Shown: piece after piece, positions 1 to 64,000 of the stretch
How the letters are laid out: every line of letters begins with the position of its first letter
Numbering within the stretch: position 1 is the first letter of the stretch
Assembly (NCBI GenBank): GCA_964016885.1
Contig: OZ024743.1
Span: 156,860,001 to 156,924,000 of the forward strand
DNA: 64,000 nucleotides
Source of the DNA: Eledone cirrhosa
Lineage: Eukaryota
Direction: 5' to 3'
The notes under the pieces: model-generated
Seen by the model: the letters and a program-made list of their open reading frames with translations, nothing else
What the model was told of the DNA's origin: nothing
Databases searched by the model: none
Made by a program: the position numbers and the translations under genes

Positions 1-290
1 AATATGCATAAGGAAAGTATATACTTTCAAACGTTCAATCATCTGTCAGAAAGGTCTACGATGCTGACGATAGCTAATAAACTTGAAACTAGTATATCGT
101 TCCGTGTCAGTGTTGAACAATAGGGCGACGATTGTTGCCGAGCAGTGTACGGCGTAATTCAGGCTGTTTGTTTACAAACAAACCGAACATTATAATAAAG
201 GTACGGTAAACCCATACGTTCATATATATATGTATGCATGTATATATATATATATACATACTACGGTATCAGCCGTAGAGTGAGAAATAA
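1..290 (+). repeat. Partial copy of the ~420-bp hammerhead-containing repeat (retrozyme-like), cut by the window edge
   Basis: Reverse complement of the 7660-10245 unit; contains a hammerhead at 58-100. Confidence 0.85.
58..100 (+). ncRNA. Type I hammerhead ribozyme (stem II partly degenerate)
   Basis: ACGATG-CTGACGA-TAGCT-AATA-AACTT-GAAA-CTAG-TA^TATCGT; stem I ACGAUG/UAUCGU, palindromic ACUAGU stem III. Confidence 0.75.
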
Positions 291-312
291 AGGTTCCTTT
301 ACATTATTTTCC

Positions 313-344
<32 letters not shown>

Positions 345-374
345 AAGATAAATCAAATGAATTTAATCTAAATC

Positions 375-530
375 AGAATTATGGGTGTCATGCCAGAAAG
401 ACATGCGCCATATCACCCGCAAAATAGGCTCTAAGATTCTAACGAGTAGGTCCGAGCATTTTATAATAACTAGAAATTGATTAACATATAAATAAACATG
501 AATAATCACAGGAGATAATTTATACAAAAT
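375..530. repeat. Dispersed repeat homologous to 46865-47025, flanked by (TA)n
   Basis: Shared blocks such as AAAATAGGCTC...TCCGAGCATTTTATA...CATGAATAATCACAGGAGATAATTT. Confidence 0.65.
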
Positions 531-1057
531 AAATATATATATATATATATATATATGAATCAGGAAAGAAGAGTGACACGGTTTGCTATACAAAAAAGGT
601 TTTTAATCTCATTGCTGACAATTGTTTTCTCTGAATTGGTAGGTCTAGAGATCGCTATCCGCTTATTTTCGCGTTACTCGATCGCCAATACAAAATTATA
701 ACCAGTCAGTTCATCGGAGCTTGCGACAATGAAGAGAATATACAGGCATGAAAAGATTATACAAGCTACTATGTGTAGTAGTAATGGCATTCAGTTAGAA
801 CAATAACAACAATATCAACAATGCTAGCAATAAATTATTTGAAATAATCACAACATCAATCTAGGTGGGAAGTATAGTATATCTATGATTTTAGCGTGTA
901 AAACTAGCTGACATGAGGCAGATGTATAAAATTGACATGTAAAGACTGTCGTATATCAAGTGTAAAGAAAGGCTGGTGTTTTTAAACAATGTAGGTCAGG
1001 TGGCCGTAATAGTCGGTTTTTATCTGACCGATGAAGTATTTATCACTGTAGTAGAAT

Positions 1058-1480
1058 TTGTGTGGTCTACCGGATAGGTGCCCATTGGCGAATAGATGTC
1101 TCGATTCGTGCCCAGTGTACATGTGTACGGTCAACTCAGACAACTCCACCTGGCATTACATTGGATCTACCGCGGGTTCTTTTAAAAAAAGATGGTATGT
1201 ACACAGGCACTCGATGAAAAATCTTGCACTTATGGGTTCTACAACCCTCGCCAAAAAATTATGGGAACTGAAGGACAACAACACTAGCTACAGTATCAAC
1301 TGGTCGATGTTGTCGGCTGCTAAAACCTACAGTACAGGTATGTTCCACTGTGGGCTATGTGATCTAGAACTACTGTATATCCTTAAAAATGTAAAATGGC
1401 TATTTAACAACAAGTTAGAAAGATCTATATTCTGCAGACACAAAATTGCCACTAAATTCATAAGATTTAAACCTCCATGA
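1058..1480 (+). pseudogene. C-terminal GIY-YIG endonuclease fragment of a Naiad-type PLE
   Basis: CPLANRCL...VY...YIGST...FKKRW..H...CGLCDLE...CRHK motifs; similar to ORF 48865-49434. Confidence 0.85.
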
Positions 1481-1799
1481 ATCGAACCGACGTAACATGG
1501 CTTTCAACTAGGATACCCACTACTCTGCACGAATCACCACAGAAATATAATCATTAAGTACATTCTACCCTTCTTCGTCCTATACCACACTAATGTCTGT
1601 AAGTATCTCATCAACCCATAAACTTATCTCTTCTCAGCTGCTGTCATCACTTGATGCTAAATCCAAGAACATTTCAAAATACTACTACAACGGAACTTTA
1701 CCTTCCGCTTGCTATAATTATAGTCAGCATGTTTTCTCTTTGTATGTATGTATGTATTTGTATGAGTGTGTGTGTATATGTATGTATATGTTTGTGTGC

Positions 1800-1843
<44 letters not shown>

Positions 1844-2323
1844 CCTACATAACCTCGGTATTAACTTACCCATTATTTAGCTTTGTTAGTGTTGTCTTAT
1901 ACATGTATGTTATTGAGGATGGAAAAGATAGACAAAACTCTCATCTAATATAGACCACACAAATACCACTACAGTGATAAATACTTCATCGGTCAGATAA
2001 AAACCAACTATTACGTCCACCTACAATGTTTAAAGACACCAGCTTATCTTTACACTTGATATAATACACCCTACGACAGTCTTTATACGTCAATTTTATA
2101 CATCTGCCTCATGTTAGTTAGTTTTACACGCTAAAATCATAGATATACTCTACTTCCCACCTAGATTGATGTTGTGATTATTTCAAATAATTTATTGCTA
2201 GCATTGTTGATATTGTTGTTATTGTTCTAACTGAATGCCATTAATACTACATATAGTAGCCTGTATATTCTTTTCATGCCTGTATATTCTTTTCAAGCCT
2301 GTATATTCTCTTCATTCTCGCAA

Positions 2324-2429
2324 GCTCCGATGAACTGACTGGTTATAATTTTGTATTGGCGATCGAGTAATGCGAAAATAAGCTGATAGCGATCTCTAGA
2401 CCTACCAGTTCAGAGAAACAATTGTCAGC
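2324..2429 (+). ncRNA. Hammerhead-like ribozyme with long stem II and CCGAUGA core (inverted copy at 614-720, minus strand)
   Basis: GCT-CCGATGA-ACTGACTGGT...ACCAGTTCAGA-GAAA-CAATTG-TC^AGC; palindromic ACAAUUGU stem III, GUC triplet. Confidence 0.65.
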
Positions 2430-2655
2430 AATGGGGTTAACAACCTTTTTTGTATAGCAAACCGTGTCACTCTTCTTTCATGATTTATTATTACTCCAAG
2501 TGTTTACAACATAGGAATTACAGCGTACTCGCAGCATCACTATGGAAACGCGTTGTTGAGTCAAACTTAGCCAAGCGTTGATATCATCCACTACCCGGAG
2601 TACCAGAACTGGACTACACCTAAGTGGACTACGTATAACTATTATTTGTTACCCC

Positions 2656-3060
<405 letters not shown>

Positions 3061-4949
3061 GCATAAAATATGAAATGCGTGTCTGTTACATATATATATA
3101 TTAATGCAAGCATAAATAGGAACCAGTTTTCGCGTAATATTGAAAACAGACTAACCTCAATGACGACTAATCTTTTGCTTATTATTTCTTTATTTTCTGG
3201 AACAAGAACTTTTCTAAATCTATAAGTCTATTAATATTTCGACACTTTCGTTACAACATTCTTAGAATAAGCATGATTCTAATAGTAATATGTGTTTCAC
3301 ATTTTTTTTTTGTAGTGATTACAAAATCACAAGTAATAAGAAGTAAAATCAAGGACACCGAAAATACAAAATGATCTGTTCATTAATTTCACCTGTATAC
3401 CTGGTATTTTATATATGTAAACGTAATTAAATATTATATAACTTTAATCACAAACTTTAAGTATATCTACATTTATTTGAATTATGGATGAAATGAACGT
3501 TTTAACGATGTAAAGCATATATATGCATTTTGTAACTTTATCTGCCCCACCATACGTTGTTTTAGTTCTCCCTATGCAAACAGATCAATTGAATGCAACA
3601 GAATTATTTGATTCAGTTATTACCATTTACTACTATAACTAATGCTACTCGAAACGATAGCTTTAGTCGTACATACATTTTTGTAAAAGATTCTTATACA
3701 ATATAGTCATGTATCATCCAAATGGGTTATTTGAATCATTGTCCAATTACGCTGCCTTGTGATATTATCCAAATTTCGAAATTGCATTGCTAAAGTTCAA
3801 TTTAATCAATCCTTAATATTCTTTAAATGTAACTATGATGGCAGCTCTGCTGACATTCTTTGAGTTAGGGAGTAAAAGTAGAACATTTTGTAGAAACAAT
3901 GACATTACCACTAAAGTGGTATCTATTCCCAGAAAATACCGAAATAAAGAGTAAGAGCTATATGCACATGTACCGACATGTGCATTACTTTATCCAAACA
4001 GATAACATTAGACGTTAAGATTGTTTGGCAGTTTCCTGTTGACACTAACACTCCAGGCAGATCTAAAGTTCCACAATCCTTTTTGCTCCATTTAATCCCG
4101 TTGATTTCCCCTGAGCATCATTTAACACAGATCATCTATGATATTTATCATCTCCTGTCCGATGATATAAATCTGTATATCAATTTCTTATTGTTGCAAA
4201 ATATTTTAAGGTGCGCAAAAAATGTGAGGACATTAGTTCTGAGCCCAAACTTGAAATAGGCTGCATTTTAAATCTCTAAAGTTCTATATGAAAATTTATT
4301 TAAGCATAAAAATAAGATATTAATAGAGAATGCGTTACATACACATTAGTTTGTCCAATTAGAAATTACACTTCTCACCGTACATATTCTTCAAACAGCT
4401 TTGAGTGCACTAGCAATACGGTCAAAGTGCCAAAAAGCCATCATCTACTTGTGTAACTATTTCTATGTTGATGCTTTATCCAATACGCATCTAACAATTT
4501 CTCGTACTATGTTTTATGTTTCCGTCAATTTTGTATCAGACGATTTCATCACAAACAACATAGCATAACTATATTTCTTTTTGTTGTTCTTTGAAGTTCA
4601 TGGGAATATAGATTTTTTCCATTTAAATTCACATTGCGTATCTAATAAATCTCATTCACCACATTCCTTTACCATTTTTACAGGTCTTTACTGTTCATTT
4701 TCCAACATAATACAGTGTCCTAATACTAACGCACATAGAAATACAGATACATATAGAGTCATAGACTTAATATACACACTTACACATACATCAACCCACG
4801 TATTTTAACTGCATTTTCTTCTGTGTTGAAAGAGTAATCTTATAAACCATTTCAGCCACCAACAAGTTTTATGACTTGTTTATACAGGTAAATGAAATAT
4901 ATATAAAATTCTGTCGGCCTTATTTTTTATGATATATAATATATAGAAA

Positions 4950-5010
4950 GAGACATACATATGCATATATTCATGATATATAACATATAGAAAGAGACAT
5001 ACATATATAA

Positions 5011-5101
<91 letters not shown>

Positions 5102-5290
5102 CGGGTATGTGTGTGTGTGCGTGTGTGCGTATGTGTGTGTATGTGTGTGTATCTATGTGTGCGGCGTACGGTGTATGCTTATACATATTTATAATATGAG
5201 GTGTATGTGATTGCATGCATTTGTATGTATATATATATGTGTGTGTGTGTGTACGTGTGTGTGTGTGTGTGCGTGTGTGTGCTTATTGCC
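4950..5290. repeat. (TA)n/(TG)n compound microsatellite
   Basis: Direct inspection. Confidence 0.95.
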
Positions 5291-5719
5291 ACAAACAGCT
5301 GCAAAATATTCTCACAGGAACGTCAGTAGTGAAACGTCTATTTGTATGTCAAGTAAACTCTGTATTAAAATCAATCAAATATGAGACTTTGGCAACTACA
5401 TGCTTTTTTTTCGTCTTCTTTCGTTTTAAGTTAATCTTCCTTTGATTTGCAACAAATAGACATGAAAATAAAGATCGTAGAACTGGCAGCGAAATATACC
5501 ATGAATATTTCAGTGATGGGTACACTAGAGTTTAATAATAAACCTATACATTCCTATACGCTAACATATACACATACATAGACACTTATGCACACATTTA
5601 CGCACACATTTACGCACACAATTACGCACACATGAACTCCCGGACTGGTGTATATATATGCACACACACACACACGCACACACAGATTCAGTGACAGACA
5701 AACACACTTACACCATTAA

Positions 5720-5777
<58 letters not shown>

Positions 5778-6914
5778 GTTACATTTTAACCTATATGAAT
5801 GACATTTTGGTGTACTTTTCTTTTTTACCAATTACAATTTTCGTCTGCTTTTTACTGTCCTTAGAGTATACTCTGACTCTTTCTTTTGTATTTAGTGTTT
5901 TGTATGTTTACTTGTTTTGTTATTCTCTTCAGTCACGTTTTCATTTTATCGTATCCACTGCGAAATTCACTGTCTAGATTCATTAAGATGAATTTTAAGA
6001 TATAGAATTTCTGAATCTTTTACATTTCCCTGGGGTGTCTGGGGGTAACGGGTTTAGTACGTTTCACATCATATGTCATATAATTTTGGGTCTACAAGAT
6101 TTATATTCTTCTCTTCAATCTCAAATATTTTATCATTGAAACTTCTGATATGCAGTTTGCATATATCACAAACGGTACCACAGTGGATCGATGCTAAAAC
6201 TATTGACAGTTGAGTTAGTATGCAAAGTTCAAATTCAGAAAGAGATGCTGTTCTTTATCCCTATGCATTCATGAAAGTATTTTAAACGTCTGGTTTACAG
6301 AGTATTGTTAAAAGGTTGTGCACAAATATATTCTCTCTAAATCAAAAGAAATTTGTTTTCGTCTCTATTTAGTAAATGTTACACAATATTAAAACCTTCT
6401 ATATAGAGAGAAAGGGCACTAATCAGCTTGCCATGAACCGCAATAAATCAAATGTTTCCAGCAAACAGAATATGTGATATTCTATAACAGAATATGATGA
6501 TATTCTATAACTCTACATCAGATTTAGTCATTTACTTTCTAATCGTGACTATTGCATATTACACGCGGAGGTTTAGATCTCCCTACGTTATACAACATGT
6601 TCGATTTTAAGGCGATGAAATGTAATTTTGGGGGATTTAGTTGATATGTTTATCAGAGTGTAAAGGCTTTTACATAGCCACGTCAATATTTATTCAAGAT
6701 AATGATAAGTAATTGACAAAAAACAGATATAATACTGAACGAATATGCAACAAAAAGTACTTTCAATGGAAGCTGTAATTCTATAGTTAAAGGTCATGTG
6801 ACACGCAGTGAGATGCGCGAAGGACATAACTGTCTCCAAGAACATATTTTTTTATGATTTACGCACAAGAACAATAATTGCAAATATTTTGGAGGGAGGA
6901 GAATGTCGATTAAA

Positions 6915-7030
6915 TCATCCCAGTGCATTACTGGTGCATTATGTTATCAACCCCGTAATGCTGAAAAACAAAGGTATGCGGCGAAGTATGTTTTCGGACG
7001 CGCTACCATTACTACCAATCCCTCCCGTCT
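6915..7030 (-). mobile_element. Degenerate copy of the tRNA-derived SINE
   Basis: CCCAGTGCATTACTGGTGCATTATGTTATCAACCCCGTAA resembles the SINE body at 14108-14150. Confidence 0.55.
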
Positions 7031-7723
7031 CTTGACTCCAACAAAATAATGATAATGATTTCTATAATTTTCACAAAGCCACACATTTTGTATGGGGGGT
7101 ATAGTTGCGGTGATCAACACACTTCATTTTTTTCTGTTAATCATTGCAATAATGGAAGAACTAAAGCATATTTATGTTTAGAGATAGCGAGTCAAAGGTA
7201 TCGTGTGTGTTTTTTGTTAGTTAAAAAAAATCTATTAACTGCATTATATAATGTTAGTTTAGATTTGTTGTCAGCTAAACATTCTAATAATTGCATTAAA
7301 AAGTGGGTTTAAGAATTTTTTTTTCAAGATTGGAGACTGACTTCATGTTGAATAACTATGCTATTTCCTATTGCCTCACGTCGGTATTTGCAAAATGGCT
7401 GACCATGTAGCACCTTATATTGTGGATCTATGGAAGTAAATAAGTGGAGAAAATGTAAAAACAATCGAGTTAATTGTTTCAAGAAGGCTAAAGATTATCG
7501 TACTAAGATTTGGCTGGCGACCGGCAATTGAAAAAGAAAATGAACATTCCAAGTACGCATCACTGCATTATAGATTTGAAATGATTGTGATATAAAAAAT
7601 CTGATTTATTTAATAAACTAAGAGATGAAAGAGATTTCGGTAACAGAAACTAAGTTGTATAAGTATGTATACGTACATACATATATGTATACAGACGTAC
7701 AGTAGTATGTATATACATACATG

Positions 7724-7856
<133 letters not shown>

Positions 7857-8704
7857 GTACGTATGGGTTTACCGAAAATTTATTATAATGCTCAGTTTGT
7901 TTGTAAAGAAACAGCCTGAATTATTAGCTGTACAGTGTTCGGCAACCATGGTTGCCATTATGTTCAACACTGACAAAAAAAAAACGATGAAATAGTTTCT
8001 AGCTTATTAGCTGTCAACAGCACCGTATTCATTCCTGTCAGACCATTGAACGTTTAATAGTATATATATTCCTAATGCATATTTACGGCTGAGCAGCCTA
8101 ATTTGCATATCGAATGAGTTAGTCGGCCGGGCGTACAAAAAACGATAAATGTAAAAAATGAAATTTTATTTTTTCACTCTTAGTACGGCTGATACTTAAA
8201 TATAAGTATGTATACATACATACATATATGTATACAGAGGTACACTAGTATGTATATACATACATGCACACATATATATATGTACCTATGGATTTACCGA
8301 ACATTTAATATAATGTTCGGTTTGTTTGTAACAAACAGCCCGAATTATTAGCCGTACAGTGTTCGGTAACCATCGTTGCCATTTTGTTCAACACTGACAA
8401 AGGAACGATGAACGACTTCTAGCTTATTAGCTGTCATCAGCACCGTATACCTTCCTGTCAGTAGATTGAACGTTTGAGAGTATATACTTTCCTCATGCAT
8501 ATTAATGGCTGAGCAGGCTAATTTGCATATCGAGTGAGTTAGTCGGCCGGGCGTACTGAAAACGATAAATGGAAAAAATGAAATTTCGTTTCTCACGGCT
8601 TATACTAAAATATAAGTATGTATACGTACATACAAATGTGTATACAGACGTAGAATAGTATGTATATACATACATACATGCACACACACACACACACACA
8701 CATG

Positions 8705-8746
<42 letters not shown>

Positions 8747-9049
8747 GGTTCACCGAACATTTACTATAATGCTCAGTTTGTTTGTAAACAAACCGCCAGA
8801 ACTATTAGCCGTACAGTGTTTGGCAAACATCGTTGCATATTAACGGCTGAGTAGCCTAATTTGCATATAGAGTGAGTTAGTCGGCCGGGCGTACCGAAAA
8901 CGTTAAATGGAAAAAATGAAATTTCATTTCTCACTCTTACTACGGGTGATACTTAAATATAAGTATGTATACGTACATGCATATATGTATACAGACGGAC
9001 AGTTGTATATATATATATATACATACATGCACACACACACGAACATATA

Positions 9050-9084
<35 letters not shown>

Positions 9085-9338
9085 GCATTGTATTACCGAA
9101 CATTTACTATAATATTTACTTAAATATAAATATGTATACGTACATACAAATATCTATACAGACGTACAGTAGTATGTATATACATACATACATACATGCA
9201 CACATATATATACATGTGTACGTATGGGTTTACCCAACATTTATTATAATGCTCGGTTTGTTTGTAAACAAACCAGAATTATTAGCCGTACATTGTTCGG
9301 CAACCATCGATGCCATTTTGTTCAACACTGACAGAGGA

Positions 9339-9381
9339 ACGATGAACTAGTTTCTAGCTTATTAGTTGTCATCAGCACCAT
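9339..9381 (-). ncRNA. Type I hammerhead ribozyme, intact CUGAUGA/GAAA core
   Basis: Minus strand: ATGGTG-CTGATGA-CAACT-AATA-AGCTA-GAAA-CTAG-TT^CATCGT. Confidence 0.75.
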
Positions 9382-9767
9382 ATACCTTCATGTCAGTCGA
9401 TTGAACAGTCGATTTGAGAGTATATACTTTCTTCATGCATAATAACGGCTGAGCAACCTAATTTGCATATCGAGTGAGTTAGTCGACTGGGGGTACCGAA
9501 AACGATAATGGAAAAAATGAAATTTCATTTCTCACTCTTAGTAAGGCTGATACTTAAATATAAGTATGTATACGTACATACATATATGTATACAGAGGTA
9601 CAGTAGTATGTACATATATACATACATGCACATATATATATATGTACCTATGGGTTTACCGAACAATTATTATAATGCTCAGTTTCTTTGTAACCAAACA
9701 ACCCGAATTATTAGCCGTACAGTGTTCTGCAACCATCGTTGCCATTTTCTTCAACACTGACAATGGA

Positions 9768-9810
9768 ACGATGAACCAGTTTCTAACTTATTAGCTGTCA
9801 TCAGCACCGT
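9768..9810 (-). ncRNA. Type I hammerhead ribozyme, intact CUGAUGA/GAAA core
   Basis: Minus strand: ACGGTG-CTGATGA-CAGCT-AATA-AGTTA-GAAA-CTGG-TT^CATCGT. Confidence 0.8.
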
Positions 9811-10429
9811 ACACCTTCCTGTCAGTCGATTGAACGTTTGAGCGTATATACTTTCCTTATGCATATTAACGGCTGAGCAGCCTAATTTGCATATCGTTAA
9901 TTATTAACCGTACAGTGTTCGGCAAACATCGTTGCCATTTTGTTCAACACTGCTAAAAGGAACGATGAACTAGTTTCTAGCTTATTAGCTGTCAACAGCA
10001 CCGTATACATTCCGGTCAGTCGATTGAGCGTTTCAGAGTATATACTTTCCTTATGCATATTAACGGTTGAGCAGCCTAATTTGGCATGTCGAGTGAGTTA
10101 GTCGGCCGGGCGTACTGAAAACGATAAATGGAAAAACTGAAATTTCATTTCTCAATCTTAGTACGGCTGATACTTAAATATATGTATGTATACGTACATA
10201 CAAATATGTAATCAGACGTACAGTAGTATTTATATACATACATAACAGAACTGTTGGAAGAACAGACATAAGTAAGACAATGGAGACAATACTGGGAACA
10301 AATATTTACAATAAGAAATACCATCATAGAGATGAGTGGCCGACTCTGTCGAAAGCCGCCTTGAGGTCGACGACGGTAACTTAGGGGCGGCGATTTTGCG
10401 GAAGTCTTTCAATAATAGGACGGAGGGCA

Positions 10430-11590
10430 GAAATATGAACGGTGGTAGATTGATCCGGCTTGTTGCTGGTGACGTCTGATTATAATGACGGGGAGAGCAC
10501 GGCTGAGTGGTATTGTGGTGAAGAGCTTACTTGAAATGGAGAGAATGGTGATGGCCCTTTGGTTGCTGTAGACCATTTTCACGTCCTTCTAGAAGGGGAG
10601 TATGATGCCCCGTGTCTAGTAATTTGGAAACCGATCTGACAACCATACATGCTTGATGATGCGGGTGAACCACTGGATCATGTTTCTTCACACGCCTTCA
10701 ACATTTCCACCGTGATATTCCACCTTGACTTCATCGGGGGTTAGATGATCGAATCCGTAATTATCGTTGGCTGCAGTTGTTGTGTCTACAGTGATCGTTA
10801 GGCAAGGATGGGTTGGGACGGATGGGTGATGTAGAAGAAGGCTGAAGTATTCTTCTCAGCGTTTGTGGTAGGTGATTTCTGAGGTAATGATCTGTCGAGT
10901 GTGTTGAACAACTGGTTGATGTTATTGTCCCTTGCCACTGCCTTCAGGTGCTCAGCTTCTCCTTCCCCGAACTTCTCCCGGTTATCTGGTTGTGGCGGCG
11001 GTACTCATTCATGTAGCCACAGAGCTAATTATCTCTAGTGTCTGCAGTGAAATCCAGGACCGTTTGGGAAGAGGTCTTGAGTTTACCAGGACGATACATA
11101 CAAATTGGTTGATGTTTAATTTAAAGATTCCCAGTTGTCGGTCTCATCCACGACCAGGGAGTTGAATCGATTGGTGATTGAGCACGCAAATATAGGGGTG
11201 ATGTTGGGATCACGAAAACAGGATGAGTCATAGTCGGGCTGGTAATTGGATGCTGGCTCTGCTCGTAACCTCAGCTTTAGTGTTGCAGCTAGCAATCGAT
11301 GGTCGGTATTGCCGAGTTAAGCTCCCCTGTAGACCTGGCAGTTGGTGACAAACGGTCTCCAGCAGTGCTAGATGATGATGTGGTCGGTTTTCCTCCAGGT
11401 GTAGCCGTCCGGACTGTACCAAGTCTAGTGATGGATCAGATTTCGGGGGAACAAGGTGTCAGTGATACAGAGATTGTTGTAGTGGCACAGGATCAGCAGG
11501 CGATTATTGTTGTCATTGGCGGATTGGTCAGCAACGGTTGTGCCAATGGGTTTAGTTTTGAAAGGTTGATTGGTTGGAACTTGGCATGTT
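10430..11590 (-). mobile_element. RTE-clade LINE remnant: APE endonuclease and start of RT
   Basis: Minus-strand translation with stops: NLCITDTLF...TWYSPDG...TDHII...NTDHRLL (APE) and GIILPF...SNQRAITILSISSKLF (RT start). Confidence 0.7.
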
Positions 11591-11699
11591 TGTGAGCGAG
11601 TTTCTGGTGTTGTCTTCAGGAACTACCACCTTACCAACCTGAGATCAGGAACGCACTGACCATATACCGGGAGGAATCAGCAAACATTGGCCTTCGGCT

Positions 11700-12135
11700 G
11701 AACGGGCTGAAGACCAAGCTGATATATTTCGGCAATGGCCCGGACACTTCCCCTCATCATATTGGCCCCAATGTAATTGAGTTTGTCAGATCCTTCATCT
11801 ACCTGGTCTCAAGTGTCACAAACAATGTGGACATGAACCCGGAGATCAACCGCAGATGTAGTCTTCCACCTGTCACCAGATCATCCTACAAGGGACTTAC
11901 TCTTGTTCAACGCAGCAGCTAGAGCCTGGGAAAATCTCCACGACAGGCCTCCCACCAGGTGGCTGGATGTCATCAACGAAGATCTCAAGAGGCTCGATGA
12001 CACCTTGGAAGATGCAGAGGGACTGGCATGGGACCAATAGTGATAGCAAGCACTGGTAGAGCTGGTCGGCTCTACGCATGTTGATGCCTCTGGGATCACT
12101 GACCTCATCGAATAAAAGAGCAAGAAAAAGAAGAA
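11700..12135 (+). mobile_element. RTE-clade LINE 3' portion (RT C-terminus and ORF end)
   Basis: KTKLIYFG...IEFVRSFIYLVS...EINRR and RPPTRWLDVINEDLKRL; ends in an (AAG)-rich tail. Confidence 0.7.
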
Positions 12136-12397
12136 TATCATTATTGTATCTTAAATTCAGGCAACCACTATCAATAAATTGTATTGACTTCACAATGACG
12201 GTCAACCGGATAATTTAAGCGTTAGTGTAGTTCATTACAAAATGTACGTGTCTCGGAACACTACATTTGAATATTTAGAAGCATATATTTTAATTCTAGT
12301 TGCTGAGGGAATAGTGAAAATAGAACGATATATACTTTGACATGTCAATCAGTGTTCACCAGGGATGCATTCTGGTATTATTACTTTTACTATTACA

Positions 12398-12590
12398 GGG
12401 AGGTGGATTGGCAGTATTGGTGGAGCGTCAGACACCATCTTCGCAGCATATAGTTATGGCTCTTTACGTTCTGAGTTCTAATCCCGTCGAGGTTAACTTT
12501 GCCTTTAATCCAGACGGGGTCGATAAAATAAAGTACCGTTAATGCACTGGGATAATTGCTGGCCTTGCGCCAAAAGTAGAAACAATTATT
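12398..12590 (+). mobile_element. tRNA-derived SINE, near full length
   Basis: A-box-like TGGCAGTATTGG, degenerate B-box GAGTTCTAATCCC, body TTTGCCTTT...GGGGTCGATAAAATAAAGTACC, 3' GTAGAAACAATTATT. Confidence 0.85.
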
Positions 12591-12829
12591 CCTTTTAATA
12601 CTAAATGGAGCTTTCATTGTTAAATGGAAGTTGACAGCATCTATTGCAAGATCCATTCGTGCATGACCGCCATGGAATATGTTAATGGTAATACATTGTT
12701 GTCTGAATCCAGAGACAGGTTATGAGATCTGTTTACCACCAGGTTGATATGGCGAAGAACACCGGAGGTAGAATGAATACAGTGAATTCGAAGGCTATAG
12801 TGATGGGGAAAAACGTCATGTAGCATTCG

Positions 12830-13330
12830 TCTTATCGTTGAAAACGTCAAGCGATTCACATACTTTGAAAGTATTATGTGAAATAATAGATTCACTGAGA
12901 AATGACGTTAAATAAAGAATAGGAAGTATGACAGCAAAGACTCACCGAAAGTACAAATTATAGTTCATGAGCTCGCCGAACACCCCATCAACACCTACAG
13001 ACACAATATGATCATACAGAAATCGATGTTATGCAAATGGCTGGAATTAAATGCGAAAATCACCAAAGATGTCGATGCCTTTCAGGAACGTGGCTTCAGC
13101 AAAACTTTGAGAATTTCCTATATTCGCCTTATCAGAAAAACTCCAAGACATGAATGGAGATGCTGATCACTCCCCGTGGAAGCCGGAGTGTTGGTAAGCA
13201 AAATGTTCATGGATATAGCAGACGAGGAAAAAAATAAATCATGAGACACGCAATTTAAAGAAGACATGAAGCGAGTTAACACAATCTGGGGAGACATAGA
13301 ACATACAACTGGCCAGGGATTTTACAGGGG
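12830..13330 (+). mobile_element. Highly decayed RTE-like RT C-terminal fragment
   Basis: VENVKRFTYFESIM and DVDAFQERGFSKTLRISY resemble RTE RT thumb-region motifs. Confidence 0.5.
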
Positions 13331-13987
13331 AATTACACCCTGTTGCACAATCATAATTGAATAACTACGGCCTTTACTTAAGTTACTATAGATATGACAA
13401 ATATAAAGTGAAAGATCTTTAGCTAGGAATCAAAATCATGCCTCTAACTTGTCTGCTTCTTCGTTATAGATTGTTGTACAATATGGGGAATACTAAAGGC
13501 AAACAACTAATGTTCGGTGTCAGTGTACAATCATTTGAATCAGTTTTGCATATAAAGTGAAAATATATTTTGATCCTCCGAAAGATAAAAGAAAAACAGT
13601 TAAATTCAAATATTTCAAATCGATTATATACGTATTATGGTTAACATATTACATCGTATATGAGTATGTAATCTATTTAATGCGAATAACTTGTACATGT
13701 CTCCGACTGGCAGAAACATGATCGTGTCTTGGGTCCCAAATATCTATTTATTTATATTTTTATATATTTTCCTTGGCTTGTTTTTGACTGTTCAACTTTA
13801 AATTAATTTATAATGCTCTTAACATTCCGTTTGATAATCTGTCGGAGAATCACATGTATCGCAGTACATTCTTGCATTTTGATACATGTGTGAGTGTGAA
13901 CGTATGTAGGTGTAGGGATGGGTCAGTATTTCTATAAAACATTGTTAAATGTTACTTCTATTTCCTTCGTTTCACATCTTTATTTAA

Positions 13988-14274
13988 CCATTCGATAAAT
14001 AATTGTTTCTACTTTAGGCAGAAGGCCAGCAATAACCCAGTGCATTACTGGTACTTTACCCATTCGATAAATAATTGTTTCGACTTTTGGCACAAGGCCA
14101 GCAATTATCCAGTGCATTACTGGTACTTTATTTTATCGACCCCGTGAGGATGAAAGGCAAAGTTAACCTCGACGTGATTTGAACTCAGAATGGCAAGAGC
14201 CGTAACTATGCTGCAAAGCATGGCATCCGACCCTCTACCGATACTGCTAATCCACCGCCCATTCGATAAATAAT
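13988..14274 (-). mobile_element. Full SINE (14076-14259) plus a short SINE 3' fragment (14004-14059) with a triplicated 16-bp target site
   Basis: CCATTCGATAAATAAT at 13988, 14060 and 14259. Confidence 0.9.
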
Positions 14275-14749
14275 GATCGATAAAATAAATAACAGTGGAT
14301 TTATTTTTGAACTCGATATGAGAGAGTAAAAATCATTAGTTCCGAAATGCCCATCGGTATTTTTGTACAGTCAAATAATTAAACCAATAATAGAATGAAA
14401 GAATTTAAAGAAATTTCATCCACAACTTCCACAACTTAGCCATTATAATCAAGAAGTCAGAAGTCCACGAACATTGGCAACGCCTCCATCATTAATTGCA
14501 CAGGAAGGAGAAAATGAAATAACGTTAATTTATAATGCTGTAGCGTTATATGTTTCGTTAAATGCAAAGAAACTTTTGTTTATTCAAGAAGACCTCATGG
14601 AATTATGAAAATATCAAGCTGGGAAAACGTAATTTCCATCTGTTTCTTCTTGTTTTGGAGTACTTGGTATGTAAAATACTATATAATTCCAGGCGTGGAT
14701 GTATAATGCACGTATATATACGTTTAATGTATATATAAGTATATATATA

Positions 14750-14810
<61 letters not shown>

Positions 14811-14889
14811 CAAAGGAATTGTGGTAAGGAACCAGATGGACCATAACGCACCAGAGTACTCAATACTTAGAGTAGTAGAGGTGGGAAAT

Positions 14890-15615
14890 AGGAAAAAATA
14901 TGACCCTGACGGCAGAGGTCAAGCCGTTTCGACGGCTATTTCTGAACTAAATTAGAATGTTTAGCTTGGTGAATAAATAGCCGAACTTGTCAAGGGGGTA
15001 CTTCTTTATATGGGAAGATTGTAGTTGTCAAGAGGATTGGTTAAAATGTGTTGTAAACACAAATAAGTCTATCATGGCATTTGGTGGGATGTAGGGGTGG
15101 CTGAACTTGCCTGTAGAACAATAGGGGAGTGAGTGGAGCGGTCAAGCGTTGAAAGTGCTATGTATACAGCAGATTCTAAGGATAGTTTATGAAGTGGAGG
15201 AGGGAGGTTATAGAATAGGTAAATCGAATGAGAGTAGGAGACAATAATTTTTATATGTTATTGTCTCCTACTCTCATTCGAATGACCTATTCTATAACCT
15301 CCCTCCTCCACTTCATAAACTATCCTTATAACCTGCTGTATACATATCACTTTCAACGCTTGTCCGCTCCACTCACTCCCCTATTGTTCTACAGGCAAGT
15401 TCAGCCACCCCTACCTCCCTCCAAATGCCATGATAGACTTAGTTGTGTTTACACTAAATTTTAACCAATCCTCTTGACAGCTACAATCTTCCCATATAAG
15501 GAAGTACCCCCTTGACAAGTTGGGCTATTTATTCACCAGGCTAAAAATTCTAATTTAGTCCGGAAATAGCCGTCGAAACGGCTTGAGCTCTGCCGTCGGA
15601 GTCATACTTTTTCCA
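14890..15615. mobile_element. ~360-bp-arm foldback of a PLE-type 3' terminus, one hammerhead per arm
   Basis: 14890-15248 is the reverse complement of 15258-15615 with a ~10-bp spacer; (TA)n nearby on both sides. Confidence 0.8.
15508..15601 (+). ncRNA. Hammerhead ribozyme with U3-A8 variant core (mirror copy 14904-14997, minus strand)
   Basis: CCCC-TTGACAA-G..GGCTATTT...AAATAGCC.TC-GAA-ACGGC(loop)GCCGT-C^GGAG; 8-9 bp stem II, 5 bp stem III, GUC triplet. Confidence 0.75.
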
Positions 15616-15874
15616 ATATATATATATATATCGCTTGTGTGTGTATTAGGTGTTTAACTACAATTACAAATTACAGGTGGGGCACCGTACGGAGCATTCG
15701 ATGTTGTTACACGGTCCGTCTCGTTTTGGGTTGTATTCCAGAGATAAGGTGAATGTAGTTTGCAGAGTATAAATAGAGTGAGTAGAGTCAAAGTCAGTGT
15801 TGAAGCATATGTACAGACTTTATTGGCATATTACAATTGTTTCGATATTGATCAACTGATAATAAACTCATAAT

Positions 15875-16055
15875 TGTTTCTACTTTTGGCACAAGGCCAG
15901 CAATTACCGCAGTATATTACTGGTACTTTATTTTATCGACCCCGTAAGGATGAAAGGCAAAGTAAACCTCGGCGGGATTTGAACTCAGATCATAAAGGGG
16001 CGTAAGTCTATGCTACAAAGCATGGCGTCCGACGCTTTATCGATACTGCCAATCT
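15875..16055 (-). mobile_element. tRNA-derived SINE with 9-bp target site duplication
   Basis: ACTCATAAT at 15866 and 16056; B-box on minus strand (GGGATTTGAACTC on plus). Confidence 0.9.
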
Positions 16056-16412
16056 ACTCATAATGATCGGTCAACTGTCTCAGGCCTTTCACGTAAGAAT
16101 TGACCATACATACTTCCCCATTTATTCAAAGTGTCATTCTGTCTGTCTTGTTTAATTTATTCCTTTTCCTTTGATTCAACACTGTTTAATCCTGCCATCA
16201 ACCCCCCCCCCCCTTGAATCATTTACATACCATGCCAAATTACCTTCCTACGACTTCACACACATTATACAGGTGATTAGACCTCTTCCCCCTCTCTCTC
16301 GTGATAGATACAACTTGTCCACGGCACTGTTGGTGTCATTTTCCTGGTATTTATATAAGATCCTTAAGATCATTACGTCTTCACTCTATCACACCAGTGC
16401 TATATCGCATTA

Positions 16413-16725
16413 TGGGTGAGAGAGACGAGCATGGCTTGAGTGAATGAACCTGCTCTGAGTATGCGCCAGTAGATTGGAGGTGGAAAACTGGAAGGTGGAA
16501 AACTGGTGGTCAAGGTGACTGTGGCTTTTGTAGGCTTTCTCCACGCGTAACACACGGTAGTCTCCCTCCTATTGGGGATTTTTAATTTGTTTCCAAAGTT
16601 ACATATTTTGGATTTGTTTCTTTTTTCTACACGCAAAAATAAATATTTGTACTGTCCTGTACATTCCTGTGCTGTACTTAATGTATTTTGTGTAAATTAT
16701 TTGTGGTTAATAAAGAGATCATTAT
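16413..16725 (+). mobile_element. 3'-terminal fragment of L1/Tx1-clade LINE (copy 0)
   Basis: Aligns with 24455-24760 and 28720-29050; AATAAA at 16709. Confidence 0.85.
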
Positions 16726-16727
16726 TA

Positions 16728-16911
16728 CGATGGATTGGCAGTATTGGTAGAGGGACGGACGCCATGCTTTGATGTATAGAGTTACGGCCCTTGCCATTCT
16801 GAGTTCAAATCCCGCCAAGGTTAACTTTGCCTTTCATCCTTACGGGGTCGATAAAATAAAGTACCAGTAATGCACTGGGTATTTGCTGGCCTTGTGCCTA
16901 ACGTAGAATCA

Positions 16912-16959
<48 letters not shown>
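16728..16959 (+). mobile_element. tRNA-derived SINE with long (ATT)n tail
   Basis: A box TGGCAGTATTGG, B box GAGTTCAAATCCC, (ATT)n at 16912-16959. Confidence 0.9.
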
Positions 16960-17167
16960 GGTCTAAGCGGACGTATTTGGCTCGCTCACAGTAAGTCGCT
17001 TTATTTGCCTGTTAAAATTATTTGTTGTTAAATATTTCTTGTTGTGTAAGGGATATAAGACCTTAGACTTTGCCCCGTGAAGGGGAAAGTATAATATTTG
17101 GGCCTTTTGGACCAAATATTTGAACTTTTTTTTTACATGTTAAAAAATTTACGAAGAAAAAAAAAAC

Positions 17168-19272
17168 ATGGCTGAGCCACGCCCCCCAGCGATATGTCGG
17201 CTGTCGTGCGACAACGACGTAGAAGTTGAGAGGAGCGCTACAGCGAAATTAACACACATTGATAACACAAACACCACCACAAACAAGGTAAACAAAGACA
17301 CCAATGATACCATAAGAACACTAATTTTGAAAAAAATGACAGTAACAGCGACAACGAAAATACAGATAACAAAAAAAAAATAACAAATACAACAACCATA
17401 TCAACACCACTAACATGAAAATAAATAGCGACAACACCAACAGCAACAATACCAACTGCACAGAGAACAACGGTGGCAACAAAGACAACAATGATAACAG
17501 CGACAGTGCTAACAACAACACCAACAAGAACAACGACAACAAAACCCACAACGAAAACAAGAACACTTTCGCTGCGGCAGCAGCAAAAAAGAGACCATGC
17601 TTCAACATGGACCTCTCAAACAAATATGAAAAGTTGGCCCAGGCATGGAAGCTCATCAAGCAAGAGCAAACTTGCGCCAACTTAACTGTCCCGGTAGAAG
17701 CTATTGAGGTAGTGGAGCGCAGAACGGTGCATTATAGATGCGTCTCAGCACAAACCAAAAGGGCAGCTTTAATCCCACAAGAAGATGTCGAAGTCGCGCT
17801 GAGGTGCATCAGAGAAGACACCCTGTACATAGAGAGGGGCAGACAGTACGGCACCATTTCGGTGTTGTTCAAGTCAGAAGCTCTCGCTATGAAACACACT
17901 ATGACTCCTTGCAAAACCAGCAAGGTCATAATGTACCCCTCCCACATGGGAAAAAGAACGGCCCGTCTCCGCATTCCCAGAATCCCACCAGGACTTGACA
18001 TGCGGTGGCTTCTGGGATGTGTGATTGTGGAGAGGACGGATACAGTCCCTATATAAGTGACCAGAACGGCCAGAGAGGACTGGTCCGGTGTTGACCTGGA
18101 GATCCTTCTCCAGATCAGGCCCGAGAATGTGAAGACAATCCCGGACCACATCCGCCTTCAGAATGGGACGGTCATTCACATTATGACCTAAGGCAAAAGG
18201 CTGCAGTGTTTTGTTTGTGGGGTAAAAAACCCATTTGCGAGCATTCTGTCCTGAACTGCTGAAAGAGGCAAGGGGTTGAAAGGATCCACTGCTGCCGACG
18301 CCGAGGCGAGGACCACAACCAACACCAGCACCGGCAAAACCACCAACAACAACACCAATAGAAAGACTACCACCAACATTGACCACCCAGAGGGGAAACG
18401 AGGAAAGCTGTCAAATTCCCCCTCCCCCAAAAAATACACACACCAATAAAACCATAAACATACATACAGACACACTTACAGACACAGACCCCTCATCTAC
18501 CAGTAGTGAAAATGAGGGAAATCCAAAATCCCCCAAAATACAAAAAAAGAAACACAAAAAGAAAAACAAAACTCAACAAAACACAAAAGCACCCACAATA
18601 AAATACGCAGACACCACCCACGCAAACATCTCTCCAATAACACCAACATCAACACCACCATCACCATCACCAGAATCACCCAAACGCAAACTACCGAAAC
18701 AGACGCAAGAACAAATATACACACAAACATCTGAAACCACAGACACCGCACTCACAACAAACACAGATACAACCGAAACAACACCACCAAAACCATCACC
18801 ACCACAGCCACGCAAACAAATAAAATCACACCAACAAAACATACAAAACTTCGTGCTCGTCAGGAGGGCCAACAAGGAACTGATGGCCCTCGTAGCACGA
18901 AGTGAAAATATACAAAAAGAGGGGGAAATGTTTAAATCAAGCACATTTCGCGTGCCGGAAGATTTGGTTCTGGTGCGAATGTCGCTCGACATATTCAAAG
19001 AAATACGAGACAGCTTTCCTCGGGACGTGGGAATCCCGAACGTAAAACCTACTTCAAGACTTTTAAAGGGGTTCCCAAAAGAAACCACACTCACTATGGA
19101 GGTCGAACAACCCGACCTTCACAAGAGCCCGGAAGGTAAGTATACCTTCCTCTCTCTCTGTTTAACCTGCCAACATGGTTGTATTAAGAGTAGGATGTTT
19201 AAATGTTCGAGGCCTTGGATCGTCCTGGAAGCAGGGTCACCTGCGCAACAACCTCAGATCTATAGAAATTGA
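17168..19272 (+). pseudogene. LINE ORF1 (gag-like nucleic-acid-binding protein), frameshifted
   Basis: ORFs 17168-17383, 17415-18056, 18379-19272 upstream of the APE domain; homologous to ORF1s at 25.0, 30.7 and 34.9 kb. Confidence 0.75.
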
Positions 19273-21307
19273 TGTAATTGCAGTCAGCGAGACCAGGATT
19301 TCCGACACGCGCGCACTAGCCCCCATTTTCGACGACTATCAGATCTTTGCATCTGTTAGCCGGCCGGGAATGGGAGTCGGGGTGGAAGTGCTGTTTAGGA
19401 AAGGCCTGGATCTCGAGGTAAGGTCGATCTTCCGGGACCCGGACGGGAAGTTGGTGGTCCTGGACGTGAACAATAATGAAGGTGGTGCCTTTAGACTGGT
19501 GGCCGTCTATGCTCCTACTGGGGCAGGACGGCCGTACTACTTTAGACGCCTGGAAGCCTTTCTGGGTACGACTCGCCCTTTACTGTTAGTGGGGGACTAG
19601 AATGGCATCTTAGACGCACGCTGGGACTGTGTGGGAGTATCCGATAGGAGCGGGGGGAGCAAAAGCCTCAAGAACCTGATCAGCCAGTTCCAACTGTCTG
19701 ACAGGTACCGACTAGATTTCCCTAATGCGCCACTGTGGACCTGGGCTAACCGCATAGGGTCATCTAGATCGTATATAAACAGGAAATTCATTAGGAAAAT
19801 AGACAGAAATAGTGTAAGCTGTCCACGTTTTGAAATGGTCGCCTATTCAGATCACAAGTTTGTGATCTGTATGGTCGACCTAGATAAGACGCGTAGGTTA
19901 GGACCTGGTTACTGGAAGCTAAAATTGTCATTTCCGGCACGTAAGGCTTACAGGGACCAGGTCAACAATTTAGTTAAGAAGAAGTTGACAGGGGGAGTCG
20001 TCAACAATAGATGGTGGGGGGCTCTCAAAAGAGAGATTAGAGTAATGTCGATAGAGTTTAGCAACGAAGTAGCATTAGAGAAATATAGTTGGTAGATAAG
20101 TCAGACGAGGCTATTGGTAGTGGCATTGCAGCTGATGTGCTAGCGGCGAGAATGGCATTAGACCATTTCTTCAATGCGAAGCACGAAGGTTGCATTGTCA
20201 GAGCTAAGGCGCGTGCTCTGAGAAACGAGGGAACCAAAGCTGTTCGATGGGCCCGCGTGCCAGACGCGCAGCGTGGTAATAAAACCACGATTCGGTCTTT
20301 GACGGACCGAGACGGGCACGAGCTGAGCGATTCCAAGAGGATGTGAAAGGCCTTTCGCCAACATTTTGCTCGGTTGTTCGGGGGAAGTGGCGGGTCAGAG
20401 ATGGTGGCGGACTTCAGTTCCTACCTCGATGGCTTGCCGCAACTCTCGACGGCTGACGCTGGGCGCTGCGAAAGGCCAATTACTTCAGCCGAGATTCAGG
20501 ATGCCATTGTAGGCTGCATGAGGCACAAGTCACGCGGTTTGGATGGTCTGCACTACGAGCTTTCAGTAAATATGCCAGACTTGTTCTCCAATCTCCTCGA
20601 AGCGTTCTACTGCAACTGGCAGCAAAACGGTAGTATTCCCAGTTCTGTGAGCCGGGGCGTAGTGACGCTGATAAGGAAAGACGAGAACAAGAGGGACACA
20701 TTAGACAATTTCAGGCCCATAACTCTGCTCAACACAGAGTTTAAGATTTTGGCCAGGGTGCTAGCGAAGAGGTTGGCGCTTGTCGTCGGCGATTTGGTTG
20801 GGGAGGCGCAAACTTGCGCAATCCCAACAAGGTCCATACACGACAACCTCCACCTAATAGGATACATCATAGAGAGGGTAGGGTGTAAACCTGGCTTCGG
20901 TGGGGCTCTGATCAATTTAGATCAATCGAAAGCATTCGATAGGGTTAACCATCGGTACCTGGAGGCTGTCCTCAAGGCGGCTGGTTTCGGCCCCGTCTTC
21001 AGAAGCTGGATCGCTGCAATGCACAACGGCACCTGCTCGATGGTCAAAATTAATGGCCACCTCTCGGAACCGTTTCAGGTCTCCCGATCGGTCCGTCAAG
21101 AGTGCCCTCTCTCCTCCCTTCTGTACGTATTGACTCTCGAGCCTTTACTGCGGAAGCTGGAGCTGTTGCAGGGCATCCCGCTCGATCCGGGACGCGGAAA
21201 GGCTGTGTCAGCTTATGCAGTCGACATCACCGTGATGGTGTCGGACACCTCAGAAATCGAGGTGGTCGGCAACTTATTGGAGGAATATGAAAGGTTGACG
21301 GGAACAA
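19175..21307 (+). pseudogene. LINE ORF2: AP endonuclease and reverse transcriptase, with stops and frameshifts
   Basis: ORFs 19175-19600, 19631-20095, 20089-20346, 20374-21549 carry APE and RT motifs. Confidence 0.92.
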
Positions 21308-24300
21308 AACTTAGAATAGGCAGCATAAATGCGCGTGGCTTGGGGTCGTCATGGAAGCAGGGCCACATGCTCAACGACCTCAGGTCACTAAACATAGATG
21401 TAGTGGCCATCAGCGAGACCAGAATATCCGAAGCACGGGCCTTCGCAGCGATCTTCGGCGGCTACGATGTGTACGCATCTCCCAGCTGTGCTTTTTCGGA
21501 GAGGTTTGGGTCTCGCCATACGGGCCATCTTCCGGGAGCCAGAAGGTAAGTTGGTGGTGCTAGACGTGACCAGCGGAGACAGGCAAGCTTTCAGGCTAGT
21601 GGCCGTCTATGCCCCGAGAGGAGCAGGGCGGCCTGATTTCTTCCGGCGTCTGGTGACCTTTCTTGGAATGTCCCACTCTTTAGTGTTAGTGGGCGACTGG
21701 AACGGGATCTTAGATGCACGCTGGGACTGTGTGGGATCAGCGGATAGGGAAGGAGGGTGCGAAAGCCTCACCAACCTGCTCAGGCGTTTTGAACTGTCTG
21801 ACAGGTACCGATTGGATTTCCCGAATGTACCAATGTGGACTTGGACAAATCGCATAGGGTCATCCAGATCATATCTAGATAGAGTATTTTGTAGGGAAAT
21901 AGATAGGTCTAGCATAGGCTGTCCACAATACAAGATAGTCAGCTACACGGACCACAAATTCGTGATCTGTGTGCTTGACTTAGATAGGTTTCATAGACGA
22001 GGACCCGGCTTCTGGAAGCTAAACGCGTCCTTACCAGCGCTCAAGGCATACAGAGACCGGATTAGCGAACTAGTTAAGCGGGCGTTGACGGGGGCCATCG
22101 TCAACAACAAGTGGTGGTTTGCTCTGTAAAGAGCAATCTGAAAAGAGCAATTATAATAGGGTGCGTGCTCTCAGACACGAGGGGACGAAAGCCATTCAAT
22201 GGGCCTGAGTGGCGGAGGCGCGTCGTGGGCAAAGCCACGATCCGGTCTTTGGTGGACCACGACGGGCGCATGCTACTCGATCCCCAGCAAATGTGTGAAG
22301 CTTTTCAGCGACATTTCGCACAGCTGTTCGGGGGCAGCGGCGGGCCGGATCGAGGGATGGACTTTACTGTCTACCTCGACGGACTGCCGCGGCTCTCGGC
22401 CACTGAGGCGGAGTTTTGCGAAAAGCCGACAACAGCCGCTGAAGTACGGGAGGCAATGACTTGTTGCACAAGGCGTAAATCGCCTGGTGTGGATGATCTG
22501 CCCTATGAACTTTACGTACAGATGCCAGACTTGTTCGGAGGCCTCTTGGCGGACGTCTACTGCAACTGGCAACACAACGGGAGAATTCTCAGCTCTGCGA
22601 GCCGAGGAGCTGTGGTGCTGCTGAGAAAGGATCCGAACAAGGGGGATAACATAGATAATTTCAGGCCCATAACTCTGCTAAACACAGAGTTCAAGATGTT
22701 GGCCAAGGTGCTAGCAAAGAGGTTGGCGCTTGTCGTTGGTGGTCTGGTGAGAGAGGCGCAGACGTGCGCCATTCCCGACAGATCCATCCTCGACAACCTC
22801 CACCTCATGTGATACATCGTAGAGAGGGTAGCTAGGGAACCTGGCACGGGTGGGTCCTTGATCAATTTAGATCAGTCGAAAGCTTTCGATAGCGTCGACC
22901 ATCGTTACCTAGCGGAAGTCCTGAGGGCGGCTGGCTTTGGGCCCGTCTTCAGAGACTGGATCGCTGCCATGCACAGCGACATCTGCTCTGTGGTGAGAGT
23001 GACGGTCACCTTTCGGAACCGTTCAACATCATGCGCTCGGTCCGCTAAGGATGTCCCCTCTCGTCCCTCTTGTACATATTGACTCTCGAGCCATTACTGC
23101 ACAAACTGGAGACGTTGAGGGGGCTCCCGCGCGAACTAGGATGCGGAAGATCCGTGTCAGCATATGCGGACGATGTCACCTTAGTGGTGTCGAACACCAA
23201 ACACATCGAGGCGATCGGCACCACACTAAGATAATACGAAGCGATGACGGGAGCAATATTCAACCAGGAAAAGTCGGCGGGCCTGCAGCTCGGCACCTGG
23301 AGAGGCAAGTCCATGCCGTCCAACAGCGTCGTCGGGCGCTGGACGGACGGACTGGTTAAATTGCTAGGGGTCTGGTTCGGTCTGGACCTCCAGGCGGACA
23401 AAAACTGGGACGAGGTGACGAGCATGTTAGCTTCTCTTACCCAGAAAAGGGCAGAGGGGAAGCTATCCCCGAAAGGTCGAGCGGAGATGGTGAATGCGTA
23501 CATCGCGTCCGTCATCTACTACCGCCTGACCGTCTTACCTTGTCCTAAGCCTCGCCTGACTTCACTGGAGCGTTTGCTCTTTCGCTTTTTGTAGAAGGGA
23601 CGCGCTCCAATGGTCAGGCGCTCCATCTGTTGTCAACGCCCGCTAGGTGGAGGGCTGGGCATGCCATTGCTGATGATGCGCAGACAGGCGCTCAGGTACG
23701 ACATCTCCACCTCTTCTTCGACAGTGATCAGGTGCTAGATATGTCTTTCCCCAGCTCATCTCCTTGACGGAGCTGCAGTCCTGGGTCAAGCGAAGACCGA
23801 GATGTAGCGCTTGGAGACTGGAATGTCTTCAGGCGCTCACAACCCTCGACCAGTCGGGCAATATGATCGGTGGAAACTCCACCTTCGAGTTCTATAGAGG
23901 ATTAGTGGAAGGGATGAGCGGCGACGAACTTGGGGAAAGTCTAGGCGCCGACGAAAATCAACTAACCAATCTCTTCGGAAGAACTATCTGGCCGGGGCAT
24001 ATGTACAACTTCCAGAAATCCCTGGCCTGGCAGTGCTATCGAGGAGTTTGCTAGTTCGGGATAAACTCTACAGGCATGGAGTGCCGTCAGTCGGGCATGT
24101 CCGAGATGCGTGCAGGGCGACGACACCATCCTGGACGCACTCGTCCAGTGTCCGAGCATTGCTGAGTTGTGGGTTTATGTCGAACATCTGCTGTCGCGTA
24201 TAGGACGGATCCCGCTATCAGCTGAGTCCATCGTGAGGATGCCCCGCCCTCTACCTTTAGCCGGGAAGGGCAGGCAGGTTTTATCTGTTTGGTGACCATG

Positions 24301-24760
24301 GCGAAAGAGATAGTATGGTGGACGCGTTTGAAAGGGCTGAAGACGAGCACTTACCTCTTCGGTGATGCCCTGATTAACTTTTTCAAATTTCATTTGAAAA
24401 GGAAAATCAGGGTTGAGAGGGAAATGCTCTCTTCCCAGCATTTTGTTGAAAGATGGGTGACAGAACCAAGAATGGCCCGAGTGAATGGGCCTACTCTGAG
24501 TATGTGCCTGTAAATTAAACGTGCAAAACTGGGGGAAGGCTCTTGCCCTGGTTGTCAGGTTCACCGTGGTTTTTTTAATGAGCTTGCTCTACGAATGTCC
24601 CTCGGATGTCTCCCCCTATTGGGCAATTTTTCATTGTTTCTTTATTTGTTACATCCTCTGACTTTGTTTTTTTTACACGCAGAAATGCCCATTTGTACCG
24701 TCCTCTATTGTCTTTAATGTGTTACTTTGTGTAAACCCTTGTGGTTAATAAAGAAAGCGT
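21308..24760 (+). mobile_element. L1/Tx1-clade LINE copy 1b: ORF2 (APE, RT, C-terminal Cys region) and 3' UTR, no ORF1
   Basis: Starts KLRIGSINARGLG; GDWNG, TDHK, NFRPITLLN, YADD at ~23163, CPRC at ~24098; ORF ends 24513; AATAAA 24747, then (ATT)n. Confidence 0.92.
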
Positions 24761-24775
24761 TATTATGATTATTAG

Positions 24776-24811
<36 letters not shown>

Positions 24812-24812
24812 G

Positions 24813-27800
24813 ATATCTTCGGACGTCCTTTTAGCTCGCTCCCAGTAAGTCGTTTTATTTGCCTGTTAAAATTGTTTGTTGTTAAATAGTTATTGTTGTG
24901 TAAGGGATATAAGCCCTTAGACTATGCCCTGTGAAGGGGAAAATATATTTGGCCCAAATATTTGAACATTTTACGTTTAAAAAGAATAATTTATTTTGAA
25001 AAAAATACATGGCTGAGTCACGCCCCCCAGCAATACGTCTGCTGTCGTGTGATAACGGCGTAAAAGTTGAGAGGAGGGTTAGTGAAATTCATACAACAGA
25101 CACCACCACAAACAACGTGAATAACACTGAGAACACTAATTTTGAAAACATTACCACACCAACTACAACAATAACTGCGTCAACCAAAATACAGACAACA
25201 GAAAAAAATGACAACAAATGCAACAACGATATTAACACCACTAACAAGAAAATAAACAACGACAACAGCAACAGCAACAATACAAATTGCACCGAAAACA
25301 ACAACAACGGTGGCACCAAAAACACAACCAACTACAACAGTGATAAAACACCAACACCGTTTGTAGCAGTAGCAACAGCAACAGCACCAACAACAAGACC
25401 AGTAGCAGCAGTAGCCGCAGTATTAATGGTGCCGCTGAAAATGGGACCATTTCTTTCGCAGGTGTGGCTCGAAATTTAGAGACAGTGCTAGTCTCGGAGG
25501 AGATGGCAGTCGCAAGAGCCATGGTGTCGCGAAACGACAATAGAGTTTCCCTGAAACCTCAACCCGATTTCTTCAAAGACCAGCAGCTGCGCACGGTGAC
25601 TTACCGTACCATAAGCAAAATGTCTCATCGCGTGGAGAGAGCCACGGAGGTTCAAATCCGAAAGGCCTTAGGATGTGTATGGGCACGAAAAACCCACATC
25701 ACCCGTGGTAAAAAGTACGCCACAGTAGACGTACTTTTCGCCACCCCACAAGAGGCGAAGTCTCTCTTTTTGGAAACCCTAAAGAGTGAGCAGATTGTCT
25801 TGGTGCCCTCCTACTGCGGGCAGAAAATTGTGATGGTCAAAGTGACCTAGGTGTTGCCGACGTGCCCATACCTCGGCTGACCGCATCTGTATTGGGTGGA
25901 ATCGAGGAGAAGACCACCATACTGCAAATAAGGAGAATTGGAAGAGAGAACTGGTCAGGAATAGGCATGCAAACGCCAATACAGTCTGACCAGGAGTGCA
26001 TCGAGACCATCCGAGACATCATAGACCTCGAAGAAGGGCTCCAACTCCCTATAAGCGTTGAAGGGAGGCGCCCAAAGTGCTATTGCTGTGGGCAGAAGGG
26101 TCACCTCAGGGCCTTCTGCCCGCAGAAGACAGCCAAGAAGAGGGCCACCCTCCTTCCGACGCCTGATCCTGTGCTACCAAGAGCAGGGCAGGCAACAGAG
26201 GCTGAAGACTCTTCGATGGTGAGTAGTAGGGCAACGTACGTGACACTCAAACCAAGGCTAGGGATAACTAAAGCAGCGGCAGCAGTGGCGGCAATAACAA
26301 CAGTCGCAGTAGCTACACAGGCGGTAAAATCGCCGGATCGGGCTCCAATACCATCACCAACAGCAGTGGAGCTGATGTCCCTCCAGGTCGCTGCGGGGTC
26401 CGACATGGAGTGTGAGGCGGGAGGAAGTGGCAAACGGTCTGTCACAAAAACAAAAAAAAACCTTTAGATTCACCTCCAAAAGCGAAGGTAGACAATTAGG
26501 GGTAAAGGCTGCAAGGAGACTTGCAGCAACACCACCACCATTACCATCACTCCCACAAGCATCATCATCAACAACAACCACACCACCACCCGCATCACTA
26601 AAAACATTAGCATCGCAAAAACAACAAAACACACACACCCAACAGCAACAACAAGAAAACAGCAACAATATAGCCCTCCCCACAAAAAGTACACAGCCAT
26701 AAACATGGCAAAAAAATAACTCTTACAAAATATAAAGCAGCACAAAGACATCACACAAAACACTACTACACCCGACCAACACCAAGAACTCTCCCGACAA
26801 ACATAAGCATCATTGAAATCAAAATAGTACATTACACACTTTTGAAACAAAAGTTCCCCAACGCGGTTGGAGACTTCAGAGGTTCGGTTACCAAGAGGAT
26901 ATACACGGTCATCCTCAAGGAAACACCCATGACCAGCCAAAGGAACGGTTCTACTGTCCCTTCACCACACGATCAAGGTAAGTGACCCTTACGTGGCCTG
27001 GGGTTATCTTGGGCCCAGTGTCACCTTCTCAACGACCTCACATCACTAAACATAGATGTGGTGGCCATCAGCGAGACCAGAATCTCCGAGGCACGAGACT
27101 TCGCACCGATCTCCCAGCCGTCCAGGATCGTGTGTGTGTGTGGGGGGGGGGGGGGGTTGCCGTGCTTTTTCGGAGAGGCTTGGATCTCGCCATACGGGCT
27201 ATCTTCATAGACCCAGAAGATAAGTCGGTGGTGCTGGACGTGACCTGCAGCGAAGGCAATGCTTTCGTACTAGTAGTCATCTACGCTCCAGCATAGGCAG
27301 GACTGCCAGTTTTCTTCAGACATCTAGAGACCTTTCTTGGAACGTCCCACTCTTTAGTGTTAGTGGACGACTGGAACGGTATCTTAGATGCACGCTGGGA
27401 TTATGTGGGGCTAGTAGACAGGACAGGAGGGTGTAAAACCCTCAACAACCTGCTCAGACATTTTGAACTGTCTGACAGGTATAGACTGGATTATCCGAAT
27501 GTGCAAATGTGGACATGGGCAAACCGCATCGGGTCATCCAAATCGTATTTAGATAGGGTATTCTGTAGTGAAACAGATAAAGCTAGAGTAGGTTGTCCAC
27601 AATTTAAAGTAGCCGACTACACGGAACACAAATTTGTGATCTCTGAAGTTGACTTAGATAGACTCCATAGGCAAGGACCTGGTTACTGGAAGCTGAACGC
27701 ATCGTTCCCGGCGCGCAAAGCTTACAGAGACCGAATTAGCGAATTAGTTAAGCGTGCGTTGACGGGTGCGATCGTCAACAACAGGTGGTGCTTTACCCTG

Positions 27801-29050
27801 AAAAGGGCTATTAGAGTAGGATTGATAAGGTTTAGCAGAGTAGTGATAGAGGAAAATAGAGTAGAGGGAGAGTTAGTTAGAAAGCTAGAAGAGGCGTTTA
27901 GGACAGGCATCGCAAACGATTTGCTTGCGGCGAGAATGGCACTCGACAAATTCTTCAACGTAAAGCATGAAGGCTGCGTTCTCAGAGCTAGATCACGTGC
28001 TCTAAGATACGAGGGGACGAAAGCCGTTTAATGGGCCCGGTGGTGGAGGTGCGACGTTGCAACAAGTCTACAATTCGGTCTTTGGCTGATCAAAACGGGC
28101 ACATGTTGCTCGAAACCGAGCAATTGTTCGGGAGCGGCTGCGGACCGGATCGGCGTGTGGATTTCGGTGCATACCTTGACGGACTGCCGCGGCTCTCGAC
28201 GACCACAGCGCAGTGCTGCGAAAAGTCGAAGACGATCAGCTGTTCGCTCTCTTCAAGATAACTTTCCGACCGGGGCCTATGGACAACTTCCAGAAATACC
28301 TGGCCTGGCAGTGCTACTGGGGAGCGTTGCCGGTCGGGATAAGCTCTACAGGCACGGAGGTGCTGTCAGCCGAGCATGTCCGAGTTGCGCGCACTCGTTC
28401 AATGCCGAGCATGTCCGAGATCTACGCACTCGTTCAATGCCAGCGGATTGCTGACTTCTAGAGCTATGTCGAACAGCTGCTGTCGCGTGTAGGACGGATC
28501 CGGTTATCAACTGAGTCCATTTAAAGAAGAGGAAGGGCAGGCAGTTTTCATCTGGCTGGTGGCTATGGCGAAAGAGATTGTGTGGTGGACAAGGTTGAAA
28601 GGGTTGAAGACAGACACTTTCTTCTCTGGCCAATCCCTGAGTAACTTCTTCAAGTTTCACTTGGATAGGACAATCAGGGTGGAGAGGCAAGTGCTGTCTT
28701 GTAGTAAGTTTGTTGAAAGGTGGGTGAAAGTGGCGATTCTAGTCCGAGTGAACGAGCCCGCTCTGAGTATATACCTGTAGACTGAGGAGTGGGAAAAGTG
28801 AGAGAGGGCGCTTGCCCTGGTGGTCAGTGTGGCCGTGGGCTTTTGTGTGGTTTTCACCACGAGTAAACCTCGGAGTTTTCCATCTTCTTGGGGAATTTTT
28901 GTTGTTTGAATTTTTTGGGATTTCTAGCCTGTTTTTCTTTTAACCTTTTTACACGACCAAAACCTATTTTGTATCGCCCTGTACTGTTCTGTGCCGATTC
29001 TAATTTTTTTCTTCATGTTAGCCCTTGTGGCCAATAAAGAAACCATTATT
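24813..29050 (+). mobile_element. L1/Tx1-clade LINE copy 2, both ends present, RT domain deleted
   Basis: 5' UTR matches copy 1a; ORF1 with CYCCGQKGHLRAFC zinc knuckle; APE 27.0-27.7 kb; jump at ~28223 from pre-RT linker to C-terminal region; AATAAA 29033. Confidence 0.92.
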
Positions 29051-29061
29051 AGTAGTTTAAT

Positions 29062-29253
29062 GACGGTGGATTGGCAGTAATGGTAGAGGGTCGGACACCA
29101 TGCTTTTTAACATAGAGTTACGGCCCTTTATGATATGAGTTCAAATCCCGCCGAGGTTAACTTTGCCTTTCATCCTTACGGGGTCGATGAAATAAAGTAC
29201 CAGTAATACGCTGGGATAATTGCTGGCCTTGTGCCAAAAGTAGAAACAATCAT
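29062..29253 (+). mobile_element. tRNA-derived SINE
   Basis: GACGGTGGATTGGCAGTAATGG, B box GAGTTCAAATCCC, 3' GTAGAAACAATCATT. Confidence 0.9.
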
Positions 29254-29254
29254 T

Positions 29255-30470
29255 CAAATCTGTGATATTAGTGGCTTTAATCATATATATTAAGCCTGTG
29301 TTAGCGTTTTTTATAAGGCTTGCTACTTTATTATTAATTTTAATCTTTGGGAGGTTTACTCTTTTATCCATAGGGCGATCGCTTATTGTTTGGAGTACTT
29401 GAAGTATATCCTTCTTTATCCTCTTGTAATATTGAATTTCGTCATTAGGGGTTATTTTCTCTCTATCTTTTTCTTTATATCTATTTATTTTAATTTGTAT
29501 TTTTGTTTGTGTTGTCTGGAATCTGATAGTGTTGGTTAGCACTCTGTGTGTCTTTTATTGTTGGGGTTTGCTCTGTTTTTTGTTAACTTTATCTATTTGG
29601 GTTATGTCGGGTTTTAGGTCACCTTTTGAATTCTCTATATGTTAATGTACGTTAATTATTGCTATCATTATTTGTGATTTCGCTCTAAATTTATTCTATT
29701 AGTTGATTTCAGTCTCTGATATTTTTTTGTTTTTAATATGTATCCCCTTAAATTTACTACTTTATTAGGGTCAAGTATTAACTCAAAATTAGGGTTGTTT
29801 TTCTGCTAGATTTTTTGTGTGTTGTGTTTTCGTTTTAGGTGTATAACGTTGCCGTAAGATACGCGTGTATAGTTGAAGCATATTCCTCAGTTATCCATTT
29901 GTGTATTTTTCATTTATGGTACTTATGGAATAGTGTCCGGCTCATTATTTAGATCAATATCATTTTTGTTGTGTATCGGCTTTTGTGCTTCTGTGTTTGT
30001 ACGGTTTTGTGCGCTTTTGTTAACTTACAAACTTTTCCTTAAGTTCAAAGAACAAACGTCTGTACATCTGTGTGATTGTTTTGTGTACATTTTTCGTTGT
30101 TTTTATAATACAGGCATTTATAATTGAATCAATAAATGTTGTTACTTATGTTTTTCATTAGAATGTTGTTACTTACGGTTTTCATTAGAAACTCTCTGTG
30201 TGATGTTGCGGCTAATTTTCAACTTGTTACATTTTACTCACGTGATCACAATTTCAATAAAGAAAATTATGTTATAAGGACGATCCGTGTACAAAATTTA
30301 GTTTTAGTAGGCCTTGTGGTTTTCGTCCATTATGATTCCTCACCATTTTCTTAGCACATTTATTATTGTTTTGTCGATAGTGTTCGATTTATTTCAAATC
30401 TTGAGGGGGAGCTTCGTTATAGGCATTCATAATGTTATCCATTACTTTTATTGTTATTGTTATAATTCTT
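29255..30470 (-). mobile_element. 5' fragment of an R4/Dong-like LINE (ORF N-terminal region)
   Basis: Minus-strand peptides KKISETEIN and RVNLPKIK...NITDLN resemble pre-RT segments of R4/Dong ORFs; recognised from memory, not aligned. Confidence 0.5.
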
Positions 30471-30484
30471 ATAATAATTATTAA

Positions 30485-33400
30485 TATTGGCGATTTAATT
30501 GTGGAAACGTATCATTGTGAGCTCCGAAATCTTTGGTGTTTTAAGTTGTTTTGAATTGCTAGTTGTGGATCTTTCTTGTTGTCAACGGTTGATATATATA
30601 TATATAGCATTTTGAAAAGGACACTCCATAATATTGTGGACTTGAACCCAAATTCGAACTTTATTTTGTCAAAACAGACATTTTTTGTCAAAAATTATGG
30701 ATGATATACACACAAAAATTAAGCCAGCTGTCACGTGACAACGGTGCTAACATTGACGCTACTCCCTTCACTACCATTATGAACTTTGCTACAATCACAA
30801 GCATGGCAGGTGTCTTCTCTAACAGCAGCAACAGCTGCAACAATAGAAGTCACCAGAGTTTGTCCCGTGCAGAAGAGCGGACTTTCAACCTTTGCCAATG
30901 TCGACTGGTGTGAAAGCCGCTATCCCCACCGCAACAATGCCGAGGAGCACGTCCAACAATACTGACACTACCACCACCACCACCACCACCACCACCACAA
31001 CAGCAACAACTGAAACAAAAAATTATAATAACAAGAACAACAATAACAACAACAGCAACAATAAGAATAACAACAACAACAATAACACCAGTGCAAAACC
31101 AAATGTGTCGTTTGCAGCGAACAAAACCGGAACGATTAAGGTAACCAAGCAACAACTGATGAGGCCAGGTGAATGGTGAATAAATATGGATGCAGGGTCA
31201 GCCTCACCTCTCCAGCAAACGCCATGGAACATAGGTGGCTATGTATGGTATCATACTGTACAATGAGCACGAAAACACGCCGAGTGGAGTGGACATCCGA
31301 GTCCCAGACCTAAAAGGTTTTGGGATATGTGAGGGTTCAGGAAACCCACATCATGCTTGGATGGAGATATGCGAGCGTGGATATGTTCTTTGCCACCCCA
31401 CAGGAAGCCCGAGAGCACTCCATGGCGGCACTAAAGAACAACGAGTTCACACCTGTCCCTAGCAACTCCACACAAAAGCTCGTGAGTGGGAGTGACCCAG
31501 GTTCCACTGGAAATAACACTTCCCTGGCTGATGGTTACCGTCCTCCACCGATATCGAGGACGACACAAAACTCATGGAGTTCATAAAAATAAAACAAGAG
31601 AAGTGGTCCGATTCTGGAATGGAGCTCCTCATTCAAGCGGATTAGAAATACATCCAGATTTCAGAGGTAATAGACCTGGTTGACAGCAGCCACCTCACCG
31701 CAATCGTTGAAGGCCATGGTCTGTCGCCACCTAGCGTCACCACCACTAACCACACGACAAGGGTCACCAAGGCCTAAGGAGGACATCCCACTCCTCTCCC
31801 TCTCACAATTGGAGGCGAGGAGGAGGGATGGAAAATTGTATCTGTAAAAAAAGAAGAAACCAGAAAAGAAAGAACCCTCTTCCTTCACCCTCCAAATAAA
31901 TAAACAAATAAACAAAAAAAACAAGGTAGTTAAGACAGTGACGGCAACATCACCACCACCCACACCAGCATCACCAGCCCATCACCACACACAACAACAC
32001 CATCACCATCATCAACCCCAACACTACCAACAACAACATCACAAAATAACACGATCAACAAGCGAAACTAAAACAAATCCCCACACGCAACTGCAACAAA
32101 CGCAAACACAACGAAACGACCAAACCGAAACACATTAAACGGCATTAAACATGAACAATAAACAATTATTATACTACATCCAACACCACACCAGCATCAC
32201 AGAGAAAAACTACAGAACACCCAAAATTTCACATCACACTCATGCATACAAATAACACGTATCTCAAACCCTAAAAGAAATATTCCGCATGGACAACGGA
32301 GATTTCTGGCAAACCCCTGCCAGAAGGATATAAAAATAGATGCCCACGGAGAGGGCCAGTAACAGTCAGACGGACGGTAAAAACCGTCCTTCCTCCAGAA
32401 AATCTGAATCTCGTGATAGCGATCATCTTCTTGAATCGAGAAGGCAAGTCGGTATTGCTTGACGTAACCAGTGGAGAAGGCTATGCTTTTAGGCTAGTGG
32501 CTATATATACGCCGACAGGGGCAGGATGGCCTGAATTCTTCAGTTGACTGGAGACCTTCATAAGAACGTCCCGCTCTTTAATGTTAATTGGCGATTGGAA
32601 CGGGATCTTCAATACACGTTGGGATTGTGTTGGATTAGCGGATAGGTGAGGGGGTGTAAAAGCTTCGCCAACCTGCTCAGACGTTTCCAACTATCTGACA
32701 GGTACCAACTAGATTTCCCGAATATGCTATGTGGGCATGGACAAACCGAATAGGTTCATCCAGATCGTATCTAGAATTTATAAGGAAGTAGATAGCTGTA
32801 GCATAGGTTGTCTAAAATTCAAGATAGTCGACTACATGGACCACAAATTCGTGATCTGTGTGGTCGACTTCGATAGGCATCATAGACATGGTCCCGGCAA
32901 CAGGAAGCAAAACACATCGCTAACGACACGCAAAGCCTACAGAGACAGGATTAGTGAGCTACTTAAGTGGGAGCTGAGGGGGAGGGGGGTCAGTCATCAA
33001 CAACAAATAGTGGTTCACCCTGAAAAAGGCAATTAGAATTATATCCAGAATTATATTAAGTTTAGTAAGATGTTAGAAGTATAGAAACATAGAGCAGAGG
33101 GAGAAATAGTTAGAAAATTAGACGAGGCTTTTAGTAATGGCATCGCGACCAACGTGCTTGGAGCGAGATTGTCCCTGGACAAATTCTTCAACGCAAAGCA
33201 CGTAGGCTATGTTGTCAGAGCTAGGGCGCTTGCACGAGGGGATGAAAGTCGTTCGATGGGCCCAAGTGGCGGAGTCAGGTCGTGGCAACAAAATACATGA
33301 TCCAATCTTTGGGGACCACGACGGGCGCATGTTCGTCGAATCCAGGCAAATGTGTGCGGCTTTTCAGCGGAACTTCACCCAGCTGTTCGGCTGCAGTAAT

Positions 33401-34497
33401 GGGCTGGATCGTGGGATACACTTTAACGCTTACCTCAACGGTTTACCGTGGCTCTCGACCACTGAGGCCGAGTGTTGCGAAAAGCCGATAACAGGCGCTG
33501 CAGTACGGGAGGCAATAACTGTCTGCATGATGGGAAAATCGCCCGGTTTGGGTCATCTGCCTTAGGAGCTTACATTCCAGATACTTTGCGTGACCTCTTG
33601 GCAGACGTCTACTGCAACTGGTAGCAGAGCGGGAAAATTCCCAGCTCTGGGTAACTAGGATGCGGGAGAACCGCGACAGCATACGCCGACGATGTCAGCG
33701 TAGTAGTGTTGAGCGCCAAATGCATCAAAGTGATCGGCACTACTCTAAGAGAATACGAGGCGTTGACAGAAGCAATTATTGTCCAGGAAAAGACGGTGGG
33801 CCAGCGGCTAGGCACCGGGAGGTGCAGGTCCATGCTGCTGTAAAGAGTTGTCTGGCGCTGCACGGACGGACTGGTTAAATTGCTAGGGTTTTGTTTCGGT
33901 CCGGACCTCCAGACGGACAAAAACAGGGACGAGGTGAAGAACAGGGGCAGAGAGAAGCTATCCCTGAAGGTTCGTGCATTTCTCTTTCGCTTTTTGTGGA
34001 AGGGACGCAATCCGATGGTCAAGCTGTCCATCTACTGTCAACAGCCACTACTTGGAGGGCTGGCCATGCCGTGGCTGGTGATGCGCAAACGTCCGCTCAG
34101 GCTATGGTATAGACACCTGTTTCTTGACGGTTAACAGGCGTGGTTGCCGCTCGCTAGACACGTTTTTTCCTCAGCTCGTCTCCTTGACGGAGCTGCAGTT
34201 CTGGGTCGAGCGAAGACCGAGAAGAAGCACTTGGAGACTGGAATGTCTTCAGGCCCTCATAGTCCTAGACCAGTTTGGTGATGCGATCATTGGAAACACC
34301 AGCTTGGCGTTATATATAGGAGTAGTGCAGGGCAAGAACGACGACGTAGTTGGGGAAACTCTAGGTCTCGGCGAAAGACAACTAGCTAGTCTTTTCTCGA
34401 AAATGTTCAGTCCAGGGACAGTGGATAACTTCCAGAAGTCCCTGACCTGGAAGTGTTACAAGGGAGCTTTGTCAGTTCGAGATAAAATTTACAGGCA
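30485..34497 (+). mobile_element. L1/Tx1-clade LINE copy 3, heavily decayed, internal deletions, 3'-truncated
   Basis: ORF1 segment YASVDMFFATPQEA matches copy 2; APE remnants 32.4-32.9 kb; YADD at ~33681 after a deletion of most of RT. Confidence 0.85.
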
Positions 34498-34739
34498 GAA
34501 CAAAGGAGTGACACAAAATAAAAACCTAGTCACTGAGGAAGTCACAGAATGTGTGATGAATGAGTTTGGACAATATATAAACAACCATCCCGTTATCGAA
34601 CCAACCAGCCAACCGGAATTTTATAAGTTGAAGTGAAAACCAACAGATGTGTGTGTTTTTATTGGTAGCGTGACCCTCCCAAAGTATAACAATGCATATG
34701 TATCTATCTGGGATGGACACATGTATTAAACTTGCACGG

Positions 34740-37700
34740 TAAATCTTGTTTAAATTTCTTTAGAAATTCGTCAGTGTGAACTTTTATTTTTACACCAATT
34801 TGTAGAGAGACTGACAGGTCAAATTTTGATCTGGTCAGTCCCCCAAAATATCGTGCCCTTCAGGACAAAAGTATCCAACATATTTTCGAAAAATATTTTT
34901 GCAAAAAAATTCAATTTTAAAAAAATGGCCGAAGCGAAGACACTTCTTTCCTTTTCAATACAAGAAGATGGGAAGGGAAAGCCATGCTTACTTGACCAGC
35001 AGATAGTAGCAGATAAGCATAAAGGAATGCTAGCATATTTGGAAGAGGATCAAGCTTCAGTTGTTTGTAAGCAACTGAACACGCCTGACGTCACAAATGA
35101 CACACATATATCCACACACAGAAGGAAGAATGTGTAGCAAAGACTTATACCACCACAAGCAACAACACAATAAATGAGAACAACAACAGCAATACAAAAA
35201 AAGAAATCAGCGAAAACACAACGAATGAGACCGTCATCACCATCATCAACAACAACAATGACATTTCATTTGCAGCAACAGTTGCTTCCAACTATGTGAC
35301 ATTTGAGGGAGACACCCCACACATACACATACCCCCACAAATAAGAGAAACGACACAAAAGGAGAAACTGATCTACAGAACAGTTGACATCACCACCAAA
35401 AAACCCTTAACGCTCCCAACAAGCACTATTGAAGCTGCATTAAAAGGCATCAGGCCAGACGTGGCATACCTCCAAATAGCCAAAGAGTATGGAAGTGTGT
35501 CAGTGCTCTTTATGAGCGAAACTCTGGCTCAAAAACCCTCAGTGCACCAAATAAAAACGGGTCAACACATTCTCTTCCCCACATACATGGGAAGAAGCAA
35601 GTATAAAATGAAAATAACCAGAATCCCAGCAGAGGTGAACATATGATGGATCCTACACTGCATCCTGAAGAAGGGTGAGGGCACCCTTCTATATGTAGTC
35701 AGCACAGACCTAAATAACTGATTTAGAACCTGCATCGAGGTTCTGGTACCAATGAAGCCAGAGAGAGTAGAAAATATCCCGGACAAAATCATCCTCGAAT
35801 AAGATATTATCTCCATTTTAGTGGATGGGAAAAGAGCCCAGTTCCATAAGTGTGGGAAAACCACACACTTAAAGGTCTTTTGCCCTCTCTTAAACAAACC
35901 AAGGACAAACGAGGTGCTACTACCAACATCAAAACCCCAACATCAATACCCCATACCAAACACAACACAAACGCTTGCAGCATCCACTCCCACACCACCA
36001 CAGACCAGAGACAACATCAGACACAAAATCCCACTGAAAAACCCTCCCTTGCCTCCACCCTCTCTGTCAAATACTTCCACAAACACTCCACCACACAACG
36101 TACCCCTCCCATCTACCCCTGATTCGGAAGTCTCAGTCGCGGGAACATCTACATCTCCAAGTGAGGAAGGAGTGGAACCCCAAAAGTCCCCCCCAAAAAA
36201 GAGGCACATAACACAATAGCAAAATCATCTACAGAAAACACGCACTCACCCACCACCACCATAAACATATCACCACAAACGACAACCACACCTATAACAC
36301 AATCACCACCAACACAGACAACAAACACTTCACCAACAAAACAAACACCAACACATCCACAATCACAAACCCCAACCACAAAAAGAAAACTACAAACAGA
36401 AACAGTACACATAAAAAAACACATTACACATACATATAAAGAAGAAACAAAGATGTGCTGGAAACTGTCCGAAAGGACCCCACAATCCAAAAGGAAGGGT
36501 TAACCTTCCCCACCATAAAATAATCAGGATAACATCCCTACAATACGAAATATTAAAAGGGAACTTCCCACATAACGTGAGCTCGCCTTGTCAAAAGCCC
36601 CTATACCGTGTCCTGCTAAAAGTATTCCCCCATCCACAAACACCCCCAATCTGGACATGGAAATCGAACAACTCGACCTCCAGGAAGCTAAAAGGTAGGT
36701 ATTCCTGCCTTTTCTCTCCCTAACTCTGCTTCACCAACGTGGCAACTATACAAGTTGGATGTTTGAATAGATGAGGCCGGGCATGCCTTGGAAACAGGGC
36801 CACTTTTTAAATGATCTCAGGTCACACTGTATAGTTGTGATATCCATCACCGAGCCCAGGATTCACAACAAGCAGCAGCTAAAACCTGTGATCGATGATG
36901 TTGAGATATACGCATGGAGGTGGAGAGGGAGTTGCTGTTCTGTTTCAAAAAAACCCGGATCTCAAAGTACTGAGGATTCTCTTGGACCCGGAGGGCAACC
37001 TGGTGGTTCTGGACATGAATGGGAGTGAAGGTGGAGCTTTCAGACTAGTGGAGGAATATGCCCCGACAGGGATATCGCGACAGGAGTTCTTTAAGTGTAT
37101 GGAGCCCTTCCTGGGAACGTTTCGCTCCTTAGTGTTAGCGGGGGACTGGAATGGCATCTGAGACGGATGTTGAGACTATGTAGGAGCTTGTGATAATAGA
37201 GGGGTGTAATAGACTCAAATATCTCATCAGCCAATTCCAACTGGCAGATAGATATCGACTTGACTTCCCAAGTGCACCACTGTGGACGTGGGGCAACCGA
37301 ACTGTGTCTTCTAGATCGTATTTAGATAGATTTCTGATTAGACAGAATGATAAGGAAACATTAATCTGTCCACAAATTCACATGGTTGCCTATTCAGACC
37401 ACAAACTAGTCACTTGCATAGTCAACTTTGATAGAACACATAGACAGGGACCCAGATACTGGAAGCTAAACATGTCGCTCCCGATGAGTAATGCCTACAG
37501 TAAACGGATTAGCACCTTCGTTAAGAGCCAGTTGACGGGGGCCATCGTCAACAACAGGTGGTCGAGCTCTCTCAAGAGAGCATTTGTAATAGAATCGATA
37601 GCATTTAGCAACGAAGTAGCTTCAGAAAAAACAACTGAAAAGGAACTGGTATCTAAAGTAGTAGAGGCACTAAAGAATGGCAGTACAGCTGACGCGCTGT

Positions 37701-39600
37701 CGGCGAGAACGGCACTAGACCAGTTCTTCAACGTGAAACACGAAGGTTGTATTGTCAGAAGTAGAAGACGTGCTCTAAGGAACGAGAGAGCCAAAGCGGT
37801 TAGCTGGACCCGAGTGACAGAGGAGAAAAGTGGCAAAAAATCCACAATTCGGTCTTTGCAAGACAAAGATGGACGCATTCTACTTGAATCCAAGCAGATG
37901 TGCACGGCCTTCCAGCAGCACTTTGCACAACTGTTCGGGCAAAGCGGTACGTCGAGCGAGGTGATGGACTTCGGGTCGTACCTCAACGGCCTACCACGAA
38001 TATCGAGCCCGGACGCAGAGAACTGCGAAGGGCCAATCACAGCGGGCAAAATAGAAGGTGCCCTAGGCCGCTGTGGGAAACGCAAATCACCCTATGAGAT
38101 TTGCATAGGCATGCCAGATTTGTTCTCGGCGTCCTCGAAGCGGTCTACTGCAACTGGCAGCAGAACGGGAAGATTCCCAGTTCTCTAGGCAGAGACGTAG
38201 TAACGCTGGTGAGGAAAGATGAGAACAAGGGGGATGAGATAAGCAATTTCAGGCCCATAACTCTGCTGAACACAGAGTTAAAGATTTTGGCCAAGGTTTT
38301 ATCAACGAGGCTGGCGTTTGTCATCAATAACCTGGTAGGGGAAGCGCAAACGAGTGCAATCCTGACCAGGTCCATACACGATAATCTCCATCTCTTGCGA
38401 TTCATCATAGAGAGGGTAGGATTTAAACCTGGCCTCGTTGTGGCTCTGATCAATTTACATGAATCTAAGGCATTTGATAGTGTCGACCATCAATACTTGG
38501 AAGCGGTTCTCAAGGCGGCCGGCTCGGATTTCTTCTTCAGATGCAAGATCGCTGCCATGCACACCAGCTTCTGATCGGCAGTGAAGGTGAATGGTTACCT
38601 ATCGGAACCATTCCAAATTCATGCGTTCCATACGTCAGGGTTGCACTATATCCTCCATTATGTATGTACTGACTCTCTGACTCTCAAGCCATTAGTGCGG
38701 AAGTTGGAGCTGTTGAAGGGCAACCGATCGAACCAGGATTTCGGAAAGTAGCGTCGGCCTATGCCTACGATGTAACCGTAATGGTGTTGAAACTCGGAAA
38801 TCGGAGTAATCGGCAACTTATTATAGGAATACGAAAAGTCGATAGGAGCAAGGCTAAACCCAAACAAGTCTGTCGGTTTGCAACTCGGCACATGGAGAGG
38901 CAAACCCATGCCTTCCGACAGTGTCGTTGGACGCTGGACGGAAAGACCGGTGAAATTGCTTGGGGTTAAGCTTTTCAGATGTCTAGGTGGACAAGAACTG
39001 GAAGGAGGTCACGGCGAGGGCGTTTGCACTCACCCAGAAGTGGGCTGAGTGCGAACTCTCCTTGAAAGCTCGAGTGGAGCTGGCGAACACTTGCATAGCG
39101 TCCGTCATCTACTACAGCTTGGCAGTCGTGCCTTGTCTCCGCGAACACCTCACCAAAATGGAACGCCTACTCTTCAAGTTTCTCTGGAATAAACAGGATC
39201 CATTGGTGAGGGGATCCGTCTGCTATCAACACTCTTCTAACGGAGGGCTGGGCAGGCGATGGCTGATGATGCGCAAACACGCGCTGAGGCTACGCCATCT
39301 CCAGGTATTCCTGAACGGCGAACCAGTGTGGCTGTCGTTTGTGAGACGAGCTCTTCCACAACTCGTCTCACTAACAGAGCTGCAGTCCTGGGTCAAGCGA
39401 AGACCGAAAATAGGCGCCTTGCACCTCTAGTGCCTTCAGGTGCTCACAGACCTCTACCAAGCAGAAACGGCAATCAACGGAGATTCCACTTCCACATTCT
39501 ATAGGGGATTAATGGAGAATAAGTGCGACGACGTTCTCGGGAATCTCTAGGCATCTAGGAGGACGAACTGACCAGTCTGTTCGGGAGGATTTTCCGTCCT
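34740..39600 (+). mobile_element. L1/Tx1-clade LINE copy 4 (5' UTR, ORF1, ORF2), 3'-truncated
   Basis: ORF1 EYGSVSVLF (copy 1a: QYGTISVLF), HKCGKTTHLKVFC knuckle; ORF2 GDWNG, SDHK, NFRPITLLN, SKAFDSVDH. Confidence 0.9.
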
Positions 39601-39761
39601 GAGACTCCTAACGAACTCAAGAAGACACGATAATTATTTAAGCTAATGTTCAATATCTCATATTAGATGTTTAGTAATGATTAATACGAAATGCACTTAA
39701 ACCGAATTCTATATTATAAATTCACTTAAATAATTATCGTCTTGAGTTCGTTATGAGTCTC
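39601..39761. repeat. Short foldback (arms 39601-39642 and 39725-39761) at the truncation point of LINE copy 4
   Basis: GAGACTCCTAACGAACTCAAGA...CGATAATTATTTAAG versus CTTAAATAATTATCGTCTTGAGTTCGTTATGAGTCTC. Confidence 0.75.
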
Positions 39762-40428
39762 CTTTTTATAAAAGGATGCCACAGATTGTAAGATAGATAA
39801 TGATTACAATATTTTTGCTCAACAACTCTAGTCCCACACTTTTGAAGGTTTATTATAACATTATGTGGCTCTTTTGAGCTTGCGCATTTTTCAGGTCTAG
39901 TTTAATATTTTTTTAAGGCAACGCTTGTAATGACTGTAGTTAAACATGATACATATTAATAATAAATTATCGTTGTAATGTAATTAGATTATATAATTGT
40001 TATTTTATAAATGATCTTATAAATATTATTGTAAGATATATAAAAATATTTTCAGACATTTAATAGTTAATATGAATTTTAAAAAATCATATATAAATTA
40101 ACAATATAACTTACCAAAACGAGAAAAAGATTTTGATGATAAACGACGAAATACTGGAGGAAGATTCGAAAGCGAAACGATAAATAAACGTGCAAACAAA
40201 ATGGCGGAGGCTTTTGAGCAACAATTACACTCGTTGGTTGATTAGCCAAGAAGACGATGAAATTAGTCAATTAGACGATACAATATAAAAGATGTTTGGG
40301 AGGGATCACCACGGCCAGCTATACCCTTTGAATTTTTTTTATTCACAAGCTACGCATGTATGTCAGAAGACAAGCAGACATAAAAAATTATGTTGTTAGT
40401 CACTGCGTGTCTAACAGATATATATATG

Positions 40429-43977
<3,549 letters not shown>

Positions 43978-44427
43978 CAATATCGGAGAAAGCCTTTTAG
44001 CGATACTCCGGCCAAATTCCAACTCACTCAACAAACATTAGGAAATAAGTGATTATATCCCCAATTAAGCGTTCGGGGTGCTAACTAAAAGTATTGCGTG
44101 GAAAATTGGCTGTATTATTTCATATGAGACATATGTAATATATCTCTTCCCAGACGGACGTCTCGTTTCATTATAGGATTCCTACAATTTGGGTGAAATG
44201 ATACCAATTTATGTAGGAGCTTGTATACCATCAATAGATATATATTCAAGTGGGCTCCTATAATTCATCAGTGGGTGCCCCAATAATACTAATATTGATA
44301 ATCTAACCAACATCAGCATTTAGCGATAATCATCATCCTCTGTGCCTGAGGTATCTGTCAGGTTGCCAGTCCAGCAGTTTTAAAGAAGTGCTCAAACTGA
44401 TTAAGAAAATGAGGAAGTAAATTACCG

Positions 44428-44463
<36 letters not shown>

Positions 44464-45040
44464 AGTTGGGAGTGAAATTTTAGTAAATAAGTTAATTTTA
44501 TAATTTTCTTATTTTACGTCTCTCATATTATTGTTCTGCAACCCCATGCATTGAACCACAAAGTTACTAAGACAAAACCTATATATTTGCTAGCATAAGT
44601 ATGCATCTGTGTATATATATGTTAATAGATATACTAATTCTTTATAATATCTCCAAATTATTTGTCGAGCAAAAATTGGCCAAAACTGCTGCTATAGTAA
44701 CAGTCCGGCTGCTCTCTTCTTAACAAACCACTCTCCACTGATTGACCTCGATGTCACGTGATTGATTCTTTTGAATTTGCCACCGACGCAGTAGGCAGTG
44801 ATTTTCTCAATGGCTTGGAATTTAGTCCACGCTTTGCTTTTTTCCATCCACTGAATTATTTTTGTATAAGTTCCCTGTGTCCACGTATTGCCTGGAAACT
44901 TAGCTGAGAATAGACTTCCCTGATGATGAAAGGCTTCTCCGTACACTTCTTCGGAAAGTATGTTTATTCCCTTTCAGAATCTATTAGTTGGGAGTGAAAT
45001 TTTAGTAAGTAAGTTAATTTTATAATTTTCTTATTTTACG

Positions 45041-45050
<10 letters not shown>
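44464..45050 (+). mobile_element. Non-autonomous hammerhead-bearing element with 65-bp terminal direct repeats, between (TA)n tracts
   Basis: AGTTGGGAGTGAAATTTTAG...CGTCTCTCATAT at 44464-44528 and 44986-45050; hammerhead just before the second repeat. Confidence 0.7.
44909..44985 (+). ncRNA. Type I hammerhead-like ribozyme (weak stem III)
   Basis: AATAGACTTCC-CTGATGA-TGAAAGG...CTTCTTCG-GAAA...TTC^AGAATCTATT; stem I AAUAGA/UCUAUU plus UUC/GAA. Confidence 0.6.
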
Positions 45051-45100
<50 letters not shown>

Positions 45101-45104
<4 letters not shown>

Positions 45105-46030
45105 CAATTTAGAAATTAAAAATTAAAAAATATATGATCAACACTATTGTTTTTTTTTTGCAAAATGACAATAATTTTTTAGTCAGATAGAAATACCTTA
45201 ATTCAAGTACATATAGTCCGTCTGTATCGATCTAGAGAATTTTAAATATTAAATGTATACTTACAGACGTAAAATGGCAACTCCCTGGTGCCTAGACAAG
45301 TTTAAATTTCAAAATTCAAACCTTTTCAGCAGATCGGGCAGAACTTCAAAACATAAACCTGTTTCACAAGGGATATTATACTAATGAAATAATTAATTAA
45401 TTACGGAACAACTATTTATAAAATAATTATTAGCGGAGTAATCAATTTTCTGTGATCAACGGTAGGCACCCAGAAATTAAAATCACTTCTCCTAAGATAG
45501 TATCTTAAGACTGATCTGTTGCAAGCCTAATACATGTGCTTTTGCACACGACCTTCTCAGCATTCTGACTTATATCCATGGCGCTAGAAATAACAGCCGT
45601 GAATATGTGATTATGAATTCAGCTCGACCGTAGGAGCAGATAATTTCAGTTTAGTAGTCATTTACAAATATTAAGCTCTAAGAAAAATACTTCTGAGCAT
45701 TACATTACAATTTAGAAATTAAAAATTAAAAAATATATGATCAACACTACTGTGTTTTTTTTTTTTTTGCAAAATGACAATAATTTAAACTTGTCTAGGA
45801 ACCAGGCAGTTGCCATTTTACGTCTGTAAGTATAGATTTAATATTTAAAATTCTCTAGATCGATACAGACGGACTATATGTACTTGAATTAAGGTATTTC
45901 TATCTGGCTAAAAAATTATTGTCATTGTGCAAAAAAAAAAAAAACAGTAGTGTTGATCATATCTTTTTTAATTTTTAATTTCTAAATTGTAATGTAATGC
46001 TCAGAAGTATTTTTCTTAGAGCTTAATATT

Positions 46031-46034
<4 letters not shown>
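45101..46034. repeat. Complex foldback between (TA)n tracts
   Basis: 45101-45307 inverted with 45783-45993; 45662-45785 inverted with 45913-46034. Confidence 0.85.
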
Positions 46035-46105
<71 letters not shown>

Positions 46106-46200
46106 ATTGTGTATGTGTGAGCGTATACGAATACAGTGCTCATGTGAATATACAAACACACACACACACCCACACACACACAGAAATATTTATATATATA

Positions 46201-46309
<109 letters not shown>

Positions 46310-46974
46310 CTCAGCTATGACGACTATCAGCATTCAACACCACATATGATAGATCTATTTTCTCATGATCGAGATAATGTATATTACACTATTTGAAACG
46401 ACTATACTGTGTACGATTAATATATACAGGCATTGTCAGAAGAAATTTATTATGTACATAAGTCAATCAAAACTAACACTGTTAAAAATCATCAGCAGTT
46501 TATTAATCAGGCTTACTGGCGCGCAACTGAATGCGTTATTTATGCAAATCCGTTTATACAACTTATTAAAACTTTCTATCTATATATGTGTAGTATCATC
46601 ATATACAGAGGGTGGCAGGTATGCAATTGCTGATGAAATATCGATATATGTCTAGTGCAATGCCGCAGATCCATATTATATTATTTACGATACTAAGTGT
46701 AATTTATATGCATAGTGTTAGATGGAATCAGTAGATTTCAGCGTCCCGCCTACATTAACTTAACTATACACTAGCGTAAACATACAATCGTTTGTCACAA
46801 GTGCCCACTACTACCAAAAGGGAGATGAGTGTGACCGATATATATATATATATATACAAAATTAAATTAAGGGAGTCATGTCCGACACATGCGACAAATC
46901 CACCGTAAAATAAGCTCAAAGTTTCCAATGAATAGATCCGAGCATTTTATATCAACTATAAAATGATTGGTATT

Positions 46975-47240
46975 TATATATATCTAAAATAAACACATGA
47001 AACAATCGCAGGGGATAATTTGTAAAGTGTGTAAGCACACAAAGCTAGGTAGGTAACTAATTAAAGTTTAACTAGAACTTCAAATATAGATACGTTTTAA
47101 GATTAATCATTTTAAGAAGGTATCTATATTTTAAGTTCTAGTAAAACTTTAATTAGTTACTTAAGTTGCTGTGTGTGCTTACACACTTTACAAATTATCC
47201 CCTGTGATTGTTTCATGTGTTTATATTAGATATATATATA
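46975..47240. repeat. ~120-bp-arm hairpin of the repeat family also seen at 375-530
   Basis: 46975-47095 is the reverse complement of 47119-47240. Confidence 0.85.
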
Positions 47241-47276
47241 TATATGCAAATACATTTCTAATTGACATATATATAT

Positions 47277-47443
47277 AAATATAAGTATGTATACGTACAT
47301 ACATATATGTATACAGATGTACAGTAGTATGTATATATATACATACATGCACACGTATATATATGTACGTATGGGTTTACCGAACATTTATTATAATGTT
47401 CGGTTTGTTTGTAAACAAACAGCCCGAATTCTGACAAAGGAAC
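47277..47443 (-). repeat. Internally deleted fragment of the ~420-bp retrozyme-like repeat
   Basis: ATAAGTATGTATACGTAC...CCGAACATTTATTATAATGTTCGG...CCCGAATT|CTGACAAAGGAAC. Confidence 0.85.
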
Positions 47444-47471
47444 CTCTTAATCTATTTTATTTCTCATTCTT

Positions 47472-47507
47472 TCTTCTGATGAAGGACTAGCCTCCGAAAC
47501 GTTAAGA
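47472..47507 (+). ncRNA. Minimal type I hammerhead ribozyme of the PLE type
   Basis: TCTT-CTGATGA-A-GGA-CTAGCC-TCC-GAAA-CG-TT^AAGA; palindromic ACGU stem III; degenerate homologues at 54772-54807 (-) and 62941-62975 (-). Confidence 0.8.
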
Positions 47508-47590
47508 CCCTCTTCCTGCTATATCAAGCGTTAACCTAATATACACCTTCCATATACCCTACCGATTGGGTTGTTATTTCTGTTTACCTT

Positions 47591-47728
<138 letters not shown>

Positions 47729-47822
47729 GTAGAAGAGGTATATAAACTGTTGGAATTCCGACAAATATAAATAAATATAAATGTTTATAACTGATTTAGA
47801 GAACTCAACAGTTCCTAGAGTA

Positions 47823-48101
47823 AATATTCAATGATAATACATAAATGGAAACAAAATTTATAAAACCATATTTATATTTTTATATATATTTCAAGGGTAC
47901 CAAAAGACTTTGGTACGCTTTCTTCAGATAAAATACAAAATGTGTTTTATAAATAGAGACATTCCCATGAAAATCATACCTTATCAGTTGGATATTCTCT
48001 GGATAGTAAGCGTACCAAATTCTTTTGGTACCCTTGAAATATATATAATAAAATAAATATGGTTTTATAAATATTGTTTCCATTTATTTAATATCATTGT
48101 A
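47823..48101. mobile_element. PLE 3'-terminal foldback related to 43690-43880
   Basis: Arms 47823-47921 and 48008-48101 are inverted; the spacer is homologous to 43697-43780. Confidence 0.8.
47877..47934 (-). ncRNA. Hammerhead ribozyme with intact CUGAAGA/GAAA core
   Basis: Minus strand: TTTTAT-CTGAAGA-AAGCGTACCAAAG-TC-TTTTGGTACCCTT-GAAA-TATA-TA-TAAAA; stem I register uncertain by one nt. Confidence 0.7.
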
Positions 48102-48232
48102 TATATATATATATATATCCAGGGAGTGTAACTTGGAGTTACTGTAGGTTCACCCGAGTGAGCACTCGATGTTTAGATTCACTTCAGTGTCGAGGTGTAG
48201 AGCTATACAGAGTGTATTATAGTTATATAGTG

Positions 48233-48284
<52 letters not shown>

Positions 48285-48288
<4 letters not shown>

Positions 48289-51025
48289 TAAAATAACAGA
48301 TTAAAGTTTAAGCAAAGAATCGCTGCTTTCACCATTAACGGGATCTTCTGAAACTAACAAAATCAATCTGTAAACGCAGAACTGGATATTTCAAAAAACG
48401 TTGCAACCAGAGGAAGACAGGGAGACGATAATTTGGTTCGTGGAAACGTTCGCTGGCAAAGAACGGGGAAAAACGAATAATTCGTCATTAATAGGAGCGG
48501 TGAAAAACAATTACGCGCAAAGACACAACCACGTTTATAAAAGAGGTCGTAGACTAATGTTCTCTTAGGTGGTGCATAGAGACGTTCTCTGACAATGAAC
48601 GAAAAAACGAAGATAATACGTCATATGTGGCGCGTGGAGAACAATAGCACGCCAAGACAAAACCATGTAAATGGTATAGCAGAATTGGTAGACTAAAATT
48701 CTAACTAGGAGACCAAATGAATCAAATATACGTACGAGGAGGTATACGTACCTTTACAAAACATACGGGTAATATATACTAACCTATGCAAATAAGTAAA
48801 GGAATAAACAAAACATATACTTAGCTCCCACATCAGGACGTAAAATATCCACGTATAGATCGTACTATCCGTTAGGGTATAATGTGGGGCTGTAATACAA
48901 GAATGTTTTGTGCAATTTATGTTTACAAGCCGAAATTGCCTCAGATTTTTTGTTTAAGATGTTGTCTGTGGAGTAGAGTATTTCCAGGGCCTCAGCGGCG
49001 CAGAGGTCACATGGTCTTTTATTTCCGTTATACGATCTAGCCCTAGCTAGGATCTCCCAGTGTAACTTATATTGGGTGTGGTTGTCTTTTAGACTCCAGA
49101 TATAAGATGAAAGTGATGTCATATTCCTTCTTAGAGGGTAACGAAAAGAATGGGTATGCATGTAAAGACGCTGCTTGAAACTATTGGCGGTTAATCCTAT
49201 GTAGGCCCTACGGGACGTGGGTGTTACAACCTTACATTTGTAGACAATGTTACTAGAGAGGCATTTCCCGGATAGGGGGCAATCAGCCCGATTCCTACAA
49301 TTACAGTTAGTACTAACTACAGGGTTGCACGTGTTCCTACGGCTAGGTAGTTTACCTAAATTTGAAGCTGTAATGTTATGTGCAATGTTAGGAGTCGTAG
49401 AGTAAGAAATTTTAATAGTATTTATATTAAACACTTTACTATGTTTATGTGTAGGGGGAAATGCTTCGTAATAAGGGAAAGAAAGATCTTAGCTAATGGT
49501 GTGGCCACCTCCATATTATATGGTGGGTTATACCAACAAATGCGACGGGATCTATTGCTTCTAGGTCTATTTTCGTACTCTGTATATGCTACCTTATCGA
49601 CAAATACACTTCGAGCAAGAGCTTCATTTTAATATGTGGAATGGTCGTTGAAAATACGCTCGTTGGTGGAAAGACGGGAAAGCCCCAACGAAACGTTTCT
49701 TACCAGGTTCTTGGTTATGCTGGCAGTATGGTTGGAATGCTTACTTATGTAATTAAGCGTATCATTCGGCTTTCTATACGGGTAATACAACCCATTCAAT
49801 AAATTGAGGGTAACGTCGAGGTAATTAACGACCGAGAGATTGGCCTCAACCTGTATAGAGAGGTTGAAGCCTTTAAAGAAGGCTGTGAGTTCTTTTCTGA
49901 ACCTGTCGCAAGCACGAGGTCCGCACTTAGTCATGGTCAAAAGACCATCGTCGCGGTACAAACCACCGCCCACGTTGGGGAATTCGTCCTTGATAGAGAA
50001 AAGAAGGAAAAGGCCAATAAGATCAGTAACCTCCGCAGAGTCACTGGCGCCCATACTCACTTTGAATGGGGTACTATTGGATTTTTTAATCCAAATAGAG
50101 TCGTCGAAATTAATCACCGACTTTCGGGCATTGAGGATGACATCAACTTCGAAATCCTTAACCACTGTGAGTGTTTTAGCGAAATTGATAACTCTAAGGA
50201 GAAGTGGTAAAGTAATGGAGGAGTAGTAATTGTTGATGTCGAATTGGATAAAACGGCAATGTTCCTTGTTACATATTCCGTTGAAGAAATCATCACCGCG
50301 AAAGTATTGTTCCACAGTACAAGAGGGGCCAAACTTCTAATTTCAGGTATAATTCTATCAAGAATCGTTTTACTAAGTCTACCTAAATCGTAATTCGTAG
50401 GGTTAATAAGCCGAATAGAGGGGTTGTTCGGAAAATTCGATTTGTGATCCTTTAGGGTAAAGTGGGGAGAAATAGGGTCCAGAGGTTCGGTCCGGTGCAG
50501 GACGTTGAGATCAGATGTGATTTTAAACCCAGCATCGTTGATTTCATTGATGACGCACCGATTAGTTTTACGGTAATCCTTAGTTACAGCATTATGTAGT
50601 AGTTGATGGTAAGTACTGCGATCCACTTGATATAGGTAGCCAGTTTTGTCGGAATGGACGTGCACGGCGTTAGAATCCTTAATAGAACGAATTCTATTCT
50701 TCAGGTCTTGCTGGAAGGAATTGATCCTATTCCGAAATTTGATACTCCGAATGAGTTCCAAGACATCATTTTCGAAGGGTAGCAATGCTCGGTTCCACGG
50801 GGGTTATTATAGGTTTTAAATCCAAATGTATCTTTTTTGTTGTCTGCTTTTCGTGGATTATCGAAACAAAAGGCACGCCAACGCAACCTTTTAATGAACG
50901 CGACTGTTTTCTGTATCAGGAGTTTTAGGTATGTTTTCCTGCTTGGTACGGGTATGTTCTTTGTAGAAATATTCAGATGTTGTTTCTGCATGATGAATAT
51001 AAGTCAGTAGAGTGCTCTGTGTATA
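48285..51025 (-). mobile_element. Near full-length Naiad-type Penelope-like element, frameshifted
   Basis: ORF pieces 50991-50701 (STKNIPVPS...FIKRLRWRA), 50785-50114, 50315-49629 (QFDINNYYSSI, YRDDG), 49434-48865 (CNCR..CPLSGKCL, YIG, CDLC..E, CKH); 3' end at (TA)n. Confidence 0.93.
48305..48355 (-). ncRNA. Hammerhead at the PLE 3' end (core reads CAGAAGA in this copy)
   Basis: Minus strand: AGTTT-CAGAAGA-T-CCC-GTTAA-TGG-T-GAA-AGCA(loop)TGCT-T^AAACT; copies at 2838 and 2972 have GGG in stem II. Confidence 0.65.
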
Positions 51026-51027
51026 CA

Positions 51028-51088
51028 ATTCGGGCTGTTTGTTTACAAACAAACCGAACATTATAATAAATGTTCGGTAAACCCATAC

Positions 51089-51174
<86 letters not shown>

Positions 51175-51902
51175 ATGTATGTATATATATACATACTACT
51201 GTACGACGTATGTATACATATATGTATATACGTATACATACTTATATTTAAGTATCACCCTTACAACGAGTGACAAATGAAATTTCGTTTCAATCTTTTC
51301 TATTTATCGTTCTCGGTACGTCCGGCCGACTCACTTATTCGGTATGCAAATTAGGCTGCTCAGCCGTTAATATACATAAGGAAAGTATATACTTTCAAAC
51401 GTTCAATCATCTGACAGGAAGGTATACGAAGCTGACGATAGCTAATAAGCTTGAAACTAGTTCATCCTTCCTTTGTCAATGTTGAACAAAAGGGCAACGA
51501 TGGTTGCTGAACACTGTACGACTTAATTCGGGCTGTTTGTTTACAAACAAACCGAACATTATAATAAATCTTCGGTAAACCCATCCGTAAATATATAAAT
51601 GTGTGCATGTATGTATATATATATATATATATATATACATACTACTGTACGTCTGTATACATACTTATATTTAAGTATCAGCCCTACTAAGAGTGAGAAA
51701 TGAAATTTCGTTTCATTCTTTTCCATTTATAGTTTTAGGTTCGCCCGGCCGACTAACTCACTCGATATGCAAATTAGGCTGATCAGCCGTTAATATACAT
51801 AAGGAAAGTATATACTTTCAAACGTTCAATCATCTGACAGGAAGGTATACAATGCTGACGATAGCTAATAATCTTGAAACTAGTTCATCGTTCCTTTGTC
51901 AT
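51028..51902 (+). repeat. Two tandem units (423-bp spacing) of the retrozyme-like repeat
   Basis: ATGCAAAT at 51344 and 51767; CTGACGA cores at 51432 and 51855. Confidence 0.9.
51426..51468 (+). ncRNA. Type I hammerhead ribozyme (second copy 51849-51891)
   Basis: CTGACGA-TAGCT-AATA-AGCTT-GAAA-CTAG-TT^CATC. Confidence 0.75.
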
Positions 51903-51914
51903 TGTTCCTTTGTG

Positions 51915-52237
51915 AACCCGATTCCTACAATTACAGTTAGTACTAAGTACAGGGTTGCGCGTGTTCCTACGGCTAGGTAATTTAGCTAAATTTGAGGCAG
52001 TGATGTTATGTGCAAGGTTAGGAGTCGTAGAATAATATATGTTAAGGTTATTTCTATTAAAAATATTATTATATTTATGTGCTGAGTAGAAATGGTTCTT
52101 AATACGGGAGAGAAAGATCTTAGCTAATGGTGTGGCCACCTCCATATTATATGGTGGGTTACACCATATAATGCATCGGGATCTATTTTTCCTTGGTCTA
52201 TGCTCATACTTAGTATATGCTACCTTATCGATAAATT
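51915..52237 (-). mobile_element. Internal fragment of a Naiad-type PLE paralogous to 49287-49605
   Basis: MEVATPLAKIFLSR...YSTTPNLAHNITASNLAKLPSRRN...TNCNCRNR. Confidence 0.88.
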
Positions 52238-52294
52238 CAATGTATATGGAATAAAATATATGGAACTCTTTTAACTATCTTTTAATTTCTTCTT

Positions 52295-52350
<56 letters not shown>

Positions 52351-52534
52351 AGAAACAAATCGATTATTAGGAAAAGAAATATTTTTTCATAATATTCTTC
52401 TCTTTTTTCTGGGTTAGAAAATGTTTAAAACAATATATTTTACTTTGTGTGAAGTGTTAAGGTATTAGTTAATTTATTTATTAATTAACAATAGCATTGA
52501 TTTATTTATTAATTAATTTATTTATTTAATGATT

Positions 52535-52575
52535 ATCAATTACCCGTTTCAGCATTTTATGCATTATCAAATGAT
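52535..52575 (-). ncRNA. Minimal hammerhead with U3-A8 variant core (degenerate mirror copy 54300-54340, plus strand)
   Basis: Minus strand: ATCAT-TTGATAA-T-GCA-TAAAA-TGC-T-GAAA-CGGG-TA^ATTGAT; the mirror copy keeps palindromic ACCGGU. Confidence 0.65.
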
Positions 52576-53850
52576 GCGAGTGGGAGAGAAAAGAAGGGGA
52601 ATATGTATTGGTTAAGGTGATGTTGAACATGTTATTGAAAGAGAGGAGAGGGGGTAATTCATTTATATAAGAAAAAGGATTAGGCAGGGTGTTAGGGAGG
52701 TAACTCTTTAGAGAACTTATGGATTCTGGACTATGGTTCATTGTTCGTTTCAGTTTTAGTTTAATCCGAAGTTTAGTCCATTAAGTAGAGGTTAGAATTT
52801 GTTAATGAAGTACGTTTCCTTATTAGGATGAAAGAAGCGTTGTCTATGAATTTGTAAATGGGGAAAATTCTAAAGTTTAGTAGTTGTTTAGGTGCAAAAT
52901 TGGCGATATGTTCACTGAAAGCAATCTTTGTGTATTCCTGTATTTTGATTTGTGATCTATGGACGGTCATAATTTTTTTTGTCTGTCCTATGTTGTGCTC
53001 TCGACAATCTGAGTAGGTCAAAACATAGATTAGGTTTTTAGATGCACATGTAAAGTTGTATTTAACTGTGAAATGTTGTCCTTGTTTAAAGTGTAATGTT
53101 GAACCTTCTATTAGATTTATGCATATACCACAGTTGTGCCTTCGGCATTTTTTTACTGGGGGTTCATTGTGAGGGTTGGTTGGATTTTGGCTTGTGTGAG
53201 GATGTTTCTTTATGGATTTAGGTTGTCTTTTGCTCTTTATGATGTTGTGTGTTTGGTGGATTGAATTTTATTGATTCGTGGGTCGCTTTTTAGTAAAGGA
53301 ATATTCTGGAGGATGGTTCGAATGCCTCATTGTTGAAGGGGCTATGTGTGGTAGAGTTTTCTGTTTCGGTTCATGTCTGAGTTCATGGATGTTGAGTTTT
53401 AGGGCACGTTGGAATCCATTGTTGATTAGGGATGGTGGGTAGTTTCTGCTGATGAGTGTGTTCTTTAATTCTTCTAGTCATGTGTAGCATGTGTATTTAT
53501 CTGAAACTATTGTGCAGATCCTTTTGGCTAGGTTATAAGGAATTGCAATGTTGGTATGGCGAGTGTGGCAGGAGTTAAATGGAAGATTTTGTTTGGAGTT
53601 TGTCTCTTACGCCCTACCTAATCCTTTTTCTTGCATAAATGAATTACCCCCTCTCCTCTATTTCTCCTACCCGACCACCCTGAATTAGTTCCCCCTGCAT
53701 ATTAATTCTCTAAAAAGGGAAAACATATTCAATCCCAGGCGGACATTTGCCTCCATCATGGATCAACTTCTTTAAGCGTTCGTACCATAATAATATGTTT
53801 TGAACTGCTTATCCTCCAAAAACAATACTTGTAAATAATATTATTCTTTG

Positions 53851-54028
53851 GATTGGCAGTATTGGTAGAGGGTCGGACGCCATGCTTTCCAGTATAGTTA
53901 CGTCCCTTTACGATCTGAGTTCAAATCCCGCCGAGGTTGACTTTGCCCTTCATCCTTACGGGGTCGATAAAATAAAGTACCAGTAATGAACTGGGTAATT
54001 GCTGGCCTTGTGCCTAAAGTAGACACAA
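53851..54028 (+). mobile_element. tRNA-derived SINE inserted in the PLE pseudo-LTR
   Basis: A and B boxes; AATATTATTCTTT duplicated on both sides. Confidence 0.9.
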
Positions 54029-54513
54029 ATATTATTCTTTCTTTCCCATTACCTTATCATGTTCCACATCACCACTTTATTTACTTCAAAAACCTTCTTT
54101 GTAAATAATATTATTCTTTCTTTCCCATTTCAATAACATATTAACTTCTTTGAGCGTTCGTACCATAAAAACATGTTTTGACTGCTTATCCTCAAAATAC
54201 AATGCTTGTAAATAATATTGTTCTTTCTTTCCCATTTCAATGACATGTTCAACATCATCTTAACCAATACAAATTCCCCTTTTTTTCTCTCCAACTCAAA
54301 TAATTTAATAATGCATAAAATGCTGAAACCGGTAATTGATAATCATTAAATAAATAAATAAATAAATAAATAAAAGGTATTATTAATTAATAAATAAATT
54401 AACTAATACCTTACCACTTCATACAAAGTAAAATATGTTGTTTTAAACAGTTCTAACCAGAAAAAAGAGAAAACAAATAAGGAAAAAAAATATTCTTCTT
54501 CCTAATAATCGTT

Positions 54514-54649
<136 letters not shown>

Positions 54650-54699
54650 GACATATTACACACACACACATATATATATACATATTGGGAAAGCAGGAG

Positions 54700-57600
54700 T
54701 AACAAATCTAAACGCAGAGTACAATGAAGAAATATATTATTAGTTTTACGCTTAATATATTAGGGAAAACGTCTCCACGTTTTGGACGCTACTCCTTCAT
54801 CAGAAAATAGTATGAGAAGTTAAAGAAGAAATAGAAAGATTGAGAATACGGGCAGCGGCAGGAACGAAAACGAATGTGTTTAGAGAAAAAACACGTCTAT
54901 TCACGTCACCATATTTAAGAACACTGTTAATGCTGGCGTTTTGTGTAAGATAATCTCCTTTTAAAATGTGGTAGTAGAGTGTATCTGGCTGAAAGGAAAA
55001 AAATAACGTTTTGTATATAAAGCTCCGGACGTGTGCGCATGCGTTTACATGTCTGTGTTTGTGCGTTTGTTATTCGTCCGTGCGAAGCTAGAGGATATGT
55101 GTGTTTATGTAAGTTTTAGAGGGTTGTGCCTGTGTGTGCTTGTAATTACGAATCTGTGAGCATATGTATATGTAAATAAACGTGTATTGTCTGTTAGTTA
55201 TTGGTACATACAGAGATGTGATAGTAAGTGTAGAGATGTTTGTCCACTTTATGTTGATTTGTCAAAGCAATAATAATGTGTGCTTCTGACAATAGCAGAG
55301 CTATAGAAACCTAGGGCTGAATGTACGCGTGTGTGCGACAGCGGACGAGGTAAGGGAGACAGGGGCTAACGGTAGAGAAATAAACAGGAGCGTGTGTGTG
55401 TGTGCAAGATCAAAGAGATTGGTAAGGGAATTCTGGCCATTAAGGAATCTGGACCCAAGGCGGAGAACTAGACTCTGGTCAGTCCTGGTGCGCAAGACAT
55501 TTCATCTGTGGTGTAAAAGTACAACAAGGACTGACACATGTACAGAAGAGTGGCCTGGGGAGTGACATGGGTATACAAACCGAGTCGTATGTCCCTCAAG
55601 TGTTCATCGAAACGGCCCACCATACGGCGGCTTCTTTGTCCGATGCATATTGACCCGCAAAGGGAACAACGGGGGGCATAGACTATGTGGGTGGATGTGC
55701 CGTTGGAAGAATGACGGATGTGGAATGAACCTTTAGTGCCTGTGTGAGTGCTGAGGTTAGACATGAAGGAACTCATGTTACACTGAGGTCCAGTACAATG
55801 GTGGGAGCCGGGTGGAGTCCGAAGAGAGGGAGGGAAGGAGCTATGTACGAGCGGATCATGGAGATTATGGGTGCACTTAATGGTGGTGATTGGTGGGATT
55901 GGAAAGAAGCGAGGAGTGATGGGTTCAGAAGAGAGTTTTCCGATGTAAAGGAGATGTAGGGTGGTCGGGTGGTAGGTGAAGCGGGTACAGGTGGAGTGAT
56001 AGGACTATGATACAATCGGTTTCATGAGAGCGGGTGAAGACAGCTTGGATCAGAGTGGAGGGATATCCATCCTGGATGCAGTCTGAGGCCATGTATTGGG
56101 ACTGGGTCTCGAAATCGTGGTGCTAGCTTCAGAGCCTATGAAGACGGTGTAATTGGTATTAGGCTGTAGAGATTGTGAGGAAATGAAATAGGTGTGAGAA
56201 TTAGTGAGCTTCTACAAATGGAGCTGGAGGTGTGTGGTTAGTGTGTGGTTAGTGTGGTCGATAGACAGAGTGGTGTTAAGAAATTTAACTGAAGATTTGG
56301 AGACAGATTTGGTTATGGTGAGAGCAGCCTTTAAATACTGGAAAAACGAAAGGAAGAAGTCGAGCTGATCACGGGAGAGAGTGGTGGCACCAATAAAATC
56401 GTCGATGTAACGACCGTATAGCTCAGGAGTCGCACCAGCGTACTGGGTGGAGATCAAGGCATCAGTGTAGCAAATGAAATAGTTTGTGTAGTTAGAGCCC
56501 ATTCGTGCAGCCATGGCTACCTGGTGGCAAAACCCTCCGGAAAAGAAAAAATACATTGAGATTTGAGAGAGAGAGAAAGCTAAGCAAGGCAGAGATTTGA
56601 AGTGCTAAGGGCGTAAGTATAAAAATGTCACTGAGCGCAGAGGTCTTCGTCGTGATGGATGAAAGTGCCGAGAGTGTTAATGTCCATGACACAGAGAAGA
56701 CGAGCGGGGGTGCGGAAGAGAAGGAGAAGTAGTTAAAGATTCGAAGGTTATGTTTAGTGTCATGGATTCGGGGGAATAGGTCGGTTCCTCAGTAAGGTAT
56801 CAAGATAGTTGGAGATAATTTTGATAGGGCAGTTAGAGGCTGAAACGGTAGGACTACTCGAATTATGTGGTTTATAGATCTTGGGGAGGAAGTACATGGT
56901 GGGTTAACGAGGGGTCCATACTATAAGAGTAGTAGCAGAAAGGGGTAGGAGAGAGGAAGAGATGAGTTGTCGAATGGTGGAGGACACAAGTTGTTGGTAG
57001 CCAGGATTATGGTCAGAAGATAAAGGCCAGCAAAATAGATGTTGTGCAGCTGGTGGAGGACCTCAATCCTGTAGATGTCTGCGCGCCACACCACCATAGA
57101 ACCACCTTTATCATAGGGTAAGATGACAATGCCATCATAGCGCCGTTGGTTGCGCTAAGCGGGGTGTTCAGCCTGAGTGAGAGTGGTGCGTCGAGAGTGC
57201 TTTTGCAAATTGAAGCGTTTGAAATTACGCCAAACAGTCTACACAAATCTGTCAAGGGTGCTGAAGTGGTCAGAGATCGGCTTCCACAGTGTTTGTTGGC
57301 CGCTGAGACTTTTGAAACAGCCTGTTTGGGCCTATGATTGGAAGTTGTAGAAGATTCCCTGTAGCTTTAGGCGACTTAAAAGCCGTTCAATTTCAGCATA
57401 TTTCGAAGCTTGCCGCACGTGGTGGGTATAAAGCGTAAACCACTGACCAGGAGAGAGCACTCACCTTCGGATAGTAGTAGATCAGGTGATAGTTTGACAA
57501 CCGTTTCGGAGGTACGTGTTAGAGAGAAACTAGTGAAGGCGGAGAGGCTGTAGTGGTTATATGTAGCGTGCGCAGAGTCAGTGATGGGGACGATGACAGA

Positions 57601-57700
57601 GTGAGTCATAGGCAACGAGATAATAGGGATAGGGCTGGACGTAAGATGGGTGTATGAGTTGACGGTAGACAGGGCGCCGATTGTGTCAAGTTTTTGTTTC
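54700..57700 (-). mobile_element. Decayed Neptune-type PLE (RT and GIY-YIG) with degenerate terminal hammerhead
   Basis: GLRFIPT, VAMAARMGSNY, YGRYIDDFIG, IVY...CSLCGSICIGQ...RFDEHLRDI; hammerhead remnant 54772-54807. Confidence 0.85.
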
Positions 57701-58069
57701 TTTTATTCCTAAACATCTTATGTTGCTGTACAAAATTCTACGCAGCTTCCATCATCATATACCCTTAATACAGACTGTGAACTAGTGACTTTATTTCTAT
57801 GCCCAAATACATACATATTTTACTTGAAAAACCTGTCTATCCAGGCATACTATATCATTTTCATTTTCATGTACGAATACACACTTGTAGAAATATAACT
57901 GCTAATTTGAAAACCTCTCATCTTTACTCAAAAGTGAAGCCCAATAATTAAATATCCTCATATTATGATCAGCAGCTGCATCAACATCAATGTATGCTAC
58001 TCTGTATTTCTAACATCATCGTCTTCATCATCATCATCTAAAAAAACAAAAAAAAGACAACAATAACAA

Positions 58070-58081
58070 ATAATAATAATG

Positions 58082-58124
<43 letters not shown>

Positions 58125-58142
58125 TAATAATAATAATAATAA
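58070..58142. repeat. (AAT)n microsatellite
   Basis: Direct inspection. Confidence 0.95.
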
Positions 58143-58877
58143 TTTTATTTTTTACTATGATAATGATAAGAGGAAATATAATTAATATTATTACTCGTGT
58201 TGTTAATTTGTTAAAATGTTCAAAGCTGATGATCAATATCAAAGAGATTAGCTGGATCTAATTAGAAGAATTCAAAGACATTAATATCAAGTGTCATGAT
58301 GTTCTGCAGCCTTCATTCCTACAGACTTATTTATTGACCGCTCTATAGAAGTAACCATTCCAAAGCTCATTCTCAAGGGTTAAATTCTTAATGGCTCAAC
58401 TATTGCAAACTATCAGCAAAAGTATAAAGCTTTTCAAATGAATACCCAACGTGAATGAAAAGAGATAAAAATGCAGTGATTTACATAGAAGAGAATTTGA
58501 GATTCTAATTAATAGCTAGTGGAGATTTGTAATGTGAGAGCAAGATTTTTTTTTATATTCAAACGAAAGAGACTACGTTGTGGCATAGAATGACTATCAT
58601 ATATAATCTCTTGAGGTAAATTAGCTGTGCTACTTAAAATTAAGTGATTGGAAAATTTGATAGGCAAGCGAAATACTCTAAACACAAACGAATTGGTCCA
58701 TGAGTAAATTTTGGTTTTCATGATAATCCTTTTTTAAGAAAATGTTTCTTTAAAAAATTCTTTTCATGGTAATATTTGTCGACAATAAACGTAGCATAAA
58801 AATTCACAATTATTGCTGATTTTCTGTCCAATTAACCCAGATCTGCTATCAGATATGTGACACACTAAGTGTAAGCA

Positions 58878-59072
58878 CAGACCTGCCAACCTCTATAAAC
58901 CCAAACGGGGAATACCATGAAAAAAAGTGCCCCAAAACGGGGAGTAATGTGTCAAAATGTGGAGATTTTACATAATGAAAGATATACCCATTTTCACAAG
59001 AGAAGACATCTTTCACCTACCCCAAAGTAGGTGGGAGATCTCTCCGCTGAACAGGGAGAGTTGACAGGTTTG
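58878..59072. mobile_element. 195-bp MITE with 13-bp imperfect TIRs and 6-bp target site duplication
   Basis: TAAGCA|CAGACCTGCCAAC ... GTTGACAGGTTTG|TAAGCA. Confidence 0.75.
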
Positions 59073-60796
59073 TAAGCATGACAGCGGTATAGAGAATTAT
59101 TCTTCTAAGTAAAATGCTTTCGCCTAAGGCAGACACCTGCCTGTTACGATGCATTGTATAATGCATAGAATCATTGTAAGGACAGAGTGTACTCTCTCTA
59201 CAGTGTATTTCTATATACCCACAATATATGTTGTTTGTGAAAATATATGTTGGTCAACGAGTCTGTTTCAGATTGCAACAGTTGTTGTTCCCATGGTGCA
59301 CATATTGTTAGCAGTGTACATCGAAACACTGTGAGTTTAATGCTGTTGCAGCTATTTCTGATCATATGGGTTTTTATATTGGCCTGTGAGAGAGGGATAT
59401 TGATTTTAGTATGTTGTGGTAGTAGTATTCTGTGGTGTTGTATGTGTCAAGTTGTTTGGATTTGATTTACCATGTAACGGTAGGGACTGTGATGGTGACG
59501 TTTGTTGTTCTAACACACGTTTTACCCATATGATATTTCATTTTTAGTAATTTGTTTGGATTTCTAGTTGGTCTGTACTTATGGTCAGTTTACAACCAAT
59601 GATAATGTGCACTACCACAAAATCACAGCTAATCTTCAAAATCTATGTTACACTATCGTATGAATGGATGAAGATATCGAATATTTAAACATTGAATATA
59701 ATATAAGAAATATCAACCGAATAATTTAGATTTCACAGTGAAACGTTGACTCTCATGTAATTATTTCACTGAATATTCAACAAGTATTCACATTAGAAGG
59801 CTACAAACTTTCATCTTTTCACGGATACACATAGTTATCATAGGACCTAGTAAAAACTAGTAAATAGCTATATACGAATATGTGTATAGGATAAGTATTT
59901 TTACCAAAGTATAAATCTAATAGATCTTTTTACCTGACACAAATTGTGTTTATATTACTGACTACAGTCTCTGCCAGTTAAAAACATATATTTTCATAGA
60001 CATACAATGGAGATTTTCTCTTTTCACAATGACGAACATAATTTTTCCTTGCTTTGTGTAATATTTTTTGTGCTGAATTTAATGCCTGATAATACTTTGA
60101 GCAAACGTGTTTCCCCCCCAAAATGAATGCTCTTTCAAAAAAATTATATCTATATGATTAAAGTTTTATCTGACAATTTCTGCCTATGTTCATCGATGAA
60201 GACTTGCATATTTAATATAAAGTTTTATTTACATTTCATCAGGAATATATTCACATCGCTTAAGACTATACATTAACTTCTTGCAGAAACTTATCAGTAA
60301 TGATTCAAGGAGGGAGAGCACTCCATGGTCTATCGACCAGCAAGCCGTATCAGCTAAATGACCCTCAAATCACATTTTAACGCATTGAGTAATAAAAGGA
60401 TAAAATTATTGAATGATTACGGCTGGTATTTCTTTCAGTTTAAGTGTGCTCACCTCGTATTGACTTCGGTTTGAGCAACAATAACTCAATAATATTGTTA
60501 ACATTTTTCATGGTGTCTTTTAATTAATGTTAGATTTTGAAGTTCAAAAGTGTGTGTCTGTGCTTGAACATAAATAGTATTTAAATTTTGAAATATTTCT
60601 TGTCCACTCGAAACATTTACAGAATGTCACTTCGTATACACATTTAAGAATAATGTATGCGATATTTTATTATACAACAGTAAATATAGTGTTTCAATTT
60701 AACCACGTTATTTCAATAGGGCCTAAGTCTAATGAAGTTCAGAAGAGTTGCCATTGAAGTTAGAATTTTACACGCTGGTGGAATGTTTGTCTAACG

Positions 60797-60965
60797 TAGA
60801 GGGTCGGACGCCATGTTTTGCAGCACAGTTACGCCCCTTTACGGCCTGAGTTCAAATCCCGCCGAGATTAACTTTGCCTTTCATCCTTATAGGGTCGATA
60901 AAATAAAGTAACAGTAATACACTGGGATTAATTGCTGGCCTTGTGCCAAAAGTAGAAACAATTAT
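60797..60965 (+). mobile_element. 5'-truncated tRNA-derived SINE
   Basis: B box GAGTTCAAATCCC; 3' GCCTTGTGCCAAAAGTAGAAACAATTAT. Confidence 0.9.
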
Positions 60966-61236
60966 ATGTATAGCGTTTTAACTTGATTGTTACTGAATGT
61001 TATCGCTCTCGTTTGGGTAGTTAAAGTGCATTTATCAATTTGTGTGAAGACATATTGTAATTAAAACATCGAGTTACAGAGAATGGGCTTAATTTAATTT
61101 CTACATCTTAGGAATTGCAATCTCACGAACATCGAATATAAAATGTTAACTCTAATGGTAACGCTTCTGAAAATTACTGATATGCTGCACGTTGCGTTAC
61201 TCTTATTTCTGTGTGCACTCGTCTGACAAAATCTCA

Positions 61237-62489
61237 TCTATATATATAAAACTGAGGATGTCTGTTTGTGTGAATTTGAATCCTTAAAACTCGAGAAGCA
61301 CCCAACCGACTGTTTTCAAACTTTACACATGTGATACTTATGTTTCAGGGAGTGTTCTGAGCAAAAGAAATTTCAAATGTTCAATGCCATAAGGACCGCA
61401 TTGGGCGATATAGCGATCATTCTCTATAATTCTTAGTTTTTCTCTTTTTAGATAGATACATACATATAACGTCGCGCCCTTATAATATATGTCTGTATGT
61501 CTGACTGTCTGCTGCCTCCGGTTATTCTGCCACCCTTGCTAAAGACAAATCTCACACTCATTCCCCAAAGAGTTGGTAAGTGCACACAAGTTCTTCCTCA
61601 GGTTTTAAGCCACAGTGTTGTCTACTTACGTACCTCCTGACCCTTACTCCTTTGCCAGCCGCGGTTGTGGCAATACCAAGCTTAGCTAAGGCGGTTATAT
61701 ATTTCCCACAACACTAAAAATGAAAGCCGGTAACTATGTATTAGTCAGTCTCTTCTTCATACCGTGAGCAAAGAAAATCCAACTTTTATTGGAGCGATTG
61801 AAATAAAGTCGATCCTGCTGCGATTCAAAAATCACGTTTGCAGGTTATAGATTTCACACAACACTAAAAGTTAAAGCCGGTAAAGAAAAACATCGCTATA
61901 ATAGCTTTAGTTTTCACAGTGTTGCTTACTTACGTGCCTTTACGAGAACAAAAGTTACTATTTTACCGCTTAGTATTGTAGAAAATCTATATATATATAT
62001 TTTTTTTCGTTTTGATTTTATACTTTTATGCGAATTACTTAAGAAATAAAGTATTGTATATGTTTTTGTGTCAAATTTTCAATGCCCTAGGGACCGCATT
62101 AGGCGATTTAGCGATCTCTCCCTATAATTCTTAGTCTTTCCCTTTTTAGATAGATACATACATATAACGTCGCGCCCTTATAATATCTGTCTGTATGTCT
62201 GGCTGTCTATTTTAAGTCACTTCCCACAATTCCCTCTGCGTCCAGAAAGCGCCCTTATAATATGCCTGTATGTCTGGCTGTCCGCTACCGTCCTTGCTCA
62301 AGACAAATCTCACACTCATTCCCCAAAACAGCTTCATCGAAGAAAATCTTAAAGATTATCCAGCCATCAGAGTATTCGGTTTATTTTCTTTACATATTCT
62401 CGAGACATGTAATTTTTCCACGATTAGGTCTGCTGGCCGCCCGCGTTCCAAAATACCGTATCCCGTGCAATGCTGGATACCACTTCTAG
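61237..62489 (+). mobile_element. Non-autonomous Helitron with internal duplications
   Basis: A|TCTATATATATAAAA 5' end; subterminal imperfect hairpin TATCCCGTGCAATGCTGGATA; CTAG|T 3' end; blocks 61372-61510 and 62075-62210 duplicated. Confidence 0.82.
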
Positions 62490-62535
62490 TAATTCATATA
62501 ATTAAAACAATGAATGCAATTTACTTAATAATAAA

Positions 62536-62569
<34 letters not shown>

Positions 62570-62889
62570 CTCATTACTCATCTCATGCTTTATCCCCTCT
62601 TTCTTCCTTTCTCTCTCGCTCTCCATTCAATATGAGGTTCTATCTTAAACCGACTTTTTTTTATACATATAGTATTCAGATGTTGACAGCAACCCTCGGC
62701 TTTGAGAATACTAACATTTTACAAAAAATATAAAATATACATGTGTGTGTGTGAGTGTGTGTGTGTATGTGTGTGCGTGTGCGTGCGTGTGTGTGTGTGT
62801 ATGTGTGTGTGTGTGTGTGTGTGTGTTTGTCTGTATGTGTGTGCGTGTGTGAACAAAAGTTAAACAGACACAATAAAGCAAACGACACA

Positions 62890-63010
62890 GTACAATGTAG
62901 AAATATATTAGTTTAACGCTTGACATAGTAGAAAAAGTGTCTTTACGTTTCGGAGACTAGTCTTTCAGCTCGAGATAGAATGAGAAATAAAAGATGAAAT
63001 AGAAAGGTGT
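62890..63010 (-). mobile_element. PLE 3'-terminal fragment with degenerate hammerhead, homologous to 47450-47510
   Basis: Minus strand TTTTATTTCTCATTCT...GACTAGTCTCCGAAACGTAAAGA. Confidence 0.65.
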
Positions 63011-64000
63011 ATAGAGAGATGAGGATGGAACCGTAAAAGAATGTTTTTAGTTAATCACGTATGCGTTCAATCAGCCATTTTGGGAAAAATAATATATATA
63101 TTTGTAAAAACTTAGTATAGATATCCAAGGAGTTAAAGCATTCAATCTGTAAGATAAGTAACGTACAATCAGCTGCAATACTTCTATTACTCAGTTATTT
63201 AAGTTTCAAAGGCCATTTCCTGATCATAAAACAACCTTCAAACATCCTGAGAAGAATCATACCACTAAGTTCGCAAACCACGTGTGCAACCACAAATAAT
63301 ATGGCACAGACTTCTCCATAAATTAGAGGATAGGGGAAACACCCACAACGTCGAAAAAAACTGCCTAAAGACACAGCTGCATTTCTTCAACTTTTCTCCA
63401 CATATGCCTCATTTTTTTCTGATAGATGGTCTACGCCGGAATAAATTAGATATAACCCTATGTTACGAATCATTTTTCTACACAAATCCAGTCTCTTTTT
63501 TTCCTTTTAGAATTTAGTCAATTAAGATTTTTAAGAGATCCATGCACTTAGCATTAGAACTCTCCTCGATCAAATATCTCCCGGAATATGGTAGCTTGAA
63601 TTATTTGCTTCTAAACCCAAGCGCGCAAATATCTAGATCAATGCAAACCTAATATACTTAGATCTAGATCCCAAATACGAACAGTAACCGTCCACGCTTT
63701 AGTTTAATTTTTTTTTAAATTAAATAAACCTCTTCATACTGTACATCAGCTGGGATAGATAACGATACCCCGTAGACCGATCAACGCTGGGTTCTAACGG
63801 ATACATATATTAGATAGTTTAATTAACTTCTTTATAACAATTTAGAAATAAAAGCGATTGACCATAGATTAAATAGCCTGACTTCTTTTAGGACATTTAC
63901 CTACTTCCATCGCCTACTGCTACTGATGTAGCTCCTCTCTTCTGACACCCAACTTGACAGTAATAGAACCCACACACACATGCCTATCGGGTATTAAAAT

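Follow-up and report, generated by a model that had tools for sequence, protein, structure and literature searches.

A repeat with a hammerhead motif and an octamer: a likely snRNA-type promoter within the unit

Known retrozymes and the 425-bp repeat

Metazoan non-LTR retrozymes are described in the main texts of two studies as protein-less tandem units of 150 to more than 400 bp with a type I hammerhead ribozyme, for which mobilisation by Penelope-like elements has been proposed (Cervera and de la Pena, 2020, PMC7229834; Li, Clavereau and Pollet, 2026, 10.64898/2026.07.22.740005), and strong transcription of animal retrozymes was found in all tissues examined (PMC7229834). Regarding promoters, the main text of PMC7229834 names no endogenous one, the word occurring twice and both times for T7, and the main text of 10.64898/2026.07.22.740005 uses the word 0 times. 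Retrozyme promoters are named for newts and schistosomes in PMC2220036, where a citing passage reports an snRNA-type Pol II promoter for newt satellite 2, which upholds that part of the newt parallel drawn in the initial annotation of this locus. For retrozymes of molluscs, cephalopods included, no report of a promoter was found in a literature search that covered mainly the main texts of journals available without subscription. Penelope-like elements form partial tandems with inverted 5' pieces and a variable tail, use AT-rich or (TA)n targets, carry a hammerhead in their repeated part and have an internal promoter in the pLTR (PMC8557442; PMC11167929).

The window, meaning the whole stretch of 64,000 nt analysed here, contains copies of a 425-bp protein-less unit with a type I hammerhead motif, as defined by alignment of 96 core-anchored genomic copies. 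Being short, protein-less, tandem and of high copy number, with a type I hammerhead, the repeat is a non-LTR retrozyme by the sequence features that could be tested. With newt satellite 2 it shares the type I hammerhead, a helix III that is weak and has a loop of four bases, and an snRNA-type promoter inside the unit, here predicted; it differs in its invertebrate host, in its 425-bp unit, which occurs mainly as dispersed copies or as short tandems that include inversions, and in forming several parallel families. The octamer of the repeat stands 16 nt ahead of a candidate PSE core, in the layout of host Pol III genes; for newt satellite 2, Coats, Zhang and Epstein (1994) reportedly described an octamer and a PSE.

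Six copies, some partly deleted, make up a minus-strand cluster at 7769-10244. The copy holding the octamer at 8101 (7769..8145) ends in a (TA)n tract and is followed by a full unit (8146..8565; octamer 8521-8528) with its core at 8440 and damaged GAAA and helix III, by an internally deleted copy (8566..8902) that has retained its octamer (8859-8866) and TCAGC and has lost the TATA box and the ribozyme, and by a unit copy (9117..9505; octamer 9461-9468) with its core at 93 nt (a 5-nt insertion) and a helix II mismatch. The best-preserved window copy (9507..9896) has its octamer at 9885-9892, TCAGC at 9872-9876, TATATA at 9845-9850 and a complete core at 9804-9774, and the cluster closes with a partial copy (9899..10244) that has the core CUGUUGA and an octamer with a 1-nt insertion (10079-10087). 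On the plus strand, a two-copy insertion of the subfamily with U.U at 10.1/11.1 (51027..51906) has octamers at 51344 and 51767 and cores at 51432 and 51855, with helix I or II damaged, and a copy at 1..268 (core at 64) is truncated by the edge of the window at a point upstream of its TATA box. A 3' tail fragment on the minus strand (47276..47430) has neither promoter nor ribozyme.

Genome-wide, the 36-nt core occurs exactly 644 times, and the octamer, TCAGC, TATATA and the start of the core are jointly intact in 19,115 matches (reversed control 0). Sixteen segments were present in 10 of 80 evenly spaced 10-kb stretches, 15 of the window family and one of a distant relative, from which about 56,000 segments per genome are estimated, a rough figure as copies cluster; the family is abundant too in contigs of a second organism. 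At least one unit in length was reached by 89 of 176 segments with unique sequence. The 3' ends lie at two places about 45 nt apart in 140 of 170 cases, with 74 of the 170 at the T6 run (+375) and a TA run next to 111 of them, and abutting opposite-strand segments were found in 71 of 147 loci, short tail pieces included. Among segments whose unique sequence reaches 60 nt or more, 5' ends show no pile-up, with 1 at the predicted transcription start and 4 at the cleavage site against 2.9 expected. The partial tandems, 5' inversions, tail and (TA)n targets are those of elements mobilised by Penelope, to which the repeat is also alike in its hammerhead and unlike in having no ORF, and together they suggest mobilisation by a Penelope-like element. 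Several independent segments start at one unit position (about 221; four exact cases), including those at 51027 and 47430 in the window and one at locus L064, possibly a hot spot of truncation or template switching.

Regarding the ribozyme, Rfam hammerhead models at gathering score gave 0 matches in the window, and the hammerhead call is based on motif and pairing. In the family structure, six pairs form helix I, which has a bulged extension, and four pairs form helix II, which carries an AAUA loop; position 10.1/11.1 is mismatched, and helix III consists of a single pair capped by the palindromic CUAG. The family majority agrees with the core CUGANGA / GAAA / UH with helix I open, as CUGAUGA..GAAA..UU in subfamily A and CUGACGA..GAAA..UA in subfamilies B and C. 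The canonical hammerhead pair at 10.1/11.1 is G10.1-C11.1, and it is absent here, with C.A in subfamily A and U.U in B and C. Subfamily A, the main one in the window, has a GUU triplet and is over-represented at 121 rows, the anchor having been picked from this subfamily; subfamily B (8 rows) has GUA, and subfamily C (6 rows) is like B with a helix I G.U to U.G flip, an 8-nt deletion past the TATA box, between it and the ribozyme, and a change at +9 of the extended octamer motif. In its one-pair helix III and palindromic tetraloop the repeat resembles axolotl HHR_Amex1 and in the mismatch at the helix II base HHR_Amex2 (U.U), and in axolotl retrozymes with either feature cleavage is weak for the monomer and good for the dimer (PMC7229834). 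The C.A mismatch with a GUU triplet is unlike the metazoan retrozymes described.

Pairing was found in 93.9% of 311 helix cells and 6 of 21 pairs were changed on both sides, against 2.0 double-changed pairs in shuffles (0 of 500 reached the observed number), in a set of 15 hand-picked related rows where 5 of the 6 double changes come from one distant copy (L248). Within the window, core and helices are kept in the 9885 copy only, for which free-energy folding (z -1.81; equalled by 13 of 200 shuffles) returned the long helix I only, and helices II and III were not obtained together. The 8101 copy has the motif with its extended helix I at 7968..8042 on the minus strand (core 8020-7990), where CUGUUGA replaces CUGAUGA, a departure from the core consensus also found in the 10079 copy, and loop III is the non-palindromic CUAU; its ribozyme is likely inactive. 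The proposal that each unit is self-transcribing and self-processing was too strong, most window copies having damaged ribozymes.

The octamer and the promoters of host snRNA genes

The octamer (ATTTGCAT/ATGCAAAT) is exact at 8101, 8521, 8859, 9461 and 9885 on the minus strand and at 51344 and 51767 on the plus strand, and has a one-base insertion at 10079-10087, so that the seven intact sites and the insertion copy listed in the initial annotation were all confirmed. Its claim of a fixed distance to the hammerhead core is true of five of the eight copies, where 88 nt separate the start of the octamer from that of CUGA; the distance is 89 nt in the insertion copy and 93 nt at 9461, and the 8859 copy has no ribozyme. 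Altogether the window has 12 octamers against 5.3 +/- 2.2 in shuffles, none of 100 of which reached 12; seven of these sites belong to copies of a single repeat and so count as one event, the other 5 are about what chance predicts, and the excess comes wholly from copies of that repeat.

At the 8101 site, on the minus strand throughout, the extended octamer TATGCAAATTAG occupies 8098..8109 (octamer 8101-8108) and is the same 12-mer, 12 of 12 positions, as that ahead of the host U6 gene on C9. It is followed by TCAGC (8088..8092; +16 from the octamer), a candidate PSE core with a weak match, by TATATA (8061..8066; +42, and 26 nt past the candidate core) and by the predicted transcription start, C|A at 8036 (+72), at the 5' arm of the extended helix I and 47 nt ahead of the cleavage site.

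The host U1, U2, U4, U5, U6, MRP and U6atac genes were retrieved with Rfam models. In all 19 divergent promoter groups of the Pol II genes (U1/U2/U4/U5; loci L141-L143, L156-L166 and L276-L315), a core resembling YCAGT lies at -55 to -58; a TATA-like box follows it after 25-29 nt (about -31), and AATT precedes it by 32-34 nt (about -89). The starts of U1, U2 and U4 are Y|A in 15 of 15. The octamer was found at the U6 position in 0 of these 19 groups, and no exact octamer was found within 400 nt except one at -399; a further group has a one-mismatch octamer at -109. Three U6 loci, MRP and the leading U6atac hit (loci L176, L177, L179, L346 and L347) have the motif TATG(C/G)(A/T)AAT(T/G)AG at -76 to -78, with a TATA box 46-48 nt past it (about -30). 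The three U6 loci represent 6 of 21 distinct upstream regions, MRP 1 of 1 gene and U6atac the best-scoring of 8 hits, with one mismatch. The proximal octamer is missing from 15 of 21 U6 upstream regions and 7 of 8 U6atac loci, most of which have lower scores or adjoin microsatellites (in one type an octamer lies at -270), and these were set aside as probable pseudogenes or disrupted copies.

In the vertebrate distal sequence element, the octamer lies about 200-250 nt upstream of the start. The distal role first suggested for the octamer of the repeat was rejected, as it lies 72 nt from the predicted start, and the corresponding host motif is a proximal one, at -76 to -78 in U6, MRP and U6atac and at that place in none of the 19 U1/U2/U4/U5 groups. 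The repeat and the host U6, RNase MRP and U6atac genes are alike in having TATG(C/G)(A/T)AAT(T/G)AG followed by a TATA box; unlike in those genes, the predicted promoter of the repeat is inside a repeated unit that would be read through.

Within the family, conservation of the octamer is moderate. It is intact in 76 of 94 covering rows and is equalled or surpassed by 11% of the 221 8-mers compared and by 20% of the 111 non-CpG 8-mers (175 distinct rows, L248 excluded), an unexceptional result that is expected if inserted copies decay neutrally. Because such copies decay nearly neutrally, within-family 8-mer conservation was dropped as a proof of function. Changes shared by many copies mark source lineages, and such recurrent subfamily variants were found at 26 of 125 positions and at 0 of the 19 positions of the octamer, TCAGC and TATATA (P 0.008; 0.019 without CpG), which is supporting and not decisive, as both the 5.5% threshold and the choice of motifs were fixed once the 8-mer result was known. 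In contigs of the second organism, which have the same subfamilies, 0 of 25 variant places fall in the promoter motifs. Selection is inferred to act on source elements, and most genomic copies, that at 8101 included, to be decaying.

Sister families and the geometry of the candidate promoter

A hammerhead descriptor without an octamer term, run over the fetched loci, revealed eight other hammerhead families, three of which carry TATGCAAATNAG 89-100 nt upstream of the core (F2, at L071 and L166; F3, at L087; F4, at L224), whereas four others have no octamer within 330 nt upstream and L248 is truncated just upstream of a TATA box. The genome-wide octamer-plus-core pattern, with the window family (F1) excluded, gave 9,817 matches (reversed control 0), and the first 100 of them included four further sequence types, F5-F8, with one copy each. 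Ungapped identity among F1-F4 is 0.93 at -1..+10 (the extended octamer), 0.83 at +16..+18 and 0.44 at +36..+49 (around the TATA box), with flanks at 0.23-0.27; the representatives were taken from the octamer pattern search, so that the 0.93 figure is partly by construction. In F1 and F2 both the promoter block (75%) and the ribozyme can be aligned, so that ancestry is partly shared and the families are not independent. The F2 family is also found as an array in which a 466-bp unit is repeated about 30 times nearly unchanged (L324-L345; G000:C1 5.738-5.752 Mb) and whose hammerhead has the canonical G10.1-C11.1 pair, and F2 is the likeliest of the octamer families to have been amplified recently.

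With slightly better than even confidence, the hammerhead-bearing repeat is read here as having its own snRNA-type promoter, with the octamer at its upstream end; this predicted Pol II promoter is of hybrid design, joining a U6-type octamer to a candidate PSE core and a TATA box with U1/U2 spacing. The initial annotation had proposed an snRNA-type promoter in each unit, which the host promoters and the sister families support at the level of sequence, and could identify no PSE by eye; the candidate is now TCAGC at +16, with TATATA at +42, and its match is weak in the window family.

A matrix trained only on the 19 host Pol II promoters (U1/U2/U4/U5) places +16 first of 131 positions in four of the eight octamer families, namely F1 (the window family), F3, F4 and F6, and ranks it 9-15 in F2 and 21-99 in the single-copy F5, F7 and F8. 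The same position ranked first in 2 of 57 non-repeat octamers and in 0 of 5 host Pol III promoters, where its ranks were 6-112. When the matrix is reduced to its core part, +16 comes out best in the window family and F4 only. The window family score of -4.2 is under all 19 leave-one-out host scores (-3.3 to 30.4) and is matched or exceeded by 5 of the 57 control octamers, with a background p of 0.03 and fifth place among 850 positions in the whole unit. The 425-bp unit has TCAGC, TATA at +26 and C|A at +56 from the candidate core, the last as in host U1, and this is the best local position but one with a low score. The repeat is like the host U1, U2, U4 and U5 promoters in its YCAG core, TATA-like box 26 nt later and Y|A 56 nt later, and unlike them in its low matrix score, in the fifth base of the core (C versus the usual T) and in the box at -33, where AATT, 32-34 nt ahead of the core, is absent in all eight octamer families and is replaced by the octamer at -16.

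A plain U6-type Pol III promoter, the first reading of this layout, was lowered after the octamer-TATA spacings had been compared. As an alternative to the Pol II reading, a type 3 Pol III promoter would give an RNA of about 305 nt from +72 to the T6 run at +375, with copies of the promoter arising through leaky termination or read-through, and although unlikely it is kept alive by the 74 of 170 3' ends at the T6 run. The 12-nt octamer is common to host Pol III genes and not to Pol II snRNA genes, the TATATA is a true one, T4+ runs are absent between +72 and +375, and in F8 the TATA box stands at the U6-like distance of 47 nt. The proximal extended octamer of host U6 is thus present in the window family, but its TATA box follows after 42 nt (40-45 in F2-F4 and F6), 4-6 bp less than the 46-48 nt found in 5 of 5 host Pol III promoters, and YCA replaces the CCT that 4 of the 5 have at +15/+16. 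The Pol III RNA would moreover lack the promoter and have a single ribozyme, yet half of the segments span a full unit or more, and two 3' ends about 45 nt apart are also consistent with the 'tail' signature of Penelope (PMC8557442; PMC11167929). The predicted start does not separate the two readings, being also 30 nt past TATATA and hence predicted under either polymerase.

The position of the PSE helps to set the choice of polymerase in Xenopus, going by the title of Lescure (1991) as cited in PMC1761439, and in insects the PSE sequence dominates this choice (PMC1761439). If such rules can be applied to the 425-bp unit, the comparison suggests that a spacing change of 4-6 bp may set polymerase choice.

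The Pol II reading of the hybrid is favoured by an octamer-less hammerhead family (L232), which has AATT (-33), YCAGT and TATAA (+27) 77 nt before its hammerhead core, a full U1/U2-type layout with a matrix score of 12.0 (background p 5e-5), and which shows that a layout of the Pol II snRNA type can occur in retrozymes of this genome. A genome-wide pattern written from L232 gave 14,223 matches against 4, and a diverged second subfamily still keeps all three motifs. The family has 310-bp units in long near-identical head-to-head arrays (L232:5440-6060, G000:C3 near 55.005 Mb; L375-L404). Three more hammerhead families (L012; L066/L250; L078/L214/L246) are octamer-free in the 330 nt upstream, one of them being minimal and usually found as inverted pairs.

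Proposed mechanism, remaining alternatives and significance

Under the hybrid Pol II reading, a POU protein on the octamer would help SNAPc to bind at +16, and transcription would begin shortly before helix I, at the C|A of +72. Pol II would read through the T6 run at +375 into the following unit, giving multimers from tandem copies, from which two hammerheads, probably acting as dimers via the palindromic CUAG loop III, would excise a unit-length RNA that contains the promoter of the next unit and may circularise. A Penelope-type reverse transcriptase/endonuclease would then copy the RNA, as multimers or circles, into (TA)n tracts as insertions of one to several units, and because the released RNA would hold the promoter of the next unit, new copies would inherit it.

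A quite unlikely alternative is that the octamer is a POU activator or chromatin site kept by source elements, with no core promoter and with RNA produced by read-through from host or Penelope transcription. The weak PSE score in the window family, the frequency of TATATA in a genome rich in AT microsatellites, the lack of a signal at the predicted start among the 5' ends of copies and the read-through transcripts of both strands from newt satellite 2 (PMC2114352) are consistent with it. It does not account for the fixed geometry of octamer, +16 and TATA across families whose flanks are at background identity, nor for a sister family with the complete U1/U2-type layout. Conservation at the RNA level (structure, or reverse transcriptase binding in a circular RNA) or a neutral relic of a captured U6-like region, with no present role in transcription, is very improbable, for although the octamer decays at near-neutral rates in copies, the families are partly homologous and the octamer region is paired in the predicted circle, the conserved islands are three separately spaced host promoter motifs that RNA structure does not predict, and the subfamily substitutions avoid them.

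Regarding the wider meaning of the hybrid Pol II promoter, it is proposed tentatively, as a reading less likely than not, that this genome hosts a radiation of retrozymes with SNAPc-type promoters in two designs, one a hybrid absent from host genes that would represent a natural switch from Pol III to Pol II, the other plain U1/U2-type, and that a ribozyme behind the start is an LTR-like solution reached by RNA catalysis. If so, the position of the ribozyme just past the start would let the processed RNA carry the next promoter and, taken with newts, capture of snRNA promoters might be the general reason for the expression of animal retrozymes in all tissues. The snRNA-type Pol II promoter of newt satellite 2 is known already (PMC2220036); what is added here is the case, made from motif spacing, for a hybrid with Pol II-type geometry, together with the genome-wide count of an octamer-less U1/U2-type retrozyme class. 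Promoter, start site and polymerase are exact predictions, for which tens of thousands of copies in several families provide natural variants, and the host snRNA promoter grammar, a proximal octamer for Pol III and AATT/YCAGT for Pol II, is useful for guide-RNA and small-RNA cassettes.

The window also contains other retroelements. Broken reverse transcriptase/endonuclease reading frames on the minus strand at 48290-52290, flanked by (TA)n, are presumably Penelope-like, a label based on motifs; Pfam and PDB searches with these frames gave no match. The two-copy repeat at 51027-51906 is antisense to them, with a duplicated ORF fragment (51907-52290) on one side and the start of the ORF, at about 50992, on the other. 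Five tandem diverged L1/Tx1-like endonuclease-reverse transcriptase copies with ORF1-like frames upstream are present at 17200-39500, and the L1-like frame at 20347-21549 matched RVT_1 and nothing else in the Pfam and PDB searches. Putative degenerate hammerhead-like motifs, noticed by eye at about 48315-48350 (minus) and 2835-2870 (plus), lie close to the 3' ends of Penelope-like elements, directly before (TA)n.
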